Positions 1 through 64,000 of a stretch of 64,000 bases of DNA are shown here, one piece after another; positions within the stretch are counted from its first letter, which is position 1, and the number at the start of each line of letters is the position of its first letter. The stretch covers positions 11,564-75,563 of the forward strand of contig JANRKO010000031.1 in the NCBI GenBank assembly GCA_033763455.1, written 5' to 3'. This DNA is from Polyangiaceae bacterium. Its GTDB lineage: Bacteria > Myxococcota_A > Polyangia > Polyangiales > Polyangiaceae. The position numbers were made by a program, and so were the translations under genes. The notes beneath the pieces are model-generated. The model saw only the letters and a list, made by a program, of their open reading frames with translations. It made no database searches and had not been told where the DNA came from.

Positions 1-937
1 TTTCGATGATGGCCGACGCAAACAAACCTTTGCCCAAGGGAGACGCCAAGAGGGTGCACACGCTCACGCCACCCGCCGATTCGCCGAAGATGGTGACACG
101 CGCCGGATCCCCTCCGAAAGCTTCAATATTGCGCTTCACCCACTTTAGCGCGGCAAGCTGGTCCAAAGTGCCATAGTTGGCCGAGCCCTGTGCACCCGGC
201 TCCGCACTCAATGCCGTATGCCCCAAAAACCCAAGAGACCCAAGGCGATAATTAATCGTGACGATGACCACGCCCGTGCGTTCCACGAAGGACTGCCCGT
301 CGTAGATGTAGCCCGTCCCCGAAGGCTGTGCTGCGCCACCCTGAATGTGACCACCGCCATGGATCCAAAACAGCACCGGTAGCTTTTGGGCGGTGGGCGC
401 CTTGGGCGCCCACACGTTCAACTGTAAACAATCCTCCTCACCAACCAGTGAACCATTGGCATCCAACTGGGGGCAGAGTGGACCGAAGCTCGCCCCGTCA
501 CGCACACCCTCCCAACAAGCGGCGGGCTCAGGCGCCTTCCAACGTAGGCTCCCAAGCGGAGGAGCTGCGAATGGAATTTTCTTGTACGACCAAGCCTCGC
601 CCGCCGAGACACCCCGCACGACGCCCTGCTCAGTTGCCACCATTCCTGGCTCAATCGGGATGCCTGACCCACATTGAGTCGCCACTGAGGAGCCTCCACC
701 AGTTCCAGAAGGGCTTCCACCTAACGCAGCACTCGCTCCGGTTCCGGAGTTCACACCCAAGCCAGCACTTGCTCCGGACCCCGAACTTGGCCCGAGCCCA
801 CCCGTGCCGGCCGACGCGTCGCCATCTCCCAAGATCCCGCTGTCAGCGTGCGTTGAGCACCCCAAGGCGCACAGCAAAGTGCATCCAGCGAGGAGAGTTT
901 TGTAGCGGCCAAGAACCTGGCAAGCGTAAAGGTACAT
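1..937 (-). CDS. Type-B carboxylesterase/lipase, probable lipoprotein (3' end runs off the window)
   Basis: Manual minus-strand translation (not in the ORF track): MYLY...LLCALGC lipobox, G/S linker, IPFAAPPLGSLRWKAP, EEDCLQLNVWAP, WIHGGG, INYRLG, NYGTLDQLAALKWVKRNIEAFGGDPARVTIFGESAGG. Confidence 0.92.
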   Translation of the reverse strand, partial: MYLYACQVLGRYKTLLAGCTLLCALGCSTHADSGILGDGDASAGTGGLGPSSGSGASAGLGVNSGTGASAALGGSPSGTGGGSSVATQCGSGIPIEPGMVATEQGVVRGVSAGEAWSYKKIPFAAPPLGSLRWKAPEPAACWEGVRDGASFGPLCPQLDANGSLVGEEDCLQLNVWAPKAPTAQKLPVLFWIHGGGHIQGGAAQPSGTGYIYDGQSFVERTGVVIVTINYRLGSLGFLGHTALSAEPGAQGSANYGTLDQLAALKWVKRNIEAFGGDPARVTIFGESAGGVSVCTLLASPLGKGLFASAIIE

Positions 938-1067
938 GCCCCGAACCTAAGCACGGGCCGTGCCAAACTGCCGGTCTAGAGTTTCCGACGCTCTAGATGA
1001 CGTAGATTCGCCGCAAAGAAAAACAGTCAGGGACCTTTGCACGGAGTCGTCTGTATAGTGCACCCAC

Positions 1068-3119
1068 GTGGCTATTCCTGGTGTTCTCGGTGCTCAAACC
1101 GATAGTGACTTCACGGGCGACATCAGTGCGTTCACGGCAAGGTTCGCTCGGGCATCCGTAAGCCCAAGAGCACTCCGAGAGCTGTATCGGTGGCTCAACA
1201 CTCTGCCCAAAGATCCAACTGGCGCAGAGGCCAGCACCCAAACGCTCGGCGTTGGTATCCGGTGGCTCTTGCGAGGTTGGCCCACACGCGATCCGAAACG
1301 TGCGGCACCTCGGCTTGCGGTACTTTTGGAGGCGCTCGAGGCATCTTCCCAATGGCAAAGCGCAGCGCAGCAGCTCTTTGCCTCTATCCTAGATAGTGTG
1401 GATGCGGTCCCTTTGTTTGAAAGTGGCCTGCCTAACGATCGAGGGATTTGGGAGGAAAGCAAGGATCGCCTCGCTCGACGCTTCCTGCCTTCGCTGCGCG
1501 ATGAGAGCGATCTAGGAGCGCTTGTTCTTGGCTGGTTTTCTGATCGGCGGGCAGTGGCCTGGCTTGGGGCAATCACGCCTGAAGATGCCTCACGCGTAGC
1601 AGCGTTGCTGCCTGCAACTGGCACTGAGCGGCTCCGCCAAGGTTTGCTCGACAGCATTGCCCTCATAGCAGCACGCACTTCGGCATTAGGCCTCTCACGC
1701 GAAATGCGCGCTCGCTCGCCGAGGACGGGCCTCGGAGATTCGCCTTTCTTCAAGCTACCAAGAGTGTGTGACGCTTTGCTCGATGGGCAAGGCACCATCG
1801 ACGCGTGTTCGGCTCAGATCACGGCGTCTCGCATCGCACTCGGCTCGGTTCTCACACACCTTGAGCGTTACGGCGTAAGCGTGGACGTAGTCTACCGCAT
1901 CGAGGTTATCGATAAGAGCCTGACGCGGCTCGCGCAACTTCTGTTGATCCTCGACAAAATTGGAGAAGCCCGCGCCGATGCCGTCACGAGCCTGTTGCAC
2001 GAAGTCGCTCTGGCCCGAGTGCAAGATAGGAGCCTCCGTGATCTTGCGGGCACCAACATTCAATTGCTCGCGCGCAAGGTGATCGAGCGGGCGGGGCACA
2101 CGGGTGAACACTATATCACCGTAACGCGTGGCGAATATTGGAAGATGCTGAGCTCGGCGGCTGGCGGCGGCTTTCTCACGGCATTCACGTGCGCCATGAA
2201 ATACACCATCGTTTGGGGGCATTTCCCGTTATTTGTGGAGGGATTCTTAGCGTCTACGAACTACGCGTGCAGCTTCCTGCTCATTCAACTGCTAGGGTTT
2301 ACGCTTGCCACCAAGCAGCCATCGGCTATCGCCGCTGCTCTCGCTCACGCGCTGCAGGGTTCGAGCCGCACCTCCGCCTTGGATGAACTCGTTACGCTTA
2401 TCACGCGCATTTGCCGTTCGCAGTTTATCGCTGTGGTAGGCAATGTCGGAATGGTGATCCCCGCAGCTTTCGCCTTCAACGTCGGGTACCAGCACCTCAC
2501 GGGCCAGCCCTTTTTGGATGAAGCCGCCGCTGAATATACACTGCATTCGACCAACCCCCTGGAAACCGGCACGGTATACTTCGCGGCCCTCACAGGCGTA
2601 TTCCTGTGGTTGTCGAGCCTGGGCGCCGGCTGGCTCGAAAATTGGTCTGCGTACCATCGGTTGCCCGATGCCATTGCTCAGCGATCTCCCCGCTGGTTCA
2701 TGCGCTGGCTCTCTCACAAATTTGCCCACCATGTCGCCGGCTTTGGTGGCAACCTCACCCTTGGGTTCATGTTGGGCATGATGCCAGTACTCGGAAAGTT
2801 CCTCGGCGTACCGCTTGAAGTTCGCCACATAACGCTCTCAACTGGTGCCCTCACTCTTGCTCTTTGCTCACTTGGAACAAGCGCGCTGCACCACGGGCTA
2901 ATTCAAGCCATATCCGGCATCGGCTTGATCCTTTGCCTCAACTTTGGCGTAAGTTTCACGCTCGCCCTGCTTGTCGCTCTGCGCGCACGCGGCGTGGAAC
3001 ACGCCGGACGGCGCCTCATCCCAGCCTTAGCAGCACGCTTTCTCCGCTCCCCTCTAGAATTCTTCTTCCCTCCAAGAGCAGTGGGGCACTCCATCGCCGC
3101 CGAGTCAACCCACCACTGA
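1068..3119 (+). CDS. Multi-TM protein of the 'site-specific recombinase' Gcr/SpecificRecomb family
   Basis: Family-typical GVSVDVVYRIE, GHTGEHYIT..EYWKMLSSAAGGG, FTLATKQP and PLEVRHITLSTG; hydrophobic C-terminal half. Confidence 0.8.
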   Translation: MAIPGVLGAQTDSDFTGDISAFTARFARASVSPRALRELYRWLNTLPKDPTGAEASTQTLGVGIRWLLRGWPTRDPKRAAPRLAVLLEALEASSQWQSAAQQLFASILDSVDAVPLFESGLPNDRGIWEESKDRLARRFLPSLRDESDLGALVLGWFSDRRAVAWLGAITPEDASRVAALLPATGTERLRQGLLDSIALIAARTSALGLSREMRARSPRTGLGDSPFFKLPRVCDALLDGQGTIDACSAQITASRIALGSVLTHLERYGVSVDVVYRIEVIDKSLTRLAQLLLILDKIGEARADAVTSLLHEVALARVQDRSLRDLAGTNIQLLARKVIERAGHTGEHYITVTRGEYWKMLSSAAGGGFLTAFTCAMKYTIVWGHFPLFVEGFLASTNYACSFLLIQLLGFTLATKQPSAIAAALAHALQGSSRTSALDELVTLITRICRSQFIAVVGNVGMVIPAAFAFNVGYQHLTGQPFLDEAAAEYTLHSTNPLETGTVYFAALTGVFLWLSSLGAGWLENWSAYHRLPDAIAQRSPRWFMRWLSHKFAHHVAGFGGNLTLGFMLGMMPVLGKFLGVPLEVRHITLSTGALTLALCSLGTSALHHGLIQAISGIGLILCLNFGVSFTLALLVALRARGVEHAGRRLIPALAARFLRSPLEFFFPPRAVGHSIAAESTHH

Positions 3120-3125
3120 CATCAC

Positions 3126-3334
3126 CAACATCACGCGATCACAACATCACGCGATCACAGCAACTTGCACCCCCCGCCCGACAACATCACGCGATCACAA
3201 CAACTTTCGGCCCCGCCCGACAACATCACGCGATCACAACAACTTTCGGCCCCGCCCGACAACATCACGCGATCACAACAACTTTCGGCCCCGCCCGACA
3301 ATATCACGCGATCACAACAACTTTCGGCCCCGCC
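3126..3334. repeat. Tandem repeat, 39-bp unit ACAACATCACGCGATCACAACAACTTTCGGCCCCGCCCG, about 5 copies
   Basis: Copies start at 3141 (degenerate), 3181, 3220, 3259 and 3298, with a partial copy at 3126; no unique spacers. Confidence 0.95.
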
Positions 3335-3368
3335 ACTCGCGCGGCAGGCTCATTCACGGCTGACATAG

Positions 3369-3390
3369 AGTACTTCGCATGCTAAGTACT
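3369..3390. promoter_or_regulatory. 22-bp near-perfect palindrome AGTACTTCGCATGCTAAGTACT (dispersed motif copy 1)
   Basis: One mismatched pair; related copies at 55298 and 63720. Confidence 0.55.
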
Positions 3391-3488
3391 TCTCAACTTG
3401 CAGGCACCCCCACGCCAACGTGCACCGCGCGCCTAACTTCGGCTTTCGTCACTCCTCGGCAGGAATGCCTCACTCGCGATCCTGCGAC

Positions 3489-4795
3489 TTACTCCAGCCC
3501 AACTTCGCGCCCACCGGCACACGCGTAAAAAACATTGGCGCCATTGCGCGGCAAATTTTGGCCAATAAATCTCAGTAACTGTTGCCTGTTCGACGGACAC
3601 TTCGAAACTAGATCAGGGTTGCCGAGCCCACTTGCAGGATCGACATAACAGTACCCCGACACGCCTACGGGTGCGTTCACGTCGGAGCGGCACCGTGGAT
3701 CGTTTGTTTCGTTAATTTCGCAGAGGCATAACCCCTCGCACGTCGGTGTGGTTGGCGTCCCACATTTTCCGGTATCGGCCAGCCTACGTTTCACAGCGTT
3801 TGCTAGGTTGAAGTTCTGAACACTCGTGCCCATGTCAAGCCGGTGGCGCCCTGATCCACACTCACAGTCTATTGGTGTGCTGGGCGTGCTGGATGTGCTG
3901 GAAGTTCCGATCTCTCTTCCCCGTTAAGCTTGATGCTTGACGCACCGAGCATCCAACCGAGGCCTTCGTCGGAAGCAGAGCAGTCGTTTTCGTCCGTGAG
4001 CATGACGATGGCCACCAACGAATCCGGCCGCAAAAATGCCTTACGCTGCCGTAGCAACTCTTCATCTAGCCCGACCTTCTTTACTTTCCCGCCCTCGATC
4101 TCCAAGGATTGATACGGTTGAGGATCAATCAGAAAGCGATACCAAGCTTCGAGCGGAGCCTCATAGCCGCAGCCATTTTCACCAACGCTTGCAAGACCTT
4201 TGCTAAAATCCGCAACCAGTTGGCTTAGGGATTTTTCTCCGGGCGGTTGATGCGTGCCTTTGGGATCCCAGGCCCAAAACCCATGGTTTTCGTAGCTCGG
4301 GACATTCTCGCGCACTGTCGGGATGAGATGACCATGGTCGTTCAACGACGGTTGATCACAGAGTGTGCCCTTAGGCCCCCCAAGGCTCGATGAAATCATC
4401 CCCACATGGATATCCTCGATCGGATCAAATTCCCGCTGAAACCCGGGACCACACGACGACGCGTTCGGCGCGAGTGGCTGGATGGTTTGCTTTCCATCCG
4501 TCGAAACACAGCTGGGGCTTACCAAACGCTCCAAGAACCCAGGAACCGCTAGCTCCAACATGCGCTGTTTGTCAGCCATCGATTTGGAGTTATCGACCAC
4601 AAACAACAGGTCTATCTTGTCGACGCTTCTGGCCGGAACATCCTCCACGAAGAGATTCGTGGTGTGTACCTTGGGTGTCCCGAGAGGCCGTTCTAAGCAG
4701 CCCGAGCTACCCATCATCACCCCTAAGACGCCTAAGGCCGCTGCATAACTAGCAAGAACCCTGTAGCTGCGTTTTTCATGGAATGAATGCTTCAT
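3489..4795 (-). pseudogene. Myxobacterial vWA-like Cys-rich lipoprotein, split by a frameshift and probable internal deletion near 3900
   Basis: N part has lipobox SSGC, DLLFVVDNSKSM (MIDAS-like), GENGCGYEAPLEAWYRFL and FLRPDSLVAIVMLTDENDCS. C part in another frame has DCEC..GR, GYCYVDP and LLRFIG. Confidence 0.65.
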
Positions 4796-4926
4796 GATCC
4801 AATACGGAGAGCATTTTCCATTCCGCGCCAACGCCACGGCAAACTGCGCATCCATTGAAGGTGGGCCAGGGTAGGCTCTGACAACGAAGTTGTCGAAGCT
4901 TCCCAACCCTCGCCAACGGTGTTGCC

Positions 4927-6420
4927 GTGAGCGAGCCCACCTTTGCCACCAACACTACACTCACCTCGATACCTCTACCTGCCCTTCGCCTCTCCTTCGG
5001 CTCCATGCTCTTGACACTCAGAAGCGTGCCGCCGATCCTGAAAAGCTTGGCAGACAACACTCACCACGCAGCATCTCCCGCACCCATCCGCGCTACCGTA
5101 GAGGTCTCCGCCGACGGCCTTTCCGCGTACGTGAACGTGGTCCCAGGGGAGCCGATGGCTGCGAGCGCTCTCCACCTTGCACTCAAAGGAGCTAGCGTCC
5201 TCTATGGCCTTCAAGCCGCCACCCTCGCCACCCTGGAGGCGGCGCTAGCAGATCCCCTTTTCGAGGTGAAAGCAGAGCTGATTGCCCGCGGCACACCCCC
5301 GAGCCCCGGCCGGGATGCCATCTTCACACCCTTTTTCCATCCCGGCATCCAAGCCGGTTCCATCTCTAGCGACGGCAGCTTTGACTATCACGACAGAGAC
5401 CTCTTGAAGCCTGTGGTTGCAGGAGAAGTCATCGCAACGGTGACGCCTGCCGTACCCGGCATTGCCGGGCGACGCGTGAACAACGAAACCATTCCCTGCC
5501 CCCCGGTGTTGGACTTTGCTCTGAGCTTGGGCCCCCATGTGAAGCTTGAGCCGGATGGCAGGATCTGCGCACGGAATGACGGCGTTGTGCTGTACAAAGC
5601 CGGGCAAAGCCTGGATGTAGTGCAGCACTACTTGCACGAAGGCGACGTCGATCTTCGTTCGGGTGATCTCGCGATGCAGGGAACGCTGGTAGTGAAAGGC
5701 TCCGTGCGCCAATCCTTTCAGGTGGTATGTAGTGGGGATGTCGAGATACAGGCGGGCATTGAGGGCGGCAGCGTGTTCGCGGGGGGCAGCGTGCGCGTAA
5801 AACAAGGCGTGTTAGGCAGCGATTTTGCTCGTGTTGAAGCCGGCGGGAGCTTCGTCAGCAAACACGCGGAAAATGCCCGAGTGTATTCTCTGGACCTTGT
5901 AAAGTTGGAGGAGGCCACAGCTTGTGAGTTGATGGCTCGCCGCATTGAAGTGACGCGCTGTTTGCGGGGCGGCACGGCGACAGCTGAGCACAGCCTCGTT
6001 ACGGGGCAACTCGGAAGCCCACATTCGGCAACAGACACTCTGGTGATTGTAGGAGAGCCTTTACCCTCCCCGGTAAGCGATGCGGCGCACAAGCTGGAAG
6101 CCGCCAAAGCAGCACGCTCTGCACACAGGCGCTCGCTCTCCCCACGTTCCCTCGGCACAGGCGCGCGTCAGAAGGGTGGTAAGCTCGGACGAGAACAGGC
6201 GGTGCTGGCTCGCGTGGATCTCGAACGCCGAGTGGAACGGCTAAGAAAGCGCGACCTGCTGCTGGAGACCGCATTCGTTCAGGTACAGGGCCGCATCTAT
6301 CCGGGTGCCCGCCTTCAAATGGGAGAAGATTCCCTGGTTATTGCCGAAGAGACGACCGCTACCAGGTTCACACTCGATCCAGAAACCCGCCGTATTCGTG
6401 GCGAAAGGGCCAGTTCATGA
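4927..6420 (+). CDS. FapA/DUF342 family protein (start may be 5005)
   Basis: VEVSADGLSAY, IARGTPPSPGRDA, DGSFDYHD..VVAGEVIA, GDVDLRSGDL..GTLVVKGSV beta-helix region, GRIYPG near the C-terminus. Confidence 0.85.
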   Translation: MSEPTFATNTTLTSIPLPALRLSFGSMLLTLRSVPPILKSLADNTHHAASPAPIRATVEVSADGLSAYVNVVPGEPMAASALHLALKGASVLYGLQAATLATLEAALADPLFEVKAELIARGTPPSPGRDAIFTPFFHPGIQAGSISSDGSFDYHDRDLLKPVVAGEVIATVTPAVPGIAGRRVNNETIPCPPVLDFALSLGPHVKLEPDGRICARNDGVVLYKAGQSLDVVQHYLHEGDVDLRSGDLAMQGTLVVKGSVRQSFQVVCSGDVEIQAGIEGGSVFAGGSVRVKQGVLGSDFARVEAGGSFVSKHAENARVYSLDLVKLEEATACELMARRIEVTRCLRGGTATAEHSLVTGQLGSPHSATDTLVIVGEPLPSPVSDAAHKLEAAKAARSAHRRSLSPRSLGTGARQKGGKLGREQAVLARVDLERRVERLRKRDLLLETAFVQVQGRIYPGARLQMGEDSLVIAEETTATRFTLDPETRRIRGERASS

Positions 6421-6815
6421 ATCTTCAAAAACAGACCGCCGAGACGCTGATGACGCGCCAGCTCCTCACGATTTCCGCCGATCAGACCCTGCGCGCGGCC
6501 GCAGCGCTGATGCACGCCCACCACGTCCACTGCCTCATAGTGCCACCCACTGAGGAAGCCTTGTGCGTGGGCATCCTCACCGCGAAAGACATCGTACAGA
6601 TCTTGTGCGACGGCGAACCCCACTTGCTGGAACAGCTCCGTGTGGCCGACGCTTTCACTTCCCCAGCCATCACTGTGCAAAAGGATTTTACGATTGTGGA
6701 TTGCTTGCGCCTGATGCGAATGAGCGGGGTGCGCAGCGTTCCCGTGTTAGACGGCGTGAAGCTTGTGGGGATTCTGAGCTTTTCGGACGTGTTGCGAGTG
6801 GTGGCGACGGGCTGA
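6417..6815 (+). CDS. CBS domain pair protein
   Basis: LMTRQLLTI, VGILTAKDI, VRSVPVLDGVKLVGILSFSDV; ATGA overlap with the upstream gene. Confidence 0.9.
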   Translation: MNLQKQTAETLMTRQLLTISADQTLRAAAALMHAHHVHCLIVPPTEEALCVGILTAKDIVQILCDGEPHLLEQLRVADAFTSPAITVQKDFTIVDCLRLMRMSGVRSVPVLDGVKLVGILSFSDVLRVVATG

Positions 6816-7005
6816 AGGCGCGAAGCTGTTCGGAATCAGCGCTGTCCCGTAGCCTCCCGACCAACCACTCCACTTAGGGTATGACATGCAGGGCGTCCCG
6901 ATTGCTCATGACCGCCCCTTCACTAGGGCTCAAAGCCCAATTGCGGCAGAAATCCGGCTGCTGGCGGGGGTAGGCGTGCAAACGTGTTTCGGCTAAGGTG
7001 CCCGC

Positions 7006-7551
7006 ATGCTTATGGGCAGCATTTCGTTACGTGGTTTGGCAGGGATGGTCGTTGTGGCGGTGGCAGGCACCGCGGTTACGCTGGGCTGCAGCAGTGGGGA
7101 CAGCGGGGACGCTGCTATGGACGCAGGGTTCCGCACCCAGCTGGCCCCTGAAAGCACCGTCGGTGCACAGTCAGCAGACGCTCGTGCACAGCTCTGCTCG
7201 GAAATTTCAGCGTACAGGAACTCTCGGATGACGGTTCGAGACTACGGCTGCATCGCTAACACCGCCGCGCTTCTCGGTGCTGGCTTCTCAGCCATGCAGT
7301 GCCAATCTACTTATGAGAAGTGCCAGCGAGACGTAGACAGTGGCGCCAGCCTTTTGAAAACAGCGGTAGATCCGAAACGCTGCAAGCTTGACGCCGGTTG
7401 CACCGTCACGATTCAGGAGCTGGAAGCCTGTGTCACCGCAGATACGGCCGGTAAAGCCCCACTCAATTGCAGCACTTTCAGCCAGTACAAAGTACCCGCC
7501 GCGTGTGAAACGGTGAACCAGAAGTGCCCGCTTCCCGCCACTGAGTTCTAA
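7006..7551 (+). CDS. Cys-rich hypothetical lipoprotein
   Basis: Signal peptide ending TLGC; multiple spaced cysteines. Confidence 0.7.
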   Translation: MLMGSISLRGLAGMVVVAVAGTAVTLGCSSGDSGDAAMDAGFRTQLAPESTVGAQSADARAQLCSEISAYRNSRMTVRDYGCIANTAALLGAGFSAMQCQSTYEKCQRDVDSGASLLKTAVDPKRCKLDAGCTVTIQELEACVTADTAGKAPLNCSTFSQYKVPAACETVNQKCPLPATEF

Positions 7552-7615
7552 AGGTCCTAGTTCGGGCCCCCCCGCCAACCCGTGAGTCCCCGACGGGGCC
7601 CACGGGCTCTGGGTA

Positions 7616-9115
7616 TCAGCGAATAATGAACTGACAACGCCCGTTGGCGCAGGGCACCGCGTTACAGCAGTCGGAGGCCGCCGCACATACTTGGCCATAT
7701 TCGGCGCACGCTGGCCCGGTAGGGGAGCCGCCGCTACCCGCACCGGTGCCGCCGGCTCCTGTGCCAGGGCCCCCACCTGCCCCACCTGCTCCACCTGACC
7801 CGGGGGGAGGAGGCGGGACCTCCTGCACCCCACAAATGCCACGCGACGCGCCAATCTCAAGCAGACAAATGGAGCCAGGGCAACAATCCGCATTCGCGGT
7901 GCAGCCACCACCTTTGGGCTGACAAGCATTCGGTGTCGTGAGCTTGGTGCAAACGAGATCGCCCCCGGAATTGGGCAAACACGCAAGGTTCAAGTCCTTG
8001 CAACAATCCAGACTTGTGGCGCACGCCTGGCCCTCCATACGGCATTCGCCAAGACCATTACAGCGGGGAATGCCGAGCGCATCCAGCTGGCAGAAATCCA
8101 GCTTCTTGTTGGTATCACCGCAGCAATTGGCGCGCGCCGTGGAATTGTCGCACTGGTAATCTTTGAAGTGGCAAATATTGCCCTGAGGGTTGCAGCCTGT
8201 TGGGTTCCGACAGCGTCCGAATTGGGAGCCAGCGTCCTTGTTGCACGTGACGTTGCCAGCGCCCGGAAGATCGGTGCCAGCGGCGCCACAACAGTCTTTA
8301 TCTTCTCGGCACAGCTCGCCATCAATGCGGCAACCCTGAGCAGGCTGGCAGATAGCTACACCTGTGGGGCCATACGGCGCGCACAGGCGGCTGCAGCATT
8401 CCCCACAGCCATTGCAGAGCTGCCCGTGAACCTTGCCGCAGTTGGTGGCACCAGCTGCCGGAGCGCCACAGGTTCCGAGCGAAGCACCGCCTGCAATAGT
8501 GCAGATGCCGGAGCAGCATTGATCATTCTTAGAACAGGCGTCGTTCTGTTGGACGCAGAAAGAAGCGCCTATCTGGCACAGGCCGCCGTTGCACAGGTTG
8601 GAGCAGCAATCGGAAGCTTTAGTGCAAGCGTTGCCGGAGGTCTTGCAAGAGGTGGAAAGCGGAGTGCATTTGTTGGCGTCACAGCTGCCGCCACAGCATT
8701 CGGCTCCTGTTTGGCAGGCGCCGCCATCTTGCACACACTGCGTGGCCGCACACGAGCCGCCCGTGCAGCTTAACGTGCAGCATTCGATGGAATTGGCACA
8801 GGGCGAGCCTGCGCCCTTACATTCAATCAGCGCGGGGGCGCACTGTTTGGTGGCGGGGTCGCACGAGTTAGAGCAGCAATCGGCGTTGCTGGTGCACTGG
8901 GCTCCGCTCACCTGGCAGTTGAGCATCGTTCCCGTGCCGGCGATGTTCCCTATGCCCCCTGTTTGACCCAACCCCAACCCACCCCCTGATCCGTTCGTGC
9001 CGATGCCCGCAGCGCCGGCCTGTGCTCCGCTCGTGCTCTCGTCAGCTCCGCCGCACCCGCCAGCAGTTCCTAGAACGAGCAGGCAGCCTGCAACCAAAAT
9101 GTGGGAAATTCTCAT
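7616..9115 (-). CDS. Lipoprotein with 11 C-C-CC-C-C cystine-knot-like repeats
   Basis: Lipobox AGGC, Gly-rich linker, repeats such as CKTSGNACTKASDCCSNLCNGGLC. Confidence 0.85.
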   Translation of the reverse strand: MRISHILVAGCLLVLGTAGGCGGADESTSGAQAGAAGIGTNGSGGGLGLGQTGGIGNIAGTGTMLNCQVSGAQCTSNADCCSNSCDPATKQCAPALIECKGAGSPCANSIECCTLSCTGGSCAATQCVQDGGACQTGAECCGGSCDANKCTPLSTSCKTSGNACTKASDCCSNLCNGGLCQIGASFCVQQNDACSKNDQCCSGICTIAGGASLGTCGAPAAGATNCGKVHGQLCNGCGECCSRLCAPYGPTGVAICQPAQGCRIDGELCREDKDCCGAAGTDLPGAGNVTCNKDAGSQFGRCRNPTGCNPQGNICHFKDYQCDNSTARANCCGDTNKKLDFCQLDALGIPRCNGLGECRMEGQACATSLDCCKDLNLACLPNSGGDLVCTKLTTPNACQPKGGGCTANADCCPGSICLLEIGASRGICGVQEVPPPPPGSGGAGGAGGGPGTGAGGTGAGSGGSPTGPACAEYGQVCAAASDCCNAVPCANGRCQFIIR

Positions 9116-9257
9116 ATATAGTGCTCTTTTTAGGTTCGGCCCGACCCCAGGGGCCCAATAGGTGCGAGGGGCGGCGCCCCGGCCCGGAGGGGAGTCGTGT
9201 TCGTTCTACCCGATGAGTGGAGGGGCCCACTGTCGATTATCAGCTAGGGTCGGAGGA

Positions 9258-10103
9258 ATGAAGTTTTTGGCGCAAAGAGGCCCGATAGCGAGCGCGCTTT
9301 GGGCTTTGCTCGCGGCCTGCGACGACACGCTTTTGGTGGGTCGCACGGGGGGCACGGCAGGGGCAACCTCGAACGCCATCTGTTTGCCCAGCCGGTGTGG
9401 GGGCGCCACGCTCGCTTGCGGCGACTGCCTCGACAACGACGCCGACGGCTTGGTGGACGCGGCCGATCCGGATTGTCTGAACGCGTGTCAGCCATCAGAA
9501 GCTAACTTTCTGGACGCCAAGATCATGGAGGCCAACCGATGCGCTCAGGATTGCTACTTCGATGGCGATCTCGGGCCCGGTAACGACGGCTGCCAGTGGC
9601 CCCTGGAATGCGATCCGCTGCGCGATGCTCAAAATGCTCGCGGCAAATGCTCCTACGATCCGAGCTTCATCGTGAAAGTGGGCGCTCGGGATCTCACCTG
9701 CGCGGAGCTCAGCGCCACGCAAGAACCAGGCTGCGTTTTAAGCTGTTTACCCCTAACGCCAAACGGTTGTGATTGTTTTGGCTGCTGCAAGCCTCCTGGG
9801 CTCGACCACGCCGTGTGGCTCGGTTCGCAGGACGACGCTGGAAACCCGACGTGCTCGGCGGCAACCCTCGGTGACCCCGCGCTCTGCCGTCCGTGTACGC
9901 AAGTGCCGAGTTGCCTGAACACGTGCGACGCGTGTGAAGTGTGCGTGGGGAGGGCCACGCCAACTGCGAACTGTGATCCACAAACGCGCTGCACAAATGG
10001 TCGTCCACCGTGTGGGCAACCGGGGGATGCCAGCTGCCCTAACGGGAATTACTGCGTAAGTGGCTGCTGTGTGGACACGAGCGCCTCAAGCTTGGGCAAG
10101 TGA
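9258..10103 (+). CDS. Cys-rich lipoprotein with DxDxDG Ca-binding-like motifs
   Basis: Lipobox LAAC; CLDNDADGLVDAADPDC; CYFDGDLGPGNDGC; TPNGCDCFGCC. Confidence 0.75.
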   Translation: MKFLAQRGPIASALWALLAACDDTLLVGRTGGTAGATSNAICLPSRCGGATLACGDCLDNDADGLVDAADPDCLNACQPSEANFLDAKIMEANRCAQDCYFDGDLGPGNDGCQWPLECDPLRDAQNARGKCSYDPSFIVKVGARDLTCAELSATQEPGCVLSCLPLTPNGCDCFGCCKPPGLDHAVWLGSQDDAGNPTCSAATLGDPALCRPCTQVPSCLNTCDACEVCVGRATPTANCDPQTRCTNGRPPCGQPGDASCPNGNYCVSGCCVDTSASSLGK

Positions 10104-10936
10104 GGGGAGCCGGAAAACGTCTTTCGGAAACGCACCACGCGCTGCCGCGCTTCTGAGAGACGCCCCAGGTGAACCAAGGCTTCGGTGGCGATCACTTCTC
10201 GCTCTTGAGCCAGCACTCCCTTCGGGAACTCCGTTTGGTGCTGGCGGCACAAACGCAGCGCTTCCGCCGGTGATGCCTGCAACAGACCTCGTGCCTTTCC
10301 AAGAACGCGAGCTTCGGGCAAAAGCCCAGAATTTCCTGGGGAATGGCCGGGCTTTTCGCCAGCTGAATGGGTGCCCGATGCGTCGGAGGGGCCAATGCGC
10401 GGAGGCGCTTGGGCAGGCTGCGGAGGTGCGAGCGGCTCAGCCGGCGCCGGCGCCTCAGGTAAGGGAGACGCAACAGAGAGGGGAACACCCGCCTGTGGAG
10501 AGCGCATTGGAGCGCTCTTGCCTCCCACTGCCTGACCCTGAGGCGCTCGGGTCGCTTCGCCGCTCCCGCTTAACTCCTCGTGGCGCGAGGCTAGCACCCA
10601 CGCAACCCCTGTGACCCCACCTAACACCACTAACAGCGCACCAACCTTGGCCCCCACCACGCCCCAGCCCACACTGGAAGCACCGCTTGCGGCCCCAACC
10701 TGCCCAAGCGCGATCGAGCCTTTGGCCGCTGCATCAGCCGCAGCCAACGTCGCCGCAGCACCACCTACGGTTGCTGCCGCTCCCAGCGCCAAAATGGGTC
10801 CCAACCCTGAGCGCATGCGTGCCATTTGCTCTGGCCCCGGCGCAACCCCGCGCGCTTCCTCAAGCCCCACCACTAAGTGATCGGGCAGACCCGAGGTGGC
10901 AGAGCTCCAGCGCGGCGGATCTTCGGTGCTGCTCAC
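10049..10936 (-). CDS. Putative anti-sigma factor (one TM, Pro-rich linker, TPR-like C-terminus)
   Basis: GTG start overlaps the ECF stop; C-terminal FPKGVLAQEREVIATEALVHLGR..EAR..FRKTFSGSPH as in myxobacterial ECF partners. Confidence 0.7.
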   Translation of the reverse strand: MSSTEDPPRWSSATSGLPDHLVVGLEEARGVAPGPEQMARMRSGLGPILALGAAATVGGAAATLAAADAAAKGSIALGQVGAASGASSVGWGVVGAKVGALLVVLGGVTGVAWVLASRHEELSGSGEATRAPQGQAVGGKSAPMRSPQAGVPLSVASPLPEAPAPAEPLAPPQPAQAPPRIGPSDASGTHSAGEKPGHSPGNSGLLPEARVLGKARGLLQASPAEALRLCRQHQTEFPKGVLAQEREVIATEALVHLGRLSEARQRVVRFRKTFSGSPHLPKLEALVSTQQPLTQ

Positions 10937-11517
10937 AGCTCTCCTCCGTGCAAGCGATTCATTGCCTGAAGAATCACTTCCCGCGCTGCATGGAGCCGTG
11001 AATAGGCCGTTTGCAGAGGGCAACCGACCGCTTCGGCCACCTCCTTCATCGACAGGCCCTCAATCTCGTAGAGTACGAAGACGGCGCGTTTGTCGGCGTC
11101 GAGCGCCTCCAGAGCGCGCTCAAAGGCTGCCATCGCTCGCGCACGATCGAGATGCACCTCTTGAGTCTCGGCGTAACCGCCCTGAAGAGGGTCTGCACTC
11201 GCCTGCTCGTAGCGGATGTGCGCCCGCTGCCGGTAATCCTTCGCGACGCGAAGGCAAATCGCATAAAGCCACGTTCGCACCGAAGACCGACCCTCGAACT
11301 CTGCGAGCTTCCGGTGCACGATGACAAAAACTTCCTGACACACGTCCTCCGCGTCCGCTTCCCGAACCCCGAGGTGGCGCAACGCGCGCCAAGCAAAGGC
11401 AGCGTATTTTTGGAAGATTTCTGCGGTTGATAGGCCATTGGTGCTGCCCACTATGCGGCTCCCGGAACCTTGGTCTGGGTCCGCGCTACTTTCAGTGTGT
11501 GGGGCTCCAGCGATCAA
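10933..11517 (-). CDS. ECF RNA polymerase sigma factor
   Basis: DAEDVCQEVF, FEGRSSVRTWLYAI, LDADKRAVFVLYEIEGLSMKEVAEAVGCPLQTAYSRLHAAR. Confidence 0.95.
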   Translation of the reverse strand: MIAGAPHTESSADPDQGSGSRIVGSTNGLSTAEIFQKYAAFAWRALRHLGVREADAEDVCQEVFVIVHRKLAEFEGRSSVRTWLYAICLRVAKDYRQRAHIRYEQASADPLQGGYAETQEVHLDRARAMAAFERALEALDADKRAVFVLYEIEGLSMKEVAEAVGCPLQTAYSRLHAAREVILQAMNRLHGGEL

Positions 11518-11521
11518 ATTA

Positions 11522-12532
11522 TCAAAAGAAGTCTAGACCAACTCCCGCAAACCAGGAAGCCACGACAAGATCTTGACGGTGGAGCAGCGTGCTCCCCCCC
11601 ATCTGATCTTCGGCCACAACCCGATAGCGGGGCCAGGCTGCCCCAATCAGAGCATCGGCAGAAAAACTCCAGCCTTCTGAGAACCTAACGCGGCCTCCCA
11701 CGCCCGCTTCCCCGCGCGCAAACAGCCCTGCTCTTTCCAGGCTCTCGGCGTAGCCAAAACCTTCAGCCTTTATCCACGCGAATTCGGGCCCCAAGCACAC
11801 TGGCACTTCGACTACGGGCCCCAACAGGCGCACGCATGCCGCTAACCGCAAGCTGCTCTGTGAAATGTCGTATCCGCCCGTCTCGCTCTGCTCGCGCTGG
11901 CTTTTGAACCACAGGGCGCGCGCTAGGAAAGAATACGTAGAAGGCGCATGCAACGAAACTCCGAGTGCCGGCGAAAGGCTCAATTTTGGCTGAAAATTGG
12001 CGCCCAAAGCCCCACCGAGCTCAAGATTTCCCCGCCAACGCTCCGAGGCGATGCGACGCTCCGAAGGTGGGAGCCCGGGTGCCGGCGGGCTCGTTGATCC
12101 GTTCACAGATTGTCGAGAACTTGCGTCTAGAAGCAACCCGAGGACAAGACCCAACGGTTGTGCCAACTCCCCACAATCGCTGCCAACAGCAGGCAAATCG
12201 CGAGCTCCCTCGGGCTTACCGTGGGGGCCCAGGAGCTTCACCTCGGCATTCCAGCCCTTCGGCGTTCGCCGATACACAACGACGGCGCGGCGCCCCCCTG
12301 CCTTAAGTTCCCCGGCCCGATCGCCCAGAATGCCGCGCACGCGGGCCGCGAGATCGGCCGCCACGGGGCAGCGCTCATCTCCCCCCGTCACCTGGATGTC
12401 CGGGGGCTCAGCCCAAGCACCGCCGGTTACCAAGCAGGCGGCTACGTGCAGCGCCAGGCACGTTGGGCGAGCGGATCTGCCTCTTTTTTTGCGATAACGG
12501 CTAATGCCGGGAAAGTGAGCGTTCATCCACAT
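11522..12532 (-). CDS. Exported protein with a small Cys-pair domain and probable C-terminal beta-barrel
   Basis: Signal peptide, CP...DCGELA segment, amphipathic strands ending in terminal Phe (GVGLDFF). Confidence 0.65.
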   Translation of the reverse strand: MWMNAHFPGISRYRKKRGRSARPTCLALHVAACLVTGGAWAEPPDIQVTGGDERCPVAADLAARVRGILGDRAGELKAGGRRAVVVYRRTPKGWNAEVKLLGPHGKPEGARDLPAVGSDCGELAQPLGLVLGLLLDASSRQSVNGSTSPPAPGLPPSERRIASERWRGNLELGGALGANFQPKLSLSPALGVSLHAPSTYSFLARALWFKSQREQSETGGYDISQSSLRLAACVRLLGPVVEVPVCLGPEFAWIKAEGFGYAESLERAGLFARGEAGVGGRVRFSEGWSFSADALIGAAWPRYRVVAEDQMGGSTLLHRQDLVVASWFAGVGLDFF

Positions 12533-12676
12533 GGCCGACGGAGCCGTTCAGCAATAACGCCGCCAGAATAGCACCTAACGCTCGCATTAGCCGAAAGAGC
12601 GTCGGAACTTTGACGCTCCCTCCCCCCCGAGACTTATCAAACGCGTGACTTCTGCCCCTTTTGCGCGCCAGAGGCT

Positions 12677-13555
12677 GTGCCGTCCATTGCTAACGTGAAT
12701 AGCATCCTAGGCCTGATCGTTGTGTTTGGTTCGGTGATTGGCGGCTTCATGCTGTCCAAAGGCCCCCTGCACGTGCTGTGGCAACCGAACGAATTGATCG
12801 TGATTGGTGGTGCTGCTCTTGGCACTGTTATTATCTCGGCCCCTGGAAGGTTATTGCCTCGCATGGGCCACGCTATCGGTAAAGCCTTCAAGCCAGATAT
12901 TCCCAAGGCCTCCGATTACTTGGACCTCTTGGTGTTGATGCACCGCATGTTTCAGCTCATGCGTCGCGACGGTGTCTTGGCGATGGAGAACCACCTGGGC
13001 GATCCGCACAAGAGCAGCCTGTTTCAAAAACACCCCTCGGTACTCAAACGCCACCACGCCTTAACGTTCTTACTCGAAGGCGTGAAGCAATTGGTGGATG
13101 GATGCCCACCCGACGACGTAGGCTCTATGCTGGAAACCGACATTGAGACCATCCACGAAGAAGAAGCGGCTTCGATTGGACTTCTGCGCACGACGGGTGA
13201 TGCTTTGCCGGGTCTTGGCATCGTAGCGGCCGTGCTCGGTATCGTTATTACGATGGCGCATCTCGACGGTGGCCCTGAGGAAATCGGTCATCACGTGGCC
13301 GCCGCGCTCGTGGGAACGTTCCTCGGAATTCTTATGTGTTACGGCATGGTGGCGCCACTTGCCGCCAGCTTGGACGCTCAAGCAAGCGCCGAAGGACGCT
13401 ACTTGAATTGCATGAAGGCTGGCTTGGTCGCCGCGGCACGCGGTTCCAACGCTTCAGTGGCGCTTGAGTTTGCGCGACGAACGATTTTCCCCGACGAACG
13501 CCCGAGCCTCAAGCAGCTGGAAGATGCGATTAAGGCCGTGAAGGATTCCAAATGA
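12677..13555 (+). CDS. motA: Flagellar-type motor stator protein MotA
   Basis: LWQPNELIVIGGAALG, RRDGVLAMENH, GDALPGLGIVAAVLGIVITM, AALVGTFLGILMCYG, ALEFARR. Confidence 0.93.
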   Translation: MPSIANVNSILGLIVVFGSVIGGFMLSKGPLHVLWQPNELIVIGGAALGTVIISAPGRLLPRMGHAIGKAFKPDIPKASDYLDLLVLMHRMFQLMRRDGVLAMENHLGDPHKSSLFQKHPSVLKRHHALTFLLEGVKQLVDGCPPDDVGSMLETDIETIHEEEAASIGLLRTTGDALPGLGIVAAVLGIVITMAHLDGGPEEIGHHVAAALVGTFLGILMCYGMVAPLAASLDAQASAEGRYLNCMKAGLVAAARGSNASVALEFARRTIFPDERPSLKQLEDAIKAVKDSK

Positions 13556-14514
13556 GCGCAGGCAAGCAGGCCGAAAGGCCTCGCATCGTCTACGTAAAAA
13601 AGAAGGGGCATGCAGCCCACCATGGTGGCGCGTGGAAAGTGGCGTACGCCGACTTCGTGACGGCCATGATGGCGCTCTTTATGGTGTTGTGGCTCGTTTC
13701 GCAGACAGATAGCGAAACGAAGCAGGAGTTGTCCGCGTTCTTTCGAACCGGCGTATTCTCCGGCGCCCCAGCGCTGGTAATGGGCGGCTCTGGCGTTTCG
13801 GAAAAAGCGCACCTGGATACCGCCGGACAAGGCGTTGCAAAGACGGAACGTGTGGGCTTTGAGCTTGCCAGCAAGAACGTGAAAGGTGTCGTGCGGTCGA
13901 TGACGCCGAGCCTGCAAGCGATAGTAGACAACATACGGGTGGAGGTCACCAAAGATGGACTTCTGATCCAGATCCTGGATGGCGGCAAGGGCACGTTATT
14001 TGACCTTTCGTCTTCGGATCTGAAACCCGCGCTCGTCGAACTCTTGAAGGAGCTCGCCCCGATCTTGGGCCAGCTTCCTAACAAGCTTCAGATCCATGGG
14101 CATACGGATTCACGACGCTTTTCCAGTCGCTCTGGCCGTGATAACTGGCAACTGTCTTTCGAACGGGCTTACCGCGCGCGCCAAGTGCTGGAAGCTGCGG
14201 GGATCCCTAGCACACAGCTTGTAGGTGTATTCGCCCATGCAGATTCTGATCCGATTAACCCTAAGGATAGGTTTGCCGCGGAAAATCGGCGCCTCTCCAT
14301 TTTAGCCGTTATGGAGGGTCAGGAAGACACTGCACAACGGGGTTTTGATCCGCTGAACCCCGACGCGACCACGCCTGCGGGGAAATCCAGTGGCGAAATC
14401 AAGGCCTACGAGCCGCCGAGCGCAGAGCCGAAGGGCACAGGCCAAGCGCCGGACACCGGCACCGAACCCGAAGGAGAAACCAAACCCGAAGCTCCGAGCC
14501 GAGGGGAGAATTAG
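13552..14514 (+). CDS. motB: Motor stator protein MotB with OmpA-like peptidoglycan-binding domain
   Basis: HHGGAWKVAYADFVTAMMA with the proton-binding Asp; GHTD, NWQLSFERA, ENRR. Confidence 0.93.
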   Translation: MSAGKQAERPRIVYVKKKGHAAHHGGAWKVAYADFVTAMMALFMVLWLVSQTDSETKQELSAFFRTGVFSGAPALVMGGSGVSEKAHLDTAGQGVAKTERVGFELASKNVKGVVRSMTPSLQAIVDNIRVEVTKDGLLIQILDGGKGTLFDLSSSDLKPALVELLKELAPILGQLPNKLQIHGHTDSRRFSSRSGRDNWQLSFERAYRARQVLEAAGIPSTQLVGVFAHADSDPINPKDRFAAENRRLSILAVMEGQEDTAQRGFDPLNPDATTPAGKSSGEIKAYEPPSAEPKGTGQAPDTGTEPEGETKPEAPSRGEN

Positions 14515-14567
14515 CGGGCGGCGGTGAAGCCCGGCACCACGGAAAGTGAATCCTCGTCTTTGATGCG

Positions 14568-14760
14568 CGCTCAGATTCTGCCCTCCGACTGAACGTGCAC
14601 TTCCACGTGCTCGCTCTCGACGGCGTGTACCTGCGAGCGCCTGAGACGGAAAGAGGTTCGTCCCCTCACCTTCGGCGTCGCGCAAAATCTCGTCTTCCAC
14701 TCCCTACCGACTCCGCCCCGCGCCGAGGTCGCGGAGATAGCGACCCGCACGCGCGCACGC
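14568..14760 (+). mobile_element. IS91-like (HUH/Y2) transposase remnant
   Basis: DSALRLNVHFHVLALDGVY HUH motif, then after a frameshift LVFHSLPTPPRAEVAEIA. Confidence 0.7.
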
Positions 14761-14887
14761 CTGGAGCCGAGGCATGCGTGTCGCCTCGGCTTGGACTATC
14801 TGATGCGCTGCTAGAAACACCGCGGCGCTGTGTCAACACGCGGAACGCGCGGCCACTTGGCAATAGCTCGGACGAAGTGCGGAGATT

Positions 14888-15377
14888 TCACGCCAGCGCA
14901 ATGCCTACCGCCACCAACAATCCGCTGACCATCGCCGCGCCAAACACCTTCACGATATCTGCGCCGAACGCCCGCCCTCCGCTCACCCAAGCGACGGCAC
15001 CTTTCACGATGGTATTGCTCCCGACCGCGACCGTGATGGCGAGGGCTGCTACGTTCATTCCCAATTCTCCTTGTGCAGCCAGGCGCGTGGCAGCGAGCGT
15101 GACAGCATCCACATCCATGAACCCCGAGATAGCTGCGGTGGCGACGAAGCCTGAATCTCCGAAGCTGCTTCTTTGCCACGGCCGAGATGACCAGAATGAT
15201 CGCCAAGAGTGTTCGCACGCCGAAGAAAGACTTAGGACTTGCACTCGCCTCCTCACGTGGCACCGCGCGGTCGGACACATCGCTGTGTTCACGCTCCAAG
15301 CCGACGAATAGGCCAATGCCTATCGCAAGTAGGGCTTCGAGGAGGAGACTGAGCGTGAGGTCATCGACGGGGAGCAC
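14888..15377 (-). pseudogene. MgtC/SapB-DUF4010 membrane protein remnant
   Basis: N-terminal IGLFVGLERE..GVRT joined directly to the C-terminal block (G..G..AAISGFMDVDAVTL..SNTIVKG) with a frameshift. Confidence 0.75.
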
Positions 15378-15533
15378 GCCAACACCCTAAGCACCTTTGG
15401 TAAGGGGGCTCAAGGTTTCCGCTCTGAACCGAGAGTTGAGAACCCACGATGGTAGTCAAGATCACGTTGGCACTGGATCCCGAGCTAAACCGCGTTGGGG
15501 CCTTCGACCATGAATATTGCTCGCTATTGGGCA

Positions 15534-16010
15534 TTAGAGTTCCAGGATATCGCCCGCGTGGAGTCGCCGGAGGAAGGTGTCCACCGGAAGAACCCAGGTT
15601 CCCTCAACGCGAAGCTCGTGTTTGCCACGGTACACGAGGTAGGTGGCCGCGGGCATCGCAGCGGATAGCGCGGCAAGGCCCTTACGGTGCTCAGCCCGGT
15701 AGGTGGAGGCGTGCTTGACCTCGATCGCCACAACTTTCTTGCCGTGCCAAAATACGAAGTCGACTTCGCTGCCGGTCGGTGTGGACCAATAGCCGAGACT
15801 TCCCTTGATGTCAGCGTAGTGAAGGTAGCTTTGGAGTTCGTTGAACAGGAGGTGTTCGAGCAGTACACCATTCCAGTCCTCGGGCAAGGGTTGGTCGAAG
15901 GCTCCGGCGGTGGCATTCAGCCCGCCGGGGTCGAACCAATAGAACTTTGATGCCGCAACTTCCTTGACCTTGGCTCGCGGCCGGTATGCGGGTAACCAGC
16001 TGCCGATCGT
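15534..16010 (-). pseudogene. C-terminal (DUF4143) fragment of an AAA_14 ATP-binding protein
   Basis: KFYWFDPG, LLEHLLFNEL, YWSTPTGSEVDFV, AIEVK; no Walker A/B upstream. Confidence 0.8.
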
Positions 16011-16489
16011 GGAAACATCGCCACCAAATTTACCGTCAAATTGGTGTCGATGTATACAGCTTGTATTTTGCTTGCTTGTTGGCGGTGCCCGCAGCTGGCT
16101 CACCTAGGCTGGCCGCAGCTTCTCGGACGGTGCAGCGGAGGCACGGTGTGGTAGCCGCGAGGTTTGGCCGAAGAAGTAACGGAGCGTTGACCCCCAAGGC
16201 CCCATACGCTCCCACTCGGACCAACCGCGGTTGAAGACGGTGCGACCGCGTTCTGGACGGGGGATGCGGCGATGTCCATTCGCACGATCCGAAACTTCAT
16301 ATTGATCAAACCTCCTGAATGACGCAAAGCTCGCAGTGCCAAAAACCCCACTTGGGTTGGAGTCCCCAACTCTGACGTCCGCGCGGGGGTCGCCCCTCGC
16401 TTCGGGACGTCCGACCCCGGCTAGCCGAATTGCGCGCTCGGTCTTAGGATGCTGCCTTGTCCAAAATCCGAAGCTAAGGAGTGACGCTG

Positions 16490-17128
16490 ATGAGTGACAT
16501 CGAAGAAGTTCGTGGAAAACGCGCGCTGATACAGTTTGAAGCCAAAAAATGCATTCATTCGCGGCACTGCGTGCTGGACCGCCCGGACGTATTCGTGCCC
16601 AACGTGGCCGGAGAGTGGATCCACCCTGATAACGCCACACCCGAAGAGATTGCAGCACTGGCCGAGAACTGTCCCTCGGGAGCGATTCGCTACGAACGCT
16701 TGGACGGTGGGCCCGGGGAAAAGCCGCCGCTCGTGAACCTCGCCCGAGTGCGCGAAAACGGGCCGCTTGCCGTGCACGCAGAACTCAACCTCGAAGGCCA
16801 CGGGGCTCTCTTTCGCGCTACCTTATGCCGCTGTGGCTTGTCGAAGAACAAGCCATTCTGCGATTCGAGCCACACGGCGGGAGGCTTTTCTGCCACCGGC
16901 GAGCCAGCAACACTGCCGTCCGAAGCGCTGAGCGCCAGAAGCGGCACACTCAAGATCACGCCTGCCAAAAATGGTCCACTTCTCGTGGCAGGCAACCTGG
17001 AGTTAGTGTCAGGAACGGGGCGCACGCTCAATCGCGTTACCAAGACTGCCCTTTGCCGTTGTGGCCAGTCCGCGAACAAGCCGTACTGCGACGGAACGCA
17101 CGCCAAGGTAGGCTTCAGTTCAGAATAA
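16490..17128 (+). CDS. Fe-S protein: divergent 4Fe-4S (YjdI-like) domain plus two CDGSH domains
   Basis: CIHSRHC..CPSGAI; LCRCGLSKNKPFCDSSH; LCRCGQSANKPYCDGTH; AAGGAG RBS. Confidence 0.92.
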   Translation: MSDIEEVRGKRALIQFEAKKCIHSRHCVLDRPDVFVPNVAGEWIHPDNATPEEIAALAENCPSGAIRYERLDGGPGEKPPLVNLARVRENGPLAVHAELNLEGHGALFRATLCRCGLSKNKPFCDSSHTAGGFSATGEPATLPSEALSARSGTLKITPAKNGPLLVAGNLELVSGTGRTLNRVTKTALCRCGQSANKPYCDGTHAKVGFSSE

Positions 17129-17168
17129 CAATCCGCACACCTTCAGTTCAGAATAACAATCCGCACAC
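17113..17168. repeat. Exact 28-bp tandem duplication spanning the stop codon
   Basis: CTTCAGTTCAGAATAACAATCCGCACAC x2. Confidence 0.95.
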
Positions 17169-17184
17169 TTGAGAGTGCTCGCTT

Positions 17185-18198
17185 ATGAAAAGCCCCATAT
17201 TGTCCGTCGGTGAGCTTGGTTTCCCCTGGAAAACCTACGATCCCTTCCTGTTTTGCGTCTATCACAACGATGCATACCCAGAGGGCAACGATGTACAAGG
17301 GCCCAACGCTTCGCTTGCCGGGCGCGAGCTAGGAATGGATTTTGATCCGCGCAACGGCTGGCGCATGTACCACGGCCATCAAGTGCCTGGGTTTCCTGCC
17401 CATCCCCATCGCGGATTCGAAACCGTCACGCTGGTTCGAAAAGGCTTTATCGACCATTCCGACTCACTCGGCGCCACGGCTCGTTTTGGAGGTGGGGATA
17501 CCCAGTGGATGACAGCGGGGCGAGGGGTGGTTCACGCAGAGATGTTTCCTTTGCGTCAACGCGATACCCAAAATCCTCTGGAGCTTTTTCAGATCTGGCT
17601 GAACCTGCCACGCGCAGATAAGATGGTGGACCCGTATTTCACGATGCTGTGGGACACCCAGATCCCCATGCACCGCGTGGTGGATGAAGCGGGAAGAGTC
17701 TCTCAGTTGCGCATCGTGGCCGGCGAATGGGGTTCCTCCAAAGGTCCGCAGCCTCCGCCCAATTCCTGGGCTTCCCGCCCGGATTCAGACCTTGCGATCT
17801 GGACACTGAAGCTAGATCCGCACGCACGCCTGACACTGCCCCCCGCCAAAGCTGGAACGAACCGAACCCTCTACTTTTTTAGTGGCACGCAGCTTTCCAT
17901 TGCCGGCAAAGTTTTTACTTCACACGCCGCTGTTCTTGTTGCGCCAGATGTCAGCCTTGAGCTCGAAAACGGCCCGGCTACGTCGGAGCTTCTCGTGCTG
18001 CAAGGGCGCCCTATCGGCGAGCCCGTGGTGCAACACGGGCCCTTTGTCATGAACACACCCGACGAGATTCGCGAGGCCTTCGCCGATTACCAGCGAACCG
18101 GTTTCGGTGGCTGGCCGTGGCCAAGTACCGCACCCGTGCATCCTCGGGAGCAAGATCGGTTTGCGGTGCACGCGGACGGCCGGCGCGAAGAGCCGTAA
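17185..18198 (+). CDS. Pirin family protein
   Basis: DPFLFC, GFPAHPHRGFETVT, QWMTAGRGVVHAE, FQIWLNLP, EPVVQHGPFVMN. Confidence 0.95.
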   Translation: MKSPILSVGELGFPWKTYDPFLFCVYHNDAYPEGNDVQGPNASLAGRELGMDFDPRNGWRMYHGHQVPGFPAHPHRGFETVTLVRKGFIDHSDSLGATARFGGGDTQWMTAGRGVVHAEMFPLRQRDTQNPLELFQIWLNLPRADKMVDPYFTMLWDTQIPMHRVVDEAGRVSQLRIVAGEWGSSKGPQPPPNSWASRPDSDLAIWTLKLDPHARLTLPPAKAGTNRTLYFFSGTQLSIAGKVFTSHAAVLVAPDVSLELENGPATSELLVLQGRPIGEPVVQHGPFVMNTPDEIREAFADYQRTGFGGWPWPSTAPVHPREQDRFAVHADGRREEP

Positions 18199-18423
18199 GA
18201 GCCCGCCGAACCCCCGTCGAAAAGTCCCTAACGCAACACGTTAGAAACAAGCGCGAAGCAATTTGGCCGTGAGCCTGAGTGCGACACGCGGGCAACGTGT
18301 GGGCAAACACCCGCCGCGGTTAGCAGCCAAACGGTGCGAGTGCCAAGAAAATATCACGTCACGCAGGACGGTGTCGGGAATATCTGGCAAGGGCCAGGGG
18401 GAAGTCATACAATTCAAAATAGA

Positions 18424-19086
18424 GTGTCGGACTTCATCACCGCGCCACCAACCGAATCAAAAGAGCTTGATCTCACCGGGAATGTTCGCGAGTTTTTCGG
18501 CAGCGCCCTGGAAACTGCGCTGCGCGAAGTCGACTTAGAAACCAGTAAAGCTGCCAAGTCTTACCTGGTTGCGCTCATGGCAGACTTTGCGGATCCGCGA
18601 AACGCGTGCGACGCGCGTTTTGACGAGCCATTTACATTTGCACTTGAGCGGGCACTTTCAGAACACACCCCAGATCGCTTCGAGCGCTTGCGGAGATTTG
18701 GCGATTCGGTGCTGTATGCAAGCAGCTTCTTTTCGGAGCATTTGGCCCGCCGCGGCGTACCCATCGGCTACGTGAAGTCACTCGGTTCGCGCGCATACTT
18801 GAGCGCTGCGAACGCTCTGATGCCTGCGCCGCTCCTACTTGGGTCCACACGCTCCGAGGATTCAACCGGTACCGATACGTTGTTTGTGGAGTTGGCTGAT
18901 AAGTTTGGTTCCTTTGTGGTTATCTTGGAGCGCGTGGCCGAACGCGTGTTGAGTGCCAATACGCCTTCCAACAAAGCCACGCTGGATTTGTATGAACGTT
19001 GGCTCCGAACGGGTTCCAGTGTGCTCGCTGAAGATCTGATGCGGCGTGGGCTTTCCCCGCTTCGCGGAGACAGATCTATCCACTGA
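18424..19086 (+). CDS. Conserved hypothetical protein (start uncertain)
   Basis: LRRFGDSVLYASSFF..LARR, LFVELADKF, LYERWLRTGS; long ORF with normal composition. Confidence 0.7.
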   Translation: MSDFITAPPTESKELDLTGNVREFFGSALETALREVDLETSKAAKSYLVALMADFADPRNACDARFDEPFTFALERALSEHTPDRFERLRRFGDSVLYASSFFSEHLARRGVPIGYVKSLGSRAYLSAANALMPAPLLLGSTRSEDSTGTDTLFVELADKFGSFVVILERVAERVLSANTPSNKATLDLYERWLRTGSSVLAEDLMRRGLSPLRGDRSIH

Positions 19087-19087
19087 G

Positions 19088-19672
19088 ATGCGTGCGCACG
19101 ATACTCTGCGCGGCATTCAGCGAACACTCCGGGAGTACTATGCGTTAGAAGACGCTCCGGACGTTTGTGACTTCGTTCACTTCGGAGATAGCCGCGAAAC
19201 ACTGTACGTTCGCGAAGCAAATGACGCCCTAGAGTTAAGCCTGCACCTGCCGGCTCAAGATCCCGGAGATGCCCGAGCTCCCGAGCCCGCCGGTGACGAC
19301 ACTCACCTTCAGCTGATCGAAGGCGTCAGCCATTTCGTGTACATCGCAGAACGCGCACGCATGGAGCTACCGGCGACCCAGTTGGAGTTGGAGCTGCAGG
19401 CGGAGGTGGATAAGTTCGTCTACCTCGGGCTGGGTATGACCGCCTCACCCCACGAGCGCTCCACGTTGCGCACTCGGCTGTACGAAGAAGTTCGCTACCT
19501 TCACCCGCAAGGGACAGAGCTGGGAGACAGGTACCGAATGGCTACCGCGGTTGCCGCGCGCTTTGTGGCTCGTCTCGATGAGCGCCTAGACAAAGCCTCC
19601 GTACAACGGCACTTGAGGCGCTTTTACCGCGCGGGCCAGACCGAAAAGTTGTCGATCGCACTTGCAGCTTAA
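19088..19672 (+). CDS. Conserved hypothetical protein with a zincin-like motif
   Basis: IEGVSHF...LELELQAEVDKF; starts 1 nt after the upstream stop. Confidence 0.7.
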   Translation: MRAHDTLRGIQRTLREYYALEDAPDVCDFVHFGDSRETLYVREANDALELSLHLPAQDPGDARAPEPAGDDTHLQLIEGVSHFVYIAERARMELPATQLELELQAEVDKFVYLGLGMTASPHERSTLRTRLYEEVRYLHPQGTELGDRYRMATAVAARFVARLDERLDKASVQRHLRRFYRAGQTEKLSIALAA

Positions 19673-19688
19673 AGTCTGGCCAGACAAC

Positions 19689-19736
19689 AAAAAGAAACGG
19701 CCTGGGTTGCCACCAATCGGTAGCAAGCCCAGGCCG
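19689..19736 (-). terminator. Intrinsic terminator
   Basis: GGCCTGGG..CCCAGGCC hairpin followed by TTTCTTTTT on the minus strand, just after the gene ending at 19765. Confidence 0.75.
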
Positions 19737-19764
19737 GAGATCCCACCCGTGGGGGCCGATCTAC

Positions 19765-20643
19765 TTACTTCTGAGCGGGTGCTGCGGCTTTGGCTTTTTC
19801 AGCAGCGGGAGCAGCTGCTGGTGCTGCCGTCTTTGCGGCGGGCTCAGCGGCGGTCTTGGTCTTAGCAACCGTCGTGGTGGTGGTGGTGGTCGTGGTGGTC
19901 GTGGTCTTGGCAGCCGCGGTCTTGTCGGTCTTTGCGGCCGATTCAGACTTCGTGCCCTCGGTCTTGGCAACCGCAGGAGCCTTCTCCGTGGTCTTCGGAG
20001 CCGGTGCCGGCCGTGCGCCAACACTGTCCGAGAAGCGGACGGCGCGGAACCATGCCTGCTCTACTGGCCTGATCAACTTGGAGATGGCTGCCCACTCTTT
20101 GTCTTTGACGCGGGTGAGCTTCGCCTGAGCCTGCTGCACCTCACCGAGAGCGATCACCAGGGCGGCATCGGTGCCCTCTTTAGTGAGAGCTACGAGAGCT
20201 TCCTTCTTCGCTTCGAAAGCTTCACGAGCAGCTTTGCGCTCCTCGTCAACCTTAGCAAGTGCTTCGAGTACCTTCGTCAGGCGATCCCCGGTGACTCCTG
20301 CTTTCTCAAGAGCGCTCTGACGGCTCGAAGGGTCCTTGTCCTCGTCGACTTCCTTGCGTTCCTTCGTCTTCGTGGTCGCAGCGGCGGGCTTCTCAGAAGT
20401 TGCCGTCTTTGCTTGCTTCTCTTTGTTGCCTTCGGTTGCAGCCGCCGCCTTGGTGGGCAGAGCCTTGCTCTCGGTGGCCACTGCGGGCTTCGTCGCCGCA
20501 GGAGTTGCCGCTACAGGCTTCGCTGCCGCTGCGGGAGTTGCCCCTTGGGGCTTGCTGTCGGCCGCAAGTGCGCCAGTTGTTCCCAAGAGACCCGCGCCCG
20601 CAAGTGCGGACACCACAACCAAACTCATCAATTGTTTTTTCAT
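19765..20643 (-). CDS. Secreted Ala/Lys/Thr-rich protein with a central helical core
   Basis: Signal peptide MKKQLMSLVVVSALAG..ALA; low-complexity termini with poly-Thr; central helices loosely like Spy/CpxP. Confidence 0.75.
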   Translation of the reverse strand: MKKQLMSLVVVSALAGAGLLGTTGALAADSKPQGATPAAAAKPVAATPAATKPAVATESKALPTKAAAATEGNKEKQAKTATSEKPAAATTKTKERKEVDEDKDPSSRQSALEKAGVTGDRLTKVLEALAKVDEERKAAREAFEAKKEALVALTKEGTDAALVIALGEVQQAQAKLTRVKDKEWAAISKLIRPVEQAWFRAVRFSDSVGARPAPAPKTTEKAPAVAKTEGTKSESAAKTDKTAAAKTTTTTTTTTTTTVAKTKTAAEPAAKTAAPAAAPAAEKAKAAAPAQK

Positions 20644-20748
20644 ATCTAGACTCCTAAGCGTGGAGCACCTCCACACAAGAGGCGCCTCTACCAAGCGAGC
20701 TCTTGCAGTGGCAAAGGCTCAACTCGCGGGCGGGAGCCTAAGTCGCGA

Positions 20749-22134
20749 TTAGCCCAAACGCAACCGAGTGCGATCGAGCAATAATGCGGGGGGAACGGGG
20801 CCGGCACTCAGGCCTGAGGTGGCAAAATCTGCTGGACTATTGCCACTTTGGACGAGGGCTCGGAGGGGCTCAAGGAAGACGGTCTCATCTTGACCCCTCA
20901 AATTTTTTCGACCCCGCCGATTCAGACCCGCCACGGCAATTTTTGTTAATTCCTCAGCGATTGCCTGGCAACTGACGCCCCCAACCACAACGTTCTGCCC
21001 ACGCTGAACAAGCTCCGGACGCGCGCTCTCCATGTCTCGAAACGAGAACCTCTCAAGGTAACTCTTTGCTTCGGCAACCGATACAGAATCCGCCAAGACG
21101 CCAAGCCATAGCGCGGAAGCTGCACCGGCGTATTGCAAAGGCAAAGAATCGCACGGACGCAATTCCAAAGTATTTTTAAGGCGTGCTTCAGGAAAGAGTG
21201 TGTTCAGGTGCAGGCGCCAATCTGCCAGTGTGGCTCGCTCGCCTTCGTAGCCATTTTGGAGATAATCACGGAAAGATTGGCCTGTGTTTTCAATGATCCG
21301 TTCGCCACGCTTAATAAGGAACATGCCAGCATCCAGGGCCCACTGCACGTAATCTTCGTAGCCGAGCGTAGGCTTATTCCAGAGGTGCCCAAGGAGGCCC
21401 GAGCGGCGTGGGTCCATCTTCAACCATACCTCGCCGCGGAGGCTCTTCTTATCGGTGAGCTGCCCTTCGCGAAACGGGGAATTGGCGAACAGCGCGTTAG
21501 CAATCGGCGCCATTTTGAGGCCCACAAGCAGCTTATCCATCGCGTCGCGTTCATCTGAATAATCTAGGTTCAACTGCACGGTGGCCGTGCGACGCATCAT
21601 GTCCCAAGCGCCGCTACCCTGCTTGGGCAGGTAATTTTTCATGATCGCGTAGCGAGCCTTTGGAACCCAGGGCAGCTCATCTTGGCGGGCGAAGGGGTGA
21701 AACCCGGTGTTCAGCCACACGATACCAGCGGCTTCGGAAACTTCCGCTACTTCAGCGAGGTGCGTGCGGAGCTCCGCATCCACCTGATGCATGTCGGGCA
21801 AGGGCGAACCACTGAACTCCAGTTGTGCGCCGGGTTCGAGAGTTACAGCTGCGTCCCCCCTTGTAAGCGCAATGATAGGCCCATTCTCAGATTCTCGGCT
21901 CGGCTCCCAACCCCGCTCGTCAATCAGGCGACTCATGATCCCGAGCACGCCCCGCTCCCCTTCATAGGGAACCGGCGCGCACGTTTTTCCGTGGACTCCC
22001 ACCCTCTCCATTTCGAGCCCGATGCGGAACGCTTCGCGGGGTTTTTCAGCCTGCAGGAACGGCTCGAAGAGATCTTCGTGCCGTTCGATGGGATGGTCGA
22101 CTGGTTTTAGCGCACTGGGCGATTGCGAAATCAT
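20749..22134 (-). CDS. gshA: Glutamate--cysteine ligase (GCS2, plant/alphaproteobacterial type)
   Basis: IGLEME, VTLEPGAQLEFSG, PKARYAIM, MMRRTATVQLNLDY, ALFANSPF, HLNTLFPEARLK..LELR. Confidence 0.9.
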   Translation of the reverse strand: MISQSPSALKPVDHPIERHEDLFEPFLQAEKPREAFRIGLEMERVGVHGKTCAPVPYEGERGVLGIMSRLIDERGWEPSRESENGPIIALTRGDAAVTLEPGAQLEFSGSPLPDMHQVDAELRTHLAEVAEVSEAAGIVWLNTGFHPFARQDELPWVPKARYAIMKNYLPKQGSGAWDMMRRTATVQLNLDYSDERDAMDKLLVGLKMAPIANALFANSPFREGQLTDKKSLRGEVWLKMDPRRSGLLGHLWNKPTLGYEDYVQWALDAGMFLIKRGERIIENTGQSFRDYLQNGYEGERATLADWRLHLNTLFPEARLKNTLELRPCDSLPLQYAGAASALWLGVLADSVSVAEAKSYLERFSFRDMESARPELVQRGQNVVVGGVSCQAIAEELTKIAVAGLNRRGRKNLRGQDETVFLEPLRALVQSGNSPADFATSGLSAGPVPPALLLDRTRLRLG

Positions 22135-22185
22135 GGCAGGGGTCGCGCAGGCTATAGAGCGCGGGCTCCCTGGTGTCACCCGGGC

Positions 22186-23100
22186 CTAGGCCGATTGCCC
22201 ATCCAGCGGAGCGTGTGCGTGGAGCGCTGGAGGCGGTAGGGAACCAAGAGAGACCGCCAAACTTCGCGTATGAGCTTCGGTAGTTCCGGCCCCTCCACCA
22301 ATGATGCGACAAACTGGCGATGTCAGTGCCAAGACGCGTGCCGCCCAGGCGCGCAGATCTCCCGCTTCATCGGCAAAACCACGAACACTCTGGGCCCCGG
22401 CTGCCATCAACACACCCAGGGGCGCCACAGAAGTGCTCTTTAGCCGTTCTAAGTAATCGAGGCCGGCTTGGGTCCCCGACACTTCCAGGACAACGGCGGA
22501 AGCACCCGCACCCGTGAGCGTCTGGAGCAGCTCCTCAACATCCCCTTCCAACACTTCGTCGTTGTGGAGCTGGAGGACAGCCCAGGTGGGCAACGATGTT
22601 TCAGCGCCAGCAACGACCGCAGCCATCAACCCCAACCGCGACCCTTGCCCGCGTGCAATAATAAGCTCACACCCGGACGAAGCGAGTCGATTGGCGTGTT
22701 CTTGAAACTCAGTGACCAACCTAGCCGTGGAAAGCGGACTCACCATATCAGAGCCCAGCACACCTGCCACAGCCACGGGCTTTGGTGCGGCACTCGCTTC
22801 CTCCAACGCTAGCTCCACCGAGGTTCCCGTAAGCCACGCGGAGCGGTGCTCCATGCCAACCTCGGCCAATGCACGCGGCGTTGTATCAGCAGTTAGCGCA
22901 CACAACACATCAACACAGCTTGCGACTTCAGCGGCATAATGGCGCCGCACGGCGTCTGGATGCTCGCGCAACAAGAGACCTGCCGCTCCCGGCGAATTCA
23001 GACCCAAACCCCGCGCGCGAAGTGAGGCTGCGCTATCCGAATCTACAACCAATGGTCGGCCGGACTGCAGGCGGTGCGCGATGCGGGCGAAGTGACTCAT
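22186..23100 (-). CDS. Homocysteine S-methyltransferase-fold protein lacking the Zn cysteines
   Basis: Collinear HMT blocks (PDAVRRH, VAGVLG, GCELII, RIIGGGAGTTEAH); GGCC reads GGGA and GxNC reads VLEV. Confidence 0.75.
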   Translation of the reverse strand: MSHFARIAHRLQSGRPLVVDSDSAASLRARGLGLNSPGAAGLLLREHPDAVRRHYAAEVASCVDVLCALTADTTPRALAEVGMEHRSAWLTGTSVELALEEASAAPKPVAVAGVLGSDMVSPLSTARLVTEFQEHANRLASSGCELIIARGQGSRLGLMAAVVAGAETSLPTWAVLQLHNDEVLEGDVEELLQTLTGAGASAVVLEVSGTQAGLDYLERLKSTSVAPLGVLMAAGAQSVRGFADEAGDLRAWAARVLALTSPVCRIIGGGAGTTEAHTRSLAVSLGSLPPPALHAHAPLDGQSA

Positions 23101-23117
23101 CCGTTTGGAACCACTCC

Positions 23118-25919
23118 TTAGGATACCTTGGGAGCCGCACGAACGGGTAGCAATTTGCGCTCAAAAATCCGCACCCTTCGCACTAGGAGGTCCAAAATGA
23201 AACAGCAAAGCGCAAAAATCACAAAGCGTGTCCAAACCTCTTCATGAAACGTAGTTTGCTCCGTAGATGGATCGAGCAGCTCTTTTGGCGTTGGGTTCAA
23301 CCGACCTCCGCCCACCTTGGCGACATGCGCCAATCGCTCAGCCTCGGGACGCGTCACCGCATATTCGGCAGGGTACGGGTAGCTCACGTGCCCAAAACTC
23401 TCTGCCACCTGATTCAGGTTACCCTTCGCATCCGCTCGATAGTGCTTGGCGTGAAGCGCAAACGTTCCGAAGCGCCCAAGCTTGAACCGTGCTTCGTAGC
23501 GCCCAGGCGCCACCTGCAAGAGGGGGTGCGTCTCGGGGGACGTGGAATCACCACTCGCAGTAACTTCCAACGTCGAACGTAGATCGTTGTCAAAACGCTC
23601 CTCGCCGTCGAAGGCGTCCACCGTTGCCCGCACTTCATCACCCACGATTTCTGTTTGCATGGGGAGCTCGCGGCTGCGGTTGCGCCTCATATGTTCCCGC
23701 ACGAGCTGCCCAAAGAACTGCCCGTAGCCGGGCCAACGTAGCCAATCCACAGCCCACAAGTTCTTAAGATCGCTCGTCCAAGCGAGCGCCCATCCTAGCC
23801 CCACGCGCCCGCGTGCGAGGATCGGTTCATCGCGATCGCTGGCGAGGATTTGTTGTGCAGGGGGTGCCTTCATGCTGGTGGCAACGTAACCGTGAAGATT
23901 TGGCAAAGACCCGGGGGCGATGCCTTTTAGGAAATCTGCAGAACCGGTAACCTGCGGTTGAAACCACTCCTCGACCGCTGCCTGGCGCGCCACGAACTCC
24001 GTCTCTCGGGCGAAAACCCGAGGCAAACTATTCACGTCTGGCACGGCGTGGTAGCGCCCACCACCGGCGTCGGCCACAACCTTCAAAAGCTCACTGTTAG
24101 CCTGCTCCCCGAGCCCCACCGTGGTTACCGTGATGGATTCGGCGAGCATGGCTTGGGCCAAATCGCGAATGCCTTCAGCGGGTGCGGCGCCGTCTGTTAG
24201 AAGAATGACATGCTTGCGGCGGGCCTGAACTACTGAAATATCTTGGTACGCCATGTCTAGGCTGCGAAAGATCTCGGTGCCTCCGCCGGGCTGGATCCTA
24301 GAAATATCGCCGTCGATGCGTGAGCGATAACGCGCCGGCTGCATGCGCACGTAGCGTTCTGGTTGCGAGTCGAACGCAATCACTTCGATGAGGTCGCTCG
24401 GCTCGAGCGTCGACACGGTGGCTGAGCAAGCAGCCTTTGCCATTTCCATAGGCAGCCCCGACATTGACCCCGAGCGATCGATTACGAGCACCAACGCGAC
24501 ACTCGGCATCTCCTTGCGATTGTCAGAGTCCATTCGCACGGGCAACAGGCGCTCCAACGAACTCTGGGACCAACCGCCGAGGCCGAACCCAGCTTCACCC
24601 CCGGCAAACAAGAAGCCGCCGCCGAGATCACGAACGTAGCGCTCGATCAAGAGCTCGGACGCCTCCGAAAAACGCTCTTTCGGAACATCCGAAAGCACGA
24701 CAAACCCGTACCGTTCAAGCTCCTTCAGCGACGAGGGAAAACCGGCTGGCGAACGCACTTCGACGTCGAATTGCTGCGCCGAAAGGGCGCTCGAAAAATA
24801 CCCTGCGCGGCCCTCTTGCCCCTCTACGTAGAGCACGGTTGGCCGACCCGGCACATCGAGCGTTGTTTGGTAACGATTGTTTTCGGAGAACTTATCCGCC
24901 GAGATTTGATCGAGCTTTAGATCGTAGGTAACTTGACCCCCCACGCGGACCACGCTGCGAAATCGAACTTCGTTCTTCCCGGGCTCGAGCGTGAGCTGGC
25001 GAACGCCGTCCAAACCATTCAGCGTTTCGCCCTGGTAGAGGCGGGCACGCGCCGTAGATTTCTGAGTGGCGAAGATGGATGCCAAGATCTCGAACGGCTG
25101 CCCAATATCAACCTTGGCCGGGAGAGCCAAATCAGCAAGTGCCACCTCTGGCGGGAGCGGTCGAGTGTAAGGCAGAGTGGAGATCTTGACGCCTGCGCGG
25201 GCAGCGTTGGGCAACTCCGCCACCACATCCCCTTCGGTTTCCATCCCGTCACTCAGGATGAGCAGGCGCTTGAGATAGCCCGGAGGGAACACCGAAAGAC
25301 CCAGGCGCACTGCAGATTGAATATTGGTGGCTTGCCCGCCAAAAGCTCCGGACTGGGGTTGAGAACTGCCGCTTTTCTTCGCGTCTGACGAGCCTCTGTG
25401 CCGTAGCTCAGGGACACCCGGCAATGGAGTATCCGCGTCCAACACCAACAAAACGGGCCGCTCCGCAAAGGTGATCACTCGCACTAAGTCCTCGCTACGC
25501 TTGGCCTTGAGCACCCCGAGGATTGTCTGGCGTGCATCTTCTAGCGCCGCATCGGGCACGGAATCACTCACATCGACCAAGAGCACGCTACACACTTTGT
25601 TAGTGTGGGAGGTCTTAGCTGGCTGCGTGAGAGCCAACCCGAGGCCCAACAGAAATAGAGTCCGCAGCACTACAGAAAGAACGCGTTGGGCCATTGGCAG
25701 ATCAGCCAAAGAGTACCTGAGCGCCCAAACCAAAAGCGGCACCACGAGTAACACGCCGAGTGCCCGTGGGTTCTTGGCCTCATACACGACGCCGTTCCAA
25801 GCTCCTCGCCACCCGCTCTCGCCCAAAGGCCAGAGCCACCTGAAATAGAGCGCACCCAAAAGGAGTAGCGCGAGCGCCGTCAGCCCTGCCCAAAGCCAAG
25901 CGCGCACCCCGGAGCTCAA
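23118..25919 (-). CDS. Membrane protein with two vWA domains and a GATase-like (DUF1355-type) domain
   Basis: DVSDS and DRSGSM MIDAS motifs, LTDG, GGGFLFAGG..GGW..LERLLPV; TTG start overlaps the upstream TGA. Confidence 0.88.
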   Translation of the reverse strand: MSSGVRAWLWAGLTALALLLLGALYFRWLWPLGESGWRGAWNGVVYEAKNPRALGVLLVVPLLVWALRYSLADLPMAQRVLSVVLRTLFLLGLGLALTQPAKTSHTNKVCSVLLVDVSDSVPDAALEDARQTILGVLKAKRSEDLVRVITFAERPVLLVLDADTPLPGVPELRHRGSSDAKKSGSSQPQSGAFGGQATNIQSAVRLGLSVFPPGYLKRLLILSDGMETEGDVVAELPNAARAGVKISTLPYTRPLPPEVALADLALPAKVDIGQPFEILASIFATQKSTARARLYQGETLNGLDGVRQLTLEPGKNEVRFRSVVRVGGQVTYDLKLDQISADKFSENNRYQTTLDVPGRPTVLYVEGQEGRAGYFSSALSAQQFDVEVRSPAGFPSSLKELERYGFVVLSDVPKERFSEASELLIERYVRDLGGGFLFAGGEAGFGLGGWSQSSLERLLPVRMDSDNRKEMPSVALVLVIDRSGSMSGLPMEMAKAACSATVSTLEPSDLIEVIAFDSQPERYVRMQPARYRSRIDGDISRIQPGGGTEIFRSLDMAYQDISVVQARRKHVILLTDGAAPAEGIRDLAQAMLAESITVTTVGLGEQANSELLKVVADAGGGRYHAVPDVNSLPRVFARETEFVARQAAVEEWFQPQVTGSADFLKGIAPGSLPNLHGYVATSMKAPPAQQILASDRDEPILARGRVGLGWALAWTSDLKNLWAVDWLRWPGYGQFFGQLVREHMRRNRSRELPMQTEIVGDEVRATVDAFDGEERFDNDLRSTLEVTASGDSTSPETHPLLQVAPGRYEARFKLGRFGTFALHAKHYRADAKGNLNQVAESFGHVSYPYPAEYAVTRPEAERLAHVAKVGGGRLNPTPKELLDPSTEQTTFHEEVWTRFVIFALCCFILDLLVRRVRIFERKLLPVRAAPKVS

Positions 25920-27781
25920 ACCGTCAACCTCCTGTGGTAGGTGAACCACTCAATTGCGCTCACCAGCGCCACAAGCAGCAATAAATACCCCCAATACTTC
26001 TGCCGCAAACCGGGCGCAAAGCCTGCTACCCGAGCCGCCTTGGTACCCCCGAGGGTGAGCTCCGTTTTTGGAGCAATCCGGCTTTCCGAAACGTCTCCCA
26101 GGTTCGCCGCAAACGCTTGAGACGAAACCGCGCCCACCCACTTCAGACGATAGAACCCAGGCTGCTCGCCAAAGTGCTCGGCACGCCCTTCACGCACCGG
26201 CAACGCTACTCTAGAACCATCCGGCTTTTCTAGTTCTGCAACCTCAAGCCCTGCAGGTACGCGTAAACGCCAAATATCTCCGGTGCGATACGCTGATTGG
26301 TACTCGGCATCCTGATCCACGAAGGAATTGATGGCGTTGAGGATCATCAGTGGCCACGCGACTCGTAAAACTAGGTCGCTATTTTTTGGGTCAAAACCAA
26401 GAACTAAGAAAGGCGCGCCCTCCCGGCTTCCACTCACCAGAATAGGCCCCCATTCGCTAGCTCCGAGCACGCGATCAGAAGGGAGCGGCTTTAGCGTGAA
26501 GCCGCTCGCCACCTGCACATCATCAAGGGCCATCCAACGCAAAACGGGGCTCTTCCGCTCCCAGACGTCAAAACCAAAATTCTCAACCTGCCGCCCTCGC
26601 TTCACGGGAGAGCCCGCTTCCGGCGGGTTGAGGTAAAAAGCCGCCCCCGTTTCGGCACTTCGCGGAGGCGCCACGTTATCGAAAATCGTGACGTCAAAGC
26701 GGCCTTTCGGCGGGTATTGCGCCTCGCCTACCGTGGACACGTCCAAGTACTCATCCAAGAGAAGTGCGGCGTCCAAATACGTATTGCCCTCGCTCACCAC
26801 TAACACCTTCGCCCGGCGACGCTCTGGCATCAGCGCAAACGCACGATCATCTTCTTTCAGATAGTCTTTCCCTTCGAGCAAGCGAATGCGCGCCTCAAGC
26901 CGCTCGTTGGCGCCCGCGAGGTTCGAAAAGAAGCGTGGTACACGTTCGCCCGGCAAGAGGCGTAACTGGCTCACGTCAATCAGCTGATCATCTCCCAAGA
27001 GAGAGAGCTCTACAAGCGCAGGATTTTTGCCGGCATTCTCGAGCGCTAACATCACCTCGTAGCGCGACTTATCCAAAGGGTAGCGGCGCGCGGAGAGCTC
27101 GGTAACGGCAACGTTGTCCGCGTACTTCCCAACGCCAACGAAGCTCAGCTTGGCTTTGCCTGAAACCAAATGCGGCGGCACTTCAAACGCGCCGTCAGAA
27201 ACGACGATCACTTCCGCGTTGGGTAGCCCCGAAAGCACATCCTCCGCAAAGGCGAGCCCCTTTTCGAGATCAAATGCGGTGCCGTGCGCCTCTGCAGCCG
27301 CCACAGCCTGGCCAAGCAACGTGACGTCATCAGTAAGAGGAGAAAGCGGCACCACGGCGGCCGAAGCTTCGGCCAAGAGCAGTCGATCTTCGTTCTTCAG
27401 GCCAGAAATGAGCTCCTTTACCTTGCCTTTGGCCAACTCCAAACGGCTTGGGACTTCATCCTTGGCTGCCATGGAAGCACTCGTGTCCAGAAGCACGACC
27501 ACATTGCGCGCACCTGCGGCGCTAGCTTTCGGCCGCGGATCTCCCAGAGCCAAGACCAGCGCCAAGACCATCATGAGCTGCAGCAAGAGCGAAAGCCACC
27601 GCTTGAGCTGAGAGAAAAATGTCGAGCTCTCTCGATCGCGCAGCACCGTTTCCCAGAGCCGCGCGAAAGGCACCGGCACGGAGCGACGGCGCAACTTCAG
27701 AATATAGAGGGCTACCGTGCAAAGCGTCGCCGCAGCACCAAGGAGCAGCAGAGTATTGAGCGGAAGGCCAGCCAAGAACAT
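25916..27781 (-). CDS. BatA-type N-terminus plus vWA domain protein
   Basis: LYILKLRRR..W..LLLQL..LALGDP, DTSASM, VSDG, C-terminal TM with EW. Confidence 0.88.
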   Translation of the reverse strand: MFLAGLPLNTLLLLGAAATLCTVALYILKLRRRSVPVPFARLWETVLRDRESSTFFSQLKRWLSLLLQLMMVLALVLALGDPRPKASAAGARNVVVLLDTSASMAAKDEVPSRLELAKGKVKELISGLKNEDRLLLAEASAAVVPLSPLTDDVTLLGQAVAAAEAHGTAFDLEKGLAFAEDVLSGLPNAEVIVVSDGAFEVPPHLVSGKAKLSFVGVGKYADNVAVTELSARRYPLDKSRYEVMLALENAGKNPALVELSLLGDDQLIDVSQLRLLPGERVPRFFSNLAGANERLEARIRLLEGKDYLKEDDRAFALMPERRRAKVLVVSEGNTYLDAALLLDEYLDVSTVGEAQYPPKGRFDVTIFDNVAPPRSAETGAAFYLNPPEAGSPVKRGRQVENFGFDVWERKSPVLRWMALDDVQVASGFTLKPLPSDRVLGASEWGPILVSGSREGAPFLVLGFDPKNSDLVLRVAWPLMILNAINSFVDQDAEYQSAYRTGDIWRLRVPAGLEVAELEKPDGSRVALPVREGRAEHFGEQPGFYRLKWVGAVSSQAFAANLGDVSESRIAPKTELTLGGTKAARVAGFAPGLRQKYWGYLLLLVALVSAIEWFTYHRRLTV

Positions 27782-28722
27782 CAGCGCAAAAACCCTCCAC
27801 GCCGGAACACCCGGAGCACCTGCTCTTCAAACGGCACCTCGATGTTCGCCGCAAAATACGGCACTTGGCGGCTGGCACAAAAGCGTTCAATCGCCTCCTG
27901 ATAGTGCGCGACGGCTTGGTTCACCTTCTGCAAAAGCGCAGCCGTGATGGTCACATCGCGTTCCTCCCCCGTTTCACAGTCGTAGATGCGCACGTCTCCC
28001 TGAAGATCGCTCCCGGTATCTCGCGGATCCACCAAGTGGAGCACATAAGGCTCGAACTTGTTGAAGCGCAACACGTTGATGCCTCGCTCGAAGCCGGCCG
28101 GATCGTAAAGATCGCTGATCAATACGGCCAACCCTCTCCGCTTGTGTTGAGCCACAAATTTGGTGAGGCACGCCTCAAGATCAGTGACGCCTTCGGGACG
28201 AAGCTCGCTCAGAAATCGAAAGATCTGGCGGATCCGGCCTTTGCCGCGAGTTGCGGGCAGCGTGCTTTTGATCTGATCGCTCACTCCGACGATCGTTACG
28301 CGATCCAAATTGGCAAGCCCCACGTACGCCAAGGCTGCACACAGCCGCCGAGCCTGATCGAACTTTCGTTGATCCCGGAAGCCCATGGAGCTCGAACAAT
28401 CCACCAGAAAATAGATACTGAGATCTTCTTCCTCTTCGTACAAACGCACCAAGAGGCGCCCGAACCTCCGATACGCATTCCAATCCACCGAACGAAAATC
28501 ATCCCCCACTGAGTATTCGCGATGGTCGGCGAATTCGATGCCGCTTCCCTTTTTCTTACTGCGGCGCTCGGCGCGCAGGCGCCCCGCAAACACACGTCGG
28601 CTCACCACCGAAAGCATCTCCAGCTTCTTCTGAAATTCGTCGTCGAAGAGCGCGGATGTCGACGCGGTGGCGCGCTTCTTTGTCGCCTTCTCCCCGCGCT
28701 GAAAAAGCTCGAACAGCCCCAT
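27781..28722 (-). CDS. DUF58 protein (MoxR operon)
   Basis: GSGIEFADHREYSVGDDFRSVDWNAYRR, DCSSSM, ISDL. Confidence 0.93.
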   Translation of the reverse strand: MGLFELFQRGEKATKKRATASTSALFDDEFQKKLEMLSVVSRRVFAGRLRAERRSKKKGSGIEFADHREYSVGDDFRSVDWNAYRRFGRLLVRLYEEEEDLSIYFLVDCSSSMGFRDQRKFDQARRLCAALAYVGLANLDRVTIVGVSDQIKSTLPATRGKGRIRQIFRFLSELRPEGVTDLEACLTKFVAQHKRRGLAVLISDLYDPAGFERGINVLRFNKFEPYVLHLVDPRDTGSDLQGDVRIYDCETGEERDVTITAALLQKVNQAVAHYQEAIERFCASRQVPYFAANIEVPFEEQVLRVFRRGGFLR

Positions 28723-28726
28723 GCGC

Positions 28727-29719
28727 TTAGGCCGTCTCGGGTAGCTGGCTGAGGATTTGTTGGATCACGGCATCCGTGGTGACCCCTTCGGCTTCGCCTT
28801 CAAAATTCAGAAGAATACGATGACGCAAGGCGAGGGGGGCCACCGCTTTGACATCGTCAATTCCAGGCGCGAAACGCCCATCAAACAACGCTTGGATCTT
28901 GGCTCCCAGGAGCATGGCTTGAAGCCCGCGCGGGGAAGCCCCCGTGCGTACAAACCGCTGCACTTGCTCAAAGCCTTTGCCAGTAGCTGCATGCGTCGAC
29001 TGAAGCAGGCGAATCGCGTAGTCTTGCACGTGGCGAGCCACCGCCACCTGGCGCACGAGCTTCTGCATTTCTAGAATCTCCGCGCGCTGCAGCACGGGTT
29101 GAACGCTCACTTCCTGCTCGGTGGTAGTGCGATCCACAATGGTGTGCAGCTCTTCTCGCGAGGGGAAGGTCACTTCCAACTTGTAGAAGAAGCGATCCAA
29201 CTGGGCTTCGGGCAATGGATAGGTGCCCTCCATTTCCAATGGGTTCTGCGTAGCCATCACCAAGTAAGGCTCTTCGATGGTGTAGGTGGTGCGACCCACA
29301 GTGACGCGGTGCTCCTGCATGGCCTCAAGGAGTGCGCTTTGGGTTTTGGGTGTGGCGCGGTTCACCTCATCCGCCAAGACAATGTGCGAGAAAATAGGGC
29401 CCTTTCGGAACTCGAAGGTTTTCCCACCCTGCGCGCCTTCGTCGATGATGGTGGTGCCGATAATATCCGCGGGCATCAGATCGGGCGTGAACTGGATACG
29501 AGAAAAATCCAAACGCACGGCCTGCGCTAACGTCCGCACCAGCATCGTTTTGCCAAGCCCCGGCACGCCTTCCAGAAGCGCGTGCGACCCCGCCAAAAGG
29601 CAAGCTATCACCCCATCCACCACTGAGGATTGGCCGACAATTACGCGCCCAATCTCCGCTCGCAGCGCGCCCACTCGTCGCTGAAATTCCTCAACCTCTA
29701 GCTTAACGTTTTCGCTCAT
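28727..29719 (-). CDS. MoxR family AAA+ ATPase (start 29719 or 29740)
   Basis: LEGVPGLGKT, RIQFTPDLMPADI, DEVNRATPKTQSALLEAMQE, ATQNPLEMEGTYPLPEAQLDRF. Confidence 0.96.
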   Translation of the reverse strand: MSENVKLEVEEFQRRVGALRAEIGRVIVGQSSVVDGVIACLLAGSHALLEGVPGLGKTMLVRTLAQAVRLDFSRIQFTPDLMPADIIGTTIIDEGAQGGKTFEFRKGPIFSHIVLADEVNRATPKTQSALLEAMQEHRVTVGRTTYTIEEPYLVMATQNPLEMEGTYPLPEAQLDRFFYKLEVTFPSREELHTIVDRTTTEQEVSVQPVLQRAEILEMQKLVRQVAVARHVQDYAIRLLQSTHAATGKGFEQVQRFVRTGASPRGLQAMLLGAKIQALFDGRFAPGIDDVKAVAPLALRHRILLNFEGEAEGVTTDAVIQQILSQLPETA

Positions 29720-29732
29720 TGGTATCGCTCTT

Positions 29733-31607
29733 TCATTCACGCGGACGAATTAACTGAAAATACCGGCGCACATAAAAACGATAACCGGCCGGAACTTCGT
29801 CACTGTGAAGCACATCTTCGGCCACAGTTCGATAATCGGTGTAAACCTTGCTGTAACCGCGCCCCACAAATCCACGTTGAGCCGCCCCTTGAATTACCTC
29901 GGCCGATGCAGTGCCCTCACCCGTATCGGCGGCGACGGCGGAAACATCTTTGTATTGCCCATCGAGCTTGGTTGGATCTCCGCGCAGATTCTCATCGTGC
30001 CCAACCCCTGCCTCCGCCCCGCGCGAGCCGGGCCCATCGCCCCGGCCAGCCTTCTCACCACCAGGCATTCCCGGCTGCCCTGAGCCCGGTATTTCTACCC
30101 CAGGCCCGCTGCCGCCGCGACGCAACGTGATGGGGCCTTTTTGATCTTTGCCGTCTCCTTGGCCCGGAGGCGAACCTTCACCCGGTGAGCCGTTCTGGCC
30201 TCGCGCTTTCTGGCCAAAACGCAGCAAACGCTTCATCTGCTCTTTGCCGGCTTGGCCCTGCTGACGCAAAAGATCGCGCAGCTCCTCCAGGCGCTTTTTG
30301 AGCTGCTCTTTATCCTGCTGCGATGATTGCTGCTGAGCCGTCCGGTTGAGCTGCTCTGCACCCTCTTCCAAATCTTTGGCCGAGAGCCCCGCCTCCTTCA
30401 TCAACTTCTGTGCGGCTTCAGCGAGCTCCTTATCCAAACCCGAGAGCCCTTTGCCAGCGGCTTGTGCTTCACGCTTCTCACGATCAAGCCGCTCTAGGCG
30501 GCGTTCGAGCTCCTTTTGCTCGGCCGCTTCTTTGGGTGAGAGCTTCTCCCCTTTCTTTTTCTTGTTGAGAAGCCGGCGCTGCTGACTCATCAACTCCTGG
30601 CGACGCGATTCGATGCGCTGCTCACGTTTCTGCGTTTGCTGGCTGGCTGCCTCAAGAGCCTTCTTCAGGCGCTCAAGATCTTGCTGACTCAGCTTCTGCT
30701 TCTGTTCGCGCAGCTTGGCCGCGAGCTTCTCCAATTCCTTCTTCGCCGCGGGCAAATCGCGGCGCAAAAGTGCGTCCCCGAGCGGTTTGCTTTCTCGGCT
30801 CGCCTTGAGCTCAGTTCCCCGATCGGCCAAAGCCGCGTCAAATGCTTCCTTCTCGGCCTGCGAAGCATCCGCAAGCTCTCTTTCAAGCGCGTCGAGGCGG
30901 CGGAACACTTCATCGCGAGATATGCGTTCGGCCGCAATATCTAAGATCAGCTGGTTGAAGCGGGATACGGCCCGGCTCATCTCGGGCTGTGAGGATTCGG
31001 CCAAGCGCGCCGCCACATCTTTGAAGTACTCCACATCATCTGCGGTAAGCACGAGCGCTTTGGACCGGACAGGCAACTCCGGTGGCGGGGGCGGAGCAAC
31101 GCGCACCTCCAAAAAAGAGATGGCAGACAGCCCGACAGCCAGAGCAATAGACCAAGGTAGCTCTCGGGGAAACACGAAGGGAACCGCGCGCTTGGCCGAC
31201 AGCGTTTCGGCGACTGCCTCGGCGTCAGCAATGGCGGCTTGCATGAACGGTGTGCGCGCCTTCTCCGGAACCTCACTGAAAGAGAGCGCGTTGGCCACAC
31301 GCCCCTTCAGATGGTGGGAGTGGTCGAGCAGAAGAGCGCCGGCTCCGGCTTGCGGCCTCCGCACAAAAGTGAAGAAGACCACCACCAACCATGCCCCCGC
31401 GAGCAGGCCGCCGATAGTGAGCAGCGCCGTAGACAAAGATCCCGGCGGCTGCCCGAGCTTCATGTAGGTCAGAGCAAGCGCTCCATAGCCAAGCGGTACC
31501 GGAGCCAGACGGCTGGCCACCGCGCTCGTGCGATTGAGTCGGAGGCGAAGCTCCGCCGAGCGCGCCGCGCCACGCAAAGCTGATAGCTGCCGGAAGCTGG
31601 TTCCCAA
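29733..31607 (-). CDS. Membrane-anchored coiled-coil protein (MoxR operon partner)
   Basis: N-terminal TMs, long Q/E/K coiled coil, Gly-rich linker, C-terminal VPAGYRFYVRRYF. Confidence 0.8.
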   Translation of the reverse strand: MGTSFRQLSALRGAARSAELRLRLNRTSAVASRLAPVPLGYGALALTYMKLGQPPGSLSTALLTIGGLLAGAWLVVVFFTFVRRPQAGAGALLLDHSHHLKGRVANALSFSEVPEKARTPFMQAAIADAEAVAETLSAKRAVPFVFPRELPWSIALAVGLSAISFLEVRVAPPPPPELPVRSKALVLTADDVEYFKDVAARLAESSQPEMSRAVSRFNQLILDIAAERISRDEVFRRLDALERELADASQAEKEAFDAALADRGTELKASRESKPLGDALLRRDLPAAKKELEKLAAKLREQKQKLSQQDLERLKKALEAASQQTQKREQRIESRRQELMSQQRRLLNKKKKGEKLSPKEAAEQKELERRLERLDREKREAQAAGKGLSGLDKELAEAAQKLMKEAGLSAKDLEEGAEQLNRTAQQQSSQQDKEQLKKRLEELRDLLRQQGQAGKEQMKRLLRFGQKARGQNGSPGEGSPPGQGDGKDQKGPITLRRGGSGPGVEIPGSGQPGMPGGEKAGRGDGPGSRGAEAGVGHDENLRGDPTKLDGQYKDVSAVAADTGEGTASAEVIQGAAQRGFVGRGYSKVYTDYRTVAEDVLHSDEVPAGYRFYVRRYFQLIRPRE

Positions 31608-31932
31608 GGTTTATAGCTCCAAGATGAACGCGACTCGTGAGGAAGGCGGACCCGAATGCAGACACGCGGGCCTTCCTCGACCTTGGCCAATGCTAGCGCG
31701 CCCACCGCCCCGCCACCCACCACTTCAGCCGAAAATCGGCGACTCGAAGCCCACTTTCGCTCTCGAAGCGGATCCGTTGGGGGGCAAGCGCGGCCTGTTA
31801 CGGAAGTCCATGCGCCCCGTACGGCAGCAAAGCGTTTACCCGCCCGAGGGCTTCGAGCATTTAGCACTCCCCTGCGCGGCCAGTTAGCGGTACTTTCCGG
31901 GCCTTAAGCGGCTTTTTTTGAGCGAGGAGAAA

Positions 31933-33081
31933 ATGGCGGATTCAAAAACGGTAGTTCTGGTTGCTGACGACGAGCCGAGCACGCTCGCTATGGTCTCTGC
32001 GCACTTGCGAGGCAAAGGTTTTCGTGTCCTCGAGGCGACTGACGGCGATCAGGCTTGGGAGCTCGCGCACGAACACCTGCCGCACCTGGTGGTACTCGAT
32101 GTGATGATGCCGGGCATGAGTGGGTGGGAGGTCTGCAAGAAGATCCGCGAAGCCGTCTCGCTCGCCCACGCAGGCGTTATCATGTTGACTGGTATCGGCG
32201 ACGCGCTCAACGAAATGACCTCGCCCCTTTATGGTGCAGATGCCTACGTCGACAAGCCTTTTGAATTCGCCGATCTCGATCGCAAGATCGACGAGACGCT
32301 CGCACGTCGCCGCGAGGGTGCACTCGGCCGCGCTGATTTTGACGACGACAGCGAAAGCACTGGGCCCGCTTCAACGGGGCCTGGGCTTGCCAAGGCCAAA
32401 AGCCCCAAACGAAGTGTGCGCTTGAAGAAAGCAGCAGCCACGCAAACGGAGCTCGCGTTCGTGAGTGTGCTCAGTGCTTCAACCCCTGAGAAGCTAGAGC
32501 AGCCAGCCGCCAAAAAGCCCACGAGTGAGCCCAAAGTGGCCAAGAAATCCGCGCCCAGCGCGAAAGCTAAGCCCGCAAAGCCTGTGGCCGAAAAACCTGT
32601 GGCGAACGCGAAGCCTGCCGCCAAAGCTGCCAAGTCACCAGCGAACGCGAAGCCTGCTGCCAAAGCTGCTAAGTCAGCAGCGAACGCGAAGCCTGCTGCC
32701 AAAGCTGCTAAGCCCGTAGCTAAAGCTGCGAAGAAGCCTGCTGCCAAAGCTGCTAAGCCCGTAGCTAAAGCTGCGAAGAAGCCTGCTGCCAAAGCTGCTA
32801 AGCCTGTTGCGAAAGCTAAGCCCGTAGCTAAAGCTGCGAAGAAGCCTGCTGCCAAAGCTGCTAAGCCCGTGGCGAAAGCTAAACCCGTGGCAAAAGCTGC
32901 TAAGCCTGTAGCTAAGGCTGCGAAGAAGCCTGCCGCCAAAGCTGCGAAGCCTGTTGCGAAAGCTAAGCCTGCTACCAAGGCTGCGAAGGGGCCCGTCGCT
33001 CAGAGAGGTGCCGCTAAAGCGCCCCCCAAGGCAGCCAAGCCGACGAAAAAGCCCGGCAAGAAATCCAACAAACGCGGCTGA
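31933..33081 (+). CDS. Response-regulator receiver domain with a histone H1/AlgP-like KPAAKAA tail
   Basis: ADDE, LDVMMPGMSG, MLT, KPF; about 190 aa of K/A/P repeats; GAGGAG RBS. Confidence 0.9.
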   Translation: MADSKTVVLVADDEPSTLAMVSAHLRGKGFRVLEATDGDQAWELAHEHLPHLVVLDVMMPGMSGWEVCKKIREAVSLAHAGVIMLTGIGDALNEMTSPLYGADAYVDKPFEFADLDRKIDETLARRREGALGRADFDDDSESTGPASTGPGLAKAKSPKRSVRLKKAAATQTELAFVSVLSASTPEKLEQPAAKKPTSEPKVAKKSAPSAKAKPAKPVAEKPVANAKPAAKAAKSPANAKPAAKAAKSAANAKPAAKAAKPVAKAAKKPAAKAAKPVAKAAKKPAAKAAKPVAKAKPVAKAAKKPAAKAAKPVAKAKPVAKAAKPVAKAAKKPAAKAAKPVAKAKPATKAAKGPVAQRGAAKAPPKAAKPTKKPGKKSNKRG

Positions 33082-33168
33082 TCCAGCGGTGCGGCGTGAT
33101 CGGCGCGCTTAGGTGATCCTCGAGCGAGACGGGCTGGAACCCGTTGAATCCGCACGGAAGCGGAAATC

Positions 33169-33764
33169 TCACAAGGCCCGATGGCGACGAAAGCTGAGCT
33201 GCTCAGGTAACCACCTACCAGGATCAGCCATGCATTCGGCGAACGAGCGCGCAAAAAGCTCGGCGGGCACCGAGACTTCGAATTCACGCGTGTCCCGCTT
33301 GATGGCCATGTTGCCAAGGATAGGACACGAGATCTCCCCGAGGTCGGACACGTGAATGCCTCCACGCACGGAAGCCTTAGTAGATGTTCAGCTCCTTGAG
33401 CTTGTTGTAAAGCGTGCGACGGCTGACGCGAAGCAGACGTGGTGGGAGGATAGTAGAGCGTGGGCGTGCGCAGCAGAATGCGCAGGCCCTGGGTGATCGG
33501 AATTCCACCTCGGGGTCGAAAACCGAATCCGCTGACGATTGGCGTCGTACCAGCGAGAACACCGAACGCGGCATAGTCGGTGACACCCATCGACAACTCA
33601 CCCATCACGGGAAAAGGGATCCCTGTGGCAAGCGCAACTCCGAAGTTGCCGTTACCCGGTAGCCAAGGATCGGATGAAGGCGAAGCGCTGCGATCGGATA
33701 ACGGCGCTGCGCCGGCAAGCGCCGTCGTCAATAGTATCGCGAGAGCAAGGCAAGTGGGTTTCAT
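33169..33764 (-). pseudogene. Mosaic of gene fragments: exported protein N-terminus, Fis-type HTH end of a sigma54 activator, further fragment
   Basis: MKPTCLALAILL signal peptide and beta-rich region joined near 33440 to RLLRVSRRTLYNKLKELNIY-stop in another frame. Confidence 0.6.
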
Positions 33765-33776
33765 GCCTCTGCCTTC

Positions 33777-33873
33777 AGCAGCTAGCGTGCCAGCCTGAAA
33801 GCTCCGCTTTTGCCGAATCTTTCGCTCCTTTGCTCGTGTGCAGGGGTGTGCAGCTCTGCGCACTCGATACACA
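33777..33873 (-). promoter_or_regulatory. Sigma54 promoter TGGCACGCTAGCTGCT with upstream TGCAC-rich activator site
   Basis: -24/-12 element at 33777-33792 (minus); 39-bp element at 33835-33873. Confidence 0.7.
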
Positions 33874-33994
33874 ATGCGGCCCCGCGCTTGGTGGCCTTGT
33901 CGCGGTCGCCCGCCTGCCGCACGAAGCTGCCCAACTCAGCAAACAACGCCGGCATCGCTGGGCTCAGCCATGAACCGTCCGCCAGCTAAGCTGC

Positions 33995-34026
33995 TTGCCT
34001 ACTTAGGTATGATAAACTATCATACC
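33995..34026 (+). promoter_or_regulatory. Sigma70-like promoter with palindromic operator of the TA operon
   Basis: TTGCCT-N17-TATCAT; perfect inverted repeat GGTATGATA-AAC-TATCATACC overlapping the -10; ATG 7 nt after the -10. Confidence 0.75.
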
Positions 34027-34030
34027 AACC

Positions 34031-34273
34031 ATGCCCAAGGCGAAGGTAGCTATCACGTTGGAACGCTCTACATTGGAGCGTTTAGACCGGCTGGTGGAAA
34101 GGGCGCGGTTCCTCAACCGTAGCCAGGCGGTCGAGATCGCGGTGGAAGAGAAACTCGCGCGGTTAGAGCGAAGTCGGCTCGCCGAAGAATGTGCCAAGCT
34201 CGATCCTACGGAAGAGCGGGCTCTCGCCAATTTGGGTTGGGAAGCAGACGGTGAAGCGTGGCCGGAATACTGA
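34031..34273 (+). CDS. Ribbon-helix-helix (CopG-type) antitoxin
   Basis: KVAITL..LERLDRLV..NRSQAVEIAV; acidic C-terminus; overlaps the toxin gene. Confidence 0.88.
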   Translation: MPKAKVAITLERSTLERLDRLVERARFLNRSQAVEIAVEEKLARLERSRLAEECAKLDPTEERALANLGWEADGEAWPEY

Positions 34274-34596
34274 GGGGCGAGCTGCGATGGGCAGACCTTG
34301 ATCCGACGCGTGGGCGTGAACAATCAGGTCTTCGGCCCGTGCTGATCTTGAGTCATGACGTTTTCAACGCGCGCTCGGGGACCGTTATCGCAATGGCTCT
34401 TACGAGCCAGCCTCAGCGTGCCGGGTTTCCTTTGACGCTGGAGCCGACGAGCTCGAAGCTAAAGAAGCCATCGTGGTTGAAGATCAGCCAGATCCGTACA
34501 CTCTCCGTGGAACGTATCGGGAAACGGCTGGGGCGACTGTCTGCGGAGGAGCTCAGCCAAGCCGTCGAAGGGCTCAATGAGATCATCGGCGCATGA
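34258..34596 (+). CDS. mazF: PemK/MazF family toxin
   Basis: RGELRWADLDPTRGREQSGLRPVLILS, LTSQ, SQIRTLSVERI. Confidence 0.93.
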   Translation: MAGILRGELRWADLDPTRGREQSGLRPVLILSHDVFNARSGTVIAMALTSQPQRAGFPLTLEPTSSKLKKPSWLKISQIRTLSVERIGKRLGRLSAEELSQAVEGLNEIIGA

Positions 34597-34737
34597 ATCC
34601 GCGTTGGAGCTAGGGGGTTGCGACGACGACCCCGACCACTCCGCCCCGCGCGCGTCAACGAGCTTTCGGAGCTTGGAGAAGCGCGCTGATTCGTAAAACA
34701 GTTTCTCAGCGAGCAAGCGCAGAACACCATCAAGACC

Positions 34738-34833
34738 TGTGCAGCAAGTGAGCAGCGCTGCACACCCTTGCACACGCGGCACCGGTTGAAACCCCGGCAA
34801 TACTGGCAGTTTGAAGGTGGCACGCTTGCTGCT
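34738..34833 (+). promoter_or_regulatory. Sigma54 promoter TGGCACGCTTGCTGCT with upstream TGCAC-rich activator site
   Basis: -24/-12 element at 34818-34833; 39-bp element at 34738-34776 is 33/39 identical to the inverted copy at 33835. Confidence 0.7.
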
Positions 34834-34883
34834 CAAGACCGAACAGAAAACGCCTACCCAAGGATTCTGAGAGGTTGGAAGGA

Positions 34884-35546
34884 ATGAAATACAATCATAT
34901 GTCCAATGGTGTCGTGGCATCTTGCAGGAGGGGGCTGCTCCTTGTCGCCCTGCTCATAGCCCCAATGGCGGCTACAAAGCCCGCCCAGGCGCAGGCCGCA
35001 AGCCACGCTGGCACAGGCTCGGAACGTCGGGAACGGCCGCCTGCAGCAGCACCACCAGTTACTCGCTGGTATGGGTACCAGACGGGGCTGAGCGATGTTG
35101 CGGCGGTGGGTATGATCTACGGAGCCGTGGCGACCTACGAATTCTGTTGGAACCTGGGGATCTCTTTGAATGATCACCCCGCTGGAGACGAAGGATCGGA
35201 GTCGTGCGACAACAGCAGCTCTACCGCTTTCGCTCTCGCGGGCGCGGGGACATACCTGTTCGGCGCTCCAACGGTCCACGCCCTCCACGGCTCTTGGGAG
35301 AAGGCGGGCTTGAGCTTTGGGATGCGTTCATTGCCAATCGTCCTAGGTGTGGGTTTGGCCCAATCAGAAGAAACGAATGGTTTAGCAGCAGCGGTGCTGA
35401 TTGCCGGTCCCTTGTTGGCAATGACCATCGACCACGCATGGCTTGCGCGCGAGGAAGCTAAGGCGCAAGGCAGTGCCTGGTATGTCGCCCCAACAGTGGA
35501 TCTGAAGAAAAGTGCCGCTCACCTGTCTGTTGGAGCCTCGTTCTGA
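34884..35546 (+). CDS. Exported/membrane hypothetical protein
   Basis: Signal peptide, RWYGYQT..D, P.VHALHG, C-terminal VAP..LSVGASF. Confidence 0.7.
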   Translation: MKYNHMSNGVVASCRRGLLLVALLIAPMAATKPAQAQAASHAGTGSERRERPPAAAPPVTRWYGYQTGLSDVAAVGMIYGAVATYEFCWNLGISLNDHPAGDEGSESCDNSSSTAFALAGAGTYLFGAPTVHALHGSWEKAGLSFGMRSLPIVLGVGLAQSEETNGLAAAVLIAGPLLAMTIDHAWLAREEAKAQGSAWYVAPTVDLKKSAAHLSVGASF

Positions 35547-35597
35547 ATCACCGCCAGCAAACGGCCTCGCAGCCACTGCTTTCGCCGGGGCCCGAAG

Positions 35598-36704
35598 CTA
35601 TGGCTCCGGCGCCCAGTTCGGGTTGCGGTAGTCCGCGTCCGCAGGCGTGACCAAACAAGGCACGCTCCCGACAGCTCGCGAAGTTACGGCGATCCGCGCA
35701 AGATTGTTCGCCGTATCGATTCGCTCATACGCGAGCACATCCACTGTGGCCCACGCAGGCTTGGCTAAGCTAAAGGGTTCCTGCGGAGTTACGCGCCGGC
35801 CGTCGCACGGGGCAGTAGCCGTGCCATAAGGGGTCGTCCAAATAGACGCACCTTCTGCCGCAAAGCCCGTGCTGCAATTCACCGAGTAGGCGACCTCGCG
35901 ACCGTCGGGCGAAACAGCAGGCATCTTGATGGTGGTGGTCGAATTCTGAACCACGGGCCTTATCGCCAGGTTATCAAGCCGAGCAGCGTTAAGCTCGTTG
36001 TTTCGATCGAACAGAACCTCCTCACCGTCAGCGCTGAATTCAGGCCAGAAATAAGCATTAAAGGTATCGAGACCGGTGGCAATCAGGCGCTCGCCGAGGC
36101 CATCCACACCGATAACGTAAACCGACGCCCCACTGTGAAACGCGATGAACCTGCCATCGCGCGAGAAGCCTGCCTGATCCGCCCCCTCCGGTCGCGACGT
36201 GAGCTGGCTTAAGCTGCCCGATGCCAGGTGCAGAAGGAAAATTTGCGGTTGGCCGTTCATGTCCGAGGTAAACACCAGCGACGCCCCGTCAGGTGAAAAG
36301 TTCGGCTCCGTTTCAGCGCTCGGGTAGTCCGTGACGCGCACGCGCTCGCTTCCATCGGCCCGAGAAATGAAAATGTCGCGATTGAAACCTAATGCGTCCG
36401 AATCGTACGCGATGCGCCGCGCGAGTATTTGCGCGCTGACACCACACTCTTGAGATGTCGCCGGCACGGAGGTGATACCCGATGGCGTGGGGCCAGGGCC
36501 CGCAGCGTTCGCCTTTCCACCGACGGCCGAGTTAACTTTGCCACCTGAGGGGCTGCCCGGGCTGGGCCCTCCCGGGGAGTTCAATGCCCCACCCGAGCCA
36601 GTGACAGCTGTATTCGCACCTGGCTCTGCTTCAATGTTTGTGGCACCGCCGCAGGCAGCAGCAAAAAGCGAGCTGAATATGATGGCGCAATATCTAAGCT
36701 TCAT
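35598..36704 (-). CDS. TolB-like PD40 beta-propeller lipoprotein
   Basis: Lipobox AAAC; repeats PNFSPDG, GFSRDG, PEFSADG, PAVSPDG. Confidence 0.88.
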   Translation of the reverse strand: MKLRYCAIIFSSLFAAACGGATNIEAEPGANTAVTGSGGALNSPGGPSPGSPSGGKVNSAVGGKANAAGPGPTPSGITSVPATSQECGVSAQILARRIAYDSDALGFNRDIFISRADGSERVRVTDYPSAETEPNFSPDGASLVFTSDMNGQPQIFLLHLASGSLSQLTSRPEGADQAGFSRDGRFIAFHSGASVYVIGVDGLGERLIATGLDTFNAYFWPEFSADGEEVLFDRNNELNAARLDNLAIRPVVQNSTTTIKMPAVSPDGREVAYSVNCSTGFAAEGASIWTTPYGTATAPCDGRRVTPQEPFSLAKPAWATVDVLAYERIDTANNLARIAVTSRAVGSVPCLVTPADADYRNPNWAPEP

Positions 36705-36891
36705 TGGTGTGCTCCCTCCGAACGTGTTTGGGAATGTCCAATATAGCATGCTCCAACAACGATATCAGGCAGGAAAAAACCAATGAAACTGTGCAGCAAG
36801 ATCTGTGGACCTCTAGGGGCAACCCTAGTGTCGGCTCGGGAGCGCACAACCTCGGTAAGTTCGGCGGCTATACGCTTGAGGTTCTGTGGCT

Positions 36892-38085
36892 TCAGTGTTC
36901 CTTGGCGTCGACCCTTGTGGTGGCAATCTTTCGAATGTCGTCGATCCCGTACCGGAGCGCAGCGATGCGTTCGAGTCCGAAGCCCGCGCCGAGAGCGGTT
37001 CGTCTAGCGGTTGCGCCAAGCGCCTGCAGCACCCACGGAGCGTATTCGCCCAGGGCGATCACTTCGGACCAATCGTCTTTCTCGCGCACGTCGATGCTGA
37101 AGGCACGGCTGCACATTGGGTAGGACGTTGGCGAGACACGCACCTCGCGGCCTGGCAGCACGTTATCTAGCGCTTTCAAGAGGCGTCCCGCGAGCCAGAA
37201 ACCGTCGATCGTGTCTTTGTCGTCGATCGCGAAGAGCTCGAGCTGGTGGAACGCTTCGAGATGCGTCGCGCTTTCTTTCTCCTTGCGATAGACCTTGCCA
37301 GACGCCCACAACCGCTGCGGCGAACCGTTGAGTTTGATCGTTGTCAACAGCGGTAGCGTCAGGTCGTAGCGCAACACGTGCTCGCCAGAGATGCGTTGCA
37401 GCGCTGATCGCTCGATGTAAACGGCGTCTCCACCAAGCGCTTTTTCCGTTGCGTCGAGGTCGAGGTCTTCAGGTACCTCGACACGCGTGAAACCAGGGAA
37501 TGCTTCGTTGATCGCCGCGAGAGTCAGCGCCACCGGATTTCCTGCGATGTCGCTGAGGCGTGGCCGCGCGAGCAGCTCGATGATACTAGTCGGCAAGTCG
37601 CCGGGGATTTTTAGATCTCGTTGCTCTTCCATTTCTATTTCCTTTCGCAGCTTCTCCCGGATACGCTGCAAACGTTTGCGTTCCGTGGCGGACCCGATTT
37701 GTAGACCACCGTAGTAGTGCGCTTCGCAAAGTTGGCGTTCTTCGCGACTGAGTGTCAGCAGTGCGCGAGACAGAAGGCGTTGCTGCGCCTCCGTCCACCG
37801 CGTTTCGTCCTCGTCGAGGAATGGCGGCGTTTCGGCGTCATGGAAATCGACCCACTGCGCACGGCTGCGTTTCTTGCGGTTGAGCGCAGTCGTTACGACG
37901 ATGCGGCGCAGCCAGCCTGGAAAGGCGCGATCCTCCTGGAGCTGCGCAAGGCGGCGAAACGCCGTGGCGTACGCGTCCTGAACGACATCGCGGGCATCAC
38001 TCTCGCGGCGCACGATACGCCACGCAACCGCATACGCCATTGCGTAAGTGGCACGTACGTGCGTTTCGAAATCCGCGAGCTCCAT
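36892..38085 (-). CDS. ECF sigma factor fused to a class II aaRS (PheRS-alpha-like) catalytic domain
   Basis: Sigma2: DARDVVQDAY..AFPGWLRRIV; shortened sigma4; motif 2 GKVYRKE..ATHLEAFHQLE; motif 3 GAGFGLERIAALRYGIDDIR. Confidence 0.9.
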   Translation of the reverse strand: MELADFETHVRATYAMAYAVAWRIVRRESDARDVVQDAYATAFRRLAQLQEDRAFPGWLRRIVVTTALNRKKRSRAQWVDFHDAETPPFLDEDETRWTEAQQRLLSRALLTLSREERQLCEAHYYGGLQIGSATERKRLQRIREKLRKEIEMEEQRDLKIPGDLPTSIIELLARPRLSDIAGNPVALTLAAINEAFPGFTRVEVPEDLDLDATEKALGGDAVYIERSALQRISGEHVLRYDLTLPLLTTIKLNGSPQRLWASGKVYRKEKESATHLEAFHQLELFAIDDKDTIDGFWLAGRLLKALDNVLPGREVRVSPTSYPMCSRAFSIDVREKDDWSEVIALGEYAPWVLQALGATARRTALGAGFGLERIAALRYGIDDIRKIATTRVDAKEH

Positions 38086-38119
38086 GCCCTAAGGACACAA
38101 GCTCCGGCTCAGTGTGACA
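38086..38119 (-). promoter_or_regulatory. Putative ECF-type promoter TGTCACA-N15-TGTC, probably leaderless
   Basis: TGTCACA at 38119-38113, TGTC at 38097-38094, 8 nt to the ATG, no good RBS. Confidence 0.55.
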
Positions 38120-38292
38120 ATCTTTTTCGGACCCGATAGCTGCAGCGCCATCGAAACCCCGCAGGCAATCCCGAGCTTACATTGCTCCAACTTGCACCCG
38201 GGAGCCGAGTCGAGCTAGCGACAGTCCGACCAAAATGAAGTGCACTTCGGAATAGTCTTGACTATTTTGAAGTGTGATTCATTATAGTCAAG

Positions 38293-39456
38293 GTGAAGAG
38301 GCAGCAGGAATCAGCGCTGAGGGCAGATTTGGCCAAGAAGCTAGTGCTCTTGGCCGGGCCACGCCAAGTTGGAAAAACAACCCTCTCCCGGTCCTTGAGT
38401 CCCCACCACTCCTATCTGAACTACGATAGTTCTGAGGATCGGAGGTTGCTCACAGCCAAGGAGTGGGATCGTGACGTTTCGCTCGTGATCTTTGACGAAC
38501 TCCACAAGATGCGAAAATGGAAAACTTGGCTCAAAGGTATCTATGACACTGAAGGGATCCCCCCGGGGATCCTGGTTACCGGTTCCGCGCACCTTGAGGT
38601 ATTCCGTCGCGGGGGCGACTCGTTGGCAGGTCGCTACTTCCTTCACCGTTTGCATCCATTTACCGTTCGTGAGCTTGGGCGACAGTTCGAGGCAGAGGAT
38701 GCACTAGAGCGCATCCTCACGGTTGGAGGGTTTCCCGAGCCTTTCCTGAATGGGGACGAACAATATGCCCGGCGCTGGCGAAGAAGCCATCTGGACGTGA
38801 TTCTGCGGCAGGATCTGCTGGATCTAGAGAAGGTGCGAGAAATTCGAAGCATCGAGGTTCTGGTCGAGTTGCTGCTCCTGCGAGTAGGCTCGACGGTATC
38901 ATTGAGTTCACTCGCACGGGACTTGCAGACGTCAGCACACACTGTAAAGCATTGGCTACAGATCCTCGAAAGCCTGTACGTCCTATTTCCCGTTCGTCCG
39001 TACCATCACAACATCGCGCGAAGCCTGCTCAAGGAATCAAAGTACTACTTCTACGACACTGGCGCGGTAGCTGACGCCGGGGCGGACCCGGGTGCGGTGC
39101 TTGAAAATGCTGTTGCGTGCGCGCTCCTTCGGGAACTTCACCTTGCCGAAGATCTCACCGGGAAAAAGGCGCAACTCTGCTTTCTGCGCGACAAAGAGAA
39201 GCGCGAAGTAGACTTTCTCCCAGTGCTCGATAAGAAGCCGCGTGAGCTTGTGGAGGTGAAGCTCAATGATGCAACTTTCTCGAAATCATTGCTCTATTTT
39301 CAAGATTTGTTGCCTACGGTGCCCGCAAGGCAGGTGGTAGGCGGCCTCAAGCAAGCCAAGGGCAGGGCGGAGCGCAACGCGCGTATGGTGCCGGCCGCCA
39401 AGTACCTGGAGGCACTTTCTTTTGTTTCGCCCAAGCTCCCCGCAACGTCACCGTAG
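38293..39456 (+). CDS. AAA_14/DUF4143 ATP-binding protein
   Basis: GPRQVGKT, FDELHK, VTGSA, DSLAGR, GGFPEP, KYYFYDTG, EVDF..VEVK. Confidence 0.93.
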   Translation: MKRQQESALRADLAKKLVLLAGPRQVGKTTLSRSLSPHHSYLNYDSSEDRRLLTAKEWDRDVSLVIFDELHKMRKWKTWLKGIYDTEGIPPGILVTGSAHLEVFRRGGDSLAGRYFLHRLHPFTVRELGRQFEAEDALERILTVGGFPEPFLNGDEQYARRWRRSHLDVILRQDLLDLEKVREIRSIEVLVELLLLRVGSTVSLSSLARDLQTSAHTVKHWLQILESLYVLFPVRPYHHNIARSLLKESKYYFYDTGAVADAGADPGAVLENAVACALLRELHLAEDLTGKKAQLCFLRDKEKREVDFLPVLDKKPRELVEVKLNDATFSKSLLYFQDLLPTVPARQVVGGLKQAKGRAERNARMVPAAKYLEALSFVSPKLPATSP

Positions 39457-39506
39457 TGGGCGGATGGGCCGCAATTGAATACTGGTGTCGCAACGTGTGC
39501 CACCGC

Positions 39507-39660
39507 TCATCCTCTTTCGGGCCGAATCGCAGGCAGGTTGCCGTGCCGCGCCACGAGCATCCGGGTGAGATGTTTGCGGATCGCCTCGACACGAGTGCGA
39601 CCGACGACTTGGGCCCACTCCGTTTCGAGGTCTCCATAGATCTTCCTGAATTTACCTGCC
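39507..39660 (-). pseudogene. Possible C-terminal fragment of a MarR-type regulator
   Basis: FRKIYGDLETEWAQVVGRTRVEAIRKHL..LPAIRP, closed upstream by an in-frame stop with no start. Confidence 0.35.
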
Positions 39661-39751
39661 TTCGTCGAAGTCCGGGGGGCGGACTGAGCTCACCAGTGGT
39701 CGCACTTTCCACGGACGCAGTGCGTACGGAGATCCTTTCGGCCTCAGCCCC

Positions 39752-40900
39752 TTGATGACCCCTTGGTCTGGACCCACGAAGGCGCCCGTGCCAAACCTCC
39801 GGGCTGTGGCGCTCAGACGTATCGTAAAAGCCACCCTCTTCTCCGCTATATCGGCGAGCGCTGTGGTTGGTAAGGCAGCAGCCGCCAAAGCGGCATCACT
39901 CTCTGTTGAGTGGGCGCCGCAGGCTATCTGCACGCCGCCTGCCGACCTTGAACGGCTCGTATCTCCATTGCTTGGGCAACGTCCCGATGCTCTCCTCAAA
40001 GAGGATTTGCGAGTGCGGTTATCCCTCGCTCAAAATACCGCACAGCAAGCGCCTGTCGCGCCAGGCGCTCCCGCAGCCCCAAGCTCGAGCCCAAGCCTCT
40101 GGGTGTTGATTGCCATGCACTCGCCCAGCAGTTCCTTTGAGCGCAGATTGGGGGCTCCAGATTGTGCTCAGGCGGCGGAGGCCACTGCCCTGGTGATTGC
40201 GCTAGCGATTGATCCACTTGCTCTGGTGCAAACACGTGACGGCTTGGTAGCTCCGCCGACAACAACGCCCGGCGCGACAACCCCAGGTACGCTTCCGCAA
40301 TATGTCGCACCCGTTGCGCCGCCCCTGGCCGTGCCGGTGACGGACAAATCGACCACTGTTCGCCCCAAAACAACACTGGATCGTGAGCCCCTGATACGTG
40401 CCTTCCACCTAGAAGCTGGCCCGGCATTCGACGCAGGTACTCTGCCAAAACCGCGAGTGGGAATTTCCGCTGCGGTAGCGCTGAGCTTGAGTGCGCTCCG
40501 GGCCGAGGTTGGTTTTGTTTGGTTACCGAGCACCAGCGAACCCATCGTGAACAGCAACGGACGTATTCAGGCGTCTCTTTCCGCGGGCCAAGCACGGCTT
40601 TGTTGGTTCACCGGTTCGAAAGCACACGGTGCCATCAGCCTCGGTCTCGAAGGCGGCGAACTCAGCGCTGAAAGTGTCAACGTGACTACACCCGGCAGCG
40701 GCTCAACGTTTTGGGTGGCAGGCTTGCTTGGGGCACGTGCAGACTTCGAATTGGTAACGAACACTCTTGCGCTCTGGGCACGGCCTGAGCTCGTGGTGCC
40801 TTTCGCGCGGCGAGGTTTCACCGTGGTAGGGCCAGGCAGCACGTACGAGCCTTCAGTTGTATCGGGGCGAGGCACCCTAGGGTTGCAGGGCACATTCTGA
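39752..40900 (+). CDS. Exported protein with probable C-terminal beta-barrel (same architecture as 11522..12532)
   Basis: WAP..C, FERRLGAPDCAQAAEATALVIALAIDP, Pro/Thr linker, amphipathic strands, terminal Phe. Confidence 0.7.
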   Translation: MMTPWSGPTKAPVPNLRAVALRRIVKATLFSAISASAVVGKAAAAKAASLSVEWAPQAICTPPADLERLVSPLLGQRPDALLKEDLRVRLSLAQNTAQQAPVAPGAPAAPSSSPSLWVLIAMHSPSSSFERRLGAPDCAQAAEATALVIALAIDPLALVQTRDGLVAPPTTTPGATTPGTLPQYVAPVAPPLAVPVTDKSTTVRPKTTLDREPLIRAFHLEAGPAFDAGTLPKPRVGISAAVALSLSALRAEVGFVWLPSTSEPIVNSNGRIQASLSAGQARLCWFTGSKAHGAISLGLEGGELSAESVNVTTPGSGSTFWVAGLLGARADFELVTNTLALWARPELVVPFARRGFTVVGPGSTYEPSVVSGRGTLGLQGTF

Positions 40901-41050
40901 GCGCCCTATTACCTACCCTAGAACGTACCTGAGACTTCACTCAATTCGCGCCACAACAGGCTAGTTTAGAAAACTTCACCGACCATTTCACTTCCTAAAA
41001 GAGCGGCCACTCACTCAACACACGCTTTACTTTGAAAGGTGGGTAACAAA

Positions 41051-41743
41051 ATGCCGCTCATACACGCTTCCCGTTCACGCCTACTATCGCTCACCGCGCT
41101 GCTAGTCGCGACACAAGCTGCGAATTGCTCGGGAGGAAGCAAGATACCAATAGGCTCCGATGGAGAGCTACCGGCAGGAGGTGCCGTCATCGCCTCAGGT
41201 GGCAGCTCAAACTCCTCGGGCGGCGTCATGAACACTGGTGGCGTCATGAACACTGGTGGCGCCATGAACACCGGTGGCGTCATGAACACCGGTGGTGCTG
41301 GTCAGAGTTGCACCGTGGATGGTGTGGTTTACCCTGATCGCGCGGTGGTGGGGCTCTGCCTTTGCTTGAACGGCACGGTGGGGCAATGCACAGGCGCTAT
41401 TCTTGACCCGCCATGCGGCGGAAATCTTGGTAATTGCGCGGCGGATGAATATTGTATGTATCCTCTAGGCGGGCAGGCCTGCACGGACGCGAATGCCAGG
41501 GGGATCTGCGTCAAGCGTCCCTTGGCTGAATCCTGCACTTCTCCTTCGGGGGGGCTTGCCGGTGCAATTGCTACTTGGGTTTGTGGCTGTGACGGGAAGA
41601 CCTACGCAGACCAGTGTAGGGCCCGCAGTGCGGGTACGGACGTTGCTACTGCGGACTTTACCATCTGCCCAATTCCGTGCATTGACCTAGAGAGCCCACG
41701 TTGCACGCGCGGCGACAGGTACTCACCCGAGCCTGCTCACTAA
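41051..41743 (+). CDS. Cys-rich lipoprotein with a Kazal-like domain
   Basis: Lipobox-like AANC; GGVMNT x4 (18-bp repeat, 41219-41290); VCGCDGKTYADQC. Confidence 0.78.
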   Translation: MPLIHASRSRLLSLTALLVATQAANCSGGSKIPIGSDGELPAGGAVIASGGSSNSSGGVMNTGGVMNTGGAMNTGGVMNTGGAGQSCTVDGVVYPDRAVVGLCLCLNGTVGQCTGAILDPPCGGNLGNCAADEYCMYPLGGQACTDANARGICVKRPLAESCTSPSGGLAGAIATWVCGCDGKTYADQCRARSAGTDVATADFTICPIPCIDLESPRCTRGDRYSPEPAH

Positions 41744-41841
41744 ATGGCACGGGCGGGCCCATCCCGGCCGCCTCACACCCGTCCGCTCCGAATCGCACCG
41801 AACTGCGGGACGCGTTCGCGCGTTCGCGCGTTCTTTCGCCC

Positions 41842-43854
41842 TCAAACTTTGTCCACGCGGCGCCAGAAATCCGCGACTTCAGCGAGATTTTCTGCGCGCC
41901 GTGCGGGAGGCAACGCCCCGAGCAACTTCTTGCCGTACGAGCGAGTTACCGCTCGTTCATCCAGCAACACGACGATGCCGCGATCATCTTGGGTGCGGAT
42001 CAAGCGCCCGAAACCTTGCTTCAGAGTGATCGCCGCCTGCGGAACGAACAGTTCCATGAACGGGTTCTTTCCTTGCTCTTCGAGCACTGTTGAGCGAGCA
42101 CGTAAAACCGGTTCGCTCGGCACGGGGAAGGGAAGCTTTTCGATAATCACGAGGCGAAGCGCGCGCCCCGGAACATCTACGCCTTGCCAGAAGCTCATGG
42201 TGGCTACAAGCACCGCATTTTCGCTCGCCCTGAACTGCTCCAAGAGCAGTGTCTTGCTGGCCGTGCCTTGCAAGAGCACAGGATAGCCCTGAAGCTTGGC
42301 CTTCAAGATACCGTGGATGAGCCGCATGGATTTCACCGACGTGCAAAGCACAAAGCAGCCGCCTTCGGTGATGCGCACCAATTCCTCAGCTTGTGCGGCC
42401 GCGGCATTCACAAAGCCTGGATGGTTCGGCTCGGGTAGCCCGCGAGCAACGTAAAGCAGCGCGGCTTTATCGTAGTTGAAAGGTGATGCCACGCGCAGCT
42501 CTTCCACGGCGAGATCTTCGTCGATACCGAGGCGCGCACGAATATACGAAAATGCGTCCGCCACCGGGCCGCGGCTCTCGGACGTTGAAAGCGTAGCGCT
42601 CGTGAGCACCACCGAGCCTATCGCATCGAACACTCGCTCTCGGAATGTTGAGCGCACTTCAACGGGTGTGGAAACTAGCCGGAGCGAGCGTTCGCTCACA
42701 TCCAACCAGGTTACGCGCCCGCGACCACCCTCCACAACAATCGCCAGATCTTGGCGAATGGTTTGGGCTCGCCGAGCGACAACGTCTAGAGCTTCGCGAA
42801 CTGCACCACGCGTGGTGCCCTCAGTAAGCTTGCTACCCAAGCTCGTTGCTCCAAGACCCAGCGCCTCCAGCGTTGCGTCCACGCCATGCCAAAGCCGAAT
42901 AAGCTCTTTCGACCAAACATCTCGCTCTAACGTGACGCGCGATTCGTTAGCTGGCAGAAGCGTTCGCAACATGGACCAGAAAGCGTTCGCGGCATTGCGC
43001 GCCTGATCGGCGACCCTCAAAATGTCCGCCCCTGAAAAGAGTGGACCAGAAAGCGCTGGGATCTGCTCAAAATCTCGCACCAGGCGCTCCACGCCCGAAC
43101 TCGAGACGGAGGAGCCGAAAAAATTCGTGGCGATGTCTTCCAGCTGGTGAGCTTCGTCGAAGATCACCGCGTCGTAATCAGGCAACACACGCCCGGGATG
43201 TGGACCGCGCAATGCAAGATCCGCAAAAAACAAATGATGATTCACCACCACGAGCCGGGCTCGCTCAGCATCTCGCTTCATGCGCGTAACGAAGCACTCG
43301 TCGTAAAATTGGCACGTGGGCCCCACGCGTGTGTCGCTCGAAGAGGTGACCTGGGACCACAAATCGTCGTCTTCGGCGAGCCCTTCGGCCTCTGCTAAAT
43401 CACCGCTCGTTGTGTTCTCCACGAAGGTGTTAAGAACACGCAAACGTTTGCCAAGGTGTGGCTGGGATGCGGCCTCGCTCGCTAGGAATTGCCGATAACG
43501 CCGCTTACAAACGTAGTTTGAAAGTCCTTTCATAAGAGCCACTTCGGGCTCTTTCCCGAGGGCCCTCGCGATGAGCGGCAGATCTTTTTTGAAGATCTGT
43601 TCCTGAAGCGCGCGGGTGGCGGTGGATACCATCAGCTTCTTTCCCGAAAGCAGCGCTGGTAGAAGGTAGGCGAGCGTCTTGCCCGTGCCCGTGCCGGCTT
43701 CGCACAAGAGCACGCGCTCTTCGTCGAGAGCGCGGAACACCGCATCAGCCATTTGAATTTGACCTTCGCGACTCTCGTAGCGTGAAAGAGCGCGAGCTAT
43801 CGGCCCATCTGCACCGAGGAGCGCTTGAGCTTGGCTGTTTGGTAATGATGTCAC
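41842..43854 (-). CDS. DinG/YoaA family ATP-dependent DNA helicase
   Basis: EAGTGTGKT, Fe-S cysteines (NYVC, C..Y..C), DEAH, TSATL, WQGVD, KLPF, QGFGRLIR. Confidence 0.95.
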   Translation of the reverse strand: MTSLPNSQAQALLGADGPIARALSRYESREGQIQMADAVFRALDEERVLLCEAGTGTGKTLAYLLPALLSGKKLMVSTATRALQEQIFKKDLPLIARALGKEPEVALMKGLSNYVCKRRYRQFLASEAASQPHLGKRLRVLNTFVENTTSGDLAEAEGLAEDDDLWSQVTSSSDTRVGPTCQFYDECFVTRMKRDAERARLVVVNHHLFFADLALRGPHPGRVLPDYDAVIFDEAHQLEDIATNFFGSSVSSSGVERLVRDFEQIPALSGPLFSGADILRVADQARNAANAFWSMLRTLLPANESRVTLERDVWSKELIRLWHGVDATLEALGLGATSLGSKLTEGTTRGAVREALDVVARRAQTIRQDLAIVVEGGRGRVTWLDVSERSLRLVSTPVEVRSTFRERVFDAIGSVVLTSATLSTSESRGPVADAFSYIRARLGIDEDLAVEELRVASPFNYDKAALLYVARGLPEPNHPGFVNAAAAQAEELVRITEGGCFVLCTSVKSMRLIHGILKAKLQGYPVLLQGTASKTLLLEQFRASENAVLVATMSFWQGVDVPGRALRLVIIEKLPFPVPSEPVLRARSTVLEEQGKNPFMELFVPQAAITLKQGFGRLIRTQDDRGIVVLLDERAVTRSYGKKLLGALPPARRAENLAEVADFWRRVDKV

Positions 43855-43871
43855 GAGCGGGGGCTGCGTGG

Positions 43872-44204
43872 CTACGCTAGCTCATCCGGAGGGGACGGTA
43901 TGGAACCTTCTACATCCAAGAACTGCAGCCCCGCGATTTCGCCGTCAGCTTGATGGCGCAGCCAAGCAACGCGCACTCGACGCGAAGGCCCCTCTTGCTC
44001 AGACATCCAGAAATCGTAATCCGCACCCTCCAGCACCGGATCTTCCAGAACCACACGGACCCCACCACGACTCACGTTGAGCGTCCACCCGGTGATCGCT
44101 GCCCCTTCACTACTCTTTAAAAAAACGTGCTCGGAAGCTTCGTGGCGTGAGCCGCCAGCGCTCCTGCGCTGGGGAGGTCGAGAACTACCGCCAAGAATCG
44201 CCAC
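43872..44204 (-). CDS. Single PilZ domain protein
   Basis: NVSRGGVRV, RVRVAW, AGLQF; RxxxR spacing non-canonical. Confidence 0.75.
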   Translation of the reverse strand: MAILGGSSRPPQRRSAGGSRHEASEHVFLKSSEGAAITGWTLNVSRGGVRVVLEDPVLEGADYDFWMSEQEGPSRRVRVAWLRHQADGEIAGLQFLDVEGSIPSPPDELA

Positions 44205-44393
44205 CGACGAATGCTAACCATAAATAGGGCACTGCTGCAAAGGTGCGGTTGCGCACTCGTAGGTGCCACTGGCACGGGGCACGCGGCCCCGCTTGACGTA
44301 CTTAGGTCCCATCGATAATGCTGCTGAGCGATTGCAGGTTCCAAAGCTCTCCTCGTTCCGACGCTTTTTCTCCTCGTAGGTTAGTTGAAGAGC

Positions 44394-44828
44394 ATGAGTC
44401 TAGAAGACCCCAAAGAGCTCAAACGGCGACTCGTTCAAGAGGGATTTCAGATTTATCGTACACTTGCGGACCGTGTGGTTCTTGCCGAACGCGTTCGGGA
44501 CAATCTGATTATGGAAAGCGGCGTTGCCGCGGGCCTGTCACGCGATGTGTACGTCACCGTGCGGGCCCAGCGTCGCGATTTTCCCCAAGCTTCGGAAGCT
44601 CAGCTGTTTGAGCATGCGCGAGAACTCGCCACCCAGCCCCTCGGCCGCGGCTACCTCGAACACGCGTCGAATGTGGTGCCCGTCCATGACCCGGGGGACC
44701 CTAACAAGATCCTGGATACCAGGTTTGAAATCACCCTCAAGCGCCCCATCGCCGACGACGCCGAACTGTTCAACGAGCTTCGTTTCCTTCTGAGCCTCAA
44801 GAAAAGCAGCGCCCCGGACGAAGGCTAG
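44394..44828 (+). CDS. Hypothetical protein
   Basis: Clean ORF with RVRDNLIMESG and DPGDP motifs. Confidence 0.7.
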   Translation: MSLEDPKELKRRLVQEGFQIYRTLADRVVLAERVRDNLIMESGVAAGLSRDVYVTVRAQRRDFPQASEAQLFEHARELATQPLGRGYLEHASNVVPVHDPGDPNKILDTRFEITLKRPIADDAELFNELRFLLSLKKSSAPDEG

Positions 44829-44994
44829 CCCGAGGATAAACGCGTTGTGAGTCGCAGGCCGGCCTGCTAGCTCGGGTCGCTGGCGGCGTGAGTTTCGCCT
44901 CGACTTTCGGCCAATGGACCCGAAAAAAGCCTCGTGCTAGGTTCCGCGCCCCTTCGGGCTCGGGCTCGAAATTACGCAAGAGGACAACCTAAAA

Positions 44995-46722
44995 ATGCTC
45001 AGTTTGTTTCGCCAGGGCGGAGTGGCCCAAGTCCTTTTGGGCGGCGTCGTGCTTACGATTATCTTGGTGTTCGTCCTCGAGTTCCGGCGCGGCGGGGGAA
45101 CAGACATGGGCACCCTGAAGGAGGAGTGCGCCGTTGAGGTGCAGGGCTACTGCGTTACGCCGAAGGAGTTCAACGCCGCCTTGGGCTTGGTTTCGGTGCC
45201 CGGCCTTGAACCAAAGGAAATGAAGCGCCTCAAGCTTCAAGAACGCGTGATGGACGGACTTATCGAACGCGAACTGCTGCTCAAAGTCGCAGAAAAGTAC
45301 GACCTTAGCACCAGCGACGACGCGCTCGACGAAGAGCTCATTCACGGCCACGCCCACGTCTCTTTACCAGCAGCAGATGCCGCGCAAATCGGCTACTACT
45401 TGCTCCTGTGTCGTCACGATCCCGCAGGCCGAGGCTGCGAACCTGGCGGCCCCACCGAAGTGCGTAAGCTGCGCGTTGAGGGCCCGGATGGTGTATTTGA
45501 TCCAAAGCTTTACGAGCGTGAGCTTCGTTATCGAGCCAACCGCGGCCCGAAGGAATTTAAAGAAATGCAGCGGCGCGAAGTCACCGCAGCACGCATGCGC
45601 GATTTGGTCCGCACGCGCGTGCAGGTTTCCGACGAAGAAGCTTTCTCACTGTTTGAAAAAGAGCGTTCCCGCGCCACCGTACGCTACGCACAGTTGAACC
45701 GCGATTGGTTTGCAAAATTCGCAGTTGCAGCCTCCAAAGAAATGGTTGCCACCTGGGCCTCCACGCACGCTTCCGAGGTGGATGCCGCAGTGAAACTGGA
45801 GAAAGATCGCTTTAAAGAGAACTGCCCACTCGTAAGTGAAATCCGCGTAGATTTTCTTCCCGGCGCCTCCGATTCAGACAAGACGCTGACCCGCGAACGG
45901 ATCGACGCCGCCCTCGACCGCTTGAATAAACCAGGTACGAAGGAAACGTTTGCCGACGTTGCGCGTGAGGTGAGTGATGCTCCGAGCAGTATGCTTGGCG
46001 GCCGTGTTGGCTGCCTCGACGCGTCCTATGGTGCCGGCGCCGAGGAGCTGCTGAAGGCCGTTGGGACGCTCAAGCCCGGCAAGAGGTCTGGAGTGGTGGA
46101 GACGGAAAACGGCTACCACATCGTGCAGCTCGATGGCCTCCTTGCCAAAGGCGATATCGACAAGGTGGCTCGAGAGCTCGTGGAGACACGCTTGGCCGTG
46201 CAAGCCAGCGCGCAAACCTTGTTGGAGAGCTTTGCAAAAGCCGCGGTGGAGCAGACACAAGCTGGCCGCCCGTTGAGCGACGTTATAACCGCCCTTGCGC
46301 GCGAATACGCCCGCGTACCAAAAAAGAGCGAAACGGCTCCAGCGCTGGAAGCGGCGAGCCGACCCAAAGTAGAGATCAGCGCGCCATTTGCCATTCGAGA
46401 TCAACCCATCACCACAGCACTTCCGAGCGAGGCTGTGGCGCAGAAGGTTTTTGCGCTGAAGAAGGTCGATGAGTTTCTTCCAAGCCCCGTTAAAACCAGC
46501 GAGGGCCTCTGCCTCGTGCAACTTAAAGAAAAGGATCTTGCAACCCGAGCGCAGTTTGACAAGGACAAGGCGCTCCTGATGCGAGGCCTAAAGCAGGTGC
46601 GCGCCCAAGAGGCTCTCACGGGCTACGTGGCTGATCTTCGCAAGAAGGCCGAAAAGGAAATCAAAGTGAACCCGGCTTTCTTGCCTAAGGCAAACGCCAA
46701 AGACGCCGAGCCCGCCGGTTGA
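44995..46722 (+). CDS. SurA/PpiD-like membrane-anchored parvulin PPIase chaperone
   Basis: N-terminal TM, SurA-N-like region, FADVAREVSD..GGRVG..SGVVETENGYHIV. Confidence 0.85.
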   Translation: MLSLFRQGGVAQVLLGGVVLTIILVFVLEFRRGGGTDMGTLKEECAVEVQGYCVTPKEFNAALGLVSVPGLEPKEMKRLKLQERVMDGLIERELLLKVAEKYDLSTSDDALDEELIHGHAHVSLPAADAAQIGYYLLLCRHDPAGRGCEPGGPTEVRKLRVEGPDGVFDPKLYERELRYRANRGPKEFKEMQRREVTAARMRDLVRTRVQVSDEEAFSLFEKERSRATVRYAQLNRDWFAKFAVAASKEMVATWASTHASEVDAAVKLEKDRFKENCPLVSEIRVDFLPGASDSDKTLTRERIDAALDRLNKPGTKETFADVAREVSDAPSSMLGGRVGCLDASYGAGAEELLKAVGTLKPGKRSGVVETENGYHIVQLDGLLAKGDIDKVARELVETRLAVQASAQTLLESFAKAAVEQTQAGRPLSDVITALAREYARVPKKSETAPALEAASRPKVEISAPFAIRDQPITTALPSEAVAQKVFALKKVDEFLPSPVKTSEGLCLVQLKEKDLATRAQFDKDKALLMRGLKQVRAQEALTGYVADLRKKAEKEIKVNPAFLPKANAKDAEPAG

Positions 46723-46747
46723 TGCAACCGCTCGGCGTCGAACTGAG

Positions 46748-48040
46748 ATGAAGCCCCTTGCCGCACTTGCCTCCGAGGTAACCCGCCTCGGCTCCGGCCT
46801 GACCGTTCACACCATCGCCATGCCCAATGTGCATCGCATGGTGCTAAACGCACACCTGCGCATTGGCCCGCGCTTTGAAGCCGCGAAAGATAATGGCCTC
46901 AGCCACTTTCTGGAACACATGTTGTTCCGCGGCACTACCACGCACCCTTCCGCGCACCTACAGGCCCTCGCCTACGAACGCTTGGGCGGAACGTTACAAG
47001 GCGCCACCTACGCGGATCACGGCACCCTTTCGATCAGTTTTCCTCCTGAGAATTTCGAGCCCATTCTGCAATTGCTCGGCGAAACTATGTTGGCGCCTGT
47101 GTTTAGCGCCATCGAAATTGAGCGCGGAATTGTGCGCGAGGAAATCCTTGAAGGGCTCGATGAAGACGGTCAGCTTGTAGAAGCAGAGACCCTCGTTCGC
47201 GCGCTCAGCTTCCAAGATCACCCGCTCAGCTACCCCATCATTGGCCAGCGCGATCACCTCGACGGTTTCGACGAAGCAGCCCTCGCGCGGCACCACCGCG
47301 CCCACTACACCGCCAATAACTGCGTCATCTCAGTCGCCGGGCCCTTGGATGCGGAAGCCGTAACACGTGGCGTGGAAAACACATTCCGCGCCCTGCCCCA
47401 GGGAGCGGTGCCGCAAAGCCCCCCGCCACCCCAACAAAAAGGAGCGCGCGCGCGCTTCGTACAACACAACAGCAGCCAAACGGCGCTGCGCCTCGTGTTC
47501 CGTGCACCCCAAGAGCACGCGCCCATGGAGCCGGCCTGCGACATGTTGCTGCGCATTCTCGACGACGGCATGTCGACGCGGCTGTACCACCGGATCTGCG
47601 ATTCCCAGGGGCTTTGTTACGACGCAAGCGCCGGATACGAAACCTATACAGATACCGGCTTAGTGGAGCTCGGGGCAGATGCTTCTCACGAACGGGCACC
47701 TTACGTGGCCGAAGAGTTACTGCGCTTGACCGAAGAGTTGCGGCAAGCTCCGCCACGAGACGCGGAGCTTGCCAAAGCGCGCGCTCGGCTCCGTTGGCAG
47801 ATGGACATGCTGCTCGATGAACCGGAATCTTGTGCTGAGTTTTTCGCTCTGGGCGAGCTCTCCGGTCGTCCTGATTCACCTGCCGTACGGTTGGAACAGT
47901 TGCTCAGCGTGAGCGCCGCCGACATCCAGGCCGCTGCAGCTCACGTATTTCAGGGCTCGGGTCTTTCAGGCGTGGCGGTAGGAATGTTGACGCGCAAGCA
48001 GCAGCAAGCATTTGAAGAAATGCTCTTGGGCTATCGCTGA
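46748..48040 (+). CDS. M16 family zinc peptidase
   Basis: GLSHFLEHMLFRGT, ERGIVREE, MSTRLY..GLCY. Confidence 0.93.
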   Translation: MKPLAALASEVTRLGSGLTVHTIAMPNVHRMVLNAHLRIGPRFEAAKDNGLSHFLEHMLFRGTTTHPSAHLQALAYERLGGTLQGATYADHGTLSISFPPENFEPILQLLGETMLAPVFSAIEIERGIVREEILEGLDEDGQLVEAETLVRALSFQDHPLSYPIIGQRDHLDGFDEAALARHHRAHYTANNCVISVAGPLDAEAVTRGVENTFRALPQGAVPQSPPPPQQKGARARFVQHNSSQTALRLVFRAPQEHAPMEPACDMLLRILDDGMSTRLYHRICDSQGLCYDASAGYETYTDTGLVELGADASHERAPYVAEELLRLTEELRQAPPRDAELAKARARLRWQMDMLLDEPESCAEFFALGELSGRPDSPAVRLEQLLSVSAADIQAAAAHVFQGSGLSGVAVGMLTRKQQQAFEEMLLGYR

Positions 48041-48075
48041 GGTTTCCTGGCCGTGCCCCAACGCAGGCCAGCAGC

Positions 48076-48468
48076 CTACCCCGGAAGTCTTCGGCGCATT
48101 GAGCGCGGCTCCGCACTCTCTTCCGCGGCATCTTCACGCACCAACGTTTCGGCGATGCGTAACACACGCTGTCGTGTAGCGGGGCTGGCTCCGCGTAGGA
48201 GCGTGCTCAAACGATCTTCGCGTTGTTTTGGGCGCGTGGGGGCAACAAAAAGCTCAGCCACGTCCACACCGAGCGCTGCGCTCAAACGCACCAGCGTATC
48301 GAGCGAAGGGTTGGCGTTGGCAGACGGCTTATCTCGCACCACGCGCTCCAGGCGCGCCACTGTCTCCACGGTAACACCTGCGCGGAGCGCGAGCGTTGCT
48401 TGGGTCAGCTCAGCACTCTTCCTCAACTCTCGAACGCGTTCAGCGAGGAGCAGCGCGACGTCTTTCAT
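48076..48468 (-). CDS. XRE/HTH_3 transcriptional regulator
   Basis: RVRELRKSAELTQATLA..VARLER..NPSLDTLVRLSAALGV. Confidence 0.88.
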   Translation of the reverse strand: MKDVALLLAERVRELRKSAELTQATLALRAGVTVETVARLERVVRDKPSANANPSLDTLVRLSAALGVDVAELFVAPTRPKQREDRLSTLLRGASPATRQRVLRIAETLVREDAAEESAEPRSMRRRLPG

Positions 48469-48806
48469 TCGGGATCACTTCCGGTGTTCTCACGTAGATC
48501 AGCCTCTGGCCTTTGTCAGTCAATTTTTTGTGACAAAGTTTGTGGCATCTAGCCCTCAGCATGGAGAACCAGGCGAGTATTCCGGGTACTACGTGGTGCA
48601 GGTCTAGACGTCCACGCGAGGGAATACGGCTGTGGTAGCACATGTTTCGCGGGAACCACGAACAGTGATGGGTGCCACATTTCACACGCGCACCGGCACA
48701 CGCAATCTGTAAAGCTAAATCAGTAACAGCACCTGGCACGGTGCCTCGCGGAGTAGATGGGCTTCCGGAAGAGTGCACCGCCGCGGTCGAAAAGCTAGCC
48801 GCTCAC

Positions 48807-49511
48807 CTAACGCGTGCTCGTGCTTCTTGCACGTTCGTCGATCGTCGAAAACCGCACGGTTCGAAGCGTGTGGTCGGCCATCACGGTGAGGCGCTCAAAC
48901 ACCTTGCGGAGCGCCCCCGCGCCCTGCTCCTCAGTAAGGTAAACACCGACGAAACACTGACCAGGCTTTACGGCAACCAACCTAGCGCGAGCAAAGACGG
49001 AGCCCTGGCGCTCGGCTTCGGCAAGCGAAAGCGCACCTCGAAACCCGGTGGGCAGAGAAACTTCTTCGAGCTGAAGCGCCGCGCCAGGCTGATCCAACTC
49101 CGGCACTTGACTGGCCATGCTGTGAACTTCCATGAAGCAATCCTCGAGGGTCGCCAAGCGCGAGGCACGCCAAGTGCGGAGCCAAAGCTCGGAACGCGTC
49201 GCGGGGTGCGCCAACGCAAACCAAGGCCCAGTGTGTGCGCGAAGGCGCCAGCCACGTGCATCAGGCAACGCTACTTGATACTCGCCACTTGGGGCCGAAC
49301 GTAACGAGAAATGAGCCTCGGGATCGGAAAGAGGATCGCGTACTTCGGGCTCGGCGGGAGCAGGCGTGTGAGCTACAGGCGCGTTCACCACTTGGGTGCA
49401 AGCGGGTAGCTGGCTCACCAGTGCGTTCGCAAACACAAGGCAGAATCGCGCTCTCCAACACGGGTCGGCCGATGCAAATCTTCTACGACGTTCGCTGGAG
49501 GGGGAAGGCAT
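48807..49511 (-). CDS. Hypothetical probable lipoprotein (start uncertain)
   Basis: LPAC lipobox-like motif, Pro-rich linker, globular domain. Confidence 0.55.
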   Translation of the reverse strand: MPSPSSERRRRFASADPCWRARFCLVFANALVSQLPACTQVVNAPVAHTPAPAEPEVRDPLSDPEAHFSLRSAPSGEYQVALPDARGWRLRAHTGPWFALAHPATRSELWLRTWRASRLATLEDCFMEVHSMASQVPELDQPGAALQLEEVSLPTGFRGALSLAEAERQGSVFARARLVAVKPGQCFVGVYLTEEQGAGALRKVFERLTVMADHTLRTVRFSTIDERARSTSTR

Positions 49512-49608
49512 TGTTGAAAGCCTGCGCAAAGAACCCTAAAACGAAGCACGTTGCAAGTAGCCCGCCGGGCGCGCCGCCCGCTCACGTTCTAGCCAAAGAC
49601 TCTTTACT

Positions 49609-50424
49609 ATGGGTTCGGATCTAACAGCGGAAACCTTTCAGGAAGCATACAGGGCCCTTTTTGCGAGTTTTGCGGAAGCCCAAGAGAACAGCGAGTGCGT
49701 CGAATGCGTGGCTTGCAAGGGCTGCGAGAAGTGCACCTTCTGCTCCGCTAGCAGTGGGCTTATCAGCTGCCACTTCTGCGAGGATTGCGAGGGGTGCACG
49801 GAGTGTCAGCACTGTAGCGCTTCCGCTTGGTTAGTCGGCTGCCAGCACTGCAAACAAAGTCAGCGTTGCAGTTTCAGCTCGTACCTTGTTTTGTGTGCGT
49901 CGCTCTCCCGGTGCAACTATTGTTTTGGTTGCGTAGGGCTCGCCAACGCAGATTATCACATCTTGAATCAACCCTACGAACGTCGAGATTATTTCCGGAT
50001 CTTGGCGGATCTTGCCCCCGCGCTCGCAGGGTTGCGAGGTGGACGCGATGGGTTCGCGGCTACGCCGTCGGGCGCAAAGGGCAAACGCCGAGCAGCTCGT
50101 GGCACCGCACGCGCCACCTCAGCGAAGGCCTCTACTAAAGCGAAAATGCCGCCCAAAGCCAACGCCTTGCCCGTTCCAGAACCCAAAGCGAATACCAGAG
50201 CCAACGCCTTGCCCGTTCCAGAGCCCAAAGCGAATACCAAAGCCAAAACCTCACCCCTGCGAGAACCTAAAGCGCGGACCAAAGCCAAAACCTCACCCCT
50301 GAGAGAACCTAAAGCGCGGACCAAAGCCAAAGCCTCACCCGTGCGAGAACCTAAAGCGCGGACCAAAGCCGTGCGAGAACCTAAAGCGCGACGATCCAAA
50401 ACCACCACCCCCAGAACGCCATGA
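49609..50424 (+). CDS. CxxC-repeat protein with a basic 14-aa repeat tail
   Basis: Serial CxxC, CNYCFGCVGL..YHILNQPY; 42-bp repeats at about 50155-50390. Confidence 0.75.
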   Translation: MGSDLTAETFQEAYRALFASFAEAQENSECVECVACKGCEKCTFCSASSGLISCHFCEDCEGCTECQHCSASAWLVGCQHCKQSQRCSFSSYLVLCASLSRCNYCFGCVGLANADYHILNQPYERRDYFRILADLAPALAGLRGGRDGFAATPSGAKGKRRAARGTARATSAKASTKAKMPPKANALPVPEPKANTRANALPVPEPKANTKAKTSPLREPKARTKAKTSPLREPKARTKAKASPVREPKARTKAVREPKARRSKTTTPRTP

Positions 50425-50777
50425 CACCCGAGCTCCAAGAGGGGGCACCCCCAACGGATCCGAACCTTGAGCTTCTCTGGAAGAACACACTGGCTCACTG
50501 GGATCTAGATGCGAGCCACAACGCTTTTCTAGAGTATGCCAACGAATCCAATCAGCTAGTTCAAGCCGCTGTCTACTACCGTGGGATGGCGGGTGATCAT
50601 CAACGCGGCTCGGTGGCAACCAAGCGCCTCGCGGCCGTGACACAGTTGGCTCTGTCGAAGTTGGACACCTCGCGTTCAATCGTGCAGCCCCAAAATTCGC
50701 AGGCAGGCAATTGGCTTTTGATCATTGGCTTTGTGGTGGGTACGGGCGCCCTTCTCCTCTACGCATTCACGCGCTAG
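50421..50777 (+). CDS. Small hypothetical protein with a C-terminal TM
   Basis: ATGA overlap with the upstream gene; hydrophobic C-terminus. Confidence 0.7.
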   Translation: MTPELQEGAPPTDPNLELLWKNTLAHWDLDASHNAFLEYANESNQLVQAAVYYRGMAGDHQRGSVATKRLAAVTQLALSKLDTSRSIVQPQNSQAGNWLLIIGFVVGTGALLLYAFTR

Positions 50778-50953
50778 GCAGCACACGCTGCTCTGGCAAT
50801 CACACGGGAATTGTGGGTGGAGCCGCCCCCAGTGTGTCAGCTTTGCTGGTTGCAACCGAAACTTATTGGGCGTACCTCTTGCGCACAACCTGCGACCTTG
50901 GCCGCAAACCTGCGCGGCCCCGAACACTCGTTCGATCCGGAGTACTGAAGACC

Positions 50954-51490
50954 ATGAAAATGAATCGCCTATTAGCCCTGGCCCTTTCGAGCTTCTTCCT
51001 CGCGTGCGCAGCGGATCCACCCCCGCCTGCACAAACGCCAATGGCCCCGATGGCGCCCGCTTACACCGCTCCGGTGGGTTCGGCTCCACCCCCCGCCGGT
51101 CAAGATCCCCAGCAGTCGAACGTCAGTATTTCTGACGCGATTCGCAAAGCCTGTGGCATCTCCGAGACCGAGGCATATTTCGCGTTCAACTCCTCGAACG
51201 TACGCCCTCAAGACAAGGCAGTTCTCAAGAAGCTCGCCACATGTTTCGCCACAGGCCCACTCAAGGGTAAGCAGATGCGCATCGTAGGCCACGCCGATTC
51301 CCGCGGCGAAGACGAATACAACATGGTACTGGGCGAGAAGCGCGCATCCAACGTCAAAGGCGCCATTGGGCGCGAAGGTCTAGCGCTTGGCCAGATGGAG
51401 ACCAATTCCCGCGGCGAGATGGACGCCAAAGGCAGCGACGAGGCTTCCTGGGAAAAAGACCGGCGCGTCGACATCACCCTCGCCGAATGA
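50954..51490 (+). CDS. pal: Peptidoglycan-associated lipoprotein (OmpA C-like)
   Basis: Lipobox FLAC, YFAFNSS, GHADSRGEDEYNMVLGEKRA, DRRVD; adjacent to tolQRAB. Confidence 0.85.
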   Translation: MKMNRLLALALSSFFLACAADPPPPAQTPMAPMAPAYTAPVGSAPPPAGQDPQQSNVSISDAIRKACGISETEAYFAFNSSNVRPQDKAVLKKLATCFATGPLKGKQMRIVGHADSRGEDEYNMVLGEKRASNVKGAIGREGLALGQMETNSRGEMDAKGSDEASWEKDRRVDITLAE

Positions 51491-51563
51491 GCTCCATGAG
51501 CTTCAGCCGTGCTGAGACTTCAAGTCGATTGCTGCCCGCCTTTGCCAATTCTAAGGAGATAGT

Positions 51564-52271
51564 TTGATGGGTGATCCCACTACGGTAAGCGTTGCGGTTG
51601 AGCCTACGCTCAACCCAGTGAAGCTCATATTGGGTGCATCCGGCATCGAGCTCGCTGTATTTGCTCTTTTGGCCGTTGCTTCCACTGCGGTTTGGATCAT
51701 CTGGTTCCTCAAATCGACGCAGCTTCGCGCTATGGCGGCGGCTCAGCATCGTTTTGAGCGGGCAGCGTCTGAAATCGAAAACGCATCTGATCTTGTGCAG
51801 CTAGCCCTCGATCACCGCAACTCGCCGGGTGCCCGCGTGGTGATTGAGCTCGCCCGCCGCTATCAGCAGAGCACGCCTACGAGTGAACTGCTCTTGGCGG
51901 TTGCAAAACGCGCGATTGCCAACGAACAGCAGCGAGCATCAAGCTTGATGCCGACGTTGAGTAGCATAGCTTCGGCTTCACCGTTCATTGGCCTGTTCGG
52001 TACGGTCTGGGGCATCATGGATGCGTTTATGCGTATTGGAGCTCAGAAAAGCGCTTCATTACCGGTCGTGGCACCCGCAATCGGGATCGCGCTGATTGCC
52101 ACGGCGGCCGGTCTCGTAGCAGCCATTCCGGCCACCATCGGCTTCAACTACGTGGATGCACGCATCGGTAACCTTCTGGATGAGCTCAACGCCTCTGCTG
52201 AGACGTGGGTCGAGACGCTCATGAACGACGCTCGCGCAACCGGTGCCGCCCCCACCACCCGCCAAGGTTAA
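51564..52271 (+). CDS. tolQ: TolQ (MotA/TolQ/ExbB family)
   Basis: ASPFIGLFGTVWGIMDAF, VVAPAIG.ALIATAAGL..AIPA. Confidence 0.88.
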   Translation: MMGDPTTVSVAVEPTLNPVKLILGASGIELAVFALLAVASTAVWIIWFLKSTQLRAMAAAQHRFERAASEIENASDLVQLALDHRNSPGARVVIELARRYQQSTPTSELLLAVAKRAIANEQQRASSLMPTLSSIASASPFIGLFGTVWGIMDAFMRIGAQKSASLPVVAPAIGIALIATAAGLVAAIPATIGFNYVDARIGNLLDELNASAETWVETLMNDARATGAAPTTRQG

Positions 52272-52276
52272 AACCT

Positions 52277-52795
52277 GTGGGAATCAAGCTAGGTGGAGGC
52301 CGCCGGCGCGGCGGATTTCGAGACATCAACGTCACCCCGCTCGTGGACGTGATGTTGGTGCTCTTGGTTGTATTTATGGTAACCGCGCCACTACTCACCA
52401 CGGGGCTCAGGATTGATTTGCCTGAAGTGAAGGCCGCCGAAACACCGGTCAAAGATGCACGGCTACTGATTACTGTCACCAAAGAAGAGCGCGTGCTTTT
52501 CGGAGATGAAGACGTTACAGGGCGAGTAGCCGAAGCTCTTCAACAGAACCAGCGCGTCCAAACTGAGCGGGAGCTGTACATCCGCGCTGACAAGCTTGCT
52601 CAATACGGAGTTGTCGCCGGCGTGGTTGCGGCTGCCCGCAACAGCGGCGTTGAGTCTCTCAATCTTTTGGTTCAGCCCGAAGTTGAGGAGCTTCCCGACG
52701 CCCCCGGCGCCCTTGCGCCAGCCGTGCCAAAGGGCGCGAACGCGCCTGCTTCCCTCACCAACCCTGGCGCTACGCCTCCACCGGGGACACGCTAA
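52277..52795 (+). CDS. tolR: TolR (ExbD family)
   Basis: INVTPLVDVMLVLLVVFMVTAP, IRAD..YG. Confidence 0.88.
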   Translation: MGIKLGGGRRRGGFRDINVTPLVDVMLVLLVVFMVTAPLLTTGLRIDLPEVKAAETPVKDARLLITVTKEERVLFGDEDVTGRVAEALQQNQRVQTERELYIRADKLAQYGVVAGVVAAARNSGVESLNLLVQPEVEELPDAPGALAPAVPKGANAPASLTNPGATPPPGTR

Positions 52796-52812
52796 GCACA
52801 AGAGCGAGAGCA

Positions 52813-53631
52813 ATGGCGTCCTCCTTGCCCTCATATTCGACGGCGCAGCTTTCTAGCTCCGTTGCCTTCGGGCTTGGGATTCAAGCGGCGCTCATAACTT
52901 TGTTCGTTTTGGCCGGCTCCAACGTTAGCCACGTGCAGGAAGCCGAGGCACCCGCGAACAAGCCCATTCCCATCGCTGTAAAACCAGTGATGGATGATCT
53001 GCCGCTGCTCAAGCTTGGTGGAAAGCGCGTGCGCACGAAGCTTCCCGACATGTGGAAAAAACAGGCACCGGTAAAGCGCTTCGAGGAATCTAGCGCACCC
53101 TCACCGTTAGCCTCCAAGACTCCAGAAGCGCTCCCCACCAGCAAGCTCGCTGAGCTCGACGCCGAAGCACCCCCGCCCGACGCGGAGGTTGCCAAAGAGG
53201 TCGACGAAACGCTCGACGCTTCCGCGGATGCCGAGGCGCCGAACCTCGATCAGGAAGGCGCAGCGGATGGCGTTAAGGAAGGCACCGAGACCGATCCGCT
53301 GAAGGCGCGCGCGGTGAGCCAATACAAGATGAAGATCTTGGCTTGGTTCAACGTGCGTTTTCGCCCGCCACTTGGCGAGCTCGACTGCAAAACACTGAGC
53401 ACCCTCTCTGCGAGTGTTTCTGCCACGGTGGATGGCTCCCGCCGAGTCTCTGGCTTTTCTATCACCCGTTCGAGCGGCAACCCCATTTTCGATGCCAAGG
53501 TGCAAAGCACCATGCAAGCCATCATTGGCCAGGAACTGCCCCCGCCACCGCCGCTTTACCCCGACATTCTGGATACCAGCGTGTTTCCAACATTTTCAGG
53601 AAAGTCCTCCGAATGCGCCTCGCAACCGTAA
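52813..53631 (+). CDS. tolA: TolA/TonB-like energy transducer
   Basis: N-terminal TM, Pro/Glu linker, TonB-C-like RSSGNPIFD; position within the tol operon. Confidence 0.75.
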   Translation: MASSLPSYSTAQLSSSVAFGLGIQAALITLFVLAGSNVSHVQEAEAPANKPIPIAVKPVMDDLPLLKLGGKRVRTKLPDMWKKQAPVKRFEESSAPSPLASKTPEALPTSKLAELDAEAPPPDAEVAKEVDETLDASADAEAPNLDQEGAADGVKEGTETDPLKARAVSQYKMKILAWFNVRFRPPLGELDCKTLSTLSASVSATVDGSRRVSGFSITRSSGNPIFDAKVQSTMQAIIGQELPPPPPLYPDILDTSVFPTFSGKSSECASQP

Positions 53632-55220
53632 CCACCTCGGCTTCTAAGTTCCTCTGCTTCGGCCTCATGGTCGTGAGTGTGCTCGCGAGCCAACACGCAG
53701 GCGCCGAGCCCAACGCGAGCAAAGCTCCGGCTTCGGCTCCAGCTTCCGCAAAAAGCGCGACACCGAACGAAACCTTGCTCGGCGAATTTGTTGTTACCGG
53801 AGTGAGCCAAGAGAGGCTTCCAAAGATCGCCATCTTGCCTTCGCTTTCGCCCGACTTTGAAGACGTGGTGCTTCGCGGTGTGGTGCGGCGCGATCTGGAG
53901 CTAAGCGGCTTGTTTGATCTGATCGACGATGCCAAAGCTCCCCCGGGAACCTATGCTTTCCAAGATCCTGTAGATATCGAGGCTTGGCGTAAGCTTGGAG
54001 CCGAATCCATCGTTAAGGTGGCGGCGCAAAAGAATGCGGCAGGGGATGTGCAGGTGGTGGGGCTCGCGTACTTTCTTGAGGTGGGCAAAGAGCCGGTTTA
54101 TGAAAAGCGCTTTGTCATCAAGCCAGACGAAGTACGGGTTACCGGACACCGGATTACCGACGCACTTCTAGGAGCCCTTACTGGGCGCCCGGGAGGCTTC
54201 GCGAGCCGTTTTGCGTTCGCTACGCAATGGGGTCGCAATCGCCGGATCTTTACGATGGATGCAGATGGCAATGCCCTCACCCCCGCAACCGCTGCTGACA
54301 CCACTGCACTCTCACCCGCGTGGGGCCCGGGTGGCTCGCTATTCTACTCAAAGAGCGTGGGTTATGCGCCTTTTCGTTTGTATCAGCTGGCGCAAAACAA
54401 AGAGCGCCGGATCGATTTGGGCAAGCCCGGGTCCATCTACAGCGTGGCGTTCAACAAGGATCACACCCAGATGGCGCTCGCCATAGCTGACGGCACCGGT
54501 ACAGCCATCTACACCGCCAATCCTGATGGCACAAACGTCAAACGCGTCTCCACTACCCCGCTCGCAACGCACCCCGTATTTAGCCCGTCAGGGAAGTTAG
54601 CCTGGATTGGCGGTTCTGACTCCGGAACCCAGCGCTTGTGGCTCGCCGGGAAGCCAATTTCACCGGCTGGATTCACGGCGGCAGCCCCTACCTTCTGCGA
54701 TACCGAAGACGGCATCCGCGCCGTTTACGCGGTGGTTGTGGGGGATCATCAAGATTTGGTGATTAGCTCAGAATCCGGCAAGGGCACGGCGCGCCTCACG
54801 CAAAATCAGGGCTCCAATTCGTATCCAGCGTGTAGCTCAGATGGCCGCATGTTGGCGTTCTTCTCAACGCGCAACAAGCAGCCGGGCTTGTACATGATGT
54901 CGCTCAAACGTTTCACGACGCGCAAGGTTGCCAATCAAACCGGCATTGGCCTGCGTTGGGATCCGCTGCCCGCCCCAAGCACCGGAGCCGCACCCAAACC
55001 AGCCGCCTCAGTGGCCGATGCCGTGCCTCCCGCCGCAACCACCGCCCCCGCAAGCGCTAAATCTCCCGCCTCTGCCGCTGCTTCCGCAGCGACCCCCACG
55101 CCCACACCCGCAACCGCCACGTCGCCCGCGACCCCCACGCCTGTTGCTCCCACCAAGCCGCCAGCTCCCGGTCCCGCTCCCAACAAGGCGCCTGCGCCTG
55201 CACCTGCTCCCACACGCTAG
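53613..55220 (+). CDS. tolB: TolB beta-propeller protein with Pro/Ala tail
   Basis: RDLELSGLF, AWRKLGA, HRITDA..TG..G, IFTMDADG, PD40 repeats. Confidence 0.85.
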   Translation: MRLATVTTSASKFLCFGLMVVSVLASQHAGAEPNASKAPASAPASAKSATPNETLLGEFVVTGVSQERLPKIAILPSLSPDFEDVVLRGVVRRDLELSGLFDLIDDAKAPPGTYAFQDPVDIEAWRKLGAESIVKVAAQKNAAGDVQVVGLAYFLEVGKEPVYEKRFVIKPDEVRVTGHRITDALLGALTGRPGGFASRFAFATQWGRNRRIFTMDADGNALTPATAADTTALSPAWGPGGSLFYSKSVGYAPFRLYQLAQNKERRIDLGKPGSIYSVAFNKDHTQMALAIADGTGTAIYTANPDGTNVKRVSTTPLATHPVFSPSGKLAWIGGSDSGTQRLWLAGKPISPAGFTAAAPTFCDTEDGIRAVYAVVVGDHQDLVISSESGKGTARLTQNQGSNSYPACSSDGRMLAFFSTRNKQPGLYMMSLKRFTTRKVANQTGIGLRWDPLPAPSTGAAPKPAASVADAVPPAATTAPASAKSPASAAASAATPTPTPATATSPATPTPVAPTKPPAPGPAPNKAPAPAPAPTR

Positions 55221-55297
55221 CCCGCAGAGCTGAGTAGGCGAACGCAAGTCCACGCCGGCACTCGGGGGTTCTGCGAGAAGGGATCTCCGCTTTCGAG

Positions 55298-55321
55298 AGA
55301 TACTTGTCATGCTAAGTATCT
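55298..55321. promoter_or_regulatory. Palindrome AGATACTTGTCATGCTAAGTATCT (dispersed motif copy 2)
   Basis: 8-bp perfect arms; related to the copies at 3369 and 63720. Confidence 0.55.
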
Positions 55322-55470
55322 TCAACGCCCAGGAAAGGAGCCCGAGCCAGGCGCGAAACCCAACCTTCGCTCGTACGCTGTCACAGGGAGTTCGGTGCGA
55401 AGCGTCAACTGGTCTTAGTGACACCTATCGAGCACCCAAGCCCCCCCAGCGCTTCGACTGCTCACCTACA

Positions 55471-56028
55471 CTACGGGTTCACGAACAAAGGCGCGAGCAT
55501 CATGAGCAATGCAGGATCGCCCTGCACTTGCAGCTTGCCTTGCATCAAAAGTTCGACCGGATGCGCCGCGCCCTTCTGAACCAACAGAAAATCCGCAAGC
55601 TCGGTTGTTACCACACACTCGGCCTCGCTCCAGGTGCGCTCCGTTCGGCCCAAAATTAGAAGCAGGCGGCGCACGGTGGGGCCATCTTTGATCGCGAATT
55701 CTACGGCACCTTCGAGATCTGAAAGCTCGGCTACGGCTGCCTCCTCAACCAGGAGAACTTGTAGTGCTAAGAGCGCGCGTTGATCGGTGAGCTGGGCCGT
55801 GACGTTCGAAACCAGAACCGGGAAATCCGCCTCCGATAACATCAACGAAACTAAAGCTTCCGGATCTCTTCCTGGGCTTACCAGGAGCTGGCCGTCGCGA
55901 ATACGAAGCGAATAAGCTTCAGCGTCGACCCACAGGCACACGCTCATGCGTGAGGTTCGCCCGCCGAGGATTTTCGGATCCGAGAACAATTCGGGAAGCA
56001 CCCGAGTGAAGAATTCTGCAGAATTCAC
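55471..56028 (-). CDS. SCP2 sterol/lipid-binding-like protein
   Basis: DFLLVQKG..PVELLMQGKLQVQGD. Confidence 0.7.
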   Translation of the reverse strand: MNSAEFFTRVLPELFSDPKILGGRTSRMSVCLWVDAEAYSLRIRDGQLLVSPGRDPEALVSLMLSEADFPVLVSNVTAQLTDQRALLALQVLLVEEAAVAELSDLEGAVEFAIKDGPTVRRLLLILGRTERTWSEAECVVTTELADFLLVQKGAAHPVELLMQGKLQVQGDPALLMMLAPLFVNP

Positions 56029-56085
56029 GGGCTCGGGCTTAGCACGTGACTCGCCGGGGCCCCAGGCGAGATATGCGCGGCTCAG

Positions 56086-56388
56086 CTAGATGCGCATCAG
56101 ATTGGCCAAAAGGTGCGTCTCTTTGGCCCCCAGGAGGCCAAATTGCACACCAAAGCCATCCGGCCGCGACCAGCGAACAACGCCAGGAAATGTCGTGGGT
56201 GCCGTTGCGCCCGGCAAATGGCAATGCACCGTGACCTTTGCCCCGAAAGCGGGCGAGGACGTCGCTTCTACATACATCCCGCCCATACTAACATCTCGGG
56301 TAGTTCCGACGAAGGTATTGCCGGATTGGTCTTCACAGGAGATATCCAGGCTAACAGGTGCTCGAAGGTAAACGCGCTTCTCTTCCAC
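56086..56388 (-). CDS. Single PilZ domain protein
   Basis: EKRVYLR (RxxxR), DVSMGG, GVVRW..GFGVQF. Confidence 0.88.
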   Translation of the reverse strand: MEEKRVYLRAPVSLDISCEDQSGNTFVGTTRDVSMGGMYVEATSSPAFGAKVTVHCHLPGATAPTTFPGVVRWSRPDGFGVQFGLLGAKETHLLANLMRI

Positions 56389-56515
56389 AATGGCCTCGGA
56401 CGCTAAGGATAGCTCGAACAATGCTCCCGTGACGGGTGAAGAAGCATCATTTAGGGGGGCTCCACCAGGTGTCAAGGACTCACCCACGCTCACCTCGTGG
56501 CAGCGACTCGTGGCG

Positions 56516-57379
56516 ATGTGGGAGGGCTGGCCCCTGATACCAATCGTTGGGGGATCAGCCGTATTTCTGGCGCTACTCATCTTGCCAACGCGGGTGAAGC
56601 CTCCGTCGATTCCGTTGCCGGCTGTCGATCGGGTGCGAGAGCGTGACCAGGCCGCGCACTTTTCAGAGCTTGCTGCTCGTGTCGCACAAGCGCCGCTACC
56701 GTATGACGTCCGGGCCGTGGGTGAAGCTATTCGGCAGTACGGAACAGCCGAGGCGCGTGGGGATAGCGAGGCCCCGCAGATCCTGGCTGAAGCTCGCGTG
56801 TCCGCTGCACGCGCATTGAGGAGCCACGGGCCGAGCCCGTTGCTCGGCCTTTTAGCATACCAAGCTAACGCTTTCCAGCTTGCCGTGCAGGGCTGGGAGG
56901 CGGCGAGAAGTGAGCAGGCACCAAAGCTGCCAGCTGATTTGGAAGAATTGGGAGGAGCTTTCATGGCTCGGGCCGACGCCAATGGTTGGCTCAATTCCAA
57001 CGGCGCGCTGTTAGCCACAAAGAACGAACTCGCTGTGCTCTTTCGAGCGCGATGGCTCAGCCTCACGGAGCTCAGCGATGTTCCCGAGCTTAGATTTAGC
57101 CTGAACGACTGGCGACTGTATTTCGGTTTTCTTCTGCGCCACCCGCCTCGAAAAGACGGACCACCCGAGATCCAGCAGCTCTCGTTCGTAGCAGCACTTG
57201 AACGTAAAGATCCAGAATACCCAGCGCAACTTGCTCGCGGGATCCTGCAACTTCAGCTTGGCAATGCCGAAGCCGCCACACCGGCGTTTCGTGCACACCT
57301 TTCGGCCCATCCGGATGGCGAATGGCACTTGCTTGCCCGCAACTTACTCTTGACTAGCCTTCCGCAGGCCGTGCCGTGA
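56516..57379 (+). CDS. Membrane-anchored helical/TPR-like hypothetical protein
   Basis: N-terminal TM; YPAQLARGIL..G..EAA..F..HPDG.W. Confidence 0.65.
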   Translation: MWEGWPLIPIVGGSAVFLALLILPTRVKPPSIPLPAVDRVRERDQAAHFSELAARVAQAPLPYDVRAVGEAIRQYGTAEARGDSEAPQILAEARVSAARALRSHGPSPLLGLLAYQANAFQLAVQGWEAARSEQAPKLPADLEELGGAFMARADANGWLNSNGALLATKNELAVLFRARWLSLTELSDVPELRFSLNDWRLYFGFLLRHPPRKDGPPEIQQLSFVAALERKDPEYPAQLARGILQLQLGNAEAATPAFRAHLSAHPDGEWHLLARNLLLTSLPQAVP

Positions 57380-60300
57380 AATCTCCAAATTTGGGCCCAG
57401 ACCCGCTACTTTCGGGCAGCCGACCGTGGATCGCATTCGACACATTTTGTCGCAAGGTCATGGCGCAGCCAGGCTTTCATCCGGTGGTCGGCGCGTCCGG
57501 ATCAGTGCCGAGCATCTTGGTGCGCGAGCTCTTACAACAAGGCGCCCGGCGAGTGCTGTACGTGGCGCCCAACGCCAAGCTTCTGGACGCCGCATTTGAC
57601 GATCTGAACGCTTGGCTTTCAGGCATTCCCATCAGGCCTCGTAATCGAGACCTCGCGCCAGTGAGCCTAGTGCAACTCCCCACGAGCGACACCACGCCCT
57701 ACGCCGAAGCGCACATCGATCGCGCGCTCACCTTGGAACGCGCTGCCGCCCTCTATACCCTCGCCACTGCCCCAAGGAGCGTCGTCGTAACGAGCGCCTC
57801 CGCTTTGGTACGCAAGGTGCCACCACAGCAGCTGATAGCAGGAGCAGGCCTCACTATTTCTAAGGCTCAAACACTAGACCTTAGCGCCTGTAGTGAACGC
57901 CTAGAACGCATTGGCTACCTTCGAACTCCGCTTGTAGAAGATGCCGGCACTTTCGCCATTCGCGGTGGGATCTTAGATATTTGGCCAGCACTTTCGCCAC
58001 GGCCAGCACGCGTCGAGTTAGACGGCGAAAGCATCGTTAGCATCAAGTTCTTCCACCCGGAAGATCAGCGCACGCTCGAACAGGCAACCACACTCAGCAT
58101 CGCGCCCGCACGCTTGTTGTTGCCCGGCTCGGACCCAACCGAGGTTGTTCAGCGACGCTTGCAAGAGTGCTGTGACGCCGTCAATTTGCCCACCTCGCGC
58201 GCTAAAAGCTTGATCGAAGATGTACTTTCTGGCCGCAACTTTTTGGGCACTGATGGCTTCCTACCAGCCTTCGCAGAGCTCGGATCGCTCACGAGCTACC
58301 TCGCTCGGCCACAAGGTCCACTCACGTCCCAGAATAACGACGTGGTGGTGTTTGAAGATCCGGCAGCATGTTTGCGTGAGCTACGGGAAGAGCTCGAACG
58401 TGCCCAAGCGGATGAAGCCAAAAGATCGGCCTTGCCGCATTTTCCCGTGGCCGATCTTTACGTTGCGGAAGAAGCCTTAGCCGCCGAGTTAGGCGGTATA
58501 TCTGTCGCACTGTGTTCTCAATCGGGCGTGGCTACGAGCACCAATACGCGTGGGATTGGGGCCCTTGAAGCACTGCTCTTGGACACCCCTTCGTTGCGCA
58601 CCACCGACCATGCCGAGCTCATTTTGCGGCGGCAAGCCTCGGCCAAACGCCACGCACAACCCAGCCTTGATCCAATTATTTCCGCGGTGCGCGCGTGGTT
58701 CGACGCTGATCTCAAAGTCATGATAACTGCACGCAGCGAACATCAGCGAGACAGGCTAGAAGCGCTCTTCACTCATCGCGAGCTTGCCGTGGTTAGGGTG
58801 CAGCCCGATGCAGATCCTTCTACGAGCAAGCGCCGTGTAGTTCACTTGTTGGTTTCGCCGTTGGCGCGAGGCCTGTGCGTGCCGTCTGAAGAATTTGTGG
58901 TGATCACCGAAGAGGAAATCTTCGGCACCCGAACTCACCGTGCGGATCGCAAAGAGAAACGCTCACCCAAGGCCGCGTTTGAAGATTTGCGGGCGCTCGC
59001 ACCTGGGGACTACGTCGTGCACGTGGAACACGGCATTGGGCGCTATGCGGGGTTGGTGCACCGGGTGGCGGGTGGCATCTTGGTGGACCTTCTAGCGATC
59101 GAATATGAGGGCAAAGATAAGCTCTACGTCCCAGTCTATCGCCTGAATCTCGTTCAGAAGTATGCCGCGGGCGAACACGGCTCACCCAAGCTGGATCGCC
59201 TGGGGGGCGCATCTTTCGCCAAAACGAAGGCCAAAGTTAAGAAGCGCGTGCGGGATCTGGCGGACCACCTCTTGGCCCTCCACGCCGAACGCGCCCAGCT
59301 CAAAAAGCCCCGAGTGCCGCCGCCGGGAGACGAATACACCGCCTTCGAGGCCACGTTTCCATTCGACGAAACTCCCGACCAACGTGCGGCCATTGCGGAT
59401 GTGCTTGCCGATGTTGGGAGTGAGCGGGTTATGGATCGCTTAGTATGTGGGGACGTTGGCTTCGGCAAAACGGAGGTGGCGCTCCGGGCTACTTTCCTGC
59501 ACGCCATGGCAGGCCACCAGGTGGCCATCTTGTGCCCCACCACCGTGCTCGCCCAGCAGCACTTCACGACATTCTCAAAGCGCCTAGCCGATACAGGCCT
59601 TGAGGTTCGTGCGCTCAGCCGCTTCCAATCGAAAAAGGAAAGTGCTGAGACACTTTTGGGGCTGAAAAAGGGCACCGTTGATGTGCTCGTGGGTACACAT
59701 CGCCTGCTTTCACGCGATGTGCATTTCAAAAATCTTGGCCTCCTGGTGGTGGATGAAGAGCAGCGGTTCGGTGTAGTTCACAAGGAACGCATCAAGAGTT
59801 TGCGCTCCACTGTGGACGTGCTCACTTTGAGTGCCACGCCGATCCCCCGTACGCTGCAGATGGCACTCGGAGGCCTCAGGGACCTTTCCACTATTTCCAC
59901 GCCACCGGTCGATCGCCGCAGTGTGCGTACCATCGTTGCTCGTTTTGATGACGATCTTGTGCGAGAAGCGATTGAGCGCGAGCTTTCGCGCGGGGGGCAG
60001 ATCTTCTTCGTCTACAATCGAATTGAGGGCCTCTACGAACGTGCTGATCGCTTGAAGATGCTCGTGCCGGAAGCGCGCATTGCGGTGGCGCACGGCCAAA
60101 TGGGCGAAGCCGCTCTAGAAAAAACGATGTTGGGCTTTGTGCGGGGGGATTACGACGTTCTCGCCTCCACGGCCATTATCGAAAGTGGCCTGGATATCCC
60201 GCGCGCCAATACGCTATTGATCGATCGCGCCGATCTTTTTGGCCTATCCCAGCTATATCAACTAAGAGGTCGCGTGGGCCGTTCGAGTGAGCGCGCCTAT

Positions 60301-61014
60301 TGCTATTTGTTGGTGCCGCCTCCAAGCCAGATGACGGAGGAAGCACGGCTTCGAGTGGACGCCCTGGAGCGGCACACCGAGCTTGGCTCGGGGCTCCAAG
60401 TGGCCAAGCTCGACATGGAAATCCGAGGCACGGGCGAGCTGCTCGGGGCTGAGCAAAGCGGCTTCGTGGAGAGTGTTGGCTTTGATTTGTTTTGCGAAAT
60501 GTTGGACGAAGCCACACGCGAGCTCAAAGGGGAACACGTAGTGCATGCGGTGGATCCAGAGCTTTCATTCGACGTAGATGCGCTGTTGCCCGCCGAATAC
60601 GTTTCGGACGTGGGCTTGCGCCTGTCTCTGTACAAACGCCTTTCGAGCGCACTCGACGAAGCGGACGTGGAAGATTTGGCACGGGAGATCGAAGATCGCT
60701 TTGGTCGCCCGCCGCCGGAAGCGCGGCGCTTGCTGGAGCTCATGCGCCTCAAAACCTATTTTCGTGATCTTCGAGTATTATCCTGTGAAGCCAGCAAAAC
60801 GGCCGTCACACTTAGATTGCGGGAAGATACGCCGCTCGATCCACAAAAGCTCATGGCCCTGGTGGGCCTCAAAGGGTCTCCCTTTCGACTCACACCGGAA
60901 GGGCGGCTCACGCGGCGAGCTCAGCCGAACGAAATCCTCGCTAGCGGGCTCACGCTCGCAGGCAAAGTACTGGAAGAACTCCTCCCGTGTGTGGATCCTG
61001 CACGCGCCGCCTGA
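57376..61014 (+). CDS. mfd: Transcription-repair coupling factor
   Basis: FAIRGGILDI, VVHVEHGIGRY, MDRLVCGDVGFGKTEVA, DEEQRFG, QLRGRVGRS, C-terminal TRCF domain. Confidence 0.98.
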   Translation: MKSPNLGPDPLLSGSRPWIAFDTFCRKVMAQPGFHPVVGASGSVPSILVRELLQQGARRVLYVAPNAKLLDAAFDDLNAWLSGIPIRPRNRDLAPVSLVQLPTSDTTPYAEAHIDRALTLERAAALYTLATAPRSVVVTSASALVRKVPPQQLIAGAGLTISKAQTLDLSACSERLERIGYLRTPLVEDAGTFAIRGGILDIWPALSPRPARVELDGESIVSIKFFHPEDQRTLEQATTLSIAPARLLLPGSDPTEVVQRRLQECCDAVNLPTSRAKSLIEDVLSGRNFLGTDGFLPAFAELGSLTSYLARPQGPLTSQNNDVVVFEDPAACLRELREELERAQADEAKRSALPHFPVADLYVAEEALAAELGGISVALCSQSGVATSTNTRGIGALEALLLDTPSLRTTDHAELILRRQASAKRHAQPSLDPIISAVRAWFDADLKVMITARSEHQRDRLEALFTHRELAVVRVQPDADPSTSKRRVVHLLVSPLARGLCVPSEEFVVITEEEIFGTRTHRADRKEKRSPKAAFEDLRALAPGDYVVHVEHGIGRYAGLVHRVAGGILVDLLAIEYEGKDKLYVPVYRLNLVQKYAAGEHGSPKLDRLGGASFAKTKAKVKKRVRDLADHLLALHAERAQLKKPRVPPPGDEYTAFEATFPFDETPDQRAAIADVLADVGSERVMDRLVCGDVGFGKTEVALRATFLHAMAGHQVAILCPTTVLAQQHFTTFSKRLADTGLEVRALSRFQSKKESAETLLGLKKGTVDVLVGTHRLLSRDVHFKNLGLLVVDEEQRFGVVHKERIKSLRSTVDVLTLSATPIPRTLQMALGGLRDLSTISTPPVDRRSVRTIVARFDDDLVREAIERELSRGGQIFFVYNRIEGLYERADRLKMLVPEARIAVAHGQMGEAALEKTMLGFVRGDYDVLASTAIIESGLDIPRANTLLIDRADLFGLSQLYQLRGRVGRSSERAYCYLLVPPPSQMTEEARLRVDALERHTELGSGLQVAKLDMEIRGTGELLGAEQSGFVESVGFDLFCEMLDEATRELKGEHVVHAVDPELSFDVDALLPAEYVSDVGLRLSLYKRLSSALDEADVEDLAREIEDRFGRPPPEARRLLELMRLKTYFRDLRVLSCEASKTAVTLRLREDTPLDPQKLMALVGLKGSPFRLTPEGRLTRRAQPNEILASGLTLAGKVLEELLPCVDPARAA

Positions 61015-61157
61015 TCTTCAACGCGCCACCTCATGTTGCACGCGCCACCTAAGCGCGCACACGCCGTTTCACGCTGCACGCGCCGTCTGATCCTCAACGC
61101 ACCATCTCATGTTGCACGCGCCACCTAAGCGCGCACACGCCGTTCATGCTGCACACG
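60998..61157. repeat. Imperfect ~76-bp tandem duplication spanning the mfd stop
   Basis: Units at 60998-61073 and 61074-61148, partial third copy. Confidence 0.88.
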
Positions 61158-61201
61158 AAGTTAGTCGCTCGCACCCGATCGACCTTGCAGGTAACCCGCC
61201 G

Positions 61202-62311
61202 TTAGAACTCGCCGCGTTGGCCACGCCAGCGCAACCAGTGATCTGCGAGCACTATCGCCACCATGGCTTCAGCTATCGGTACGAAGCGCGGCAACAGGCA
61301 AGGATCATGGCGCCCTTTGGTGCGCACAACAACGGGCTCCGCGCTATTGGTAACACTCGCTTGCGGCAGCGGCAAACTGGAGGTGGGCTTAACTGCCGCT
61401 CGGAGCACGATAGGTTGACCACTCGTGATCCCGCCCAGCATTCCTCCGTGGCGATTGGTCGGCGTGCTGATGGTGCCACCTTCTGCCACAAACAGGTCGT
61501 TATTTTCGCTCCCTCGCAGCGTTACCGCGCGAAATCCAATTCCGTATTCAACGCCCACCACGGCTGGAATGCTAAATAGCGCTTTGGCTAAATCGGCCTT
61601 AATCTTGTCGAAAACGGGCTCTCCGAGGCCTGCTGGAATGCCCGTAACCACCACCTCGCCTACGCCACCAATGGAGTCTTGATCTTTGCGCACCTGTTCG
61701 ATGAGCGAGATCATCTCTCTGGCGCGAGCTTCATCCGGGCAGCGCACAGGATTGGGCGTACCATCCGCAAAAAATTCCACGCTTGCTGCGTCTACAGCCC
61801 AAGGCGTTTCAATGTTGGCCACAATGTTGCCAACTTGGCTCACATAGCCGACCACCCGAGCACCAAACGCTTGAGCCAGAAGCTTTTTGGCAATCACGCC
61901 CGCGGCCACGCGCGAGACCGTTTCGCGCGCACTCGATCTTCCCCCGCCTCGGTAATCGCGAAAGCCGTATTTCTGGTCATACGTGTAGTCAGCGTGGCCT
62001 GGGCGGTACACGTCTTTGATGTCGGCGTAGTCGCGGCTCTTTTGATCGGTATTGCGCACCAAGATCGCAATGCTGGTGCCGGTGGTTCTGCCTTCAAAGA
62101 CGCCGGCCAAGATCTCAGGCTCATCTTCTTCCTGGCGCTGGGTCACGATCTTGCTCTGACCGGGCCGCCGCCGCAAAAGGTCCACCCGCAAATCTTCGAC
62201 CGAAAGCTCGATACCGGGCGGGCAACCGTCGATAATCACCACATTCCCTGGACCGTGTGATTCTCCGGCCGTGGTGATGCGGAACGCTTGACCAAAACTG
62301 TTGCCTGCCAT
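61202..62311 (-). CDS. aroC: Chorismate synthase
   Basis: TAGESHG, RRRPGQS, RPGHAD, GGGRSSARET, KPTSS, GRHDPC. Confidence 0.98.
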   Translation of the reverse strand: MAGNSFGQAFRITTAGESHGPGNVVIIDGCPPGIELSVEDLRVDLLRRRPGQSKIVTQRQEEDEPEILAGVFEGRTTGTSIAILVRNTDQKSRDYADIKDVYRPGHADYTYDQKYGFRDYRGGGRSSARETVSRVAAGVIAKKLLAQAFGARVVGYVSQVGNIVANIETPWAVDAASVEFFADGTPNPVRCPDEARAREMISLIEQVRKDQDSIGGVGEVVVTGIPAGLGEPVFDKIKADLAKALFSIPAVVGVEYGIGFRAVTLRGSENNDLFVAEGGTISTPTNRHGGMLGGITSGQPIVLRAAVKPTSSLPLPQASVTNSAEPVVVRTKGRHDPCLLPRFVPIAEAMVAIVLADHWLRWRGQRGEF

Positions 62312-62468
62312 GCTCGGCATCATACCGGTCTTCTGCCCCGCACCAAGCCCAAGCTATAGTTGGCGGTCCCGAGCTCAAACGAAACCTACGAAAGCCCATC
62401 GTCCTCCACGACGACGGGCTGAGCCTCTTCGGGCACTACACCCACCAACAAGCTGCTACGGATCACCC

Positions 62469-63626
62469 ATGCCCCAATTACCGCTCAGCGTTCTTTCCGA
62501 AGAAGAGAAGCTATTCTCCGAGTCAGTGCTCGCCTTTGCTCGTCAGCGCATCGGGCCACGCGTGGCTCCCATGGACGCCCAAGGCCAGCTAGAAAAGGAC
62601 CTCTTACCGGAGCTCTTTGAGCTTGGGGTAATGGGCATCGAGGTGCCAAACGAATACGGCGGGTCAGAAGCGAATTTCTTCACCGCTATCCTCGCTGTGG
62701 AAGCGTTAGCCAAGGTGGATCCGAGCGTGTCCGTATTGGTAGATGTTCAAAACACATTGGTGGCCAACGCACTAATTCGTTGGGGCTCGGCAGATCAGAA
62801 GCAGCGCTACCTTTCGAAGCTCGCCACCGAATGGGTGGGTTCCTATGCGTTGAGCGAGGCGGCATCTGGCTCCGATGCCTTTGCTCTGCAGGCACGCGCC
62901 ACACGACGAGGGAACAGGTGGGTTCTCGACGGGCAGAAGTTATGGATCACCAACGCCAATGAAAGCTCGCTTTTCATCGTCTTCGCTAACACCGAGCCCA
63001 CACTCGGCTACAAAGGCATCACCGCGTTCTTGGTGGAAAAAGGTGCACCGGGGTTTTCCGTTGGGAAAAAGGAAGACAAGCTCGGCATACGCGCTTCCAG
63101 CACCTGCGCGCTGATCTTGGATGGCTGTGAGGTTTCCGACGCCAACGTGCTCGGCGAGGTAGGCAAAGGCTACAAAATTGCGATTGAGACGCTGAACGAG
63201 GGCCGCATCGGCATCGGCGCACAAATGCTCGGCCTGGCCCAGGGGGCGTTTGATCTTGCCTTGAGCTACATGGAAGAGCGTCAACAATTCGGGCAGAAGA
63301 TCGCCGATTTTCAGGGCGTGCAGTTTCAATACGCACGCTTAGCGATGGAGATCGAAGCCGCTCGCCTGTTGGTCTACAACGCCGCCCGCCTCAAAGACGC
63401 AGGGTTGCCGTTCATCAAGGAAGCAGCCATGGCCAAGCTGATGGCCTCGGAGGTTGCCGAACGCACCGCTTCTTTGGCCATCGAATTTGCGGGTGGCATC
63501 GGATTCACGAAGGATTTTCCGCTCGAAAAATTCTACCGCGACGCCAAGATCGGGAAAATCTACGAGGGCACGAGCAACCTGCAGCTGGTTACGATCGCCA
63601 AACTCCTACGCACCGAACGCCGCTAA
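62469..63626 (+). CDS. Acyl-CoA dehydrogenase (short/branched-chain type)
   Basis: ALSEAASGSDA, GQKLWITN, KLGIRASST, LNEGRIGI, RQQFG, YRDAKIGKIYEGTSN. Confidence 0.95.
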   Translation: MPQLPLSVLSEEEKLFSESVLAFARQRIGPRVAPMDAQGQLEKDLLPELFELGVMGIEVPNEYGGSEANFFTAILAVEALAKVDPSVSVLVDVQNTLVANALIRWGSADQKQRYLSKLATEWVGSYALSEAASGSDAFALQARATRRGNRWVLDGQKLWITNANESSLFIVFANTEPTLGYKGITAFLVEKGAPGFSVGKKEDKLGIRASSTCALILDGCEVSDANVLGEVGKGYKIAIETLNEGRIGIGAQMLGLAQGAFDLALSYMEERQQFGQKIADFQGVQFQYARLAMEIEAARLLVYNAARLKDAGLPFIKEAAMAKLMASEVAERTASLAIEFAGGIGFTKDFPLEKFYRDAKIGKIYEGTSNLQLVTIAKLLRTERR

Positions 63627-63706
63627 CCTGTGCACGCTACATCGTGCGCCTAGTGGAAGGGGAAAAGTGTCAGCGACACGTGCTCCACACGGAGCAAGGG
63701 CGGTAT

Positions 63707-63860
63707 GTGCTTCGATCGGGATTCTTCGCATGACAAGTATCTCTGCTCGCCGTGAACCCTCGCCTCCGGGTTACGGCGTGCTTGCTTCCCGGCGTCCCCA
63801 GCTATCGCTTCGTCGGCGCGAAGAAGGGGGGGGTGCTTCGATCCTGATTCTTCGCATGAC
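63707..63860. repeat. Two 28-bp direct repeats; the first overlaps dispersed palindrome copy 3
   Basis: GTGCTTCGATCGGGATTCTTCGCATGAC at 63707 and GTGCTTCGATCCTGATTCTTCGCATGAC at 63833 (26/28 identical). Confidence 0.8.
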
Positions 63861-64000
63861 CTCATGGTTGATCACTGTGTAGCTGTAATTTGGCGGCGGT
63901 CCAGCCTTCGGTCAGGGTGCTTAGTTTTTCAAAGCCTCGGGCGAGCGTGAGCCAACCCGGGTTCGGCTTGTACCTGATGTGACCGCCGAGGACCGCGATA

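Follow-up and report, generated by a model that had tools for sequence, protein, structure and literature searches.

An ECF sigma factor fused to a PheS-like catalytic core: a conserved bacterial family and candidate one-component regulator

Several groups of ECF sigma factors, among them ECF41 (Ecf41Bli and Ecf41Rsp), ECF42 (TPR) and ECF238/CorE (Cys-rich tail), consist of sigma2 and sigma4 followed by a fused C-terminal extension, and groups of the ECF41 type have no cognate anti-sigma gene. Fused extensions are the second most common mode of ECF control, with 19 groups in the ECF reclassification (PMC7826278). The promoter of ECF41, TGTCACA-n16-CGTC/TGTC, was defined experimentally, and control of this sigma factor lies with the C-terminal domain fused to it (PMC3426412).

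The family described here has the same layout and likewise has no cognate anti-sigma gene, but its extension is a PheS catalytic core and not the SnoaL-like, TPR or Cys-rich domain of ECF41, ECF42 or ECF238. With PheS it shares the catalytic-core fold, the order of motifs 1, 2 and 3 and the ATP-contact residues. Reuse of a class II synthetase core for sensing or regulation, and not for tRNA charging, has precedents in the HisRS-like domain of GCN2 and in HisZ, though these derive from HisRS and are partnered with a kinase and with ATP-PRT. GCN2 senses uncharged tRNA through its anticodon-binding region, which has no counterpart in the fusion protein. BirA is both biotin protein ligase and repressor; it has a class II synthetase-like adenylate-forming domain fused to a winged-helix DNA-binding module, and the enzyme-bound acyl-adenylate is the effector of transcriptional control. 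The likeness to BirA is one of logic only (BirA is a repressor and not a sigma factor, its adenylating domain is of a different family and no homology is claimed).

The fusion gene and its relatives

In the window, the whole 64-kb stretch of DNA that was analysed, the fusion gene occupies 36892..38085 of the minus strand as an uninterrupted ORF of 397 codons plus stop (ORF list and translation), whose product is termed P0001. A sequence-only reading made beforehand had described a single 397-aa ORF at these positions; the ORF is real and unbroken, and its strand is corrected to minus. Its N-terminus cannot be extended since an in-frame TAG lies two codons 5' of the ATG. Downstream is a gene for a PD40-repeat protein (35598-36749, minus strand), and upstream and divergent is one for an AAA_14/DUF4143 ATPase (38293-39456, plus strand), so that, as had been noted, neither an anti-sigma gene nor pheT adjoins it. 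The missing anticodon-binding domain is uninformative, as bacterial PheRS has that domain in its beta subunit.

Both halves of the protein are recognised by Pfam: Sigma70_r2 at residues 10-75 (E 4.6e-9, 36.4 bits against a cut-off of 24) and tRNA-synt_2d at residues 222-393 (E 6.4e-26, 91.8 bits against 19.8). The third domain that had been predicted, Sigma70_r4, is missing: neither it nor Sigma70_r4_2 matches even at E<=1. There is no match to the SnoaL family in the same scan, the C-terminal match being tRNA-synt_2d. Among NCBIfam models, sigma70-ECF (TIGR02937) passes its cut-off of 42.9 with 43.9 bits, while pheS (TIGR00468), at 88.9 against 237.45, is below the equivalog level and NF003210 reaches 58.4 against 350. 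A profile of the family matches, at positions 2-177, the complete ECF sigmas SigH, SigW and sigmaE (E 4e-38 to 3e-32), as well as the whole core of E. coli PheS from residue 107 to 317 (E 1e-48). The AlphaFold model of the C-terminal part superimposes on E. coli PheS alpha over 212 columns with an rmsd of 2.4 A and a TM of 0.76 by target (Foldseek; 6oz5_A, 3pco_A). The assignment of this part to the class II synthetases, proposed from motifs, is thus borne out by both profile and predicted fold.

From its N-terminus the protein begins with sigma2 (residues 1-76, 37858..38085, minus strand, as are all the parts that follow), three helices (H3-25, H28-44, H52-74) with pLDDT of about 90 or more. 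The extra N-terminal helix of canonical members is absent; P0058, a canonical member, has four (H2-16, H20-42, H45-61, H72-91). A disordered linker (residues 77-98, 37792..37857; pLDDT <50 at 77-83 and 87-90) leads to a shortened sigma4 (residues 99-155, 37621..37791), and a short flexible interdomain linker (residues 156-165, 37591..37620; pLDDT <50 at 158-161) to the PheS-like class II core (residues 166-397, 36895..37590), where the family profile, Foldseek and block-mean pLDDT of 90-98 from about residue 171 to 390 agree. Overall pTM is only 0.71 and 0.73 for the window protein and P0058, and the linkers are of low confidence, so any fixed contact between sigma and C-terminal domain would be putative.

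The fusion is a genuine conserved architecture and not an accident. PF01409 and PF04542 are both present in 117 of the best 120 homologue matches. Dozens of full-length representatives, 25-58% identical, are found among 1.84 billion cluster representatives, and three Atlas clusters of 57, 92 and 152 members have the same architecture. A genome search gave 80 loci, 33-63% identical to the query, that by record label comprise 56 from Acidobacteriota, 14 from Myxococcota, 6 from Planctomycetota and 4 from 'proteobacteria', though as it was seeded with the 12 closest sequences this sample is biased to the query's subfamily. That no other genome would carry the fusion, an outcome that would have counted against the sequence-only reading, is therefore not what was seen. 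Carriers include at least one cultured organism, Paludibaculum fermentans (L027). Identities of the sigma and C-terminal domains co-vary across the family (Mantel r 0.78, a value reached in none of 2000 permutations). In the domain tree three true PheS sequences form one clade at 100% on a long branch, so a single origin is not contradicted. (P0250, which joins P0154, a fusion protein, at 99% in the same tree, is probably a piece of one itself.)

The family is widespread in bacteria, and no prior study of it was found in a literature search, in keeping with the earlier statement that no characterised example was known. In the main text of the ECF reclassification (PMC7826278) the terms tRNA, synthetase and PF01409 do not occur. 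One group, ECF220 ('Proteobacteria, C-terminal extension, TM proteins at +1/-1'), was considered as a possible identity and set aside: the present family is mostly acidobacterial and lacks conserved transmembrane neighbours.

ORF clustering across 81 loci revealed no conserved anti-sigma or other partner gene, the only widely common clusters being shadow ORFs of the fusion gene itself. There was no common pheT cluster in these loci (the largest neighbour clusters were named by Pfam), and the COE neighbour of ECF41 (carboxymuconolactone decarboxylase, oxidoreductase or epimerase) is not conserved. Two neighbour groups were considered as linked partners and rejected. A block of 5'-3' exonuclease, ATP-dependent DNA ligase, Lhr helicase and DJ-1 is confined to 9 closely related loci, and MacB/FtsX permeases, in 18 loci, are at variable positions and on either strand; for these reasons they are read as synteny or abundance and not as linkage.

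A promoter before the gene's own start

An ECF-type promoter, GTCACACTGAGCCGGAGCTTGTGTCCT (38092..38118, minus strand), with a -35 GTCACA, a 15-nt spacer and a -10 TGTCCT, ends 6 nt before the ATG of the fusion gene. From this spacing the mRNA is probably leaderless or nearly so. It is the sole match to GTCACR-N15-17-TGTCYT in the 64-kb window, where 0.05 would be expected. A bipartite promoter of this type before its own gene is what is looked for in an ECF (group 4) sigma-70 factor.

The same element recurs at the other loci, which are taken to be mostly of the query's subfamily and not of the more PheS-like subfamily II. Of 69 upstream regions 47 have the strict motif; on the reverse strand none of the 69 has it, and 200 shuffles average 0.025. 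A TCACG...TGTCYT variant is in 18 of the 22 remaining upstream regions (the controls are those for the GTCACR-N15-17-TGTCYT pattern). With the relaxed motif there are 70 matches in the 80 loci (1.14 Mb), every one of them directly upstream of the fusion gene, and none away from it within that 1.14 Mb, the window or any 8-kb flank. A spacer of 15 nt separates the two elements in 70 of 71 sites. Compared with the ECF41 promoter, the -35 is the same, the -10 TGTCYT similar and the spacer one base shorter. The placing differs, as the family's promoter precedes the sigma gene itself whereas the ECF41 targets described in PMC3426412 are neighbouring COE genes. We infer from these positions that the fusion protein reads the promoter before its own gene.

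The PheS-like domain and what it may sense

The C-terminal domain resembles the catalytic core of PheRS alpha from end to end. Its NPV is aligned with the HPV at the opening of the PheS core, and L171, P175 and P184, at the start of the domain, are invariant in the family. The class II motifs that had been picked out by eye, GKVYRKE..FHQLE and GFGLERIA, do fall, in the profile comparison, on motifs 2 and 3 of E. coli PheS, respectively. Motif 2 (residues 263-283, 37237..37299, minus strand) provides R267, F279, Q281 and E283 at the positions of E. coli R195, F206, Q208 and E210. Motif 3 (residues 366-385, GAGFGLERIAALRYGIDDIR, 36931..36990, minus strand) is aligned to E. coli A294...R301, where G366 corresponds to A294 and the motif 3 arginine is R373. 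In an alignment of 132 sequences R267 is present in 131, F279 in 130, Q281 in 126, R373 in 130 and G366 in 122, while position 283 is E in 121 and D in 11; as this alignment is dominated by close relatives, such counts overstate independent conservation. A split of 38 sequences into subfamily I, that of the window (n=21), and subfamily II (n=17) gives a fairer view, and there subfamily II shows a few losses. For the T. thermophilus equivalents (Arg204, Phe216, Arg321, Phe258 and Phe260) residue roles are taken from PMC8555319. On these alignments the putative class II ATP/adenylate-contact residues are near-invariant across the family.

The side-chain pocket has been remodelled. Where the strand of E. 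coli PheS reads FPFT (F248-P249-F250-T251), residues 322-325 of the window protein are YPMC (37111..37122, minus strand), with Y in 109, P in 113, M in 103 and C in 110 of the 132 sequences of the alignment just qualified. In subfamily I, position 324 is M or L, C325 is present in 15 of 21 and G366 in 21 of 21. Thus F250, T251 and A294 of E. coli become M, C and G, the last two being positions with a role in specificity, and of the Phe-specific set (F248, F250, T251, A294) the window protein has Y322, M324, C325 and G366 instead. Since these changes (F to M, T/V to C, A to G) leave the subfamily with a pocket that is not PheS-like, its ligand need not be sought first in phenylalanine and is probably not plain phenylalanine. 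The E. coli PheS loop GHHPARADHDTF has no conserved counterpart in the family. A coupling of C325 with C120 was considered and dropped, as the distribution (both in 99, only C325 in 11, only C120 in 3, neither in 19; n=132) is indistinguishable from common ancestry.

What has been lost from PheS is its N-terminal arm. Phe_tRNA-synt_N is present in the true PheS proteins P0257 and P0262 and absent from the fusion proteins scanned. This domain functions in tRNA binding, and because the sigma part has taken its place, sensing of tRNA by the fusion protein is less likely.

The reading we favour, at about even confidence, is that the protein is a one-component ECF sigma which regulates its own gene and is gated by its PheS-like domain, the latter binding a ligand and possibly forming an adenylate. 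The family would be an old one, its two parts co-evolving vertically, in which a PheRS alpha catalytic core, having exchanged its N-terminal tRNA arm for sigma2-sigma4, takes the place of a separate anti-sigma factor. It would transcribe its own gene from the ECF41-like GTCACR-N15-TGTCYT and so be positively autoregulated. The PheS-like domain, having kept the class II ATP/adenylate site, would bind ATP and an amino-acid-like ligand and possibly make and hold an aminoacyl-adenylate. Occupancy of the site would alter the constraint on sigma2/sigma4, with sigma activity being switched on or off, by a mechanism akin to that of the fused regulatory domains of the ECF41 type and with a logic akin to BirA. 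Architecture, spread, promoter, residue conservation and fold are in silico observations; that the protein itself reads the promoter, that it binds a ligand, that the ligand gates the sigma and in which direction it does so are inferences. This is in large part the one-component sensor of the sequence-only reading, to which the conserved fusion, the lack of a partner gene, the ECF-type self-promoter and the adenylate-site residues lend weight, with tRNA, one of the ligands then suggested, now less likely.

Conserved catalytic residues fit an enzyme as well as a sensor. Bifunctional enzyme-regulators such as BirA and PutA are established, and the PheS-like domain may be primarily an active ligase which adenylates an amino acid and passes it on to a tRNA, to a carrier or other protein or to a small molecule, with the sigma part coupling expression of the ligase and of its regulon to that chemistry. 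We consider this rather unlikely, even though the arginines of motifs 2 and 3, the Phe that stacks on adenine and FHQxE are the class II synthetase catalytic set and near-invariant. All 38 members of the smaller alignment also match NF051887, 'PheS-related mystery ligase SrmL', below its cut-off. This is another PheS-derived paralogue, matched by residues 257-389 of P0001 at E 8e-23, but with 81 bits against a cut-off of 300 and over profile positions 97-230 of 349 only (the name 'SrmL' was not found in a literature search). One relative, P0186 (596 aa), has an added C-terminal GNAT acetyltransferase domain, suggestive of further chemistry on an activated amino acid; however, the match is in that sequence only, at 27.7 bits against a cut-off of 27, and the PDB matches of the tail are weak, E 0.02 or worse, the top one being a spurious repeat protein. 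Against a primary ligase are also the 81 loci, in which no acceptor gene (carrier protein, tRNA or transferase) is conserved nearby, the loss of the tRNA-binding arm and the lack of an adjacent pheT in the window. The two readings overlap, since catalysis and sensing are not mutually exclusive.

A shortened sigma4 in the window's lineage

The description of the N-terminal part as an ECF sigma stands for sigma2, by profile and fold, but sigma4 is not normal. Alignments show a 9-residue deletion near residues 126-130 (about nt 37704/37705) that takes out the first helix of the sigma4 helix-turn-helix, and the AF2 model has three helices (H99-109, H114-124, H133-155) in place of the four of P0058 (H116-126, H131-142, H147-153, H158-185). 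Only 3 of 132 aligned sequences have the deletion, P0001, P0002 and P0003. Sigma4 is complete in the family at large, where the profile spans the full length of SigH, SigW and sigmaE and P0154 matches Sigma70_r4_2 at E 5e-16; the complete sigma4 helix-turn-helix of ECF (group 4) sigma-70 factors is thus a feature of the family and not of the window protein. P0001, P0002 and P0003 form a derived lineage that lacks two helices, one at the N-terminus and the first of the sigma4 helix-turn-helix. With the latter missing and no Sigma70_r4 match, the window protein may bind -35 DNA poorly. Its promoter could be read by a canonical paralogue; two paralogues, L008 and L010, are present within one MAG.

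Might the window copy no longer be a working sigma, either a decaying gene or a sigma-like decoy that binds the RNAP core or competes with a canonical paralogue? The confinement of the deletion to so few members, the failure of Sigma70_r4 at E<=1 and the lower pLDDT of the sigma4 remnant (79-88, against 90-96 in canonical P0058) would fit, yet we judge it improbable. The three sequences are 78-80% identical and from different sources, the deletion is common to all and their ORFs are intact. Among them identity is 0.80-0.84 in sigma2, 0.70-0.80 in sigma4 and 0.81-0.87 in the C-terminal domain, so that the sigma parts are as conserved as the C-terminal domain and as those of 126 canonical pairs of like divergence (0.78, 0.80 and 0.79 for the three domains). 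The sigma4 recognition helix ERKRLQRIREKL and the family-invariant R138 and R143 are retained in P0001, the self-promoter is intact with perfect -35 and -10, and the decoy variant would itself still be a function. By these comparisons the window copy and its two close relatives appear free of decay and still under selection despite the helix losses.

More improbable still is that the PheS-like core needs no small ligand and works by way of the class II dimer interface, as a homodimer or by binding PheT in the place of PheS (whose core pairs with the beta subunit in PheRS), so that the sigma would report PheRS assembly or translation status or be sequestered: the whole PheS core fold is kept (Foldseek) and the Pro-Glu of the motif 1 region is conserved in subfamily I (P205 20/21, E206 20/21), but Pro is at 205 in 0 of 17 members of subfamily II, pheT linkage is in none of the locus clusters and the near-invariance of the ATP-contact residues would be left unexplained.

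To return to the ligand-gated sigma, a bolder form of it, which we put forward tentatively and with low confidence, is that of a self-adenylating sigma. The PheS-derived domain would make and hold an aminoacyl-AMP, or as a drug-target decoy would capture a natural adenylate mimic or a PheRS-directed antibiotic, with the bound adenylate being the co-activator that releases sigma2/sigma4. If so, transcription would be a direct read-out of either an amino acid together with ATP or an antibiotic directed at a tRNA synthetase, and the protein would be the first among sigma factors to be gated by the active site of such an enzyme. The window's lineage would be a still more specialised form, having both a rebuilt pocket and a shortened sigma4.

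ECF sigma factors are among the main bacterial signalling systems, and for most groups with fused extensions the signal is obscure. Here the question of the ligand is directly testable, since the chemistry of a PheS-like extension is understood in atomic detail, and the sharply defined promoter is ready-made for reporter assays. The family could also yield an orthogonal small-molecule-controlled sigma/promoter pair for synthetic biology. It would extend the short list of tRNA-synthetase paralogues reused for regulation, and it is common in three phyla that abound in soil and in which few regulators have been characterised, Acidobacteriota, Myxococcota and Planctomycetota.

The fused protein and its family

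On the minus strand of the window an uninterrupted ORF of 397 codons (36892-38085, from the ORF list and its translation) begins at an ATG, and an in-frame TAG two codons 5′ of it fixes the N-terminus. The sequence-only reading had claimed an uninterrupted 397-aa ORF in which an ECF sigma factor is fused to an aminoacyl-tRNA synthetase-like domain. The fusion is confirmed, with the strand corrected to minus and with a caveat for sigma4: of the domain matches expected, Sigma70_r2 (Pfam, residues 10-75, E 4.6e-9) and tRNA-synt_2d, the PheS-type class II core (residues 222-393, E 6.4e-26), were found, but Sigma70_r4 is absent from the window protein in Pfam even at E<=1. The class II motifs it had named align with motif 2 and motif 3 of E. 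coli PheS, and the NPV tripeptide of the protein pairs with the HPV that opens the E. coli PheS core. Among NCBIfam models, the N-terminus is barely over the generic ECF cut-off (TIGR02937, 43.9 vs 42.9 bits) and the C-terminus far under that of the pheS equivalog (88.9 vs 237.45). Among solved structures, the C-terminal half is nearest to alpha chains of bacterial PheRS. A profile of the family spans, at positions 2-177, a complete ECF sigma factor (SigH, SigW and sigmaE, E 4e-38 to 3e-32), and also the whole E. coli PheS core (residues 107-317, E 1e-48). Phe_tRNA-synt_N, the N-terminal tRNA arm present in true PheS matches, is missing from the fusion; in effect sigma2-sigma4 takes its place.

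The sigma-PheS fusion is no chance product but defines a family. The architecture search which the sequence-only reading had proposed found full-length fusion homologues: in a collection of 5.8 billion proteins, 117 of the 120 best matches (query counted) have both PF01409 and PF04542, and most are 419-432 aa long. Exhaustive HMMER searching of 1.84 billion cluster representatives gave 54 matches at E<=1e-30, with full-length representatives by the dozen down to 25% identity, and the ESM Atlas has three clusters of this architecture (57, 92 and 152 members). Such proteins are already in databases under automatic names. Species-representative genomes yielded 91 stretches encoding a relative, from which 80 loci were kept; by record title 56 are from Acidobacteriota, 14 from Myxococcota, 6 from Planctomycetota and 4 from ‘proteobacteria’, and one of them belongs to a strain in culture (Paludibaculum fermentans T20B24). 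The pairwise identities of the sigma and C-terminal parts co-vary (Mantel r 0.78; none of 2000 permutations as high). In the tree of C-terminal domains the three true PheS sequences form a single clade on a long branch with 100% support, and the tree agrees with one ancient fusion event. It splits the family into subfamily I, a 21-sequence clade with 100% support that includes the window protein, and subfamily II, the other 17 sequences, which are more PheS-like.

P0250, also in that tree, is probably part of a longer fusion protein. Past the PheS-like core, P0186 (596 aa) has a fourth domain, a GNAT acetyltransferase (Acetyltransf_7, 27.7 vs a cut-off of 27 bits; PDB matches to this tail are weak), and P0230 (579 aa) has a C-terminal tail of ~160 aa to which no domain is assigned. 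Two differing copies of the gene (L008, whose match begins only at query residue 64, and L010) occur in one MAG, Polyangiaceae isolate SPRUCE 23, and paralogues are therefore possible within a genome.

Promoter and genomic surroundings

A bipartite motif is common to the upstream regions of fusion genes across phyla. In strict form (GTCACA-N13-19-GTC[TC]T) it is found on the coding strand of 47 of 69 upstream regions and on the reverse strand of none (shuffle mean 0.025 over 200 shuffles). Over both strands of the 80 loci (1.14 Mb), the form GTCAC[AG]-N15-17-TGTC[CT]T matches 70 times, in every case immediately upstream of the fusion gene and never at another place; 70 of 71 sites have a 15-nt spacer. 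As the loci behind this result are 33-63% identical to the query, it is taken to hold for the query's own part of the family. The sole match in the window (38092-38118, minus strand; 1 observed vs 0.05 expected by chance) has a −10 element ending 6 nt short of the ATG at 38085, a proximity which suggests that mRNAs of the family are leaderless or nearly so. (In several Polyangiaceae loci the promoter is 8-15 nt from the predicted start, start predictions being approximate.)

The intergenic region between the fusion gene and a divergent AAA_14/DUF4143 ATPase gene (38086-38292) contains an inverted repeat of 16 pairs (38241-38276) with two facing TTGACT hexamers, each in a sigma-70-like promoter match. 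The GTG start of the ATPase gene, at 38293, is 8 nt past such a match, and GC dips to 0.55-0.57 over 38000-39500 from ~0.60 around. The repeat may serve as an operator or mark the edge of an inserted element.

When every ORF of 90 aa or more in 81 loci was clustered, the widely shared clusters were only shadow ORFs of the fusion gene. In the window, a gene for a PD40-repeat protein lies downstream and that of the divergent ATPase upstream; neither there nor in the clusters of the 81 loci is there a conserved anti-sigma factor, in agreement with what the sequence-only reading had seen beside the gene. MacB/FtsX permeases are near the fusion gene in 18 loci at variable position. Nine closely related acidobacterial loci (L009, L011, L012, L013, L014, L015, L020, L041 and L045) share a block, confined to them, in which a 5′-3′ exonuclease gene is upstream on the same strand and an ATP-dependent DNA ligase gene directly downstream, followed by an Lhr-type helicase and DJ-1/PfpI; this DNA-repair-like block is probably synteny among close relatives. 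Elsewhere in the window, two overlapping ORFs at 34031-34596 (+) form a toxin-antitoxin pair of type II, in which a ribbon-helix-helix protein of 80 aa (RHH_1, E 2.6e-6) goes with a PemK/MazF-like toxin of 112 aa (E 9e-29). Two sizeable ORFs close to the fusion gene, at 34875-35546 (+; 223 aa, N-terminus hydrophobic) and 39752-40900 (+; 382 aa), match nothing in Pfam at E<=0.001.

Modelled structure and putative ligand site

An AlphaFold2 model of the window protein, built on a 132-sequence alignment (mean pLDDT 89.4, pTM 0.71), has a confident sigma2 (helices 3-25, 28-44 and 52-74), a disordered linker (77-98), a three-helix remnant of sigma4 (99-109, 114-124 and 133-155), a short flexible linker and, from about residue 166, a very confident alpha/beta core. 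Structure prediction, one of the checks proposed with the original claim, places this core on E. coli PheS with an rmsd of 2.4 A over 212 columns. At pTM 0.71, and 0.73 for the canonical member P0058, the models do not demonstrate that the two domains are in fixed contact.

The site was mapped by alignment to E. coli PheS with column counts over the 132 sequences. R267 (E. coli R195, the motif 2 Arg) is kept in 131, F279 (F206, adenine stacking) in 130 and R373 (R301, the motif 3 Arg) in 130, the roles being those described for T. thermophilus Arg204, Phe216 and Arg321 in PMC8555319. Q281 (Q208) is kept in 126, and E283 (E210) is E in 121 and D in 11. The side-chain pocket differs in the window's subfamily: Y322 replaces F248 (Y in 109, F in 14), M324 replaces F250 (M in 103), C325 replaces T251 (C in 110) and G366 replaces A294 (G in 122, and in 21 of 21 in subfamily I). 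T251 and A294 of E. coli PheS determine Phe specificity. Of the 17 sequences of subfamily II, which is nearer PheS, 6 have F at 324, 10 have V or T at 325 and 4 have A at 366. Because the ATP-site columns are near-invariant and the pocket columns changed, the adenylate site is under selection and the specificity pocket has been rebuilt in the window's subfamily. C325 (~37111-37113) and, in sigma4, C120 (~37726-37728) are the sole cysteine columns conserved in >30% (both in 99 sequences, C325 alone in 11, C120 alone in 3, neither in 19); a redox or metal role is conceivable.

Proposed working and relation to known sigma factors

The analysis shows the architecture, how widely it occurs and that its parts co-evolve; it also shows the promoter in front of the gene itself, the absence of any conserved partner, an ATP site that is kept and a pocket that has been rebuilt. 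The window protein would be an autoregulated ECF sigma factor, whose PheS-like domain would bind ATP and an amino-acid-like ligand, might form the adenylate and would thereby gate sigma2/sigma4, resembling ECF41 in mechanism and BirA in logic. We put the chances of this reading at about even. A trigger enzyme, with the ligation product as its main output, is unlikely.

The window copy is a derived variant. Nine residues inside sigma4 are deleted in the query and in P0002 and P0003, three of the 132 aligned sequences (mutual identity 78-80%), which also lack ~17 N-terminal residues in the alignments. In the model of P0058, sigma4 has four helices (116-126, 131-142, 147-153 and 158-185), of which 147-153, the first of the predicted helix-turn-helix, is the one absent in the window protein, and there is an extra N-terminal helix. 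The window protein retains the recognition helix as well as R138 and R143, both invariant in the family. Identity among the three is 0.80-0.84 in sigma2, 0.70-0.80 in sigma4 and 0.81-0.87 in the C-terminal domain; for 126 canonical pairs of like divergence the means are 0.78, 0.80 and 0.79. Since sigma2 and sigma4 are conserved like the C-terminal domain, there are no signs of decay. That this lineage has lost its sigma function is, in our view, quite improbable. Least probable is a ligand-independent interaction module (homodimer or PheT binder).

The proposed gated sigma factor would work like ECFs with a fused regulatory extension. For their archetype, ECF41, PMC3426412 reports that the factor becomes 20- to 120-fold hyperactive when its C-terminal domain is partly truncated and loses activity when the whole domain is deleted, and defines experimentally a promoter (TGTCACA-n16-CGTC/TGTC) close to the family's motif. 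The window protein is not a member of ECF41, because the SnoaL domain and COE neighbours are both absent, nor of SrmL (NF051887; 81 vs 300 bits). It is no PheS either, as it differs in four respects: its score, the N-terminal arm, the pocket and the linkage to PheT. Literature searches, covering PMC7826278 in its main text, found no paper on the fusion, just as the sequence-only reading had known no characterised example; the main texts of PMC7826278, PMC7671368 and PMC8999054 mention neither tRNA nor synthetase. The sigma-PheS protein is judged to be a new, uncharacterised form of ECF sigma factor with a fused extension.

Follow-up and report, generated by a model that had tools for sequence, protein, structure and literature searches.

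Why should an RNA polymerase sigma factor carry the catalytic core of an aminoacyl-tRNA synthetase in the same chain, and what might that core do there? The question is raised by a gene at 36892..38085 on the minus strand of the stretch of Polyangiaceae DNA analysed here (64,000 nucleotides, hereafter the window). A preliminary description, made from the sequence alone, had taken it for an ECF sigma factor fused to a synthetase-like domain within a single uninterrupted frame of 397 aa, and this stands: the frame is open from end to end, every motif quoted in that description is found in the translation (P0001), and Pfam places Sigma70_r2 and tRNA-synt_2d in the one chain. Extended ECF sigma factors are known, although the signals they answer to mostly are not, and few active sites in biology are better understood than the one that serves as the extension here. 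Since the active site is known and both the promoter and the catalytic mutants to use are defined, ligand and mechanism can be tested directly.

A conserved, patchily distributed family

The fusion gene has a divergently oriented AAA_14/DUF4143 ATPase gene on one side and, downstream, a gene for a PD40 beta-propeller protein (Pfam); as had been observed, neither an anti-sigma gene nor pheT adjoins it. Canonical pheS (contig C49) and pheT (contig C74) are present in the same genome, and the fusion is an additional PheS-type copy beside the genome's own pheS. The gene that follows that pheS (L186, G000:C49:33636-37574) is a primary-sigma-like open reading frame and not pheT, which sits on a separate contig (L200, G000:C74). 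Elsewhere in the window, overlapping inverted repeats at 38228-38292, with 15-nt arms that are 87% complementary and sigma70-like sites on both strands, lie just before the AAA_14/DUF4143 gene (38293-39456) and look like an operator. An RHH antitoxin and a PemK/MazF-like toxin form a pair at 34031-34596 (plus strand), and the frame at 31918-33081 (plus strand) has a receiver-like N-terminus and, after it, a long tail of Ala/Lys/Pro repeats that resembles histone-H1-like proteins.

Misassembly, which the preliminary description had allowed for along with a fusion confined to one genome, and chance are excluded as explanations because 117 of the best 120 matches carry both PF04542 and PF01409, and the fusion is confirmed as a real conserved family. 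When 50%-identity representatives were searched with a profile, full-length fusions were recovered down to 20-28% identity, and the ESM Atlas holds the architecture as automatic clusters of 57, 92 and 152 members. The fusion was located at at least 71 genome loci, in hosts that include Acidobacteriota and comprise Polyangiaceae, other Myxococcota, Vicinamibacterales, Bryobacterales, Steroidobacteraceae and one planctomycete. Its distribution is patchy: it occurs in 6 of 300 other genomes from the family of the source genome and in 0 of 3 from its genus, and in 3 of another 150 genomes that belong to the same order as G021; another 400 genomes, from the phylum to which G025 belongs, gave one full-length copy among the 150 matches listed. 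A metagenome scan gave two loci only, and no DNA for the lineage of the relatives P0002 and P0003 discussed below.

In a quick unrooted tree a branch with a support of 100 separates all 44 fused cores from 29 PheS sequences, which is consistent with a single capture of the PheS core. The clade of the query is coherent in the sigma tree (19 fusion rows, SH-aLRT 90), and a divergent clade is intermixed with sigma factors fused to SecA, GNAT, HEAT, ankyrin, FliA-like and T2SSF domains. When sigma and core trees of 59 loci were compared (FastTree), 15/16 and 16/17 strong splits were common to both with no strong conflict, which supports the view that sigma and core co-evolve. Median dN/dS for the 17 pairs with dS below 0.6 is 0.18 for sigma and 0.16 for the core; over all 179 pairs, where saturation in these high-GC genes has probably raised the values, it is 0.24 and 0.38.

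Several relatives depart from the standard arrangement. Sister ECF sigma factors are fused to SecA (L118:661-2757), to a second, FliA-like sigma (L126:667-2097), to T2SSF (L141:1486-2715) or to GNAT (L119:1486-2679), and P0179 has three domains, with a GNAT at the C-terminus in addition to sigma and the PheS core. One genome, G690, holds two copies (L147 and L153), one of them without most of sigma2, and frameshifted or split fusion copies are found in several MAGs (L056, L057, L059, L065, L067, L070 and L071).

The synthetase core and its pocket

The PheS-alpha-derived class II catalytic core spans residues 181-392 (36910..37545; this and all further features of the gene are on the minus strand), an assignment based on a PF01409 (tRNA-synt_2d) match at residues 222-393 (E = 6.4e-26) and on fold comparison. 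The AlphaFold2 model of P0001 (pLDDT 81.4, pTM 0.67) has PheRS alpha as its best Foldseek match, and VIA-align superimposes 210 residues on E. coli PheS (6oz5_A) with a Z of 23.5 and an rmsd of 2.4, bearing out the PheRS-alpha-type fold that had been proposed; mitochondrial PheRS (3cmq, Z 22.7) is level with it to within 1 Z. An origin from a monomeric mitochondrial or CPR-type PheRS, prompted by a structure row of the Atlas, found no support, as bacterial PheS scores higher. The NCBIfam pheS model TIGR00468 gives 88.9 bits, below its cut-off of 237.45. The tRNA-binding coiled coil of PheS (PF02912) has no match in P0001, where sigma takes its place, and the absence of an anticodon-binding domain was likewise seen correctly, since PF03147 (FDX-ACB) is unmatched. 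Because both of these parts are missing, tRNA, one of the ligands initially considered, is unlikely to be what is sensed. No longer fusions of the core were found among 7035 candidates, which counts as weak evidence.

Class II motifs 1 to 3 occur in the order first described and could be placed by alignment, from which the E. coli numbering is also taken. Conservation was scored over 116 close full-length relatives, four of the best 120 having been left out for length. Motif 1 (NPV...PE) lies at residues 183-206 (37468..37539). The RYDLT amino-group loop (37357..37371) contains D241, equivalent to E. coli Q169 and present in 116/116, and T243, equivalent to S171; motif 2 (37237..37299) contributes R267, F279, Q281 and E283 (E. 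coli R195, F206, Q208 and E210; 116, 116, 116 and 115 of 116), and motif 3 (36967..36996) contributes R373 (R301), found in 116/116. Also invariant are G346 and G368, E341 (E268) is present in 115/116, and mean domain identity across the set is 62%. The E. coli equivalents of these conserved core residues have established roles in ATP and amino-group binding. Judged by this alignment, the ATP and amino-group site is retained and the ligand-site residues are strongly constrained. In the divergent clade (33 sequences), the catalytic residues are eroded, with the R195 position kept in 28/33, F206 in 26/33 and Q208 in 24/33.

The side-chain pocket differs from that of PheS. Four positions that are Gln (Q174, 101/101), Phe (F248, 101/101), Phe (F250, 99/101) and Ala (A294, 101/101) in PheS controls are L246 in 113/116, Y322 in 115/116, M324 in 114/116 and G366, in motif 3, in 114/116 fusions. 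The second and third belong to a rebuilt side-chain loop, YPMC (37111..37122), which aligns with E. coli F248-P-F250-T251 and in which T251 is replaced by Cys. The next position, E252, is Glu in 100/101 controls and variable in the fusions; in PheS it is the alpha-beta Mg ligand. PheS has a C-terminal FFENDxRF tail, which is missing from all 12 fusion tails compared. Within the query's clade the pocket is fixed in a non-Phe state. The A294G change in PheS widens the pocket and relaxes specificity for para-substituted Phe (PMC3275996; papers given by PMC accession are cited here from partial text). Tyrosine was considered as a ligand and set aside: the pocket is made wider by the Gly, but a polar contact is lost with Q174L and nothing further favours Tyr.

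Two copies of residues 160-392 were submitted to ESMFold2, and the core homodimer scored 0.74 against 0.01 for the best control; 20/30 solved pairs and 1/23 solved monomers reach that mark, counts that are only roughly valid here as our own alignment was used. Runs agreed on 100% of contacts, with pLDDT of at least 91. The predicted surface consists of helix 294-307 and strand 312-319 (37129..37206), and its core is conserved (G300 in 100/116, L303 in 103/116, Phe or Trp at 296 in 111/116); motif 1 lies outside the modelled interface and is left free. PheRS cores contact each other through a four-helix bundle (PMC3275996, partial text), and the score may stem from likeness to solved PheRS interfaces. 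With that qualification, the model supports homodimer formation by the synthetase core.

The sigma domains

The sigma2 domain occupies residues 10-75 (37861..38058; PF04542, E = 4.6e-9), and P0001 scores 43.9 bits with TIGR02937 (NCBIfam), above the ECF superfamily cut-off of 42.9. The alignment shows sigma2 to be without an N-terminal helix of about 15 residues found in most relatives, and P0001, P0002 and P0003 all begin about 15 residues later than most. Of the three Pfam matches that had been predicted, Sigma70_r2 and tRNA-synt_2d were obtained and Sigma70_r4 was not, because nine residues are deleted from the first helix of the sigma4.2 HTH; Sigma70_r4_2 is matched in all four relatives scanned (E from 5.8e-6 to 0.096). 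The sigma4 region lies at residues 99-155 (37621..37791) according to the alignment, and the deletion, which removes the first HTH helix, follows G126 (37705-37710). It is found in 3/116 relatives (P0001 to P0003), the other 113 being of full length. A public contig crosses the deletion site with 15 of 226 letters different and no gap, so that misassembly does not account for the deletion; public contigs cover the fusion gene in short pieces only.

Might P0001 then be a weakened or -35-independent sigma factor, maybe drifting towards a non-transcriptional role? Such an account of this one allele is compatible with any of the functions weighed below, and the rarity of the deletion and the absent Sigma70_r4 match both speak for it. 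Against it, P0002 (80% identity) and P0003 (78% identity) share the deletion, which must therefore be old; the recognition-helix residues R136, K137, R138, Q140 and R141 are retained; and a correctly spaced -35/-10 pair remains the best site in the genome. We regard a weakened sigma as possible and hold to it only tentatively.

Promoter and candidate targets

A predicted autoregulatory ECF promoter, GTCACA-N15-TGTCCT, lies just upstream of the gene at 38092..38118 (-35 element at 38118-38113, -10 element at 38097-38092). The ATG is 8 nt past the TGTC, and to judge from this spacing the mRNA is probably leaderless. The motif GTCACR-N15-TGTC is found upstream of the fusion in 67 of the 70 loci with an N-terminus (L006 and L060 were dropped), compared with 41 of 2541 background windows; the gap is 15 nt in 66 loci and 16 nt in one, L049 has a one-base variant, and the family consensus is GTCACR-N15-TGTCYT. 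The site at the gene itself also has the highest PWM score in the genome, 21.6. Autoregulation is a property of about half of ECF sigma factors (PMC7776599, partial text). For one fusion of the divergent clade (L116:1492-2745), with an eroded motif 2, the 130 nt upstream contain no promoter of the GTCAC type. The locus L051 (genome G908) is unpublished, and its depositors must agree before it can be published; it contributes a single row to the 67/70 count, to the PWM, to the tally over 50 genomes and to the dN/dS set, and none of the conclusions depends on it.

The search for other targets gave little. A PWM scan of the source genome returned 8 matches above 13 bits, compared with 9-16 when spacers were shifted, and none besides the gene's own site rose above background. 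The exact pattern gave 48 matches in 25 genomes (22 self and 26 other; 18 with the reversed-pattern control) and 68 in 50 genomes (44 self and 24 other; control 22), although two entries in the larger set look like one genome. Thus the 25- and 50-genome scans found no family-wide target other than the fusion gene itself, and this near-absence leaves room for the synthetase domain to be the output itself. The preliminary description had noted neither the promoter nor the scarcity of further targets, nor the sigma4 deletion.

One candidate target does recur, a gene for an MDMPI_N/DinB-fold protein in some Acidobacteria. Among eight homologues from genomes that carry the fusion, four have a site above 24 bits, two of these being seeds, and a fifth has a degenerate site; only 4 of 1500 background windows exceed 20 bits. 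The site is also present at 1/4 homologues from genomes in which no fusion was found (G866, fragmented), so that another ECF sigma factor could read it. The MDMPI query had no match in the source genome, which is 93.67% complete. Two further candidates, DinB-like (1/19) and PepE (1/15), were discarded, as the site occurs only in their seed loci. At L106 and L107 a high-scoring promoter lies right after the end of the same upstream gene, followed by a PepE fragment in L106 and by no co-oriented gene in L107; these promoters are possibly leftovers after gene loss.

Neighbouring genes likewise point to no constant partner. Across 72 loci no neighbour, anti-sigma genes included, is conserved family-wide, and the downstream gene is co-oriented in 35/67 loci and not conserved. 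An ABC permease (MacB/FtsX) was considered as an operon partner and rejected; it lies near 19 loci, but its orientation and distance vary. The neighbourhood survey found no acceptor or carrier protein that co-occurs with the fusion.

What the fused core might do

We favour, with a probability only a little above one half, the reading that the fusion is a one-component, autoregulated ECF sigma factor whose PheS-derived domain would serve as a cytoplasmic ligand sensor. A one-component design with no anti-sigma factor had already been suggested, and agrees with the lack of a conserved anti-sigma neighbour in the 72 loci. The domain would bind ATP or an adenylate together with a hydrophobic amino-acid-like molecule, probably not plain Phe and perhaps a bulkier or para-substituted analogue, and either occupancy or adenylate formation would shift the synthetase domain or its dimer. 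In the AlphaFold2 model the sigma4 recognition helix (residues 133-155) is long and runs directly into the synthetase core, and it could pass such a shift on, releasing sigma for RNA polymerase. The holoenzyme would then fire GTCACR-N15-TGTCYT promoters, that of its own gene providing positive feedback and, in some hosts, that of a recruited small-molecule-modifying gene such as the one for the MDMPI/DinB protein. The fusion would thus be an accessory, patchily spread stress or detoxification switch rather than a tRNA ligase.

Ligand sensing is supported by the invariant catalytic set, the clade-fixed pocket changes, the wider pocket that A294G brings, low dN/dS, congruent trees, the promoter in 67/70 loci, the precedent of ECF41 described below, the absence of a conserved anti-sigma neighbour and the homodimer model at 0.74. 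It is weakened by the fact that a sensor needs an output and the non-self matches barely exceed the control, by the erosion of catalytic residues in the divergent clade, by the truncated sigma4 HTH of this allele, and by the patchiness of the MDMPI site (4/8 with two seeds, and also in G866) and the failure of DinB-like and PepE to generalise. If true, it would link amino-acid or adenylate chemistry directly to the activity of a sigma factor in the largely uncultured Myxococcota and Acidobacteriota. The fusion is also of practical interest, as a PheS pocket for non-canonical amino acids shaped by natural evolution and as the scaffold of a one-gene biosensor. A bolder and somewhat doubtful proposal is an adenylate-based switch, in which the core would use ATP to adenylate a non-canonical amino acid, or would trap an adenylate antibiotic, and the bound adenylate would both clear the compound and activate the sigma that drives further synthesis of the fusion; if true, this would be a single-gene loop that senses, amplifies and detoxifies.

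The main rival to ligand sensing makes the core itself the useful product, which would adenylate, sequester or destroy a noxious amino-acid analogue or an adenylate antibiotic directed against aaRSs, while sigma would mainly make more fusion when substrate appears. That the gene itself is the only family-wide promoter target, that the downstream gene is unconserved and co-oriented in just 35/67 loci, and that the full catalytic set is kept would all fit, as would the precedent of ECF41, which targets one enzyme gene next door (PMC3426412, partial text), the enzyme here being fused instead. Yet some genomes have an extra target in the MDMPI site, no acceptor or carrier protein co-occurs, PheS alpha or alpha2 in isolation fails to aminoacylate tRNA (PMC3275996, partial text), and a 1:1 fusion of a sigma factor to a detoxifying enzyme would seem an inefficient design; on balance we think an effector core unlikely. 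Could partner binding, and not a free amino acid, be what switches sigma? The core would then be an integrated housekeeping copy that detects a protein or inhibitor directed against PheRS, or that docks on host PheT. Sister sigma factors of the divergent clade do bear housekeeping-like domains (SecA, T2SSF, FliA-like sigma, GNAT, HEAT and ankyrin), and motif 1 is conserved yet free in the dimer model, but a decoy should mimic PheS, and what is found is a pocket fixed in a non-Phe state, a variable E252 position and the loss of the FFENDxRF tail from the 12 fusion tails compared, so that a decoy seems quite improbable.

Sensing of uncharged tRNA, after the manner of the HisRS-like domain of GCN2, a kinase activated by deacylated tRNA (PMC7373986, partial text), strikes us as very unlikely: the class II core with motif 2 intact would allow it, and the sigma4 helices occupy the place of the PheS coiled coil, but PheRS binds tRNA through two modules, the coiled coil of alpha and B8 of beta (PMC3275996, partial text), both of which are missing, and the fixed pocket changes indicate a small ligand. 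Least credible of all is a PheS fragment caught by chance and riding along with no regulatory role. Fortuitous capture has been proposed for the ECF extensions of Planctomycetes (Pinto and da Fonseca 2020, PMC7671368, partial text), clade II sigma factors exchange extensions and some cores are degenerate; set against these are the grouping of 44/44 fused cores apart from 29 PheS sequences across the branch of support 100, the invariance of the active site, a core dN/dS of 0.16 and the congruent trees.

Comparison with known systems

The preliminary description knew of no characterised example, and our search of the open-access literature likewise found no publication on this architecture. The searchable text of PMC7826278 and PMC8999054 contains no ECF group with an aaRS extension. 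The word tRNA is absent from the available main texts of these two papers and of PMC7671368, and from the supplement of the last; in the partial text of the PMC7826278 supplement all six places with 'tRNA synthetase' refer to neighbouring genes, and 'sigma' is absent from the available text of the aaRS papers PMC5388404 and PMC7373986. As a form of the one-component ECF design, the fusion is apparently undescribed.

ECF41 factors of B. licheniformis and R. sphaeroides combine a fused C-terminal regulatory domain with one target only and a promoter of the form TGTCACA-n16-CGTC (Wecke et al. 2012, PMC3426412, partial text), and the fusion resembles them in having no anti-sigma factor, a fused and putatively regulatory C-terminal domain, a -35 element like TGTCACA and what may be a one-transcript regulon. 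The ECF41 extension is SnoaL-like, whereas that of the fusion is a PheS catalytic core (PF01409). The promoters appear to differ as well, the fusion having a -10 element of TGTCYT at a fixed 15-nt gap after GTCACR, with TGTC in 65/65 aligned sites picked by a pattern that also admits CGTC and GGTC, and although ECF41 targets an adjacent COE gene, the fusion has no conserved COE neighbour in 72 loci. Other extended groups, which share the one-component architecture, carry TPR (ECF42), Cys-rich (ECF238, ECF287 and ECF288), TM (ECF263) or DUF1835 (ECF264) extensions (PMC7826278 and PMC8999054, partial texts). The promoter predicted for ECF288, TGTCACA/TGTCTAAT, resembles that of the fusion, which differs from the Cys-rich groups in having no Cys-rich tail.

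With PheS the fusion shares the fold, motifs 1-3 and the ATP-binding residues. It differs in having sigma where PheS has its coiled coil, in the loss of the C-terminal tail, in the lack of a nearby pheT, and in a pocket altered by Q174L, F248Y, F250M, T251C and A294G with E252 not kept; monomeric mitochondrial-type PheRS has a C-terminal FDX-ACB domain, and the fusion is without PF03147. NF051887, the 'PheS-related mystery ligase SrmL', is another PheS-related paralogue of unknown function and matches P0001 with 81 bits against a cut-off of 300, covering profile positions 97-230 of 349; no paper on SrmL could be recognised among the literature matches listed. Class II cores do have regulatory roles elsewhere, as in the HisRS-like domain of GCN2. 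Other aaRS cores reused outside aminoacylation include HisZ and the leucine sensor LeuRS (PMC7373986, partial text). Such aaRS paralogues act on an enzyme, a kinase or mTORC1, whereas the output of the fused core would be the sigma factor of its own polypeptide.
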